In this document: positions 1 through 64,000 of the stretch, one piece after another
How positions within the stretch are numbered: position 1 is the first letter of the stretch
How the letters are laid out: each line of letters begins with the position of its first letter
NCBI RefSeq assembly: GCF_001677475.2
Contig: NZ_CP015229.1
DNA length: 64,000 nt
Strand: one strand, 5' to 3'
Source: Escherichia coli
GTDB taxonomy: Bacteria > Pseudomonadota > Gammaproteobacteria > Enterobacterales > Enterobacteriaceae
Notes under the pieces: generated by a model
Database searches by the model: none
Told to the model about the DNA's origin: nothing
The model's input: only the letters and a program-made list of their open reading frames with translations
Position numbers and translations under genes: made by a program

Positions 1-26410: not shown

Positions 26411-28183
26411 TCAGTTATTCTCTGCCTTCTTCACAACCTGAATGCTCAGCTCAGCCAGTGCAGTCGGGTTAGCAAAGCTCGGTGCTTCAGTCATCAGACA
26501 TGCTGCCGCCGTGGTTTTCGGGAAGGCGATAACGTCACGGATATTGTCGGTGCCGGTCAGCAGCATGGTCAGACGGTCAAGACCGAACGCCAGACCTGCG
26601 TGCGGCGGAGTACCGTATTTCAGGGCGTCGAGCAGGAAGCCGAATTTCTCGCGCTGTTCCTCTTCGTTGATACCCAGAATACCAAACACCGTCTGCTGCA
26701 TATCACCATTATGGATACGCACAGAACCACCGCCCACTTCGTAACCATTGATGACCATATCGTAAGCGTTCGCCACCGCATTTTCTGGTGCAGCTTTCAG
26801 TTCTGCAGCCGTCATGTCTTTCGGTGAGGTGAACGGATGGTGCATTGCCGTCAGGCCGCCTTCACCGTCGTCTTCAAACATCGGGAAATCGATAACCCAC
26901 AGCGGTGCCCATTTGCTTTCGTCGGTCAGACCAAGGTCTTTACCCACTTTCAGGCGCAGTGCGCCCATCGCGTCGGCAACAATTTTCTTATTGTCGGCAC
27001 CGAAGAAAATCATATCGCCATCTTGCGCGGCAGTACGATCCAGGATGGCTTCGATGATTTCTGCATTAAGGAACTTCGCTACCGGGCTGTTGATACCTTC
27101 CAGACCTTTCGCGCGCTCGTTAACTTTAATGTAAGCCAGACCTTTCGCGCCGTAGATTTTAACGAAGTTACCGTATTCGTCGATCTGTTTACGGGTCAGC
27201 GATGCGCCGCCCGGAACGCGCAGAGCCGCTACGCGACCTTTCGGATCGTTCGCCGGACCTGCAAATACTGAAAATTCAACGGATTTCAGCAGATCGGCAA
27301 CGTCGGTCAGTTCCATCGGGTTACGCAGATCCGGTTTATCAGAACCATAACGGCGTTCTGCTTCCGCAAAGGTCATTACCGGGAAATCACCCAGATCCAC
27401 GCCCTTCACTTCCAGCCACAGATGACGCACCAGCGCTTCCATCACTTCACGCACTTGCGGCGCGGTCATGAAAGAAGTTTCCACATCGATCTGAGTAAAT
27501 TCAGGCTGACGATCAGCGCGCAGGTCTTCGTCACGGAAGCATTTAACGATCTGATAGTAACGGTCAAAACCGGACATCATCAGCAGCTGTTTGAACAACT
27601 GTGGGGATTGCGGCAGTGCGTAGAATTTACCTTTGTGCACACGAGAAGGCACCAGGTAGTCACGCGCGCCTTCCGGCGTGGCTTTGGTCAGCATCGGAGT
27701 TTCGATGTCGAGGAAACCGTGGTCATCCATAAAACGGCGCACCAGGCTGGTGATTTTAGCGCGGGTTTTCAGGCGCTGAGCCATTTCCGGGCGACGCAGG
27801 TCGAGGTAGCGGTATTTCAGACGCGCTTCTTCGGTGTTGACGTGGTTAGAGTCAAGCGGCAGAACATCTGCGCGGTTGATGATAGTCAGCGAGGACGCCA
27901 GCACTTCGATTTCGCCGGTCGCCATATCGCGGTTAATATTTTTTTCGTCACGCGCACGTACGGTGCCCGTGACCTGAATGCAGAACTCATTACGCAGTTC
28001 AGAGGCCAGCTTTAACGCGTCCGCACGATCCGGATCGAAAAATACCTGCACGATACCTTCGCGGTCGCGCATATCGATGAAGATCAGGCTACCAAGATCA
28101 CGACGACGGTTGACCCAACCACACAGAGTCACCTGCTGCCCCACGTGGGACAAACGGAGCTGTCCACAATATTCTGTACGCAT
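26411..28183 (-). CDS. aspS: Aspartate--tRNA ligase
   Basis: 590 aa; [31 protein letters not shown]; class II aaRS. Confidence 0.96.
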
Positions 28184-28492
28184 GAGATATCCCTTAACTT
28201 AGCTGCCGGCGGATGCCCCCTGCTGCGCAGGTGACCAAGTCGCAGCGTTAGCTGTATGTCACAACTGAATGAAAAAAGGCGGCTATTATACTGGAAATTC
28301 TGCCGCACCGTAAGAGCCTGGCCCGCGCTGGAACGCCTCGTTACCACTTTATATCGGGCCTGAAATCAGACTCTACGCCAGTTTGCTATAAAGGTGTTGC
28401 CCGAACTCATAAAAATTAACAAAATTTGTCGTTCCGCCATCGGCTAATCGCATTAAGGTGTGAGGCACGATTTTGTTTTTTCAGGAGTCATC

Positions 28493-29059
28493 ATGCTTGA
28501 ACTTAATGCTAAAACCACTGCGTTGGTGGTGATCGATTTACAAGAAGGCATCTTACCTTTTGCCGGTGGTCCACATACTGCCGATGAGGTGGTTAATCGC
28601 GCCGGGAAGCTGGCGGCAAAATTTCGCGCGAGCGGTCAGCCCGTGTTTCTGGTGCGCGTTGGCTGGTCTGCCGATTATGCCGAAGCATTAAAACAGCTGG
28701 TTGATGCCCCCTCCCCCGCTAAAGTGTTACCCGAAAACTGGTGGCAACATCCTGCTGCATTAGGTGCAACCGACAGCGATATCGAAATCATCAAACGTCA
28801 ATGGGGTGCGTTTTACGGTACGGATCTGGAGTTGCAACTGCGCCGCCGAGGTATCGATACAATAGTGTTATGTGGGATCTCGACCAATATCGGTGTTGAA
28901 TCCACCGCCCGCAATGCCTGGGAACTCGGTTTTAATCTGGTGATTGCCGAAGATGCCTGTAGCGCCGCCAGCGCCGAGCAGCACAATAACAGCATCAACC
29001 ATATCTACCCACGCATCGCCCGTGTGCGCAGTGTGGAAGAGATCCTCAACGCATTATGA
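28493..29059 (+). CDS. yecD: Isochorismatase-family hydrolase
   Basis: 188 aa from [17 protein letters not shown]; overlaps yecE by 4 bp. Confidence 0.88.
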
Positions 29060-29874
29060 TTTACATCGGTCTGCCGCAATGGTCGCATCCTAAATGGGTG
29101 CGGTTGGGGATCACCAGCCTTGAAGTGTATGCCCGCCACTTTAACTGCGTGGAGGGCAACACCACGCTTTACGCCCTGCCCAAACTCGAGGTTGTCCTGC
29201 GCTGGCGTGAGCAGACCACAGATGACTTCCGCTTCTGTTTTAAGTTTCCGGCGACCATTTCGCATCAGGCAGCATTACGGCATTGCGATAATTTAGTGAC
29301 TGAATTTTTGACCCGCATGTCACCGTTAGCGCCGCGCATTGGGCAATACTGGCTGCAACTGCCTGCCACATTTGGCCCACGGGAGCTGCCTGCGCTTTGG
29401 CATTTTCTCGACTCTCTTCCCGGCGAATTTAATTATGGTGTGGAAGTCCGCCATCCACAGTTTTTCGCCAAAGGGGAAGAGGAACAAACGCTTAATCGCG
29501 GTTTACATCAGCGCGGCGTTAATCGGGTGATTTTAGACAGCCGCCCGGTTCATGCAGCACGTCCACACAGTGAAGCTATTCGCGACGCTCAACGAAAAAA
29601 ACCTAAAGTTCCGGTACATGCTGTACTGACGGCGACAAATCCGCTGATCCGTTTTATCGGTAGTGATGATATGACGCAAAACCGGGAATTATTTCAGGTC
29701 TGGTTACAAAAATTAGCGCAGTGGCATCAGACCACTACGCCTTATCTTTTTTTACATACGCCAGATATTGCCCAGGCCCCGGAACTGGTACATATCCTGT
29801 GGGAAGACTTACGTAAAACGCTTCCAGAGATCGGAGCAGTTCCGGCTATTCCACAGCAATCTTCTCTTTTCTGA
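29056..29874 (+). CDS. yecE: DUF72-family protein
   Basis: 272 aa; conserved position downstream of yecD. Confidence 0.88.
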
Positions 29875-29926
29875 ATTTGCCACCTATCATAGACAGGTGC
29901 CATCGGCCATTTTAAAGGGAGTTTGT

Positions 29927-32074
<2,148 letters not shown>

Positions 32075-32089
32075 AGGTCTGGTATTACT

Positions 32090-32190
32090 TCCGGATGCGG
32101 CGTGAACGCCTTATCCGGCCTACAAAGCCTTTTTAATTCAATATGTTGCATGGACTATGTAGGTCTGGTAAGCATAGCGCATCAGGCAGT
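32090..32190. repeat. REP elements (two units) between cmoB and torZ
   Basis: CCGGATGCGGCGTGAACGCCTTATCCGGCCTAC and a second GCGCATCAGGCA unit. Confidence 0.7.
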
Positions 32191-32238
32191 TTTACGTTTG
32201 CATAACCTCAGCGCCCGTTTCCGGGCGCTTTTCACGTC

Positions 32239-34668
32239 TTACGCCTGAACAGCTGGCTGATCAAACGCCGTTAACTTCGGTGCATTGCCCGTATATTTTT
32301 CGATATACACCAGCGCAGAGTTACCGGCACAGGCATTTGCCAGCTGAGAGCTGGGGATATCCGCCGTTAACACGTTCGCACTGCCGTTTTTACACAAGCC
32401 ATTTTCCAGATCTGGCCATGCACCTTCATGCACGCATACCACGCCTTTTTTGATCCCGTCAGTCACCACCGCGCCTGTCAGAATCTGACCACGTTTGTTC
32501 CAGACACGCACCAGATCGCCATTCGCAATACCAAAGCGAGCAGCATCTTCGGTGTGAATAGTGATCGGTTCACGATCGGCAACCGCATATTTTTTACGCA
32601 GTTCCGCATAGTTAAGCTGACTGTGTAAACGGTGTGCCGGATGTGCGGTCAGAAGCTGCAACTGCTTATCGTCGGCGGAACCTTTCCACTCATCAGGCGC
32701 AAGCCAGGTTGGGTGTGCCGGGCAATCCTTATAGCCAAATTTTTCCAGCGTTTTGGAGTAAATCTCAATTTTGCCGCTTGGCGTACCCAGCGCATTTTTC
32801 ACCGGATCGGCGCGGAAATCACCATAACGAACGTACTGTTCGTTCTTCTCGCTGCGGCGCATTTCGATCAGTTTATTTTGCTGCCAGAAAGCATTAAACA
32901 TCGGCATAGTCACGCGTTGCGCACGCGCACCTTTCTGAGCGGCATCATAGAAAAATTTCAGCCACGCCATTTCATCTCTACCTTCGGTATAGATCTCTTT
33001 TCCGCCAGGTTTGAGTAATTCAGCAAGATCGGCAAACACGTCAAAATCGTTACGCGCTTCAAATTGCGCAGCGACAGCCTGCTTCATCGGTACAATATGC
33101 TGGTTGCTGTAATCACCGGTCATCGTCAAGTCATTGCGCTCAAACGATGTGGTGATCGGTAATACGATATCTGCATGTTTAGCAGCTGCGGTCCAGTAGC
33201 ATTCAGAAACGACGATCATCTCCGGTTTCTGCCATGCTTTAATCAGACGATTAGTATCCTGGTGATGGGTAAAGTTACCGCCACCCGCCCACCAGATCAT
33301 TTTGATATTCGGATACGTTTGTTCTTTACCGTTATGCTGATATTTGCCGCCAGGATTTTCCAGCGCATCGACGATACGGGCAACAGGAATCGCCGTCATT
33401 CCGCCATCATCAGCGGCCTCGCTGGCCTGTCCGGCAATCGCCGCAGACATTTCCGGCAGCACGCCGCCAACACGCGTCGGGTTGCCACCGTTTGAGTAAT
33501 GATAAGAGAAACCAAACCCGCCGCCCGGTGTACCAATCTGCCCTAACATCGCCGCCAGCGTCACCAGCATCCAGTGTTTCTGTTCACCATATTGCTGGCC
33601 CTGAATTCCCCAGCCAGCCATCAGCATTGTGCGATTCGCCGCCATCAGTTCAGCGAGTTTGACTATCTGCGCTTCCGGTACGCCAGTAATTTCCGCCGCC
33701 CAGGCCGCGCTCTTCGGGGTATTATCGCTCTTACCTGTCAGATACTCTTCAAACTGCGGATATCCGGTAGTGTATTTTTCAAGGAACACTTTATCGTGTT
33801 TGCCTTGTGTCATCAGGGTATGCGCGATCCCTAACATCAGTGCCACGTCGGTGCCCATATTCGGCGCGATCCAGGTGGCATTATCGCCAAAGAATTCGAT
33901 GGTTTCGGAGCGGATAGGATCAATGGCAATCACTGGTTTGCCAGATTTTTTCAGCTGATGGAAGTATTCCAGCCCTTGCTCATCGGTACTGCTCCAGGCA
34001 ATTTTTAAGGTATTCAGCGGGTTCATCCCCCACAGCACCACAACCTGGCTGTTTTCCAGAATCAGCGGCCAGGAGGTCTGCTGTTCATACACCTCTACAG
34101 AACCGACCACATGCGGCATGATCACCTGTGCTGCCCCGGTTGAATAATCGCCGCTATGCCCGGAATAACCGCCCGCCAGGTTCATATAACGTTGCAGTAA
34201 GGTTTGCGCTTTATGCAACACGCCAGAAGAGCGCCAGCCGTAAGATCCGGCAAAAATGGCCGATGGTCCGTTAGCTTTACGAATACGATCATGTTGCTCA
34301 TGAATCAGTTTTAATGCTTGTTCCCAGCTCACCTGTACATAGGTATCTTCGCCACGACCTTTTGCCGGTTGCAGTGGATTATCGAGATAGCTTTTTCTCA
34401 CCATCGGATGCTGAATACGCGCCGTGGTGTGTACCTGATCCACCGCCGTAGACTGTAAGGAGTTCGGTATAGTTTTCGCCAGCGCGCCTGTTGAAGAAAC
34501 AATCTTGCCGTCCTTCACTTCTACGTTCATCGCTCCCCAACGGCCAGCGGTGAGGATTTTACCGCCCTTCTCTTCTGCCCATGCGGGTAGCGGTGCAGCC
34601 GATGTCACCACCAGCGCCCCAGCGGCAATACCGCTGTGTTTAATAAATTCACGTCTTGTTAATGTCAT
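32239..34668 (-). CDS. torZ: Trimethylamine-N-oxide reductase 2 catalytic subunit (molybdopterin), Tat signal
   Basis: 809 aa from [31 protein letters not shown] (twin-arginine signal); DMSO/TMAO reductase family. Confidence 0.93.
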
Positions 34669-34692
34669 AACTTCCTCCCTGATCAACGAGGA

Positions 34693-35793
34693 TCACTGTT
34701 TCTCGGTAATATCTTTGGCGTTGTACTGGAAGTACCGCGTCAAAATGTCCAGTTCGTTTTCGCTCATGCTGGTTCGCGCCCCCATTCCTTTGGCAATGGA
34801 CGGCCATGCATTGACGGTGTAATGGTCAGCGGCAATAGGCGCATGGCAACCAGCGCAATAGGTATCGTCAAGTTTTTCAGCGTATTGCCATAGCGGTTTA
34901 CGGTCCGCTAATGCGGGATCGGTAAGCGCACCCTGTAAAGACGCCTGACGCCATTGATTGCCGTATTCGTCAGCCTGCCATTCCCCGTTTACCGTGAGCG
35001 CCTTGATACCTTCTTCACTTAATGTGGCTAACGCCAGCCGTTGACCTGCCGCAAGGTAGAGCGTGTTTTCACTGCCCTGCATTTGATAACCCTGCAACAG
35101 AACGATCGGCTGTTTGCCACTGGCATCAACGACGGTGAGATCGGTACCAGGATTCACAGTAGCCAGTTCACCTATGCGAGAAGTTTTGAAAGGATAAATA
35201 TGTACGCCATTAGTCACTGAAGTAGCGGCCTGACTTTCCAGCTCATGCGCCGCGTTGTCATCCATTTTTATTTCTGGCGGAAAATGAGTAATGCCTTTAT
35301 GACAATCGATACAGGTTTCGCCGCCCTTTTGTGCTTTGTTATGCATTTTCTGCGCAGATTCACTTTGCGAGGCAATATCCATGGCATCAAAAGAATGGCA
35401 ACTACGGCACGTTGCAGAGTCAGTGGCTTTTAATTCTTTCCATACTGTTTCGGCCATTTCCTGGCGATGTGCTTCGAACTTATCGTCACTGTCTATTTTG
35501 CCGCTAACAAATTCATGATAAATATCTTTAGATGCTTTTAATTTAGCGAATAAATAATCCATCCCTGACTTTGGAATATGGCAATCGGCACATTCCGTAC
35601 GTATCCCTTTCTGGTTCGAAAAGTGGACAGTTCCCTGATATTCCTCAAAAGGTTTACTCATCGAGTGGCAGGAAAGGCAAAATGCGGTATCCGACGTTTT
35701 ATGTAAGACTTTTTGCGCCAGCAATAACCCGCCGCCACCCACCACTACTGCCATGAGCAGAAAAAATAACCAAATGCGTTTTTTCCCTCGCAT
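34693..35793 (-). CDS. torY: Pentaheme c-type cytochrome (NapC/NirT/TorC family), electron donor to TorZ
   Basis: 366 aa; multiple CxxCH motifs (CLSCH, CADCH, CRSCH, CIDCH, CAGCH). Confidence 0.93.
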
Positions 35794-36088
35794 AGATTCC
35801 TCTAATTAAATTCCAGTACACCGAACTAGTTGTATAAATAAATACACAACGAATTAATAACTCACTAAATTCGGCACAACACTGCCTGAAATAATCGACA
35901 AAGAATATGATTTATTGCAATTTAACCATTAATTATTAAAGAAGAAAGCAGTCGTTATTTTTAATACATATTTGGTAGTTTTAATAATTTAAATTACATA
36001 GCTAATATGAATATATATAACATTTTAGCAGCATGAATTTTCGCACTATCACACGATAGCTGTTCATTTTTTATACTGTTCAAGGATA

Positions 36089-36121
36089 AAAAAAGGCCCC
36101 TGTTGAATGGGCAGGGGCCTG
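36089..36121 (-). terminator. Rho-independent terminator downstream of cutC
   Basis: GGCCCCTG-TTGAATGG-GCAGGGGCC hairpin with a U-run on the minus strand (A-run on plus). Confidence 0.75.
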
Positions 36122-36166
36122 GTACGAGCAAGCATCATATTGGGCGACATGATGCAACGGTAAAAA

Positions 36167-36922
<756 letters not shown>

Positions 36923-36926
36923 TTAA

Positions 36927-37493
36927 TTACGCCGACTGCTCGCTGGCAACGATCTCTTCAATGGACCACGGATGAAATTTAATGGTCGTTTTGCCATCGG
37001 TGACCGCCAGCGTCGGATTCGGTAATCGTTCATGCTCACCTTTTGGCGAACTGGTTTTAACTGAGATCCCCGGTAGGCTGAGTCCTTCATCAGAAAGCAA
37101 TGCCAGCGCACGGGCATTCAGCGTTTCTGGATCACCCGGCAGAACGATTTCAATATGTTCCCAACCTTCGTGCGGGTAACGTTTTTCCCCGGGCCACGGT
37201 AGCTCCACAATGGAAAACTGCCAGTGCGCAACCTGTACCGGTTCATGCAATTTAAACAGACAAATCGGTCTGCCATTGATCATATTTTCTGACAAAAGCT
37301 CGCCGCACTGTTCAAACCCGCGACGCCAGCGTTCAGCTGTGGCGTTTTGATGGCAACGCAAAGAAATGTGATCGGCAGTCAGCGGAGTGATATCCAACCC
37401 CAGACGGCGGGAAAGTTCATCTAATGCGTGGGTAAATCGCGGTAAATCCGATGCAATATCCTGCAGCTCGTCGATAGATTGCCAGTTCGCCAT
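36927..37493 (-). CDS. yecM: VOC/glyoxalase-fold protein
   Basis: 188 aa from MANWQSIDELQDIASDLPRF. Confidence 0.88.
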   Translation of the reverse strand: MANWQSIDELQDIASDLPRFTHALDELSRRLGLDITPLTADHISLRCHQNATAERWRRGFEQCGELLSENMINGRPICLFKLHEPVQVAHWQFSIVELPWPGEKRYPHEGWEHIEIVLPGDPETLNARALALLSDEGLSLPGISVKTSSPKGEHERLPNPTLAVTDGKTTIKFHPWSIEEIVASEQSA

Positions 37494-37708
37494 AATCACT
37501 CTTCGTCTTTCAGTAAAAGCGTTAATTTACCCTGTTGCCCTGCGCCAACCAACCGCTGATTTCACGCCGCTTCTGATGCAATAGTGAAAACGGCAATACG
37601 CCACGCGCACGTTGCTGACGAAAACAGCCATTTGCAGTATACTCCCGCCCTAATTTCTTTAACTGGTGCGGGTAATTTTTGCTCGCTTCATCAATGTAAG
37701 GTATTCCG

Positions 37709-39442
37709 GTGAATATTCAGGCTCTTCTCTCAGAAAAAGTCCGTCAGGCCATGATTGCGGCAGGCGCGCCTGCGGATTGCGAACCGCAGGTTCGTCAGTC
37801 AGCAAAAGTTCAGTTCGGCGACTATCAGGCTAACGGCATGATGGCAGTTGCTAAAAAACTGGGTATGGCACCGCGACAATTAGCAGAGCAGGTGCTGACT
37901 CATCTGGATCTTAACGGTATCGCCAGCAAAGTTGAGATCGCCGGTCCAGGCTTTATCAACATTTTCCTTGATCCGGCATTCCTGGCTGACCATGTTCAGC
38001 AGGCGCTGGCGTCCGATCGTCTCGGTGTTGCTACGCCAGAAAAACAGACCATTGTGGTTGACTACTCTGCGCCAAACGTGGCGAAAGAGATGCATGTCGG
38101 TCACCTGCGCTCTACCATTATTGGTGACGCAGCAGTTCGTACTCTGGAGTTCCTCGGTCACAAAGTGATTCGCGCAAACCACGTCGGCGACTGGGGCACT
38201 CAGTTCGGTATGCTGATTGCATGGCTGGAAAAGCAGCAGCAGGAAAACGCCGGTGAAATGGAGCTGGCTGACCTTGAAGGTTTCTACCGCGATGCGAAAA
38301 AGCATTACGATGAAGATGAAGAGTTCGCCGAGCGCGCACGTAACTACGTGGTAAAACTGCAAAGCGGTGACGAATACTTCCGCGAGATGTGGCGCAAACT
38401 GGTCGACATCACCATGACGCAGAACCAGATCACCTACGATCGTCTGAACGTGACGTTGACCCGCGATGACGTCATGGGTGAAAGTCTCTACAACCCAATG
38501 CTGCCGGGTATCGTGGCGGACCTGAAAGCCAAAGGTCTGGCAGTAGAAAGTGAAGGCGCGACCGTCGTATTCCTTGATGAGTTCAAAAACAAGGAAGGCG
38601 AACCGATGGGCGTGATCATTCAGAAGAAAGATGGCGGCTATCTCTACACCACCACTGATATCGCCTGTGCGAAATATCGTTATGAAACACTGCATGCCGA
38701 TCGCGTGCTGTATTACATCGACTCCCGTCAGCATCAACACCTGATGCAGGCGTGGGCTATCGTCCGCAAAGCAGGCTATGTACCGGAATCCGTACCGCTG
38801 GAACACCACATGTTCGGCATGATGCTGGGTAAAGACGGCAAACCGTTCAAAACCCGTGCTGGCGGTACGGTGAAACTGGCCGATCTGCTGGATGAAGCCC
38901 TGGAACGCGCACGCCGTCTGGTGGCAGAGAAAAACCCGGACATGCCAGCTGACGAGCTGGAAAAACTGGCTAACGCGGTTGGTATTGGTGCGGTGAAATA
39001 TGCGGATCTCTCCAAAAACCGCACTACCGACTACATCTTCGACTGGGACAACATGCTGGCGTTTGAGGGTAATACCGCGCCATACATGCAGTATGCTTAC
39101 ACGCGTGTATTGTCCGTGTTCCGTAAAGCAGAAATTGACGAAGAGCAACTGGCTGCAGCTCCGGTTATCATCCGTGAAGATCGTGAAGCGCAACTGGCAG
39201 CTCGCCTGCTGCAGTTTGAAGAAACCCTCACCGTGGTTGCCCGTGAAGGCACGCCGCATGTGATGTGTGCTTACCTGTACGATCTGGCTGGTCTGTTCTC
39301 TGGCTTCTACGAGCACTGCCCGATCCTCAGCGCAGAAAACGAAGAAGTGCGTAACAGCCGTCTGAAACTGGCACAACTGACGGCGAAGACGCTGAAACTG
39401 GGTCTGGATACGCTGGGTATTGAGACAGTAGAGCGTATGTAA
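37709..39442 (+). CDS. argS: Arginine--tRNA ligase
   Basis: 577 aa; HVGH (HIGH-type) motif; class I aaRS. Confidence 0.96.
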
Positions 39443-39457
39443 TCGCGTTATACGGCA

Positions 39458-39492
39458 AAAGCCGATGTCATAGCAGACATCGGCTTTTTTAT
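39458..39492. terminator. Bidirectional rho-independent terminator shared by convergent argS and flhE
   Basis: AAAAGCCGATGTC-ATAGCAG-ACATCGGCTTTTTT within the 52-bp gap. Confidence 0.8.
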
Positions 39493-39494
39493 CA

Positions 39495-39887
39495 TTAACG
39501 ATAATTCACAATCACTTCATTCCGTTGTACCTTTAGCGGCGGAATTAACCGCCCACCGCCAGGCACTTCCCAGATAAATCGCAACGGTTCTATCGCCGGT
39601 ATACCGGAAAAGGCCACGGTGGTTCCACTCTGCCCTTCTAATTCGACACAACGAGATTGTGAACACAAGCGAACCCGCAGTCCTGCAGGTGTCGGGCCGA
39701 TAAGCTGATAACGCCACGCCACCAGCGTCATCAATCCTGCAGCAGGTTGTCGCGTAGAAAGAGGCGCTGACGACATCGACTCACCACGGTGATTCAGCGT
39801 AACGCCCACACTACTCGCCTGCCACATCCCCTCCCCGGCGGCTTGCACCAGCAGCGGAAACAATAATATTGCTAATAAGGTTCTCAT
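39495..39887 (-). CDS. flhE: Flagellar protein FlhE
   Basis: 130 aa with signal peptide; start overlaps the flhA stop. Confidence 0.9.
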   Translation of the reverse strand: MRTLLAILLFPLLVQAAGEGMWQASSVGVTLNHRGESMSSAPLSTRQPAAGLMTLVAWRYQLIGPTPAGLRVRLCSQSRCVELEGQSGTTVAFSGIPAIEPLRFIWEVPGGGRLIPPLKVQRNEVIVNYR

Positions 39888-41965
39888 CATTTACCGCCAA
39901 TTGTCGCCGTCATGCGGATATGTCGGTTATCAGATAGTTCCAGATTCGACAGCACCACTAACTGCGGCAGACTGCGGCGCAGAAAGCGAGACAATAATGG
40001 TCGCAGCGCGTGGTTCACCAACAATACTGGCGGCGCACCCAACATCTCCTGACGGGATAGAGCTTCCTGAGTTTGCGCCAGTAAACGATCCGCCAATCCT
40101 GGCTCCAGTCCTCCCCCGCCCTGCAGCGCCTGTAGTAACAAACGTTCTAGCGGTGTATCGAGGCCAATAACATGGACTTCATCTTTGCCAGGAAACCACT
40201 GCTGGGTAATCGCCCGTCCCAACGCCACGCGCACGACGGCGGTTAATTCATGTGGATCGCTTTGGATGGGCGCATGTTCCGCCAGCGTTTCGAGAATGGT
40301 GCGCATATCGCGAATCGGTACTTTTTCATCGAGGAGATTTTGCAGCACTTTATGCAGTGTGGTGAGCGTGACGACGCCAGGAACGAGATCTTCCGTCAGC
40401 TTTGGCATCTCCTGGGCGACGCGATCCAACAGCTGTTGCGCCTCCTGACGACCAAACAGCTCTGCGGCATGCTGGCTAATGAGGTGGTTAAGATGCGTTG
40501 CTACCACCGTGCTGGCCTCAACCACTGTGTACCCCTGAGTCTGCGCCTGTTCTTTTAGCGCACTTTCAATCCAGATAGCATTCAGGCCAAATGCCGGATC
40601 GACGGTCGCCTCACCAGGTAACGTCCCGGCAGCGGTACCAGGGTTAATTGCCAGCCAGCGCCCCGGATAAGCATCACCACTGCCAATCTCTACGCCTTTC
40701 ATCAAAATACGATAACGTGCCGGTTGCAGATCCATATTGTCGCGAATGTGCACCACCGGCGGCAAGAAGCCCATTTCCTGAGCAAATTTCTTACGAATAC
40801 TACGAATACGGCCCAGCAACTCGCCATCTTGTTGGAAATCAACCATCGGGATCAGTCGATAACCCACTTCCATTCCCAGAGAATCTTCCAGTTGTACATC
40901 GTTCCACGTCGCTTCGACAACGGTATTATTCTCTGCCATTTTTACCGGTTTGGGTTCGGCAGGCGCTTTTTGTTCGCGTCCGCGTATCCACCAGGCCAGC
41001 CCGAGCAATCCGGCAGTGAACAGCAAAAATACCAGGTTCGGCATTCCAGGCACCAGGCCGAGTAAACCGAGCACGGCGGCGCTTAACAACATAACGCTCG
41101 GGTTACTGAAAAGCTGATTCACCATCTGCTCGCCAACATCCTGATCGGTGCTGACACGCGTAACGATGACTCCCGCGGCGGTAGAAATCACCAGCGCCGG
41201 GATTTGTGCCACCAGACCGTCGCCAATGGTCAATAGCGTATAACTTTCCGCAGCGTGTCCCATGCTCATGCCATGTTGCAGCACACCGACCAGCAATCCG
41301 CCGACAACGTTAATGACCATGATGAGGATCCCGGCGATGGCATCGCCGCGAACAAACTTACTTGCCCCGTCCATTGAGCCGTAAAAATCGGCTTCCTGAG
41401 TCACTTCGGAGCGGCGTTTTTTCGCCTCATCTTCACCAATCAATCCGGCGTTAAGGTCGGCGTCAATCGCCATCTGCTTACCCGGCATACCATCGAGAAC
41501 AAAGCGCGCACCCACTTCTGCGATACGCCCGGCACCTTTGGTAATGACCATAAAGTTGATGATCACGAGAATGACAAACACCACGATACCGATAGCGAAA
41601 TTGCCACCAACGAGGAAGTGACCGAACGCTTCGACCACCTTTCCAGCCGCCGCCGCGCCGGTATGACCTTCCATCAAAATGATACGGGTTGAAGCCACGT
41701 TAAGTGCGAGACGCAACAGCGTGGTAAACAACAGAATGGTCGGAAACGCAGCAAACTCGAGCGTGCGCTGGGTAAACATCGCCACCAGCAACACCATGAT
41801 CGACAAGGCAATATTGAAGGTAAACAACAGGTCGAGTATGAATGCGGGCAGTGGCAGCACCATCATCGACAAGATCAGCAGGATCAAAATCGGTCCGGCA
41901 AGGATCTGCCATTGTGTCGATTTCAGGTTTGCAGGCAGGCGCAGCATCGCGGCCAGATTACTCAT
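39887..41965 (-). CDS. flhA: Flagellar type III export apparatus protein FlhA
   Basis: 692 aa from MSNLAAMLRLPANLKSTQWQ; the six-frame ORF over-extends by 25 codons. Confidence 0.95.
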   Translation of the reverse strand: MSNLAAMLRLPANLKSTQWQILAGPILILLILSMMVLPLPAFILDLLFTFNIALSIMVLLVAMFTQRTLEFAAFPTILLFTTLLRLALNVASTRIILMEGHTGAAAAGKVVEAFGHFLVGGNFAIGIVVFVILVIINFMVITKGAGRIAEVGARFVLDGMPGKQMAIDADLNAGLIGEDEAKKRRSEVTQEADFYGSMDGASKFVRGDAIAGILIMVINVVGGLLVGVLQHGMSMGHAAESYTLLTIGDGLVAQIPALVISTAAGVIVTRVSTDQDVGEQMVNQLFSNPSVMLLSAAVLGLLGLVPGMPNLVFLLFTAGLLGLAWWIRGREQKAPAEPKPVKMAENNTVVEATWNDVQLEDSLGMEVGYRLIPMVDFQQDGELLGRIRSIRKKFAQEMGFLPPVVHIRDNMDLQPARYRILMKGVEIGSGDAYPGRWLAINPGTAAGTLPGEATVDPAFGLNAIWIESALKEQAQTQGYTVVEASTVVATHLNHLISQHAAELFGRQEAQQLLDRVAQEMPKLTEDLVPGVVTLTTLHKVLQNLLDEKVPIRDMRTILETLAEHAPIQSDPHELTAVVRVALGRAITQQWFPGKDEVHVIGLDTPLERLLLQALQGGGGLEPGLADRLLAQTQEALSRQEMLGAPPVLLVNHALRPLLSRFLRRSLPQLVVLSNLELSDNRHIRMTATIGGK

Positions 41966-43106
41966 GGGTCGGTTTCTCGTTAATAAAATCCAGGGCTTCC
42001 GGCACCGGAAGATGAGTAGGTTGTACAGGGCGCTGTCCACCAGCCAGACGCCAGCGTTTCAGTTGCCAGACCCAGGCCAGCACTTCCGCCACTGCGGCGT
42101 ACAGTTGACCCGGGATTTGTTGACCGATCTCCGCATGTCGATACAGCGCTCGCGCCAGCGGCGGCGCTTCAAGCGTCGGGACGTTATTTTCAGCGCCAAT
42201 TTCACGAATGCGCAGCGCGACCAGCCCTGCACCTTTAGCGACCACTTTCGGTGCGCTCATTTTGTTTTCGTCATACTGCAACGCTACCGAATAGTGGGTC
42301 GGGTTATTGACAATGACATCCGCTTTCGGCACATCGGCCATCATCCGACGCCGTGCAGCAGCTCGCTGCATCTGACGGATCCGTCCTTTAACATGGGGGT
42401 CGCCTTCGCTTTGTTTGAACTCATCACGAATATCCTGCCGCGACATTCGCAGCTTTTTCAGGTGGCTGAAGATTTGGAAAAAGACGTCAAATCCCACCAT
42501 TGGAATGACACCAAGCACCACCAGCAGTGCGCATAGCCCTACCAAATCCATCGCATTACCCATGGCGGTAATCGGAGACTCGGCCATTAAGCGCATCATC
42601 TGCGGCCAGTGATGCCAGAGAAAAAACCCCGTCACGCTGCCAACCAGGATGGTTTTCAAAATTGCTTTAAGTAACTCCGCGCCAGTCTGTGCCGAGAACA
42701 TCCGTTTAATGCCCGGTAGCGGGTTGAGTTTGGAAAACTTCGGCTGCAAGGATTTGCCGCTAAATACCAGCCCTCCCAGCATGACCGGAGAAATGAGCGC
42801 CACCAGCACCACGCCGCTAATCAGCGGCAGCAGCGCCAGCATGGCTTCTCTGATCAGCAGAATAATTTGCCCGAGGATCAGATTCGGGTCATTGATAATA
42901 CTGTGATCAAAATGCAGCCCAGCGGAGAGCATGCCCGACAATCGACGGGCCAGCGACACACCGCCAAACCAGATAACACTAACGCCTACCAGCAAAATCA
43001 GCAGTGAAGTCAGTTCACGGGAACGCGGGATTTGCCCCTCTTCCCGCGCTTTTTCTAGTCGGTGAGGTGTGGGGGCTTCTGTTTTGTCGTCGCTCTCGTC
43101 AGACAC
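41958..43106 (-). CDS. flhB: Flagellar export apparatus protein FlhB (NPTH autocleavage)
   Basis: 382 aa; NPTH motif present; overlaps flhA start by 8 bp. Confidence 0.95.
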   Translation of the reverse strand: MSDESDDKTEAPTPHRLEKAREEGQIPRSRELTSLLILLVGVSVIWFGGVSLARRLSGMLSAGLHFDHSIINDPNLILGQIILLIREAMLALLPLISGVVLVALISPVMLGGLVFSGKSLQPKFSKLNPLPGIKRMFSAQTGAELLKAILKTILVGSVTGFFLWHHWPQMMRLMAESPITAMGNAMDLVGLCALLVVLGVIPMVGFDVFFQIFSHLKKLRMSRQDIRDEFKQSEGDPHVKGRIRQMQRAAARRRMMADVPKADVIVNNPTHYSVALQYDENKMSAPKVVAKGAGLVALRIREIGAENNVPTLEAPPLARALYRHAEIGQQIPGQLYAAVAEVLAWVWQLKRWRLAGGQRPVQPTHLPVPEALDFINEKPTHE

Positions 43107-43231
43107 GTCGCCAATCCTGGAAAGAGTATTAAGCGTAAATGATGCCAGATCGCAAAGCGTTCAATGGTTTGAGTAAGGGGCAAAACAGGCGGGATTTAGG
43201 GCTTTTGCTGCCACACATCAAGCATAGTGTG

Positions 43232-43300
43232 CGTTTGTCGGATGCGGCGTCATCGCGTTATCCGACCGCCTGATATGACGTAGTCACGCCACATCAGGCA
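43232..43300. repeat. REP elements between cheZ and flhB
   Basis: GTCGGATGCGGCGTCATCGCGTTATCCGAC and GCCACATCAGGCA units. Confidence 0.7.
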
Positions 43301-43307
43301 ATACAAA

Positions 43308-43952
43308 TCAAAATCCAAGACTATCCAACAAATCGTCCACCTGATCCTGACTGGCTACCACACCGGCTTTGCTGGTATCGACCTGAGGTCCATTAAGCAA
43401 ACTCTGGTTTTCACGCTTTGGACGCGACTCCTGTTCCGGGATGTTTTCCAACAGCACCATCAGCAACTGGCGTTCGATCTCCTGAATGACATCCATCATC
43501 CGCTTAATGACCTGTCCGGTGAGATCCTGAAAATCCTGCGCCATCATGATTTCCAGCAGTTGCGCGTTAGTAAAGCTGGTATGCGCGGGGACATCTGCCA
43601 GAAATTGCCGCGTATCTGTTACCAGTTCACGGGCGTCGGCAAGGTCAATCGGATCGGCAAACCAGTCATCCCAACGTTGGGTTAACGCTTTTGCTGATTT
43701 CTCCATTTGATCCTGATGCGGTTGTGACGCCTCAACACTGTTCAGCGCCCGCTCCGCAGCCTGGGCGGTCATCTGCACAACATAGTACAAACGATCGCGC
43801 GCATCGGGGATGGCTTCCGCCGCTTCGGCAATGGCCTGATCCAGCCCCAGTTCCCGCAAACTGTCGCGCAGCATACGCGTCAGGCTGCCGATGCGCGCAA
43901 TGATATCGCCAGCTGAATACTCGTCAGCAGGTTTGATTGATGGTTGCATCAT
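43308..43952 (-). CDS. cheZ: CheY-P phosphatase CheZ
   Basis: 214 aa from [18 protein letters not shown]. Confidence 0.95.
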
Positions 43953-43962
43953 AGTCGCATCC

Positions 43963-45416
<1,454 letters not shown>

Positions 45417-45418
45417 CG

Positions 45419-46279
45419 TTAATCCTTACTTAGCGCATACACCGTCTGACCACGCAGCGTGAAGCGGCGCTCGAGGTGGCTAAAGTTTTCAGAGTGACCC
45501 GCAAACAGCAATCCGTCGGGTTTAAGGAGCGAAACAAAGCGGCGCAAAATCTCCTGCTGGGTAGTTTGATCGAAGTAGATCATGACGTTACGACAGAAGA
45601 TCGCATCAAACGGCCCCGGCACGGTGTACTGTTTCGCCAGTAGATTCAGCGGGGTAAAATCAACATAGTTCGCCAGCTCCTGACGCACGCGTACCAGCCC
45701 TTCATGCGGTCCCGTCCCTCGCATGAAATACCGTTGCAGTTGCTGCGGCGTCAGGTTTTTCAACTCTTCATGGCGATAAATAGCGCTTCTGGCTTTTTCC
45801 AGCACTTCGGTGTCGATATCGCTGGCAAACACTTTCCAGCGTCCGGGCGCTGTGCCCAATGTGTCAGCCAGCGTCATCGCAATGCTGTACGGCTCTTCGC
45901 CGGTCGAAGCCGCCGCGCTCCATACGCGATACTCGCCAGAACGGCGACGTGCGTGATCCGCGAGCAGAGGGAAATGATGAGCCTCACGGAAAAATGCTGT
46001 CAGATTCGTGGTCAACGAATTGATAAACGCCTGCCACTCACCGCTGTGCTGATTAGATTCCAGCAAGTTCAGGTAATGGCCGAAATCCGTCAGTCCCAGC
46101 GAACGCAAACGACGAACCAGTCGGTTGTAAACCATGTCGCGTTTATGATCGGCCAGGACGATCCCGGCTCGTTGATAGATCAATTGACTTATCCGCCGAA
46201 AATGCGCGTCGGAAAGCGCCAGGCGCTCGGTCATCTGTAACAATAAAGACGTTTGCCCACAGGGCAGAGATGAAGTCAT
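45419..46279 (-). CDS. cheR: Chemotaxis methyltransferase CheR
   Basis: 286 aa; SAM-dependent MTase. Confidence 0.96.
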
Positions 46280-46297
46280 AGCGCCTTCTCAATCACT

Positions 46298-47899
46298 TCA
46301 GGATACCACTGGCGCAATTTGTAACTGCGCCGACTCATGTCGTGCTACTTCATGTTCTTCAAGGGTAAATACCACCACACGCGACGAAAGATGGTCGGCC
46401 TGATTCGCCAGTTGTTCCGTTGCCACCGCCGCTTCTTCTACCAGCGAGGCGTTCTGCTGAGTCACCTGATCCATCTGGCTGACAGCCTGTGCAACCTGCT
46501 CAATCCCCCGCCGTTGTTCTTCCGACGCCGAAGCAATTTCTCCCATAATGTCGTTCACGCGGGTCACCGAACTGACAATATCGGTCATGGTCGCGGCGGC
46601 GTTATTCACCAGTTTCGACCCCTGCTGGACACGATTGACTGACTCTTCGATCAGCCCTTTGATCTCTTTTGCTGCCTGCGCGCTACGGCTGGCAAGATTG
46701 CGCACTTCACCTGCCACTACCGCAAAACCACGCCCCTGCTCTCCGGCGCGAGCCGCTTCCACTGCCGCATTCAGGGCCAGAATATTGGTCTGGAAAGCAA
46801 TTCCGTCGATAACGCTGATAATGTCGCCAATTTTTTGCGAGCTGGTGGCGATCTCCTGCATGGTGTGAGTCATGGTACTGACTTGAACACCGCCCGCCTG
46901 CGCCGTTGTCGCGGCATTTTTTGCCAGTTCCGACGCCTGTCGTGCGTTATCGGCGTTTTGCCCTACCGTGGCGGTTAATTGCTCCATACTGGCGGCCGTT
47001 TGTGCCAGCGATGCCGCCTGCTGTTCGGTACGACTTGAGAGATCGTTATTGCCTGCGACAATCTCCGCGATACCAATGTGCATCTCCTGGCTTCCCTTAC
47101 GCACATCACTCACCGTCCCACGCAAAGCCTGCTGCATGGTCTTCAGGCTGGCAAAAATGGCGGTGATCTCATTACGACCATATACCGCAATCGGACGCGC
47201 CAGATTACCCGCAGCAATGCTGTCAAAATGGCTACCGATAATGGCCAGTGGTTGAACAATCATCTTGCGCGTCCACCACAGCGCACTGCTGATGTAGATT
47301 GCCGCAACAATAATCATGCTGATAAACACCAGCGCCGAAATCTGATAGTTACGCTGACTTTGCGTACTGGCGGCTTCCAGCACATGGTTGATCTCCAGCT
47401 GCCAGGCCTCAAAGTTAACGTCAAACGCATTCTGTGATCCCTGCACCGGCGCAGTGAGGAAATCCGAAAGTTGATTACTTTCAAGCCAGGTCGCCTGATG
47501 TTCGAGATCGTTGTGCCAGCGGGCAAAACTTTTCTCCGTCTCTTTTTGCAACGCCCTGACGTGCTCGTTGCCCGCAGTCATCGCCATAAAACTTTTAAAC
47601 AGCGTGGTGGATTGCGTCAGACTGGCGCGCGCCGTCGTCATCAACGTTTTAATGTCATCCGCCGGATAGCTAAGCGCCGTCAGAGTGCCTGCTTTGTTCA
47701 GCGCGGTACTGGCCTGTAACATTACCGCCCGAGTTTGCGCTAATGCCGCACGTTGCTGATTGCTCTGCTCGACCTGATTCAGTCGTTGCAAATCGTCGCG
47801 AAATGCCCAAAAAGACATGCCGTTACTGCCAATCTGCAAGATCCCGCAGAGAATCAAAATTAAAAACAGCGTGGTCGAAATTCGAATACGATTAAACAT
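46298..47899 (-). CDS. tap: Methyl-accepting chemotaxis protein IV (dipeptide/pyrimidine sensor)
   Basis: 533 aa; ends with the NWETF-like pentapeptide region reduced (QIAPVVS terminus) as expected for Tap. Confidence 0.93.
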   Translation of the reverse strand: MFNRIRISTTLFLILILCGILQIGSNGMSFWAFRDDLQRLNQVEQSNQQRAALAQTRAVMLQASTALNKAGTLTALSYPADDIKTLMTTARASLTQSTTLFKSFMAMTAGNEHVRALQKETEKSFARWHNDLEHQATWLESNQLSDFLTAPVQGSQNAFDVNFEAWQLEINHVLEAASTQSQRNYQISALVFISMIIVAAIYISSALWWTRKMIVQPLAIIGSHFDSIAAGNLARPIAVYGRNEITAIFASLKTMQQALRGTVSDVRKGSQEMHIGIAEIVAGNNDLSSRTEQQAASLAQTAASMEQLTATVGQNADNARQASELAKNAATTAQAGGVQVSTMTHTMQEIATSSQKIGDIISVIDGIAFQTNILALNAAVEAARAGEQGRGFAVVAGEVRNLASRSAQAAKEIKGLIEESVNRVQQGSKLVNNAAATMTDIVSSVTRVNDIMGEIASASEEQRRGIEQVAQAVSQMDQVTQQNASLVEEAAVATEQLANQADHLSSRVVVFTLEEHEVARHESAQLQIAPVVS

Positions 47900-47944
47900 C
47901 AACGCTCCCCATCAGGCGGCAATGACCGCGTTAGTAAATACTCG

Positions 47945-49606
47945 TCAAAATGTTTCCCAGTTTGGATCTTGTTCAGCAATTCGCAGTCGTGGCTGTGCCG
48001 GTGGTTGCTCACTGGCAGGACGGGATGATGTTTGCTGTTTATTGGTGAGTGGGCTGGCTGCCAGACGAAACGCGGAAACCGCTTGCGTTAAACGACTGGC
48101 CTGTTCTTCCAGCGCAGCTGCGGCGGCAGCTGATTCCTGCACCAGCGATGCGTTCTGTTGCGTGACGCGATCCATTTCCGAAACCGCCAATGCGACTTGA
48201 TCGATGCCACGGCTCTGTTCATCCGATGCCGATGCAATCTCGCCCATAATGTCAGTCACGCGAGTGACAGCATTGACGATATTGTTCATTGTTTCCCCAG
48301 CGCTTTCGACCAGCACCGAACCGGTATCAACGCGCGAGACGGAGTCTTCAATGAGGGCTTTGATCTCTTTTGCCGCCTGGGCGCTGCGACTGGCAAGATT
48401 ACGCACTTCACCCGCCACCACGGCAAAACCACGGCCCTGTTCACCCGCACGCGCGGCCTCAACCGCGGCATTCAGCGCGAGGATATTAGTCTGGAAGGCA
48501 ATACCGTCGATAACGCTAATAATGTCGGCGATTTTCTTCGAACTATCGGCGATCTCATGCATCGTTTTCACTACGCCATCCACCACTTTGCCGCCGTGCT
48601 GGGCGGTGTCGGAGGCACTTTGCGCCAGTTGCGAGGCCTGGCGGGCGTTATCAGCGTTTTGCTTCACTGTCGCGGTGAGCTGCTCCATGCTGGCGGCAGT
48701 TTCTTCCAGCGCGGATGCCTGCTGTTCAGTACGGGAGGAAAGATCGGTGTTGCCCGCCGCAATTTCACGGGTACCGGCATAGATGGCATCGGAACCTTCG
48801 CGCACATGAGTGACGGTGTCAGTCAAAGAGCGTTGCATATGTGAAACGCTCTGCGCCAGGTCGCCCATTTCACTGCGCCCGTCAATGGTCAGGGTATTCG
48901 CCAGGTTACCACCGGCGATTTCGCGAATATGAGCAATAATTTTTGCCAGCGGTGTAAGCAACATACGGCGAATGCCGTACCACGCCACCAGCAGAATCAA
49001 TACCACCACCAGCGCAATAACCGCCAGTTGCCACTGGGCAAATCGGTAATCATCTGCGTTGTCAGTGACGATATCGCGATACAGTTTTTCACTGCTGAGG
49101 GCGTACTGAGCAAACGCTTCGCCCATTGCATTTTGCATTCCCTGGGTTGGCTGAGCGAAATAAGCTCCAGTATTGCCATAATCAAGATAATCAATCAGTT
49201 CAGTTAACGCTGTGTGATAGTTTTTATATTTTTCATCAATATTACGACTGGTAGCGACCATTTCAGGTAACGGTGCCATGCTTTTGAATTTTTTATAATG
49301 AGTCGCTGCCTGGGCCAATGTTTTCCTGGCGCTATCGAGTAATTCAACTTTGGCGTTACTTTGTTGATTTGAGGAATCCATCATCATCCGTACCGCTGAA
49401 CGACTCAGGTTAATGCGCGTTTGCAGCATTAAATCCCAGGTTGACGTCAGCTCGCCCTGCTGTTCCCGTAATTGATTGGAAACCACAAAGCTCTTCTGGC
49501 TATGGTGAAGGGAAGAAAAAAACAGACTGCCGGAAATAAGCTGTAACAGTGCGAATACCCCCAGCACCATTACCAACAGCGTGACTACGCGGATACGGTT
49601 AATCAT
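47945..49606 (-). CDS. tar: Methyl-accepting chemotaxis protein II (aspartate/maltose sensor)
   Basis: 553 aa from [23 protein letters not shown]-terminal NWETF pentapeptide present. Confidence 0.95.
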
Positions 49607-49637
49607 AAGGCACCTTCCTGAAAACAAGTTGATCTCG

Positions 49638-49664
49638 TTATCGGCAAGGAGGGGGGAAACTTTA
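49638..49664 (-). promoter_or_regulatory. Sigma-28 (FliA) class III promoter of the tar-tap-cheRBYZ operon
   Basis: Minus strand reads TAAAGTTT-N11-GCCGATAA, an exact match to the FliA consensus, about 30 bp upstream of the tar start. Confidence 0.85.
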
Positions 49665-49684
49665 TTGCAGATGCCACCTACCGC

Positions 49685-49712
49685 TAAATTGAAATAAAAA
49701 ACCCGATGCGCA
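49685..49712 (-). terminator. Rho-independent terminator downstream of cheW
   Basis: CCCGATG-CGCAGAT-CATCGGG hairpin followed by a U-run on the minus strand. Confidence 0.75.
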
Positions 49713-49750
49713 GATCATCGGGTTCATTTCAATTGAGGAAATCAGGAGAA

Positions 49751-50254
49751 TTACGCCACTTCTGACGCCGCGCTATCTAACAGCGCCATCTCTTCGCTGT
49801 TCAGCAGTTTTTCGATGTTCACCAGAATCAACATGCGGTCACCCAGTGCGCCCAGTCCAGTGAGATATTCTGTTGAAAGCGTCACGGCAAATTCCGGTGC
49901 CGGACGAATTTGCTCCGCCGTCAATGAAAGCACATCTGAGACGCCGTCAACCACGATGCCGACCACCCGCTGTCCGAGATTCAGGACGATAACTACCGTG
50001 TTGTCGTTATAGTCCACATCCACCTGGCTGAACTTAATTCGTAAGTCAACAATCGGCACAATAACGCCGCGCAGATTCGTGACGCCTTTGATAAACGCAG
50101 GCGTGTTCGCAATCCGTGTTACCTGATCGTAGCCACGAATCTCCTGCACTTTCAGGATATCAATACCGTACTCTTCATCACCAAGGGTAAATACCAGAAA
50201 TTCCTGGCCTGACGGCTCGCTGGCCAGCTTTGTTACATTCGTCATACCGGTCAT
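49751..50254 (-). CDS. cheW: Chemotaxis coupling protein CheW
   Basis: 167 aa; [25 protein letters not shown]. Confidence 0.96.
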
Positions 50255-50274
50255 ATTGTTACCTTTTTACTCAT

Positions 50275-53166
<2,892 letters not shown>

Positions 53167-53170
<4 letters not shown>

Positions 53171-54054
53171 GCTTCCTCGGTTGTCGTCTGTTGTTGCGGA
53201 TTTTTCACCGCACGCACATGCTCTTCCAGTTCAATAAACGATGGACGTTCGCTGGAATAGAGCGTTTTGCGACCAAACTCAACGGCGATAGGCGGTGCGT
53301 AACCGTTCAGATTAGAAAGCAGTGTGACTTTGACGCATTGCATCATTTTGCTGGTTTCGGCGCTTTTCTGACGTAAAACACTCGCTAATGGGGAAATAAA
53401 TCCGTAAGCCAATAAAATACCGAGGAAAGTCCCCACCATCGCATGTGCGATAAGCGCCCCCAGCTCGGCGGCAGGACGATCGGCTGAACCTAACGCGTGA
53501 ACGACCCCCATCACAGCCGCGACAATACCAAACGCCGGAAGTGAGTCCCCGACCAGCGCCAGACTGTTCGCCGGGACTTCTGCCTCGCTTTCGTGCGTCT
53601 CAATCTCTTCATCCATCAGGGCTTCGATTTCGAAGGTGTTCATGTGACCGCTGATAATCAGGCGCAGATAATCGACGATAAAATCAAGCATGACGCTATC
53701 CGCGAGGATGCGTGGGTAGCTGGCGAAGATCTCGCTCTCACGGGGATTTTCAATATCACGTTCCAGCGAAAACATCCCCATCTGCCGCGATTTCGCCATC
53801 AACCGATAAAGCAGAGCCAGCAGATCCATATACATTGCTTTGGTGTATTTGGAGCGACGAAACAGCAACGGCAGCGCCTTCAGCGTGCCTTTAATCGCTT
53901 TGCCATTATTGCCGACGATAAACGACCCAATCCCTGCACCGGCAATAATCACCAGTTCAGCGGGTTGATAGAGTGCTCCAAGGCTTCCACCGGTCATCAA
54001 ATAACCGCCGAAAACTGTACCGAGAACAACCAGGTAACCTAATAAGATAAGCAC
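53167..54054 (-). CDS. motA: Flagellar motor stator protein MotA; GTG start
   Basis: 295 aa from (GTG)[16 protein letters not shown]. Confidence 0.96.
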
Positions 54055-54122
54055 GACATCATCCTTCCACTGTTGACCATGACAGGATGTTCAGTCGTCA
54101 GGCGTTAACGCGCGATTGGGGC

Positions 54123-54155
54123 AAAAAAAAGCAGCGGTACGTCGTTACCGCTGCT
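54123..54155 (-). terminator. Rho-independent terminator downstream of flhC
   Basis: CAGCGGTAACGACGTACCGCTG hairpin followed by a run of 8 U on the minus strand. Confidence 0.7.
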
Positions 54156-54180
54156 GGAATGTTGCGCCACACCGTATCAG

Positions 54181-54759
54181 TTAAACAGCCTGTACTCTCT
54201 GTTCATCCAGCAGTTGTGGGATAATATCGGCACGATTCTGGGAAAGTTTACGTCTTTTTACTGCCCGGGATGGCGGTTGACATAAGCTGCAGGCAAAGCT
54301 GCCAACAGGCTGGTGAGCGTGGGTAATAAAATTGCCGCCGCAGCAGTTGCAGCTGGAAAGTTGCAGTAATCCACTTTCAACAAACCGCACCAATGTCCAG
54401 GCACGGGTTAATGCCAGCAGCGGTCCTTCTTTTGCTTGCGGGCACTGTTCAAGGTATAAACGGTAAGCTTTGATCACCGCATCGACGCCATTACACAAAC
54501 CGGTTTTCAGTAAAAACTGCCATGCATTACAGAACATCGAAGCATGAACATTTTGTTCCCAGGTCATAAACCAGTCGGTTGAGAATGGCAGCATGCCTTT
54601 CGGCGGTGGGCTTCCGCGCAGTTCTTTATAAAGTTTTATCAGGCGTCCGCGACTTAACTGTGTTTCGCTTTCCAACATCTGCAAACGAGCGCCCAGGGTG
54701 ATCAATTCCATTGCCAGCTGAATATCCCGCGCTTCCTGAACAATGCTTTTTTCACTCAT
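54181..54759 (-). CDS. flhC: Flagellar master regulator subunit FlhC
   Basis: 192 aa; Zn-binding cysteines ([24 protein letters not shown]). Confidence 0.96.
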
Positions 54760-54761
54760 GA

Positions 54762-55112
54762 TCAGGCCCTTTTCTTGCGCAGCGCTTCTTCAGGCTGATT
54801 AACATCATTCAGCAAGCGTGTTGAGAGCATGATGCCGGTATGAATTTGCTGGAGATCGTCAACGCGGGAATCTTGCGTCAACTGAGTAATCGTCTGGTGG
54901 CTGTCAAAACGGAAGTGACAAACCAGTTGATTGGTTTCTGCCAGCTTAACCATTTGCGGAAGAGTCAGTGCCGCTAACGTTGTCGCCATTTCTTCATTTA
55001 TGCCGAGACGAAACATTGCGGACGCTTTGTCCTGAACAATCAGACGCTGTGCAAGTAGTAAATATGACAAGTTGATGTCATAAATGTGTTTCAGCAACTC
55101 GGAGGTATGCAT
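54762..55112 (-). CDS. flhD: Flagellar master regulator subunit FlhD
   Basis: 116 aa from [24 protein letters not shown]; the six-frame ORF adds 3 codons. Confidence 0.95.
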
Positions 55113-55374
55113 TATTCCCACCCAGAATAACCAACTTTATTTTTATGCGGTCTCACCGCACCCCGTGATGTCGCCGGGAAGCCCCGGTAAAAAATAATTA
55201 GCATTAGAATAGTTGCGATAAGCTGCAATAGGCAGAGCCCCTTTTTGGGATTTAATAAGTCCTTACAAATAGAAGGGGTTCTTTACACTTATCTAAGATT
55301 TTTCCTAAATCGACGCAACTTTACTCGTCACTACACGCACATACAACGGAGGGGGGCTGCGATTTTCAATAATG

Positions 55375-55390
55375 TGTGATGCAGATCACA
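55375..55390. promoter_or_regulatory. CRP binding site in the flhDC class I promoter
   Basis: TGTGATGCAGATCACA, a perfect TGTGA-N6-TCACA palindrome about 265 bp upstream of the flhD ATG, consistent with the long flhD leader. Confidence 0.8.
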
Positions 55391-55892
55391 CAAAACGCTC
55401 AATTACTTAACATAAATGTATAAGTCATACTTTTGTTTTGGGTGTATTTCAATCTGTTAAAAAGTTTTTCGCGACGCTAGCAAGCAAAAATGAAACAGGA
55501 ATAATCGAAATGGGATGTTGCGCACAGTTAAAATAACTCACCGTAAATAATCATCTGCTATAAATAATTGCTTTAATGCAATACCAGATAAGCTATTTTT
55601 AAACAGACACTTACCGCACAACAAACTAATTAAATACAAAGAAAGGCAACAATCAACTTAATGTTAATAAAATGTTTTACATATATTAACCACTTGTTTA
55701 ATATGGAGAATCAGTACATTATTTTCTTATAATTACAGTTGAAATCATATGATCACCGAGAGTGATTGATTAATTGTATTTACTAATAATCAGACTAATA
55801 TTTACCTGTTTGACTGAGTTGGGATTGCGTCGATTCTCCATTAGGAGTAAAGCTTTAATGTCACCTGAAGTTCACAGAATAAGGAACAGGTT

Positions 55893-56321
55893 ATGAGCTA
55901 TAGCAATATTCTTGTCGCTGTTGCGGTTACACCGGAAAGTCAGCAACTGCTGGCAAAAGCAGTATCTATCGCCAGGCCAGTAAAGGGACACATCAGTTTA
56001 ATTACTCTCGCTTCCGACCCGGAAATGTACAATCAATTAGCTGCGCCGATGCTTGAAGATTTACGCAGCGTGATGCAGGAAGAAACGCAAAGCTTTCTTG
56101 ATAAGTTAATTCAGGATGCGGGGTATCCCGTTGACAAGACGTTTATTGCCTACGGTGAGTTAAGCGAACATATTCTGGAAGTTTGTCGCAAATATCATTT
56201 CGATTTGGTGATTTGCGGTAATCACAATCACAGTTTCTTTTCGCGAGCATCCTGCTCGGCGAAAAGAGTGATTGCCTCTAGTGAGGTCGATGTGCTGTTA
56301 GTTCCACTTACGGGAGATTAA
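55893..56321 (+). CDS. uspC: Universal stress protein C
   Basis: 142 aa; MSYSNILVAVAVTPESQQLLAKAVSIARP. Confidence 0.92.
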   Translation: MSYSNILVAVAVTPESQQLLAKAVSIARPVKGHISLITLASDPEMYNQLAAPMLEDLRSVMQEETQSFLDKLIQDAGYPVDKTFIAYGELSEHILEVCRKYHFDLVICGNHNHSFFSRASCSAKRVIASSEVDVLLVPLTGD

Positions 56322-56327
56322 CCGCTC

Positions 56328-59680
<3,353 letters not shown>

Positions 59681-59694
59681 CATACTCTCCTTAC

Positions 59695-61209
59695 TCAGGC
59701 AACTGCCTGGCTGACTTTAGGCATCGCAAGGCTCAGTGCCTGACGCTCATCTGCCTGCTCGTGTAACAATTCACCGGCGATTTCGCCTTCCCGCATCACC
59801 ACAATCCGGTCGGCAACGCCGAGGACTTCAGGTAAGTCGCTGGAGGCAAACAGCACCGCCACGCCCTGCGCTGCCAGCGCATAAATCACGTTGTAAATTT
59901 CATGCTTAGCACCAACATCAATGCCGCGCGTAGGTTCATCCAGCAAAATGACCTTCATCTCTTCCGATAACCAGCGGCCCAGAATGGCTTTTTGCTGATT
60001 TCCGCCTGAAAGATTCATGATCAGTTGCTCTGCGCCCGGCGTTTTGATGTTGAGCGAACGAATGTGGTGATCGGCATTGTTTTCTTCCCAACCGTTGTTG
60101 ATTACACAACCGCCGAGCACATGTTTGCGTCTGGCACTGATGTTGATATTGTCGCGAACGGAGTGCACAGGAATAATGCCTTCCGCTTTGCGATCTTCCG
60201 GGCAGAGCATCATGCCTGCGGCAATAGCGTGGCTCGGTTTACGAATATCGATCGGCTGTTGGTCGATATAAACCTGACCGGCGGTGATTTGCGTCCCGCC
60301 AAACATGCCTTTCATTAATTCGCTACGCCCCGCCCCTACCAGACCAAACAGCCCAACAATTTCACCACTGCGAACCGCCAGACTTATTGGCGTACGCACG
60401 CCTGGTGCTTTCACAGCATCAAGACGCAGGCGCTCCTCGCCATAACTACGCGGTTGCCAGCCGTAGATATCGCCAATGTCGCGCCCGACCATCGCCTGCA
60501 CCAGCGCGTCGTGGTCAACCTGCTGCATATCGGTAAAGGTTTTGACATAACGTCCATCTTTAAAGACAGTGATGGCATCGCTGAGGGCAAATATTTCTTC
60601 CATACGGTGAGAAACGTATAAGATCACCCGCCCCTCTTTTCGCAGTTCACGAATAACGCGGAAAAGATTGTCGATTTCGCGGGCAGAGAGGGAGCTGGTT
60701 GGCTCATCAAAGGCGATAATTTTAGCGTTACGAGCCAGCGCTTTGGCGATTTCAACCATCTGCCACTGACCAATGGAGAGATATTTCAGCGGCGTGTCCG
60801 GGTCAATATCCATACCAAGATGTTTAAGTTGTAAACCCGCCTCATAATTCAGCAATGAGCGATTCACAATGCCGCCTTTATGCGGCAGCTGGCCGAGATA
60901 GATGTTTTCCGCGACGGTCATTTCCGGCACGAGATGCAGTTCCTGGTAAATAATCGCCACACCCGCGTTAAGTGCTGCGGTCGTGTCGGAAAAGGACATT
61001 TCCTGCCCATTAATCACTACAGAACCCGTGGTTGGCGCATAGTTGCCGCTGAGGATTTTTAAGAGAGTTGATTTTCCTGCGCCATTTTCACCCATCAACG
61101 CATGAACCTGACCGGCATAGCAGTCAAAACTAATATCCGTCAGCGCCTTAACGCCGGGAAACGTTTTACCGATGCCGCGAAATGAGAGATACGGGGTAGA
61201 CTGTTGCAT
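59695..61209 (-). CDS. araG: L-arabinose ABC transporter ATP-binding protein (duplicated ABC domains)
   Basis: 504 aa from [20 protein letters not shown]; two Walker A motifs ([18 protein letters not shown]). Confidence 0.94.
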
Positions 61210-61278
61210 AACGTCTCCGTGAATCACTGGTCGTTCACACCCCCTCTGCATCATGCAGAGGGGAATTTTTCCGGCAAA

Positions 61279-62268
61279 TTACTTACCGCCTAAACCTTTT
61301 TTCTCCAGTTCTTCTTTAAAGTTGTCACGCGTGATCAGCACCACGTCGGTAACTTCGGTGAATTTGGTCGGTTCAACACCTTTTGCTACCCAGTTGTAAA
61401 GCATTTCGCTGGACTTATAACCATGTACGTCCGGGCTTGGCAACAGGGAACCGTAGAAGCCGGTTGCCTGTGCCTTAGACAGTTCGCTCACCGCATCCAC
61501 ACCGTTAATACCGATACCGATGATATCGGCCGCTTTAAAGCCCTGACCTTCCGTCGCGCGTACGCCGCCCAGCACGGTGCTGTCGTTCATACCGACGATC
61601 AGCCAATGTTTAACTTCCGGATGTTGAACCAGCATTGAGTTGGCAGCGTCAAATGCCCCGGGGATGTCGTTAGATTTGGTAGGTACCTGATAAATTTGTT
61701 TTTCCGGGAATCCTGCAGCTTTCAGCGCATCCATAGAACCCGTAGTACGGCGACGAGCCGTATCCAGTTCGTTGGAGGTAATCGCCATCACCGCGCTTTC
61801 TTTGACATCCCAGCCACGTTTCTGCATCTCTTTATACAGTTCCTGGCCCTGACGTTCGCCAATTTTGGTCGCCGCCATCATCACCAGAGGAACGGTATCC
61901 ATTGGCTTACCTTTGGCGTTAACAAACTGGTCATCCACGGCAATGACTTTCATATCGTAGCCACGCGCTTTCGCCACGATGGCAGAACCGAGTTTGGGGT
62001 CCGGAGTACAAATAACGAAACCTTTTGCGCCACTGGCGGCCAGGCTGTCGATCGCGTTCAATGTTTTTTCGCCATCCGGCACGGCAATCTTAATAACTTC
62101 AAACCCTAAATCCTTCCCGGCTTTATCGGCAAACTTCCATTCGGTCTGGAACCACGGCTCTTCCGGTTGCTTCACCAGGAAACCGAGCTTCAGGTTCTCC
62201 GCCATAGCGGATTGTGACATAACGGCTGCCAGACCAATGGCTGCCAGGGCTTTAGTAAATTTGTGCAT
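61279..62268 (-). CDS. araF: L-arabinose periplasmic binding protein
   Basis: 329 aa with signal peptide MHKFTKALAAIGLAAVMSQSAMA. Confidence 0.95.
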   Translation of the reverse strand: MHKFTKALAAIGLAAVMSQSAMAENLKLGFLVKQPEEPWFQTEWKFADKAGKDLGFEVIKIAVPDGEKTLNAIDSLAASGAKGFVICTPDPKLGSAIVAKARGYDMKVIAVDDQFVNAKGKPMDTVPLVMMAATKIGERQGQELYKEMQKRGWDVKESAVMAITSNELDTARRRTTGSMDALKAAGFPEKQIYQVPTKSNDIPGAFDAANSMLVQHPEVKHWLIVGMNDSTVLGGVRATEGQGFKAADIIGIGINGVDAVSELSKAQATGFYGSLLPSPDVHGYKSSEMLYNWVAKGVEPTKFTEVTDVVLITRDNFKEELEKKGLGGK

Positions 62269-62516
62269 GGTTCTCTCCAGCTTTAGTGTCGTTTTGTGTA
62301 GGGCAAAAACGAATGACTTTCGTTAAATTAATCGGAAAACAAAGCATTACCTTTTAACTAAAAGATAAGTGACCGTGTTGACATAGTTTTAGCGAGAAAT
62401 TAATTCTCCATAGGAGAGCAATATCACATCGCAGAATTACAGTGAGAACGTGCATAAATTTAGCGGGAAAAGACATAAGGGAAAGCCAATTTGTCAGACA
62501 AATTGTCGAATGCACA

Positions 62517-62545
62517 GCAGATTAATCCATAAGATTAGCTTGGAA
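62517..62545. promoter_or_regulatory. AraC binding site (araI-like half-sites) in the araFGH promoter region
   Basis: TTAATCCATAAGATTAGCTTGGAAATCCT; the ATCCATAAGATTAGC core closely resembles araI1 of araBAD as I recall it; about 250 bp upstream of the araF start. Confidence 0.5.
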
Positions 62546-63064
62546 ATCCTTGTTGTCTTTGGTACCCATGCGGGATGTCTTCTTTTTAACCACTCAATAG
62601 GCCGCATTACCTGGTGTTGAGTTTTTGAAATGGTGTAATAACCGCAACTCAAAGATGTGGAAAATGCGCGTCATTCATTTCGCCATTAATTATCACCGTG
62701 CTCATTAATTAACAGAACACGTATACTGAGAGCCATATCGCAAAAATGAAAAAACGTTTTAAAAAATCATTGCTTCATCATGAATTCAAATACACCTATT
62801 AATATCAACAAGATACAAAAAGCACCATCATTAAAATTCATTGCAGTTACATTGATTTCATCAATGAAATGTAAAAATATATAAACTTGATGATTTAAGC
62901 ATTTTCTTATACCCGTTCAGACGTTATTCTTATTTCAGATCATCGTCAGAATTGACTCCACGATCACATTTCGGACCGGCAGAAAGGAATTATTCTGCAA
63001 ACAGTAATTATGGTGTTTTGATTTATCTTGCACCTCTCCACTTCTGGATATAAGGATATTAGGT

Positions 63065-63568
63065 ATGGCAACCGCTGGAATGCTTCTCAAACTCAACTCT
63101 CAAATGAACCGCGAGTTTTACGCATCCAATCTCTACCTTCACCTGAGTAACTGGTGTTCTGAACAGAGTCTTAACGGCACCGCCACTTTCCTTCGCGCCC
63201 AGGCACAAAGTAATGTGACCCAAATGATGCGCATGTTTAATTTTATGAAGAGTGTCGGCGCTACCCCCATCGTTAAAGCCATTGATGTTCCCGGTGAAAA
63301 ACTGAACTCTCTGGAAGAACTGTTCCAAAAAACGATGGAAGAATACGAGCAACGTTCAAGCACGCTGGCGCAGTTAGCCGATGAAGCGAAAGAACTGAAT
63401 GATGATTCAACCGTCAATTTCCTGCGCGATCTGGAAAAAGAACAGCAGCATGATGGCCTGTTGCTGCAAACCATTCTTGATGAAGTGCGCAGTGCGAAAC
63501 TTGCGGGTATGTGCCCTGTGCAGACCGACCAACATGTTCTGAATGTCGTGTCGCATCAGCTGCATTGA
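63065..63568 (+). CDS. ftnB: Ferritin-like protein FtnB
   Basis: 167 aa; [31 protein letters not shown]. Confidence 0.93.
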
Positions 63569-63610
63569 TCATACATCGGCGCTAATGCATTGCGCCGATG
63601 AAGTTTTTGA

Positions 63611-63648
63611 GAAACCGCTGCCTCATCTTTTTGAAGCAGCGGTTTTTT
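63611..63648. terminator. Bidirectional rho-independent terminator between ftnB and yecJ
   Basis: AAACCGCTGC-CTCATCTTTTTGAA-GCAGCGGTTTTTT; overlaps the yecJ stop codon. Confidence 0.75.
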
Positions 63649-63898
63649 AATGGGATTCGCCCTGTGGGGTAAACTTGAGTTCAATCAGCGCGATGGCTTT
63701 TTGGATTGCCCGCATGGTGACCGGGTCTGCGGCGGCGGGATGGTTAGTAAAGTTGATATTCTTCAGCTGGCTGGACATTTTTTCGCGAACTTCAACGGGC
63801 GCGATTACATCGAGAACATCCAGAATTTGTTTGATAACCAACTGGCAAGCAACCACATCAGAAACCAGTTCCTGATCGGCATTCAGCGGCTGGGACAT
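63647..63898 (-). CDS. yecJ: DUF2766-family small protein
   Basis: 83 aa; [24 protein letters not shown]. Confidence 0.85.
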
Positions 63899-64000
63899 CG
63901 TAAACTCCTGATAGCATTTTGAAAGCCGTTATAGTAGCGGCTTCACATCTTCAGCGATAGTCACATCCACCGTCATCAGGACACAAAAAAACCTGCCGGA

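Follow-up and report, generated by a model that had tools for sequence, protein, structure and literature searches.

Classical examples of AT-rich promoters silenced by H-NS are those of proU, bgl and hlyE. The torYZ operon specifies a poorly understood third TMAO/S-oxide reductase, whose inducing signal has never been clearly defined, and hlyE and torZ have been named together as genes at which other regulators are masked by H-NS (PMC3688515). In K-12, ChIP-chip regions of H-NS were reported in front of torY at 1955116-1956791 under anaerobic and at 1954944-1958210 under aerobic conditions (PMC3688515 Table S3; Myers et al., 2013). These coordinates refer to U00096.2; their offset to NC_000913.3 is about +1976, a value that the peaks at napF and moaA and the SELEX coordinate of torY confirm. 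Since the K-12 spacer between torY and cutC lies at 1956157-1956464 in U00096.2, both regions cover the whole of it; they are broad (1.7-3.3 kb) and extend over coding DNA too. Genomic SELEX has placed an H-NS site in the same spacer (PMC3946193; Shimada et al., 2014), which is also bound in vitro by the sigma70 holoenzyme (PMC3946193) and by the sigmaS holoenzyme (PMC5493296; Shimada et al., 2017). An FNR peak within torZ and O2-dependent expression of torZ are seen in K-12 only in a delta-hns delta-stpA background (PMC3688515). In a uropathogenic strain, exposure to HOCl, copper or paraquat raises torZ 3-6 fold (PMC12096835), and the operon is therefore not fully silent. The idea that H-NS occupies this spacer thus already has experimental support in K-12, so that an AT-rich region of the H-NS type upstream of torY is an ordinary finding, a known kind of feature in a place where it has already been documented.

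The anaerobic sigma70 ChIP-seq list for K-12 gives 1955119 and 1958021 as peaks but no position within the torY-cutC spacer (PMC3688515). The first of them (U00096.2; at about 34756 in the coordinates used below) is anaerobically enhanced and lies inside the 3' end of torY, some 88 bp 5' of the torZ start. Standing at the edge of an H-NS region, it could mark an internal promoter from which torZ would be expressed without torY.

Regulatory DNA is itself said to be mobile: horizontal regulatory transfer in E. coli was reportedly described by Oren et al. in 2014 (PNAS), and 'switched' intergenic regions in E. coli, reportedly, by Thorpe et al. in 2018 (Piggy). Genomic SELEX by Kurata et al. in 2013 is said to have found a ModE target at torY and to have ascribed it to the promoter of a novel gene, morB, on the torY antisense strand. 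Reference lists confirm that this paper exists (J Bacteriol 195:4496). Because of that SELEX target, the ModE link is probably not new for K-12. The consensus for ModE in E. coli is ATCGNTATATA-N6-TATATANCGAT, with 20 specified positions (PMC545781); by this measure the verified operators of modA and moaA have four mismatches each, and that of dmsA three.

We analysed the torYZ locus in a stretch of 64,000 nucleotides of E. coli DNA (contig NZ_CP015229.1), here called the window, whose features are collected in Table 1. The identities of the genes at torYZ and cutC are confirmed by E. coli annotations and by Pfam matches. Position 35793 is the final base of the torY start codon on the minus strand, and the left edge of the AT-rich region is exact. 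MicL is matched over its full length (1-308) with a covariance score of 356.1 bits against a gathering score of 56 (E 1e-108). Its terminator hairpin and U-run occupy 36088-36119, with 36088 as the first base of the U-run, and since Rfam puts MicL at 36088-36395, the right edge of the AT-rich region (36090) is the U-run of the MicL/cutC terminator. A micL gene is annotated at the equivalent position in K-12, where nothing is annotated between micL and torY. The loop of the terminator reads CCCATTC in the window and CAATTTC in all other Escherichia sequences fetched. At the far end of the operon, the cmoB-torZ spacer (32075-32238) exceeds its counterpart in E. coli 042 by about 130 bp and contains, at 32091-32123, a REP-like palindromic element, and the 3' end of cmoB (31500-32074) is locally more divergent, at 87-90% identity per 100 bp. 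With the cmoB-torZ side and the torY-cutC side both variable, the two edges of torYZ are variable. Elsewhere in the window, a reading of flhB as a pseudogene was rejected as an artefact of the crude gene map, the gene being intact.

Table 1. Features of the torYZ locus and its control region; positions are those of the window.
Feature	Position	Strand	Remarks
torZ	32239..34668	(-)	809 aa, molybdopterin S-/N-oxide reductase; PF00384; 3' of torY
torY	34693..35793	(-)	366 aa, NapC/NirT-type pentahaem cytochrome c; PF03264
Recombination tract, non-coli Escherichia type	35740..36083		Spacer plus torY codons 1-18; from informative sites and identity profiles
AT-rich torY-cutC/MicL spacer (torYZ control region)	35794..36087		G+C 0.269; TpA 13.3 per 100 nt
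Shine-Dalgarno sequence AGAGGA	35798..35803	(-)	4 nt 5' of torY ATG; conserved in the Escherichia alignment
28-bp ModE-type palindrome (candidate operator)	35826..35853		TTCGTTGTGTA-TTTATT-TATACAACTAG on the torY strand; 33-60 bp 5' of ATG; weakened copy
16-nt block TTTCAGGCAGTGTTGT	35876..35891	(-)	G+C-richer; invariant in 11/11 Escherichia loci fetched, including E. albertii
Conserved block AATAAATCATATT	35904..35916	(-)	Overlaps weak TTGCAA-18-GATTAT (torY strand) and a TATGAT -10-like hexamer (opposite strand)
Promoter prediction GTGATA-19-TAAAAT	36022..36052	(-)	Counterpart of the K-12 prediction
MicL sRNA	36088..36395	(-)	Rfam RF02654; inside the cutC 3' end
cutC	36167..36913	(-)	248 aa; PF03932; upstream of torY, co-directional

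The preliminary description of this DNA had singled out about 300 bp upstream of torY as strongly AT-rich and unlike the neighbouring intergenic regions, and on both points, as on its coordinates, it was right. Positions 35794-36090 (297 bp) have a G+C content of 0.266, whereas the mean of the window is 0.507 (sd 0.047 among 297-bp stretches). This is about 5 sd below the mean and ties with 55524-55820 for the lowest-G+C stretch of that length in the 64 kb. TpA steps are about threefold enriched (13.5 per 100 nt against 4.3 window-wide), and the A/T string quoted in that description is present at 35982-36028. When the intergenic spacers of at least 100 bp within the 64-kb window are ranked on a crude gene map, the torY-cutC spacer has the lowest G+C (0.316 across its 373 bp, with the G+C-rich MicL terminator counted in), while the adjoining spacers are ordinary (yecM/argS 0.474; cmoB/torZ 0.494). 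The 5' 400 bp of torY are also low in G+C, at 0.43. This AT-richness is common to every Escherichia allele of the spacer, with G+C of 0.28-0.34 despite sequence divergence of 6-35%, and the DNA upstream of torY-like genes in other genera is AT-rich as well. Other AT-rich spacers in the window are that between flhD and uspC (55122-55892), whose lowest 297-bp G+C of 0.263 equals that of the torY spacer, and those at 62269-63064 and 23638-23812.

We consider it probable, with some reserve, that this is an H-NS-coated and intrinsically weak torYZ promoter region in which a ModE-type operator is embedded. H-NS, possibly together with StpA, would polymerise across the tract and on into the 5' part of torY, which is low in G+C, and the coating would keep RNA polymerase off promoter-like sites that are intrinsically weak, thereby holding torYZ at a low basal level. 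The ModE-type palindrome inside the tract, which in the E. coli alleles overlaps -10-like hexamers, may serve as a molybdate-responsive operator. Composition, anatomy and the conservation of the box are shown here, and occupancy of the K-12 ortholog by H-NS is shown in the literature; we infer H-NS binding to the window allele, H-NS as the cause of low expression, ModE binding to the box and the sign of any ModE effect.

As to how H-NS might recognise this DNA, a scan of the spacer with the nucleation motif TCGATAAATT (quoted in PMC7145609) gave no match with one mismatch or fewer. Three matches with two mismatches are present at a density 7.5 times the window average, as composition predicts (p=0.115). 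With no match to TCGATAAATT beyond what composition provides, H-NS would act, if it binds the window allele, through bulk AT- and TpA-richness. A high-affinity nucleation motif and intrinsic curvature are frequent in H-NS-silenced regions without being obligatory. Motif prediction did not bear out the earlier suggestion of an H-NS-bound promoter region of low expression, while comparison with H-NS ChIP data did, the K-12 ChIP-chip regions spanning the orthologous spacer. The suggestion therefore stands in part: K-12 ChIP-chip and SELEX speak for it, its argument from phased tracts falls away, and the binding data were obtained on the K-12 spacer, with which the window allele shares only about 80% identity.

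A passive origin of the composition has to be weighed against this. An unconstrained spacer could have drifted to an AT-rich mutational equilibrium, with H-NS incidental and with weak promoters, or a missing activating condition (molybdate/ModE, or oxidative/copper stress), accounting for low expression. In its rate of evolution the spacer falls only moderately below fourfold-degenerate sites (identity 0.83 against 0.71-0.73 between the window and E. whittamii), conservation is restricted to a few blocks, the promoter-like matches are weak, torZ is inducible by HOCl, Cu and paraquat, and the spacer is without a specific H-NS nucleation motif or curvature, all of which would agree with drift. 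However, the other spacers of the window have G+C of about 0.42-0.50, so that the torY spacer is exceptional, and AT-richness has been kept in all alleles and in other genera with different neighbouring genes. In K-12, moreover, the occupancy by H-NS was measured, and loss of H-NS and StpA unmasks FNR binding and O2-dependent torZ expression. We therefore regard passive drift as rather unlikely.

The second element of the favoured reading, the H-NS-coated promoter region with its embedded operator, is the palindrome. The preliminary description had recognised no regulator site upstream of torY, a view that the conserved ModE-type palindrome at 35826-35853 overturns; judged by its sequence, this is a candidate molybdate-responsive operator. 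The torY box has three mismatches to the 20 specified positions of the ModE consensus in Escherichia sp. E1V33 and in the divergent "E. coli" strain SCPM, four in K-12 and in E. whittamii, five in E. albertii and six in the window, so that the K-12 box fits as well as the verified operators. Under a first-order Markov model of the spacer, the chance per spacer of a match with four mismatches or fewer is 0.004, and with six or fewer 0.11. A position weight matrix (PWM) was also trained on 14 boxes from outside Escherichia together with the three verified operators, the training boxes being largely torY-upstream and partly homologous to one another. It gives the window box 22.0 bits and the K-12 box 27.8, where the leave-one-out range of the training sites is 15.7-28.2 and 3000 random AT-rich 300-mers reach no more than 13.0. 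Another ModE-like site, with 5-6 mismatches at 35894-35921, was rejected on its negative PWM score.

The evidence for the box is strongest in comparison: boxes of the ModE type (up to five mismatches, up to 400 bp upstream) precede torY-like genes at 17 of 19 Enterobacterales loci from 8 genera, against a background rate of one match in 162.5 kb. The genera include Citrobacter, Trabulsiella, Entomohabitans, Yersinia, Budvicia, Leminorella and Limnobaculum, and the upstream neighbours differ among them. Outside the Enterobacterales, none of six loci (Vibrio, Photobacterium, Terasakiispira) has such a box at its torY-like gene. The boxes at loci L006-L024 and L032 have 2-5 mismatches and lie 130-360 bp 5' of the torY-like genes. 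In Citrobacter, the box has the TTTAAT spacer in common with the E. coli box, yet it stands about 310 bp from the start codon, compared to 60 in E. coli.

The spacer was aligned across the window, K-12, 042, E. whittamii, E. sp. E1V33, the SCPM strain and E. albertii, to which three metagenome contigs were later added. It is mostly variable in Escherichia, with a few fixed blocks: the ribosome-binding site, the palindrome (24-28 bp), TTTCAGGCAGTGTTGT, AATAAATCATATT and the TAAAA of the predicted -10 element. The TTTCAGGCAGTGTTGT block is not present 5' of the Citrobacter torY-like genes, and no known regulator consensus matched it. For K-12, the promoter predicted in the spacer is GTGACA-18-TAAAAA (PMC3946193 Table 2). 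No strong sigma70 consensus was found on the torY strand of the spacer; the promoter scans gave weak matches only, on both strands, and a consensus scan counted fewer promoter-like matches than in shuffles. Supplements of Cappable-seq transcription start sites hold no entry at the coordinates of the torY-cutC spacer.

Some of these elements face away from torY, and the box together with the blocks at 35876-35916 might drive a ModE-dependent divergent or antisense transcript ('morB') and not belong to the torY promoter itself, a use that would be compatible with an H-NS-coated torYZ promoter. In K-12, 042, E. whittamii and E1V33, the box includes a perfect TATAAT opposite to the torY strand, with a -35-like hexamer at 17-bp spacing (9/12), and CTGCCT-18-TATGAT is found on the opposite strand in all seven Escherichia sequences. 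The antisense position of morB, as reportedly described by Kurata et al. in 2013, would fit such a transcript. Promoter-like matches of this sort are, however, to be expected in AT-rich DNA, where their count falls below that of the shuffles. The window has TATAAA in place of TATAAT, no conserved ORF or structured RNA follows 3' of the opposite-strand promoter-like sites, and ModE boxes recur 5' of torY-like genes whatever the upstream neighbour. An opposite-strand role is, on this evidence, unlikely.

Other regulators were considered for the spacer. An FNR-like half-match, TTGCAATAAATCAT (7/10), was set aside, as the supplementary data of PMC3688515, including predicted FNR sites and wild-type ChIP peaks, have no entry there, the sole FNR peak nearby being the one within torZ. 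For ArcA, a change in cutC expression is recorded but no ChIP peak at torY. Boxes for MarA/SoxS, CusR/HprR and LexA were compared by eye with consensus sequences and rejected, the spacing being wrong each time. An in-silico GalR operator with a score of 11.8, listed in the K-12 spacer at 1958198 (NC_000913.3; window about 35859; PMC5110547), adjoins the ModE-type box.

The preliminary description had also spoken of phased A/T tracts, and helically phased A-tracts could make intrinsically curved DNA that acts as an H-NS nucleation site or as a UP-like element. A/T runs at intervals of 8-11 bp do cluster locally at torY-strand spacer positions 101-129, and the AA/TT power at 10.0 bp exceeds that of shuffles in 98% of trials (nominal p=0.02). 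This peak, however, is lower than those at 15.5 and 16.5 bp and fails correction for the 31 periods tested. A Bolshoy-type wedge model predicts an unremarkable 11.9 degrees per 30 bp, where the window averages 10.7; the value is at the 80th percentile of the window and lower than in the region's own shuffles. Neither AA/TT periodicity nor the wedge model thus marks the spacer as A-tract-phased curved DNA; the phasing did not hold up, and curvature as an explanation is very improbable. That an unannotated small protein gene or small RNA explains the spacer sequence is scarcely credible, since the ORFs of 21-45 codons that overlap 35994-36192 have weak starts and share sequence with the MicL terminator, indels of 14 bp and 1 bp separate the alleles, Rfam finds no structured RNA other than MicL in the region, the fold of the putative 5' UTR (z=-1.9) is driven by the palindrome itself, and the K-12 annotation is empty there.

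The allele of the spacer in the window differs from that of other E. coli. None of 5418 complete E. coli genomes matches it at more than 80% identity, and it is about 79-80% identical to the K-12 spacer with a 14-bp indel; among E. coli spacers, identity to that of K-12 is 92-100%. The flanks are of another order: over cutC-yecM-argS the window shares 95-99% identity with each of the 5425 complete E. coli genomes that matched (best 99.0%), and at the fourfold-degenerate sites in torZ, torY and cutC its identity to K-12 is 0.89-0.95. Identity to E. coli 042 drops to 76-89% per 100 bp only at about 35700-36100. The window allele is real: over 4101 bp the NCBI contig GCA_019135775.1 is an exact match to the window, and at least 24 contigs carry the exact TorY protein. 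The flhD-uspC spacer, by its 95-99.6% identity to E. coli genomes, has not been swapped.

A metagenome scan with a window-specific 28-mer gave no match, and one with a window-specific 23-mer gave the contigs L045 and L046. In torY these are only 91% identical to the window and likewise to E. coli, yet in the spacer they are 94% identical to the window. Sites were taken as informative where K-12 and 042 agree and both differ from L046. At 34621-35731, 77 of the 81 informative sites are of the E. coli type and 4 of the L046 type; at 35740-36083, E. coli accounts for 8 of 58 and L046 for 49; at 36252-37000, the E. coli type returns with 60 of 61, leaving 1. The breakpoints thus fall at 35731/35740 and between 36083 and 36252. 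This clean switch of informative sites shows that a recombination tract of at least 344 bp replaced the whole control region together with torY codons 1-18. Divergence is far higher in the spacer than in its flanks, the allele is closer to another lineage and the breakpoints are sharp, and an import of the control region by recombination from another Escherichia lineage is, as far as sequence comparison can tell, well supported. The divergence thus reflects import and not hypermutation, because between species the spacer is somewhat more conserved than the fourfold sites, as given above for E. whittamii.

A further metagenome contig, L044, is a second and larger mosaic, in which torY and the spacer are of the foreign type and the cutC side is 99-100% identical to the window. 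It is conceivable, though we hold it improbable, that the torYZ control region is a recurrent target of promoter swapping among Escherichia species, and that the swap was selected for changed torYZ expression through the weaker ModE box and the lost -10-like hexamers. As it appears in the window, the swap leaves the torYZ enzymes of the E. coli type while exchanging the H-NS-type promoter region, the ModE-type box and the first 18 torY codons. For an operon whose induction is so poorly defined, the control region combines DNA of the H-NS type with a conserved candidate ModE-type operator and is exchangeable between species.

What is added here to the AT-rich region, the conserved candidate operator of the ModE type and the swapped regulatory region, is in both cases of a known kind. 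The closest described relative is the K-12 torY-cutC spacer, which the window resembles in position, in its flanking torY and MicL/cutC, in extreme AT-richness and in the conserved blocks; besides the lower identity and the indel, the window allele differs from it in a weaker ModE-type box and in the loss of the -10-like hexamers, which in E. coli alleles overlap the box on both strands. Like the classical H-NS-silenced promoters, the torYZ region has a long AT- and TpA-rich tract over the promoter and the start of the gene, low basal expression and other regulators masked by H-NS. Unlike them, it is without a high-affinity nucleation motif, predicted curvature or a known anti-silencer. The coding DNA of torYZ is unlike recently acquired foreign DNA, since its G+C is ordinary (0.47-0.52). 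With the ModE operators of modA, moaA and dmsA, the torY box shares the 28-bp palindromic layout, the spacing and a place in front of a molybdoenzyme operon, and its left half-site in E. coli equals that of dmsA at every specified position (TTCG-N-TGTATA); those operators have 3-4 mismatches, whereas the candidate box of the window has six. The near-identical flanks, the divergent promoter-bearing spacer, the sharp breakpoints and the allele of another lineage are, finally, what the window has in common with switched intergenic regions.

Follow-up and report, generated by a model that had tools for sequence, protein, structure and literature searches.

The tandem chemoreceptor genes tar and tap in the 64,000-nt stretch of Escherichia coli DNA analyzed here (the window) share a diverged direct repeat of about 630 nt that encodes their signaling domains, and recombinants in which the two genes are fused in register across this repeat recur in sequenced E. 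coli genomes. We regard the genes, with a probability of roughly 0.9, as old tandem paralogs at the head of an operon, in which the signaling domain is constrained at the protein level and rare in-register exchange or slippage fuses the two receptors. The locus of the window itself is an ordinary, intact textbook tar-tap pair.

The tar-tap locus

The gene order cheA-cheW-tar-tap-cheR-cheB-cheY is found on the minus strand between 43.9 and 52.3 kb of the window and is collinear with annotated E. coli chromosomes. In the first-pass annotation, nucleotides 46298-49606 had been read as a tandem pair of paralogs that share the cytoplasmic signaling domain, with an NWETF tether kept by Tar and lacking in Tap, and this reading is borne out in each of these respects. 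The interval extends exactly from the tap stop to the tar start, matches to annotated E. coli genes (DNA identity up to 98.8%) identify both members of the pair, the shared part is recognized by Pfam as MCPsignal, and the translations end in NWETF for Tar and in QIAPVVS for Tap. By position, length and C-terminus, the gene between cheW and tap (553 aa, with NWETF) is the tar ortholog and the gene between tar and cheR (533 aa, without NWETF) is the tap ortholog. A TarH domain (PF02203) is detected by Pfam with E values of 2e-41 in tar and 2e-42 in tap, and HAMP (PF00672), then MCPsignal (PF00015), score above the gathering thresholds in both proteins. A 20-residue sequence at the hairpin tip is identical in Tar and Tap of the window and in Tsr and Trg of K-12. 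On the basis of orthology, Tar would sense aspartate and maltose and Tap would sense dipeptides, with methylation by CheR.

As shown in Table 1, a sigma-28-type motif upstream of tar, which we take to be the FliA consensus, lies at the head of the tar-tap-cheRBYZ operon. The GGGGAG in the short spacer between the two genes is located 6 nt before the tap start codon and is likely the ribosome-binding site of tap.

Table 1. Features of the tar-tap region, with positions counted from the first nucleotide of the window.
Feature	Position	Strand	Description and basis
tar, aspartate/maltose chemoreceptor (MCP-II)	47945..49606	-	553 aa, intact, C-terminus NWETF; ORF, translation
tap, dipeptide chemoreceptor (MCP-IV)	46298..47899	-	533 aa, intact, C-terminus LQIAPVVS; ORF, translation
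tar-tap intergenic spacer	47900..47944	-	45 nt, contains GGGGAG; sequence
NWETF codons of Tar	47948..47962	-	CheR/CheB docking pentapeptide; translation; role from PMC4692393
Sigma-28 (FliA)-type promoter motif	49638..49664	-	TAAAGTTT-N11-GCCGATAA; pattern match in the cheW-tar intergenic sequence
Terminator-like hairpin and T-run 3' of cheW	49692..49724	-	AACCCGATGATCTGCGCATCGGGTTTTTTATTT; sequence
Antisense-frame peptide, tap copy	46662..46772	+	ISFAACALRL..., C for W; by-product, not a gene; translation, frame analysis
Antisense-frame peptide, tar copy	48363..48473	+	By-product, not a gene; exact match to the 37-aa string of the first-pass annotation
Homologous segment, tap copy	46440..47065	-	Signaling domain, methylation helices and hairpin; blastn and ungapped profile at offset 1701
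Homologous segment, tar copy	48141..48766	-	blastn and ungapped profile
Most similar 200-nt core, tap copy	46637..46836	-	Hairpin tip; pairs with 48338-48537
Most similar 200-nt core, tar copy	48338..48537	-	Ungapped profile
Fusion crossover A equivalent	46803..46826	-	K-12-type alleles, 24-nt perfect tract; window, 1 mismatch, leaving a 14-nt run
Fusion crossover B equivalent	46944..46961	-	K-12-type alleles, 18-nt perfect tract; window, 1 mismatch
Fusion crossover C equivalent	46989-46996 (in 46989..47026)	-	8-nt tract, perfect in the window
Fusion crossover D equivalent	47016-47026 (in 46989..47026)	-	11-nt tract, perfect in the window

Extent and identity of the shared segment

Repeat finding returned two blocks (300 nt at 69% and 185 nt at 73%) and omitted the best-conserved middle, and the segment was instead delimited with blastn and an ungapped offset profile. 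The blastn alignment of the two homologous segments shows 73.8% identity over 634 columns. In the ungapped profile, identity reaches 82.5% in the best 200 nt and 85% in the best 100 nt, and the longest exact run shared by tar and tap in the window is 16 nt. The similarity had been described as a near-identical direct repeat of about 300 bp; a direct repeat is indeed present, and its length is about twice that figure. Its near-identity does not hold at the level of DNA, where the copies are 72-83% identical and the synonymous sites have diverged, so that the similarity is one of protein. The pairwise alignment that the first-pass annotation had proposed as a check gives 77.0% for the best ungapped 300 nt, which falls under the limit of about 80% that it had set for its own claim, and the copies are likewise below the DNA identity of approximately 95% or more, synonymous sites included, that we would call near-identical.

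The repeat is nevertheless real and far beyond chance: at an offset of 1,701 nt, the interval 46398-47074 shows 71% identity, whereas identity at 399 other offsets averages 26% and never exceeds 36%. The two copies have the same orientation and the same register, and the offset (567 codons) is constant, with no net insertion or deletion across the segment. In the proteins, 57 consecutive residues at the hairpin tip (DIISVIDG...AAKEIK) are identical in Tar and Tap. Third codon positions hold 123 of the 194 nucleotide differences across the repeat, and where the two receptors have the same residue, the codon is shared in only about half of the cases.

Origin of the similarity

A distribution of this kind is best explained by ancient paralogy under protein-level purifying selection on the signaling domain, and the comparison with other receptor genes points to the same origin. 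Over 630 nt in K-12, tar and tap are 72.5% identical with a longest exact run of 24 nt, compared with 77.3% and 28 nt for tar and the unlinked tsr, and 69.5% and 22 nt for tar and trg. Because tsr is at least as similar to tar as tap is, recent gene conversion can be discounted. That the copies were recently homogenized by conversion between the tandem genes, and would for that reason be a hot substrate for recombination, is a reading to which the perfectly conserved 57 residues, the nearly identical antisense peptides and a slightly closer core (82% over 198 nt for tar and tap vs 79% for tar and tsr) might lend some appeal. The differences in that core are all synonymous, however, and the low DNA identity, the short exact runs, the half-matching codons and the rarity of fusions among genomes all run counter to it; with the tsr and trg controls, the identity figures largely refute homogenization, which we consider very improbable. 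The antisense peptides invite a different explanation, that the plus-strand ORFs at 46548-46868 and 48204-48782 are genuine overlapping genes with a conserved product. Both ORFs are present as had been noted, with 106 and 192 aa, and their shared stretch differs by 1 residue in 37, every nucleotide change falling on their own third codon positions. The peptide said to occur identically in both is exact in the tar copy, but the tap copy has C for W. The 111-nt segment that encodes it contains 19 differences between tar and tap (82.9% identity), all 19 at positions that are third in the sense and antisense codons alike. This pattern is forced by the relation of the frames, since (46548 - 46298) mod 3 = 1 and the third base of each antisense codon is thus the complement of a sense wobble base. 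The two ORFs are, moreover, unlike in length and at their ends, and the sense genes that they oppose are well-characterized receptors, so that we see practically no chance of their being genes.

The antisense peptides are nearly alike because the wobble positions of their frame coincide with those of the sense frame, and their identity simply mirrors the 57-residue block of the sense proteins. The twin peptides are a frame artifact that overstates the DNA identity and is no sign of an antisense gene. As a caution of method, antisense-frame peptide matches that share wobble positions with the coding frame should not be equated with near-identical DNA.

Tar-Tap fusions in sequenced genomes

The first-pass annotation had also proposed that recombination across the repeat could delete or fuse the receptors. 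A query for the predicted deletion junction, in which the tap side up to 46750 is joined to the tar side from 48452, was searched in 5,426 complete E. coli genomes. With 1,700 nt of query, normal genomes gave 100% coverage as two pieces, and a shorter query of 997 nt was used to single out one-piece fusions. Full-length matches in a single piece are found in three of these genomes: ET474 (frog faeces, China), PEC389 (swine faeces, South Korea) and ETEC4088 (pig faeces, Belgium). Each carries one gene of 1,608 nt, annotated 'tar', between cheW and cheR, which results from a clean in-frame deletion of 1,701 bp and encodes a Tar-Tap hybrid of 535 aa without NWETF. When the fusion alleles are compared with tar and tap of K-12, one switch from tar to tap accounts for 797-799 of the 799 diagnostic sites (797-798 in the three complete genomes). 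ET474 and PEC389 show no difference from each other over 4.7 kb.

Exact copies of the two hybrid proteins encoded by the complete genomes are present on 71 and 28 contigs, which come from several archives, and a protein search revealed further 535-aa hybrids (L010, L011, L012 and L013), in which the cheA-cheW-fusion-cheR-cheB context is intact as in the complete genomes. Because hybrids with a crossover close to the 3' end group together with normal Tar at 90% identity, the protein search underdetects them. The proposed capacity of the repeat to fuse the receptors is borne out, as exact in-register events in the three complete genomes and on many further contigs, and the window itself is unrearranged and carries no fusion. 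In the junction search, the reciprocal duplication junction (tap 5' to tar 3') gave no single-piece match; its top match, H96, proved to have a tap truncated in association with IS1 and to lack the genes from cheR through flhE.

The hybrid genes could in principle be assembly collapses or laboratory constructs, which would leave the repeat without consequence in the real world. Several alleles (L002, L004 and L010-L012) are indeed very near K-12, with 0-6 mismatches in 2,668 nt of flank, and laboratory tar-tap deletions are known. Copies that are only 74% identical are nevertheless not expected to collapse in assembly, the three complete genomes derive from animal faeces in three countries, and exact hybrid proteins recur in several archives. 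One allele is found in a clearly non-K-12 background (26 mismatches), and the gene context is intact in every fusion, which together leave an artifactual origin very little credit.

A second enteric species (P0084) has a similar gene beside cheR, with an N-terminal Tar part and a C-terminal Tap part, which may extend such fusions beyond E. coli.

Crossover sites and proposed pathway

The mapped junctions fall into at least four sites. ET474 and PEC389 switch from tar to tap inside 24 nt of perfect identity (tar nt 1080-1103, codons 360-368), and ETEC4088 switches inside 18 nt (nt 945-962, codons 315-321). No other perfect tract shared by tar and tap in K-12 alleles is as long as either of these, and under uniform placement the crossovers of the complete genomes would fall in them by chance with a frequency of only about 0.3%. 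In L010 and L013, the crossover is in an 8-nt tract (nt 910-917), that of L011 is one nucleotide away from L010 (nt 905-908), and that of L012 is in an 11-nt tract (nt 880-890). A strict use of the longest perfect tracts is seen in the three complete genomes, but the 8-nt and 11-nt alleles weaken it as a general rule. The flanks of L013 have 26 mismatches to K-12, compared with 1 for L010, and L013 is unlike L010 on both sides of the junction, which indicates that the same 8-nt tract has been used at least twice.

The arrangement of the repeat suggests how the fusions would arise. Two in-register copies in the same orientation, 1,701 nt apart, may undergo rare unequal exchange or replication slippage, and because orientation and reading register are shared, either event deletes exactly 1,701 bp. 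The product is one in-frame gene of 535 codons for amino acids in which the sensing domain, HAMP and first methylation helix of Tar precede the distal signaling domain and tail of Tap; the hybrid is devoid of NWETF and the strain of tap. The pathway may be RecA-dependent exchange between the diverged repeats or RecA-independent slippage or annealing. Efficient exchange by RecA/RecBCD usually needs a perfect tract of approximately 20-27 bp. K-12-type alleles offer 24 nt and 18 nt, whereas the longest perfect tract of the window, at 16 nt, is shorter than this range and would be a poor substrate for classical RecA recombination. For the crossovers in tracts of 8-11 nt, slippage or annealing fits better than classical homologous recombination.

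Loss of tap by internal deletion

The common natural loss of tap takes a different route. In about 1,100 of 5,425 genomes, including UTI89, APEC O1, S88 and Nissle-type strains (B2/ExPEC), only a remnant of tap is present. The deletion of 1,374 bp lies inside tap, between TCGGCCTGATTC (46395-46406) and TCGACCTGATTC (47769-47780), and a 12-nt imperfect repeat is found at its breakpoints. An origin of this B2 deletion from exchange between tar and tap is rejected, as both breakpoints are inside tap.

Significance of the fusions

The correct elements of the first-pass interpretation are all already established, and the sole increment is that such hybrids also recur, rarely, in sequenced isolates. 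For the window the result has little import, the shared segment being the signaling domain common to all E. coli chemoreceptors. Since the fusions carry no label other than 'tar' in genome annotations, a count of receptors would be wrong for strains that have them. As a tentative and rather doubtful extension, wild E. coli may generate fusions again and again at a small number of preferred short identity tracts and then maintain them as circulating lineages, with the hybrid tolerated or even favored in some hosts, possibly also beyond E. coli. If this were true, the hybrid would be expected to keep the sensing of aspartate and maltose while dropping the NWETF tether, and dipeptide taxis would be removed.

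Comparison with known systems

Spontaneous tar-tap deletions were reportedly described by Slocum, Halden and Parkinson in J Bacteriol in 1987 as products of recombination between the homologous 3' regions, and the resulting Tar-N/Tap-C hybrids are said to have had reduced sensitivity. These hybrids reportedly joined N-terminal Tar to C-terminal Tap, and the same architecture is seen in the fusions mapped here; the earlier ones were laboratory isolates, whereas the present ones were found in isolates associated with animals and in public read archives. The 1987 study is among those cited for functional chimeric chemoreceptors.

Loss of Tap has been reported in uropathogenic E. coli (Lane et al. 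2006, J Bacteriol, as cited in PMC3559539), and the internal deletion of tap agrees with this report. The uropathogenic/B2 loss is, like the fusions, a natural inactivation of tap at the same locus, but it differs in that tar and its NWETF are intact and no exchange between tar and tap is involved.

Compared with tar and tap of K-12 (MCP-II and MCP-IV), the pair in the window is alike in gene order, protein lengths, domains and C-termini. The two strains differ at 24 of 1,662 nt in tar and 18 of 1,602 nt in tap, which corresponds to 3 aa in Tar and 6 aa in Tap. These differences are allelic only, and two of them break the perfect tracts of 24 and 18 nt present in K-12, so that 16 nt is left as the longest. 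NWETF is the docking site for CheR and CheB on Tar and Tsr, and Tap and Trg are the low-abundance receptors (PMC4692393). The pair in the window matches this division into high-abundance receptors with NWETF (Tsr and Tar) and low-abundance receptors (Tap and Trg) without any difference, Tap being the shorter protein and devoid of NWETF.

Loss of tap in E. coli

A segment of 1,374 bp is missing from tap in about 1,100 of 5,425 E. coli genomes, among them UTI89, S88, APEC O1, Nissle-type strains and others, and only a 152-nt N-terminal remnant of the gene remains after the deletion. The deleted segment is bounded by two 12-nt imperfect direct repeats, TCGGCCTGATTC and TCGACCTGATTC (compare positions 1993-2007 of locus L001). 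Long open reading frames also run antisense across tar and tap; they show no sign of being genes and were taken to be by-products of coding in the sense frame.

Repeats and antisense reading frames in the tar-tap region of the window
Feature	Position	Strand	Remark
Imperfect direct repeats TCGGCCTGATTC / TCGACCTGATTC flanking the tap deletion	46395-46406 and 47769-47780		Both copies present in the window
Long antisense ORFs across tar and tap	48158-48844, 48204-48782, 46548-46868	+	Up to 228 aa

Genomic setting of the window

The window is a typical stretch of the E. coli chromosome (ptrB-edd-zwf-pyk ... flhDC-mot-che-flhBAE ...) that diverges by 1-3% from the majority of complete RefSeq genomes. 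Over the first 25 kb it matches strain KV7 best (99.3%), and the che region reaches 98.8% with its best match. In the argS-flhE interval, E. coli 89-3156 carries approximately 730 bp with yecV and yecT that have no counterpart in the window, where just 40 nt (39445-39485) separate the flanking alignments.

Other variation at the tar-tap locus

Short in-frame tandem duplications of 11-26 aa are present within tar in five proteins (P0029, P0030, P0034, P0035 and P0037). The duplicated sites are several and range between the second transmembrane segment and the hairpin tip; in one case a stretch of 25 aa is repeated. Matches of the predicted deletion-junction query (H44-H46 and H47-H51) fall into two classes of shortened tar-tap span: the span is 222 bp shorter in some genomes, in which tar is annotated as a fragment, and 81 bp shorter in others, in which tap is annotated generically. 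These are additional small deletions in the tar-tap pair.

Four proteins, P0017 (771 aa), P0018 (688 aa), P0028 (680 aa) and P0027, are in-frame Tar-Tap fusions joined out of register, which yields over-long receptors with duplicated cytoplasmic parts. Homology at their junctions is tiny or nil (for example, ...QVALAV|AVYGRNE...), and each occurs in only one or two contigs.

Tar is also joined to other proteins. In P0051 (536 aa; 15 member sequences), the C-terminus of Trg, ending in EPVSFATV, follows the N-terminus of Tar, and the switch lies near KQNADNA, in the region of tar-tap crossover B. The source is a 2.9-kb contig, and the hybrid could be of natural or engineered origin. Two other large rearrangements, represented by P0033 (739 aa; on 7 contigs) and by locus L006 (NZ_CP141736.1), begin at the tar-tap locus. 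One is an in-frame Tar-FlhA fusion with tap through flhB deleted; in the other, tap carries an IS1-associated truncation that leaves argS adjacent to it.

A receptor of another enteric species, P0084 (535 aa; 14 member sequences; encoded at 130-1737 of locus L014), is Tar-like up to about residue 375 and Tap-like thereafter. Its gene lies immediately upstream of cheR, the product of which is 87% identical to the CheR of the window. P0084 may be an independent tar-tap fusion beyond E. coli, or it may be the normal gene of that species.

Follow-up and report, generated by a model that had tools for sequence, protein, structure and literature searches.

Two transcription units meet in the stretch of Escherichia coli DNA analysed here (the window, 64,000 nt), and they raise the question of where transcription of motA begins. 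A textbook sigma-28 (FliA) promoter can be read directly in front of tar, and a sequence-only reading of the window could make out the flhC terminator but no comparably clean FliA element in the 126-bp gap between flhC and motA; it suggested that the class 3 promoter of motA may be degenerate or lie partly within the flhC coding region, and named a FliA position weight matrix (PWM) scan and a comparison with mapped motA starts as ways to check this. In our reading, which we hold at a probability of roughly 95%, the locus carries two class 3 FliA promoters, one ahead of tar (Ptar) and one inside flhC (PmotA), with FliA binding, fliA dependence and transcription starts transferred from E. coli K-12. 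FliA freed from FlgM would direct RNA polymerase to both. Ptar would drive tar-tap-cheRBYZ from a start that geometry places about 25 nt ahead of the ATG. The PmotA transcript would begin at 54217, cross the flhC stop codon and meet the terminator in the gap, where stopping would leave the 95-nt Hfq-binding sRNA MotR and read-through would give the motAB-cheAW mRNA.

The genes that frame the two promoters are the following.

47945..49606, minus strand: tar coding sequence, 553 aa (NCBIfam NF011622, 1196 bits, full length; start aligned to K-12)
49751-50254, minus strand: cheW coding sequence (above its NCBIfam equivalog cut-off)
53167..54054, minus strand: motA coding sequence, GTG start (NCBIfam TIGR03818, 385 bits; start aligned to K-12)
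54181..54759, minus strand: flhC coding sequence, 192 aa (NCBIfam NF009365, 285 bits; stop codon 54181-54183)

The names given to tar, cheW, motA and flhC in the sequence-only reading are borne out, as tar, tap, cheW, motA, flhC and flhD each lie far above their own NCBIfam equivalog cut-offs. Across a 5.4-kb stretch, 5,387 complete E. coli genomes match at 95-99% identity (best 98.9%), and the window is 98-99% identical to E. coli. The flhD upstream region at 55411-55418 is IS-free where MG1655 has a 768-bp IS1H at this junction, and an IS-free flhDC regulatory region is the ancestral state. Elsewhere in the window, Rfam matches at the gathering score mark known sRNAs that are unrelated to FliA promoters, namely MicL (36088-36395, minus strand, 356 bits) and the overlapping pair SraC/RyeA (758-902, plus strand) and SdsR/RyeB (762-861, minus strand).

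The promoter in front of tar is made up of the elements listed here, together with the terminator that precedes it.

49657..49664, minus strand: Ptar -35 octamer TAAAGTTT (direct read, exact pattern, K-12 identity, FliA ChIP-seq motif)
49638..49645, minus strand: Ptar -10 octamer GCCGATAA (direct read, exact pattern, K-12 identity, ChIP-seq)
49630..49633, minus strand: probable tar transcription start zone, about 5-8 nt past the -10 octamer (geometry of the annotated motR start)
49692..49725, minus strand: cheW terminator, which ends motAB-cheAW (scan: 10-bp stem 49725..49699, then TTTATTTC)

Read directly, the minus strand at 49664..49638 is TAAAGTTT-N11-GCCGATAA with the 11-nt spacer cccccctcctt (49646-49656, that is, 49656..49646 on the minus strand), and it agrees at 16 of 16 positions with the sigma-28 consensus printed by Hollands et al. 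(PMC2859248), TAAAGTTT-n11-GCCGATAA. The sequence-only reading had called an exact FliA consensus here, correctly in both string and coordinates, and this is the sole match without mismatch in the 64 kb on both strands; the perfect pattern appeared in 0 of 100 dinucleotide-preserving shuffles, and its analytic expectation is 3e-5. Ptar lies on the same strand as its operon and ends 32 nt ahead of the tar ATG (49604-49606), with a Shine-Dalgarno sequence (GGAAGG, 49613-49618) in between, and a start placed by geometry would give tar a 5' UTR of about 25-28 nt. Known as the class 3 promoter of tar-tap-cheRBYZ (the ‘meche’ operon), Ptar serves in the literature as a standard FliA/FlgM reporter. 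In K-12 its 28-mer is a FliA ChIP-seq motif with a FAT of 57 (Fitzgerald 2014, Table 2) and the sole perfect-consensus motif among 52 FliA ChIP-seq sites, and tar expression drops from 251 to 0 in a delta-fliA strain (Fitzgerald 2014).

The spacer between cheW and tar also scores 97.3 bits with the Rfam model of the candidate sRNA C0465 (RF00116; 49654-49731, plus strand; gathering score 40). This match lies on the other strand from tar and cheW and spans both the cheW terminator and the Ptar -35 octamer. One might therefore assign the perfect FliA match to C0465 rather than to a tar promoter, given that score and the overlap with the -35 octamer, and yet we give this assignment almost no credence. 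The match probably reflects merely the origin of the family in the K-12 tar-cheW spacer, to which the window is identical in this respect, and the K-12 RefSeq annotation has no gene at the locus; the match takes in the cheW terminator but just a portion of the promoter, and this on the other strand, and the FliA ChIP-seq signal together with the loss of tar expression in delta-fliA explains the motif. We therefore retain the tar promoter. The cheW terminator itself begins 26 nt past the cheW stop and lies 27 nt ahead of the Ptar -35 octamer.

Among other genera, Ptar evolves as an ordinary intergenic promoter: a FliA site of at least 19 bits follows cheW at offsets from 34 to 199 nt in at least 10 genera (Escherichia, Salmonella, Cedecea, Yersinia, Serratia, Rouxiella, Hafnia, Photorhabdus, Xenorhabdus and Morganella). 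Within 400 nt past cheW, no FliA site was seen at several loci of Citrobacter, Enterobacter and Kluyvera, a negative that gives no firm indication of promoter loss.

Turning to motA, we built a FliA PWM from 49 of the 52 K-12 ChIP-seq motifs (Fitzgerald 2014, Table 2), leaving out the three sites of this locus because the test would otherwise be circular. The scan covered 127,946 positions on both strands, and 30 shuffled windows gave a maximum of 19.3 bits.

49637-49664, minus strand: tar promoter, 25.6 bits, rank 1
54223-54250, minus strand: PmotA inside flhC, 21.7 bits, rank 2
57457-57484, plus strand: site inside otsA, 16.5 bits, rank 3, within the shuffle range
54055-54180, minus strand: best position in the flhC-motA gap, 2.0 bits, rank about 700

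Both Ptar and PmotA thus exceed the shuffle maximum. The minus strand of the gap (54055-54180) reaches at best 2.0-2.5 bits with all three matrices, at ranks of about 400-800, and holds no sigma-70-like site. The proposed scan accordingly returned no high-scoring site in the 126-bp gap and a 21.7-bit site inside flhC, and the gap is much as the sequence-only reading had described it, with a terminator (stem 54155..54130, T8) and no FliA element (best 2.0 bits). The weak site in otsA, TGAAATTG-N11-GCCGATAAT, has three mismatches and runs antisense to otsA (56328-57761, minus strand); it is the ‘(otsA)’ FliA ChIP-seq peak, with a FAT of 2 and unchanged expression (Fitzgerald 2014). A further candidate at 15558-15584 on the plus strand, CAAAGTTT-N11-GGGGATAA, was rejected as a chance match, with three mismatches, no CCGA core and a score within the shuffle range.

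The second-ranked site and the start associated with it are resolved as follows.

54243..54250, minus strand: PmotA/motR -35 octamer TAAACTTT (two-mismatch pattern, PWM rank 2, K-12 ChIP-seq, conservation)
54224..54231, minus strand: PmotA/motR -10 octamer GCCGATAT (pattern, PWM, ChIP-seq; spacer 54232-54242)
54217, minus strand: motR/motAB-cheAW transcription start, an A, third base of flhC Pro181 (K-12 motR 5' end 1977302 by alignment)

At 54250..54224 the element reads TAAACTTT-cccagaatcgt-GCCGATAT, with 14 of 16 consensus positions and the correct 11-nt spacer, and by chance the 400 nt ahead of motA would contain 1e-4 FliA matches with no more than two mismatches. The -35 octamer overlaps flhC codons Arg170-Lys171-Leu172-Ser173 and the -10 octamer codons Ala177-Asp178-Ile179, so that the same DNA encodes FlhC residues 170-179; the whole site falls in the final 70 nt of the flhC coding sequence, with 43 nt between it and the gap and 169 nt between its end and the motA GTG. 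PmotA is therefore a strong, near-consensus promoter, neither degenerate nor only partly in flhC. Of the two suggestions in the sequence-only reading, ‘degenerate’ does not survive a 14/16 match that scores 21.7 bits and ranks second in the scan, and ‘partly within flhC’ pointed in the right direction and was wrong in ‘partly’, since the site sits entirely inside at 54250..54224.

Published work on K-12 places the motA promoter at the same site. The PmotA 28-mer is the FliA ChIP-seq motif ‘(flhC)motAB-cheAW’ with a FAT of 101 (Fitzgerald 2014, Table 2), the second highest of 52 FliA ChIP-seq peaks and higher than that of the perfect tar site; the loss of fliA in K-12 lowers motA expression from 302 to 1 and leaves flhC at 107, and the promoter within flhC was reported to drive motA (Fitzgerald 2014). 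As for the comparison with mapped starts, it rests on the K-12 annotation, where the motR 5' end maps to 54217, 7 nt past GCCGATAT, that is, still inside flhC and 34 nt ahead of the stop codon; Melamed 2023 credits the motR start to published mapping of transcription start sites.

A promoter of motA might instead be sought in the gap itself as a degenerate FliA site, the gap being the usual place for a promoter. Such an arrangement has some precedent: in Salinisphaera (three loci) flhC has no internal FliA site, and an intergenic candidate, TCAAGCTC-N11-GCCGCTAAC, lies about 58 nt before motA, in line with the published trend for a gap site to occur where flhC has none (bioRxiv 10.1101/188474). 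For the window, however, this alternative is very improbable and in effect refuted by the gap scores given above, by the lack of a sigma-70-like site and by the fact that the 21.7-bit site 43 nt upstream coincides with the annotated motR/motA start. In the Cupriavidus outgroup, flhC likewise has no internal FliA site, and nothing above 9-10 bits was found within 450 nt.

It is also conceivable that the match inside flhC is conserved just for the sake of FlhC residues and is no functional promoter, as the site is coding and the R-K-L and A-D residues of FlhC are themselves conserved. We retrieved flhC-motA junctions through a degenerate DNA pattern for a MotA N-terminal peptide, which does not involve the promoter, and assembled a set of 100 Enterobacterales species in about 28 genera with FlhC identities of 72-100%. 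In all 100 species TAAACTTT and GCCGATA are invariant, the 11-nt spacer between them varies widely, and the end of the PmotA 28-mer is fixed 42 nt ahead of the flhC end. The codons CGT-AAA-CTT and GCC-GAT are used exclusively (100/100 species; third-base entropy 0), although CGT is one of six codons, CTT one of six, GCC one of four and GAT one of two for their residues, whereas third-base entropies run from 0.5 to 1.9 bits in the Cys, Gln, Pro, Pro, Ser, Arg and Ala codons immediately upstream, whose residues are conserved to the same degree. Selection at PmotA acts on the DNA, beyond the coding constraint, because the octamer codons are frozen while neighbouring conserved residues vary synonymously. 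Similarly, PmotA has been described as the most conserved FliA promoter and as a ‘duon’ that constrains FlhC Ala177-Asp178, with a D178A FlhC that is fully functional (bioRxiv 10.1101/188474, Fitzgerald 2017/2018). With the high FliA FAT and a motR start at the right distance added to this, a purely coding explanation has next to no chance of being right, and the functional promoter inside flhC stands.

The conservation extends beyond the two octamers. Adjoining the -35 octamer on its upstream side (-44..-34) is GTAAAAAGACG (54251..54261, minus strand), which contains an A5 tract and covers codons Val167-Lys168-Arg169-Arg170; their third-base entropy across the 100 species is 0-0.08 bits, against 0.5-1.9 for neighbours. 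This invariance goes beyond the published -35/-10 constraint, and a proximal UP-element subsite would be expected at the position of the A5 tract. The A-tract in GTAAAAAGACG may thus act in an UP-element-like manner, a suggestion drawn from position and conservation, and, if true, this could explain the stronger FliA ChIP-seq signal of the motA site despite its 14/16 match (FAT 101, versus 57 for the 16/16 tar site).

Two assemblies carry indels in this region. Enterobacter cloacae DSM 26481 has a 1-nt deletion in the PmotA spacer, which leaves a 10-nt spacer and a frameshifted FlhC C-terminus, and in Citrobacter amalonaticus AUH_CA_2023_1 an additional A within the A5 tract frameshifts flhC and brings a stop within TAAACTTT. 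These indels are either assembly errors or strain-level lesions that hit FlhC and PmotA together.

With the start inside flhC, the apparent flhC terminator takes on a second role.

54123..54217, minus strand: MotR sRNA equivalent, 95 nt (94/95 identical to K-12 motR; alignment)
54123..54155, minus strand: terminator common to the flhDC mRNA and MotR (scan: 10 bp, 6 GC, then T8)

By alignment the K-12 RefSeq ncRNA motR (1977208..1977302) falls at window 54217..54123; MotR is thus the first 95 nt of a 163-nt motA leader, and its 3' end is the last T of the terminator T-run. The stem pairs 54155..54146 with 54139..54130, the U-tract is 54130..54123, and MotR folds with a 3' terminator hairpin and U-tail (-28.7 kcal/mol, z = -2.1); Rfam 15 holds no MotR family against which the sequence could be scored. 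As transcription starts inside flhC, the ‘flhC terminator’ lies 62-95 nt downstream of the sigma-28 start, within the motA leader. Besides ending flhDC transcripts it ends MotR, and a sigma-28 transcript has to pass it before motA is reached. In K-12, MotR was described as a sigma-28-dependent, Hfq-binding sRNA derived from the motA 5' UTR that pairs with the fliC and rpsJ mRNAs; longer MotR bands were ascribed to read-through of its terminator, and the choice between MotR and motA mRNA was tentatively credited to S10-NusB antitermination (Melamed 2023).

Read-through could also be invoked from the other direction, with motA lacking a promoter of its own and being expressed from the class 1 flhDC promoter. 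The two genes lie on the same strand only 126 bp apart, and read-through has been discussed for flagellar operons, but a strong terminator (10-bp stem, T8) separates them, and the K-12 delta-fliA strain keeps flhC expression while losing that of motA, so that we regard this explanation as highly unlikely and PmotA as the source of motA transcripts. The same K-12 values, flhC at 107 beside motA at 1, indicate that the shared terminator is tight for flhDC transcripts. An alignment of 36 leaders shows this terminator to be invariant in its basal 7 bp, with covarying apical pairs and loop, which is unusual for a plain terminator.

A possible, if doubtful, explanation for these features is that the flhC-motA terminator discriminates between promoters by means of an RNA structure that the sigma-28 transcript itself carries. 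The structure proposed is an alternative helix (helix B) with the following strands.

54206..54213, minus strand: proposed helix B 5' strand CUGCUGGA, MotR 5-12 (complementarity)
54151-54158, minus strand: proposed helix B 3' strand UCCAGCAG, MotR 60-67, overlapping the left arm of the terminator (complementarity)

The terminator stem is MotR 63-72 : 79-88 and shares 63-67 with helix B, so that the two folds are mutually exclusive. Under this model the first 12 nt of the sigma-28 transcript (with CUGCUGGA, set by flhC Leu-Leu-Asp codons) would pair with UCCAGCAG before the right arm of the terminator exists, and part of the untranslated sigma-28 transcripts would therefore reach motAB-cheAW; on the flhDC mRNA, ribosomes finishing flhC would block pairing of the 5' segment, and the same terminator would be tight.

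Several predictions from folding are consistent with this model. A duplex between the 5' 18-mer and the rest of the leader has z = -3.0 in the window (200 shuffled probes) and z = -3 to -4.7 across Enterobacteriaceae and Erwiniaceae, with a perfect 10-bp helix in Pantoea. In ViennaRNA calculations helix B is the predicted minimum free energy structure of the nascent RNA from 1-68 to 1-83 (P = 1.00). For RNA 1-88 the terminator is favoured in the window (-28.4 versus -25.5 kcal/mol for helix B) and in K-12 (-26.6 versus -23.1), helix B lying about 3 kcal/mol above, and once helix B has formed, only a 5-bp hairpin, 5 nt from the U-tract, is predicted to be left. The accidental mutant MotR*, in which UGC at 6-8 has become GAG, loses helix B in silico (-12.8 versus -25.7 for the terminator); it was reported as ‘more abundant’, with no reason given (Melamed 2023), which is what would be expected if helix B normally lowers termination. 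Helix B also coincides with the base of the terminator, which is frozen across about 25 genera.

Other observations count against helix B or are neutral. In Yersiniaceae, Hafniaceae and Xenorhabdus/Photorhabdus the 5' end shows no significant pairing with the terminator arm. The helix B 5' strand is conserved also in lineages without the partner, which argues against the model. Although 99.3% of cells can pair, none of the eight pairs covaries (0/8), both strands being nearly invariant. For Leu, CTG is in any case the favoured codon, and the CCAGCAG segment may instead be frozen for pairing with MotR targets. In Providencia (three loci) and Morganella (four loci) the motA leaders are short, about 134-136 nt, and mostly without an obvious U-run terminator; the partner of their 5' end is a segment close to the motA ribosome-binding site, about 100 nt downstream, and the two genera differ there by one compensatory change (AGAUGGCA:UGCCAUCU versus GGAUGGCA:UGCCAUCC). 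A MotR-like sRNA may be absent there, and this different partner means that pairing with the terminator arm is not universal.

If the antiterminator reading is true, it would account for the contrast between motA at 1 and flhC at 107 in delta-fliA, for the frozen basal 7 bp of the terminator (about 25 genera) beneath a covarying apex, and for the greater abundance of MotR* with its changes at positions 6-8, and it would offer a simple cis mechanism for the choice between MotR and motA mRNA. The literature we searched contains no discussion of alternative structures in the motA/MotR leader.

The window is another Escherichia chromosome with the known Ptar, PmotA and MotR, all of which are already published (Fitzgerald 2014 and 2017, Melamed 2023), and the case is of use for calibration: a strong promoter lying 43 nt within the upstream gene escapes a by-eye scan that is confined to the intergenic gap, and the apparent flhC terminator serves as a decision point of the motA leader too. 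The comparison with K-12 is close throughout. At Ptar, the 27-nt element through the tar ATG is identical and stands in the same place after the cheW terminator; three bases differ in the 20 nt ahead of the -35 octamer and one more right after the cheW stop, and no functional effect is expected from these. The motA promoter of E. coli and Salmonella (the ‘mocha’ operon) has the same octamers, spacing, position in flhC (over Ala177-Asp178) and distance to motA as PmotA here. Over 261 nt (flhC 3' end, gap and motA start) the window has two differences from K-12 MG1655, and the octamers are identical. One is a spacer base of PmotA (54233, C to G) that makes FlhC Pro176Arg, a residue that, like the spacer, is variable across species, with Arg in only 2% of the 100. 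The other lies in MotR, which shares promoter, 95-nt extent and terminator with its K-12 counterpart (b4828; Melamed 2023, eLife) and has U instead of A at position 49 (window 54169). Judging from the sequence, these two differences are unlikely to matter functionally, since the spacer varies freely among species.

The proposed helix B, finally, would resemble the attenuators of trp-type leaders, in that two helices are mutually exclusive and translation of an overlapping reading frame (here flhC) would cover the 5' segment, a likeness that is speculative. Unlike the trp leader, the motA leader would work with no leader peptide and no sensed metabolite, and two promoters would feed one terminator.

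Follow-up and report, generated by a model that had tools for sequence, protein, structure and literature searches.

Introduction

Laboratory K-12 stocks of Escherichia coli gain IS1 or IS5 insertions upstream of flhDC, with raised motility (PMC5100188, PMC1174868, PMC11237407), as the first-pass annotation of the DNA considered here had also stated. The MG1655 reference is a case of this kind, and on this point the annotation was accurate: IS1H, 768 bp long and carrying insA5/insB5, sits between flhD and uspC. A TTAG duplication has been described at about -311 to -319 (PMC1174868) and an IS5 has been described 516 bp upstream of the start codon (PMC11237407), and an insertion at -476 is said in PMC5100188, citing Fahrner and Berg, to be the most distal of those published as activating. 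Here we compare with these alleles the interval between flhD and uspC in a 64-kb stretch of E. coli DNA, referred to below as the window.

Results

Organization of the locus

The flhD-uspC interval of the window runs unbroken from 55113 to 55892 and measures 780 bp from ATG to ATG; the length of 771 bp assigned to it earlier was incorrect and arose from an in-frame GTG upstream of the flhD ATG, at 55121, taken as the start in the ORF list. Both flagellar genes and uspC are intact (Table 1). The FlhD protein is the same as in K-12, with two silent differences at the nucleotide level, FlhC differs from K-12 FlhC solely by E110K and P176R, and UspC carries three substitutions relative to its K-12 counterpart; otsA and otsB come next after uspC. 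By blast, the whole window is collinear with positions 1,922,342-1,987,860 of MG1655 (NC_000913.3) at about 98% identity, and, the flhDC IS1 aside, the sole structural difference lies at 39446-39484. At this place, which lies between the argS stop codon and flhE, MG1655 has about 770 bp carrying yecV and yecT. In the window, a segment of about 39 bp that includes a terminator-like hairpin (AAAAGCCGATGTC...GACATCGGCTTTTTT) replaces this stretch, so that yecT is absent from the source strain.

Table 1. Features of the flhDC-uspC region in the window, with the basis of each assignment.
Feature	Position	Strand	Basis
flhC CDS, intact, 192 aa	54181-54759	-	ORF list
flhD CDS, intact, 116 aa, ATG at 55112	54762-55112	-	ORF list
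AsflhD antisense RNA homolog (predicted)	55091-55311	+	coordinates moved over from the MG1655 annotation
flhD 5' leader, 199 nt, 1-bp insertion relative to K-12	55113-55311	-	start site by homology
sigma-70 flhDC promoter (predicted): -35 TTGTAT 55341-55346, 17-bp spacer, -10 TAAAGT 55318-55323	55318-55346	-	read relative to the homology-mapped start
cAMP-CRP site (predicted) TGTGATGCAGATCACA, perfect half-sites, -64 to -79, centre -71.5	55375-55390		pattern search and homology-mapped start
empty IS5 hotspot target TTAA, -96 to -99	55407-55410		descriptions in PMC5100188, PMC1174868
empty IS1H target CATAAATG	55411-55418		alignment with MG1655, blast overlap
empty IS5 target CTAG, -166 to -169	55477-55480		site cited in PMC5100188
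AT-rich upstream tract, GC 0.21-0.30	55500-55800		GC profile
empty IS5 target CTAA (flhD strand TTAG), -315 to -318	55626-55629		descriptions in PMC1174868, PMC11237407
empty IS5-type target CTAA, -472 to -475	55783-55786		near the distal insertion at -476, PMC5100188 citing Fahrner and Berg
uspC CDS, intact, 142 aa, divergent from flhD	55893-56321	+	ORF list

Absence of insertion sequences

The central claim of the first-pass annotation, that no IS element interrupts this interval, is borne out by comparison with MG1655, with which the interval is collinear except for IS1H and one of the two 8-bp target copies. With these taken out, the MG1655 interval comes to 779 bp; over its full length it is 96.2% identical to the window, and one 1-bp indel is the only gap in the alignment. 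A BLASTN comparison against IS1 and MG1655, which had been proposed as the check, was run and gave no IS1 similarity, with the MG1655 flanks abutting at an empty site. On either side of the MG1655 insertion the blast alignment gives one segment, and the two share exactly 8 bp of the window, 55411-55418. Their common octamer, CATAAATG, flanks IS1H on both sides in MG1655; its occurrence as a single copy in the window marks an intact empty site.

Searches for IS sequence beyond this junction gave the same picture. With MG1655 IS1H as query, blastn against the whole 64-kb window returned only chance-level matches of at most 25 nt. Neither the IS1 terminal-repeat pattern nor an IS5 pattern built on what we take to be the IS5 end sequence had a match in the interval, and both occurred at chance-level counts in the rest of the window. 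The longest open reading frames of the interval encode 40 and 44 aa, in agreement with the claim that no transposase gene lies there. A repeat search of the interval found inverted repeats that are short and imperfect (at most 22 nt, 77% complementary), none of which frames an element, and comparison with MG1655 and with the outgroup Escherichia strain SCPM-O-B-8794 found no residual tandem duplication of 4, 8 or 9 bp in it. The terminal repeats or target duplication that the annotation had named as evidence against its own reading were thus looked for in the interval, and none were found. An Rfam scan of 53000-57000, with E up to 1, matched no family.

Of the features that define the MG1655-type IS1-interrupted class, the 768-bp IS1, its terminal inverted repeats and insA/insB are all missing, and in place of the 8-9 bp target duplication of that class there is one copy of CATAAATG. 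Of those that define the IS5-activated class, there is no 1.2-kb IS5 and no IS5 end, and the YTAR targets are single and empty.

Start site, insertion targets and AT-rich tract

Coordinates for AsflhD and the flhD start site have been published (PMC9600491). In MG1655, where asflhD is annotated at 1978176-1978395, the flhD start site coincides with the last (3') base of the antisense gene, 1978395, which maps by homology to 55311 in the window. Under this mapping, the published IS5 targets coincide with YTAR tetranucleotides at -96 to -99, -166 to -169 and -315 to -318, and the published -476 insertion adjoins CTAA at -472 to -475; the mapping is supported by this fit of distances. The published insertion positions are themselves secondary descriptions, in PMC5100188 and PMC1174868, which we then checked on the sequence. 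The earlier placement of the insertion hotspot within an AT-rich tract at about 55540-55760 has to be amended: the best-known hotspot for IS5 and IS1 (-96 to -108) is outside that tract, at 55407-55418, directly upstream of the CRP site, and the further sites (-166, about -315 and about -476) run through 55477-55786.

The AT-rich tract itself is as the annotation had noticed it: its GC is 0.21-0.30 between 55500 and 55800, the genes on either side having about 0.5, and this composition would be compatible with H-NS binding. The description of the promoter as 'H-NS-repressible' can be kept insofar as one paper gives repression of this promoter by H-NS in vitro, together with higher promoter expression in an hns mutant (PMC2094087), but it has to be set against the positive control that H-NS exerts on motility (PMC2984483).

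Promoter, leader and CRP site

The hexamers of the sigma-70 promoter in Table 1 are those that we infer from the sequence relative to the homology-mapped start. A consensus promoter scan gave only three plus-strand candidates, at chance frequency; the flhDC promoter falls below its threshold and was missed, so that the assignment was made by homology. As a poor match to sigma-70 promoters, TTGTAT-N17-TAAAGT would fit with CRP dependence. The leader comes to 199 nt because of the 1-bp insertion. It includes a patch at 55231-55280 (about +32 to +81) with about nine substitutions and the 1-bp insertion relative to K-12, which is common to strain 746; the outgroup strain SCPM-O-B-8794 differs from the window there too.

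The CRP palindrome picked out in the first pass, TGTGATGCAGATCACA, is real and unique, being the sole TGTGA-N6-TCACA in the 64 kb, where 0.04 would be expected by chance. Its centre lies 270.5 bp from the flhD ATG, and a start 198-199 nt upstream of the ATG would put it at -71.5, as would befit a class I CRP-dependent sigma-70 promoter. The 50-mer around the site is found exactly in 3906 of 5351 genomes and thus represents the majority E. coli allele, and the K-12 site is imperfect, one of its half-sites reading CGTGA. Outside E. coli, nine out of nine outgroup loci with both genes carry the TGTGA-N6-TCACA palindrome in perfect form, at distances of 269.5-283.5 bp from the ATG. Since perfect half-sites are the majority form in E. 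coli and are present in all the outgroups, the CGTGA of K-12 is a derived minority form, and the window has what characterizes the ancestral type, a consensus CRP site located upstream of the flhD ATG by about 270-283 bp.

A single-nucleotide difference at 55321, T in the window and hence A on the flhD strand at position -10, gives the hexamer TAAAGT, where both K-12 and SCPM-O-B-8794 have TACAGT. Complete E. coli genomes with an exact match to the core-promoter 50-mer of the window (55286-55335) number 347 of 5352, and those with an exact match to the K-12 version 4633 of 5378, which makes TAAAGT a minority allele whose share of the genomes is 6.5% at most. Each of the two hexamers agrees with TATAAT in four of six positions, so that any consequence for expression is uncertain. 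A search of the literature for natural variation in the flhDC promoter gave no relevant report.

Distribution and ancestral state

The view of the IS-free layout as ancestral finds good support in its distribution, both among E. coli genomes and across the outgroup genera. The region is present in 5421 of 5426 complete E. coli genomes. In 5271 of them 80% or more of it was counted in one place, a figure in which IS1-split copies are hidden, the search joining pieces up to 890 bp apart; the spacer is split into two places in up to 118 genomes and truncated in about 30 more. When 60 genomes were sampled at even steps down the ranking, the spacer was one collinear piece of 777-780 bp in 57, carried an IS1 in one and was truncated in two. 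By this sampled estimate, the spacer is uninterrupted in roughly 95% of the 5,426 genomes.

A separate query for the MG1655-type IS1 junction matched 89 of the 5,426 complete genomes, and the 40 of these 89 that were listed, with sizes of 4.5-4.66 Mb and the junction mostly at MG1655 coordinates, look like MG1655-derived laboratory strains. In the human isolate E. coli 19213 (NZ_CP135077.1, around 1905219-1905597), the junction query matched in two pieces about 300 bp apart, which suggests an IS1 at another position in the flhDC upstream region.

Outgroups were taken from one contig scan with a leader-plus-flhD pattern, which recovered one Escherichia locus, Salmonella and Citrobacter, and did not recover E. 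albertii or E. fergusonii. The Escherichia locus (NZ_JAATUR010000018.1, 'Escherichia coli strain SCPM-O-B-8794'), from a GTDB species representative labelled E. coli, has a 777-bp IS-free spacer. It is about 92% identical to the window (91.9% over 13 kb), a level at which it would be better placed in another Escherichia species, or in a cryptic clade of the genus, than in E. coli proper. In Salmonella enterica subsp. arizonae and in seven Citrobacter genomes, flhD and uspC are again divergent, and the spacers between them are 786-795 bp long, apart from one of 1001 bp, with GC of 0.35-0.37. A layout common to Escherichia, Salmonella and Citrobacter predates their split, and the adjacent, divergent flhD and uspC with an unbroken spacer of about 0.78-0.80 kb that define it are what the window has, at 780 bp.

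Source lineage

Among complete RefSeq E. coli genomes, the best match to positions 40000-64000 of the window is 98.7% identical over 24 kb, with the differences evenly spread, and the best match to the spacer among complete genomes is 99.6%. A draft assembly, GCA_019135775.1, located through an exact-sequence match of the FlhC variant, is 99.96% identical over 5,579 bp, spacer included, with two differences from the window, at 55610 and 55961. An independent draft at this level of identity argues for a real, under-sampled lineage and against an assembly artefact; judged by these comparisons, the source of the window is an E. coli lineage without a close relative among complete genomes.

Discussion

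We read this region as an ordinary, uninterrupted wild-type flhDC control region, shared with the divergent uspC, of a natural non-K-12 E. coli lineage, and assign to this reading, which none of the observations contradicts, a probability of about 0.95; an IS-free flhDC control region of this kind is an already known and well-described wild-type state. By homology to K-12, the weak sigma-70 promoter TTGTAT-N17-TAAAGT would fire at about 55311 and would depend on cAMP-CRP bound in class I geometry at the consensus site centred at -71.5. The 199-nt leader would be under post-transcriptional control by CsrA, several small RNAs and the antisense AsflhD, and the roughly 480 bp of AT-rich DNA upstream would be the binding place of many published repressors and nucleoid proteins. 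The same upstream DNA holds the IS1/IS5 targets used in laboratory K-12 stocks, all of them empty here. The start site, the hexamers, regulator binding and the expression level are all what we infer by homology to K-12.

Could the IS-free appearance be an artefact of assembly, an IS copy having been collapsed or skipped? IS copies often cause assembly trouble, and the source lineage has no close relative among complete genomes, the best match being the 98.7% over 24 kb given above. However, an unresolved IS normally breaks the contig and would not leave one flawless copy of the target, the 64 kb of the window are contiguous and collinear with MG1655, and an independent NCBI assembly, GCA_019135775.1, has the same IS-free spacer with one SNP; we consider such an artefact very improbable. 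What a consensus assembly such as this would leave invisible is an IS-bearing minority subpopulation, and mixed stocks with IS-carrying subpopulations are documented (PMC1174868, PMC11237407). It is likewise scarcely credible to us that an earlier IS was excised here, or persists as a degraded remnant, so that the interval would be reverted rather than ancestral. We found no support for this history, which is raised only since laboratory stocks gain and lose IS elements at this place (PMC5100188), and several observations speak against it: the sole indel relative to MG1655 is 1 bp and lies in the leader, the indels relative to the outgroup Escherichia spacer are just a few of single bases, no tandem duplication of 4, 8 or 9 bp and no IS-like segment is left over, and the spacer length agrees with that of Salmonella and Citrobacter. 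A precise excision would be traceless, yet it would be unparsimonious with about 95% of genomes being IS-free.

Another possibility is that the region, although IS-free, is not 'unactivated': the C-to-A change at -10 and the consensus CRP site would raise basal flhDC transcription, and the strain would be motile without an IS, as a natural counterpart of the activating point mutations of K-12. The rarity of the window 50-mer (347 of 5352 genomes), with the K-12 base being common to the outgroup SCPM-O-B-8794, could be taken in this sense. In 2015, Fahrner and Berg reportedly found activating changes of one base in the -10 element, in the spacer and in the CRP region, which would also favour it. 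In Keio strains, point mutations upstream of flhDC up-regulate motility genes (PMC11237407). Against this, the two hexamers are equal at four of six matches, the changed third position is weakly conserved, and the consensus CRP site, being the majority and ancestral allele, confers no special gain. We therefore hold natural activation of this promoter to be unlikely, and the narrower proposition, that TAAAGT combined with a consensus CRP site could make the flhDC promoter of this lineage intrinsically stronger than one with TACAGT, to be distinctly so. If it were true, the lineage would illustrate a natural point-mutation route to motility, and IS capture at the locus would have lower selective value.

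Returning to the reading of the region as an ordinary wild-type control region, E. coli by default has a flhDC-uspC spacer free of IS elements, and it is the MG1655 reference that is the exception. For annotation, this means intact flhDC with an unmodified control region, from which normal CRP-dependent and repressor control of motility would be expected, while all known IS capture sites remain available in the source strain. Those who use K-12 as the reference for the flhDC promoter should note that its CGTGA half-site is the derived minority form and that the lineage of the window, in turn, has a minority -10 hexamer.

Lastly, we compare the locus with the known alleles and related systems. 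Closest to the window are the IS-free K-12 stocks (for example BW25113 and poorly motile MG1655 isolates), which have the same genes, orientation and positions of promoter, CRP site and IS targets, with a spacer of 779 bp against 780 bp here and 96.2% identity, or about 30 differences in all. Among these differences, the CRP half-site is TGTGA in the window and CGTGA in K-12, the -10 hexamer is TAAAGT and TACAGT, respectively, and the leader of the window has the 1-bp insertion and the variable patch. The MG1655 reference (NC_000913.3) is homologous to the window in its flanks and target, but has the 768-bp IS1 and the 8-bp CATAAATG duplication about 108 bp upstream of the start site, neither of which is present in the window. 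The IS5-activated alleles (RP437, MC1000, and motile MG1655 and BW25113 isolates) have all four IS5 targets in common with the window; they carry IS5 at targets, whereas in the window all the targets are unoccupied and no IS5 end is found in the interval. Salmonella enterica and Citrobacter resemble the window in their divergent genes, in spacer length in all but one case and in the perfect CRP site, about 275-283 bp from the flhD ATG, and differ from it in the DNA between the leader/promoter and uspC, which is too diverged for blastn alignment.

Follow-up and report, generated by a model that had tools for sequence, protein, structure and literature searches.

Two divergent regulatory regions, with probable lineage-specific filler between them, in the araF-ftnB intergenic region of an Escherichia coli genome

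The closest described counterpart of the AraC sites discussed here is araI of araBAD, which consists of two 17-bp half-sites, I1 and I2, arranged as a direct repeat with starts 21 bp apart and containing TAGC and TCCATA boxes. At pBAD, I2 overlaps the −35 element and points at the gene, and AraC loops between half-sites at araBAD. For the ferritin-family genes, the upstream region of E. coli ftnA is AT-rich, silenced by H-NS and antagonized by Fur. Validated E. coli small proteins of fewer than 50 amino acids, such as AzuC, provide a third point of reference, as they include short ATG-initiated intergenic frames. The araFGH promoter itself, described by Hendrickson, Stoner & Schleif (1990) and Johnson & Schleif (2000) and as summarized in PMC2893085, has an order of sites reversed relative to that of ParaBAD, with CRP beside or overlapping the −35 element and AraC upstream. 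In Salmonella, H-NS binds and represses ftnB, which is de-repressed in the absence of hns, as cited in PMC3212961. In E. coli, ftnB is a known member of the Cpx regulon, and CsrA footprints have been reported on its leader in a study whose RNA is described as 'consisting of 127 nt of the 5′ UTR' (PMC6686035).

We focus here on how the DNA between araF and ftnB compares with these systems. Within the window (the whole stretch of 64,000 nucleotides that was analysed), araF occupies 61279–62268 on the minus strand and ftnB occupies 63065–63568 on the plus strand, leaving an intergenic region of 796 bp (62269–63064). An earlier claim of a 796-bp gap is thus confirmed from the gene coordinates, and the length in K-12 is identical. 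The neighbouring araG also lies on the minus strand in the window, as does yecJ (63647–63898). Compared with K-12, the gap is 97.7% identical with zero indels, so that a K-12 coordinate is obtained by adding 1,923,860 to the window coordinate. Of 5,426 complete E. coli genomes, 5,417 contain a match to it, with identities of 96.7–98.6%. Existing annotation has little to say about this DNA. The RefSeq record NC_000913.3 holds zero annotated features inside the gap, an Rfam scan of 61000–64000 at E ≤ 1 gave zero matches, and a scan of 62100–63200 for consensus sigma-70 promoters gave zero promoter-like sites; the same scan gave two terminator-like hits, both weak, one of which falls inside the araF promoter. 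For comparison between genera, a scan with AraF provided 80 araF loci, which represent about 30 genera of enterobacteria, and for variation within the species, 11 E. coli sequences provided 50 variable sites in the gap. These sites are very unevenly placed, with three in 62269–62468, 46 in the 450 bp of 62469–62918 and none in 62919–63064.

The best explanation, and one that we regard as quite probable, is that the gap consists of two divergent regulatory regions with lineage-specific filler between them. The 285 bp on the araF side (62269–62552) would form the araFGH control region, the 200 bp on the ftnB side (about 62865–63064) would form the ftnB promoter and leader, and the stretch between them (62553 to about 62860) would be non-coding DNA found only in Escherichia, at a position where most other Enterobacteriaceae carry a gene of the DJ-1/PfpI family. 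The locus is an ordinary one, and is largely already known.

As a minor observation on the strain itself, none of the 5,426 complete RefSeq E. coli genomes has an identical gap, the closest being that of strain KE55 at 98.6%, and the substitutions private to the window include those at 62318, 62374, 62540, 62593, 62615, 62792 and 62797. The flanking proteins are close to those of K-12, FtnB being 100% and AraF 99% identical.

On the ftnB side, the transcript start can be placed from published primers. The insert of the SP6 forward primer used in PMC6686035, GATCATCGTCAGAATTGACTCCACG, corresponds to 62938–62962 and the reverse primer to 63040–63064; the ftnB start used in that study is thus 62938, and the published start and leader are hereby placed on the sequence. 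The resulting 5′ UTR (62938–63064, plus strand) is 127 nt long and is the leader on which CsrA represses translation; its four GGA motifs are all found between the primers. A −10-like hexamer, TATTCT, lies at 62925–62930 on the plus strand, 7 nt upstream of the start, and an alignment of 18 sequences from Escherichia and Citrobacter shows it to be kept as TAT.CT. Further upstream on the same strand, at 62871–62885 and centred at about −60 from the start, is a CpxR-like box, GTAAAaatatATAAA, which agrees with GTAAA-N5-GTAAA at 9 of 10 positions, is the top match to this pattern in the gap and is kept across Escherichia and Citrobacter. Membership of ftnB in the Cpx regulon is consistent with this box being a CpxR site, although the box is assigned here by its likeness to the consensus. 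The conserved blocks upstream of the start in the same 18 sequences are TGTAAAAA..TATAAAC (62870–86), TTTTCTTATA and TAT.CTTATTT; the first of them corresponds to the CpxR-like box.

These blocks bear on the AT-rich tract that the first-pass annotation had placed at 62700–62940 and for which it had no assignment. The tract itself is borne out, with a GC content of 0.23–0.30 in 100-bp windows over 62700–62949, against 0.33–0.42 in the rest of the gap and about 0.5 in the flanking genes. Its lack of an assignment no longer holds for the third proximal to ftnB: the conserved promoter blocks, together with the absence of polymorphism in 62919–63064, indicate that roughly 75 bp at the ftnB end of the tract (about 62865–62938), with the conserved CpxR-like box and directly abutting the published start, are ftnB promoter. 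For the remainder of the tract, the statement stands. Scans of the gap for Fur and FNR boxes gave nothing above the maxima from shuffled sequence. In having a long AT-rich stretch ahead of a gene of the ferritin family, the locus resembles E. coli ftnA and Salmonella ftnB, but unlike the Fur-antagonized ftnA, the gap has no Fur box above chance, and Fur is without effect on an E. coli ftnB′-′lacZ fusion carrying the whole gap region.

Inside the ftnB leader, the best match to the CRP consensus in the whole gap is found, AATTGACTCCACGATCACATTT at 62950–62971, with 15 of 22 positions and a perfect right half. It corresponds to +13 to +34 of the leader, and its GATCACA is kept in Citrobacter.

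Between the two regulatory regions, from 62553 to about 62860, lies an Escherichia-specific spacer that grows AT-richer towards ftnB and that we read as fast-evolving non-coding DNA with no conserved reading frame. BLAST against the 80 araF loci detected no homologue of the spacer outside Escherichia, and local alignment of the spacer with the equivalent regions of eight other genera gave scores at the level of shuffled sequence only. Phage collections contained zero matches to the spacer and plasmid collections no true ones, the 'plasmid' hits being either very large replicons or E. coli chromosomes with a wrong label. Among Escherichia species, no other part of the gap is conserved as little as the spacer, which is highly diverged between them, and the 450-bp segment that accounts for 46 of the 50 variable sites includes it. 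Other genera look quite different at this position. In 50 of the 80 loci (seen among loci L008–L082), a gene of 185 amino acids of the DJ-1/PfpI type (Pfam PF01965; TIGR01383, named 'DJ-1 family glyoxalase III') separates ftnB from araF; it is encoded on the araF strand, and its end is about 30 bp short of the distal AraC site described below (for example, L019:3125–3682). Truncated or frameshifted copies occur in Citrobacter sp. R56, in a Citrobacter metagenome-assembled genome and in Leclercia adecarboxylata. In all Escherichia species sampled, on the other hand, the gene is absent with no remnant, and tblastn found no remnant of it in the E. coli gap. That Escherichia lacks the DJ-1/PfpI gene of other Enterobacteriaceae and has fast-evolving AT-rich DNA instead is mildly new.

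The spacer is not uniform. A few short islands in it, such as the CATTAATTA repeat and CATCATCATGA, are conserved among Escherichia species; proteins could bind there, in which case some of the spacer may have a function.

In the repeat, CATTAATTA occurs twice, 20 bp apart, at 62684–62712 (CATTAATTAtcaccgtgctCATTAATTA), and this arrangement is largely conserved among Escherichia species.

The alternative to filler that survives best is that the AT-rich spacer is a functional silencer, with H-NS nucleating at 62700–62900 and spreading over the ftnB promoter until Cpx or another signal relieves it; the spacer may, in addition, insulate ftnB from the arabinose-induced araFGH promoter. We consider this possible but on the whole doubtful. 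By analogy with Salmonella ftnB, the AT-rich half of the spacer is probably coated by H-NS and would extend the ftnB upstream region, and the two readings overlap, differing only in the claim of a selected function. The GC content of 23–30%, the H-NS binding and de-repression of Salmonella ftnB cited in PMC3212961 and the conserved islands all speak for a silencer. However, most of the tract diverges fast even within E. coli and cannot be aligned beyond the genus, other genera have a gene at the same position, and the high-affinity H-NS motif TCGATAAATT has zero matches inside 62700–62940.

On the araF side, the first-pass annotation had singled out an araI1-like motif about 250 bp upstream of araF and pointing away from it. 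This motif, ATCCATAAGATTAGC, lies at 62525–62539 on the plus strand, at a distance of 257 bp from where the araF ATG starts, and is an exact 15-nt match to araI: the oligonucleotides for araI of araBAD given in PMC2893085 contain the same 15 nt. A search of the 64-kb window that tolerated up to two mismatches gave this one match, with 0.07 expected by chance. It forms the I1/I2 junction of a longer, conserved direct repeat at 62515–62552 (plus strand), made up of cAGCagattaaTCCATA (62515–31), the linker agat and TAGCttggaaaTCCttg (62536–52). The two half-sites are 17 bp each with starts 21 bp apart, and they score 9/10 and 8/10 against TAGC-N7-TCCATA; the composite pattern is matched without any mismatch at a single place in the 64-kb window. 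Of the 80 loci, 53 carry the composite exactly and 70 with at most one mismatch, always oriented away from araF and about 248 bp from the ATG. Column by column, the AGC and TCC(ATA) boxes are conserved at 90% or more, and the bases between them are variable. Variation within the species follows the same pattern, the AraC contact positions of the distal site being invariant in the 11 E. coli sequences and 62522, 62540 and 62546 varying. BLAST homology to genera other than Escherichia runs from the araF ATG to 62552–62555 and then stops, at the outer edge of the I2-like half-site; the conserved region therefore ends with this outer AraC site, at whose I1/I2 junction the motif lies. These data support the motif being part of a genuine, deeply conserved and reversed AraC site of the I1-I2 type. 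The AraC interpretation is correct, and it was already known; what is gained is the confirmation of a textbook regulon element and of its conservation in reversed orientation across about 30 genera.

A second AraC-type direct repeat lies closer to araF, at 62440–62477 on the plus strand, again pointing away from the gene. It is made up of cAGTgagaacgTGCATA (62440–56) and TAGCgggaaaaGACATA (62461–77), 21 bp apart, which score 7/10 and 8/10. The proximal composite is exact in 64 of the 80 loci and within one mismatch in 77, with the orientation 'away' throughout, and here too the positions of the boxes are conserved and the intervening bases variable. The earlier suggestion that the AraC site fits the unusual araFGH geometry therefore holds, except that it concerned only one of two tandem sites.

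Between the proximal pair and araF, a CRP-like site is found at 62410–62431, centred at 62420.5; on the araF strand, its core reads TGTGA-tattgc-TCTCC. Agreement with the CRP consensus extends to 14 of 22 positions, and the core (TGTGATnnnGCTCTC; TGTGAtattgcTCTCC) is exact in 76 of the 80 loci, which makes it a candidate for the CRP site of the promoter. A further CRP-like sequence at 62365–62386, containing aGTGAccgtgtTGACA (62368–83), was considered and rejected, as it is unconserved in comparison with TGTGAtattgcTCTCC. A putative −10 element, CGCTAAAACT at 62385–62394, is read on the araF strand (minus); it is exact in 51 of the 80 loci, within one mismatch in 70 and fixed at about 117 bp from the araF ATG. 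If the CRP site is taken as class II (−41.5) and combined with this −10-like element, the araF start is expected near 62379. The 5′ UTR (62269–62379, minus strand) would then be about 110 nt long, with a conserved Shine-Dalgarno region.

Moving away from araF, the araFGH control region would begin with the 5′ UTR of about 110 nt, followed by a weak −10 element and then by a CRP site of the class II type at 62420.5; beyond these come the AraC sites at 62440–77 and 62515–52, whose half-sites are all on the plus strand and face away from the gene. The pBAD/pE geometry, in which I2 lies over the −35 element and points to the promoter, is not seen, since the half-sites point away from araF and lie upstream of the CRP-like site; araFGH is on record as an exception in this respect. 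The distal site shares with araI the 15 contiguous bases of ATCCATAAGATTAGC and a place in the arabinose regulon. Unlike the site at pBAD, it has its centre about 155 bp ahead of the predicted start and faces away from araF, and it is separated from the polymerase by the proximal AraC pair and the CRP-like site. Judged from the layout of the sites, the reversed geometry speaks against contact of the pBAD type but not against AraC binding. Arabinose-bound AraC would make no −35 contact of the pBAD kind here, and it most likely aids the binding of CRP and RNA polymerase at the adjacent site. This arrangement agrees with the published araFGH promoter, in which CRP lies beside or over −35 and AraC upstream: the fragment described as 'including all known regulatory elements' in PMC2893085 ends at window position 62645, all elements identified here fall within it, and nothing contradictory was found.

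A different role for the outer site is conceivable, in which it acts mainly as a partner of the proximal site in repression by looping without arabinose, as O2 and I1 do at araBAD. We think this improbable. Two AraC-type sites, 75 bp apart from centre to centre and both strongly conserved, would suit such a loop, but both are complete pairs of adjacent I1-I2 half-sites with the 21-bp spacing of the arabinose-bound configuration, and an isolated O2-like half-site is not seen.

The two AraC pairs are separated by a 15-bp palindrome of the 7-1-7 type, ATTTGTCAGACAAAT, at 62489–62503, whose conservation between two AraC sites is also mildly new. It is conserved, symmetrically, in most of the 80 araF loci, with a non-palindromic variant, TATGTATGATGA, in some genera. 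Its core, TTGTCnGACAA, has the T.GT...AC.A shape typical of GntR/FadR-type operators, and we know of no assignment for it. It could be an operator through which a repressor or a co-activator controls the high-affinity uptake of arabinose. A bolder account of the locus would thus give the araFGH region an extra, undescribed input through ATTTGTCAGACAAAT and, held more weakly, would make the Escherichia-only AT-rich filler a selected H-NS silencer of ftnB; we give this account little credence.

The conserved part of the araFGH region continues into the predicted 5′ UTR, where the block GTAATGCTTTGTTTTCC (62349–62333) is strongly conserved across genera. The small RNA Spot 42 targets araF, and UCCGAUUA at 62328–62335 would be complementary to it. 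PMC3141248 reports a second araF promoter recognized in vitro by the sigma-S holoenzyme, and GTAATGCTTTGTTTTCC could be the −10 region of that promoter or, instead, a region of pairing with a small RNA.

The spacer also contains the 18-codon ORF of the first-pass annotation, at 62746–62802 on the plus strand and encoding MKKRFKKSLLHHEFKYTY followed by a stop. Both the frame and its lack of a Shine-Dalgarno sequence are found as described: the only purine-rich run upstream of the ATG is GAGAG, ending 12 nt before it, and hence there is no usable Shine-Dalgarno sequence. As a candidate gene, however, the ORF does not stand, and we judge it to be a chance reading frame. That it might instead encode a young, E. 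coli-specific micropeptide, or act as a translated regulatory upstream ORF, is very unlikely. The 18-codon ATG frame is indeed intact in the window and in nine of the ten other E. coli sequences, but in the 11 sequences, all seven variable codons are nonsynonymous, with zero synonymous-only, and in O157:H7, codon 8 has changed from TCA to the stop TAA. None of the Escherichia examined outside E. coli has the ATG. In the nearest such lineage, Escherichia sp. MOD1-EC7003, it is ATA and the frame is broken, and E. albertii, E. whittamii, E69 and SCPM-O-B-8794 lack it too; across these five lineages, the codons in its place are ATA, CTA, CTG or others. The reading frame is thus unconserved in related species, the outcome that the first-pass annotation had named as its refutation. 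Nor is the size of the ORF unusual: eight ORFs of 18 codons or more that start with ATG occur in the gap, where shuffling of the sequence yields 6.0 ± 2.1, and eleven further ORFs of 12 codons or more within the same 400 bp vary likewise. There is no promoter-like site nearby, and the ORF is absent from the annotation of NC_000913.3. Among the rows listed in the small-ORF tables of Stringer 2021, there is no entry for 19865xx–19868xx, araF or ftnB, which is weak evidence, and supplements of a microproteome preprint contain no relevant entry. Like AzuC, which is encoded two genes away, the ORF is a short ATG-initiated intergenic frame; unlike small proteins of that type, it has no Shine-Dalgarno sequence, frame conservation, purifying selection or annotation, and its peptide has no hydrophobic or otherwise recognizable character. 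Removing this candidate is useful for annotation because 18-codon frames are expected by chance in AT-rich spacers.

Least likely of all, to the point where we give it almost no weight, is that the distal AraC site drives an arabinose-inducible divergent transcript over the spacer and the small ORF or into ftnB: the I1-to-I2 direction does run towards ftnB, with the I2-like half facing ftnB as I2 faces araB, but there is no −10-like hexamer at the pBAD-equivalent distance past I2 and no promoter-like site in 62100–63200, the sequence past 62552 is not conserved, the ftnB start is 386 bp away, and in 50 of the 80 loci, the converging DJ-1/PfpI gene ends about 30 bp from the site, which shows that its orientation is kept where there is no divergent target.

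Finally, the araFGH control region itself contains an ORF of 53 amino acids, at 62354–62515 on the minus strand, which spans the CRP and AraC sites; a similar ORF is open in Citrobacter amalonaticus (L013:3748–3909). Its openness reflects conserved regulatory DNA upstream of the predicted araF start, and not a gene.
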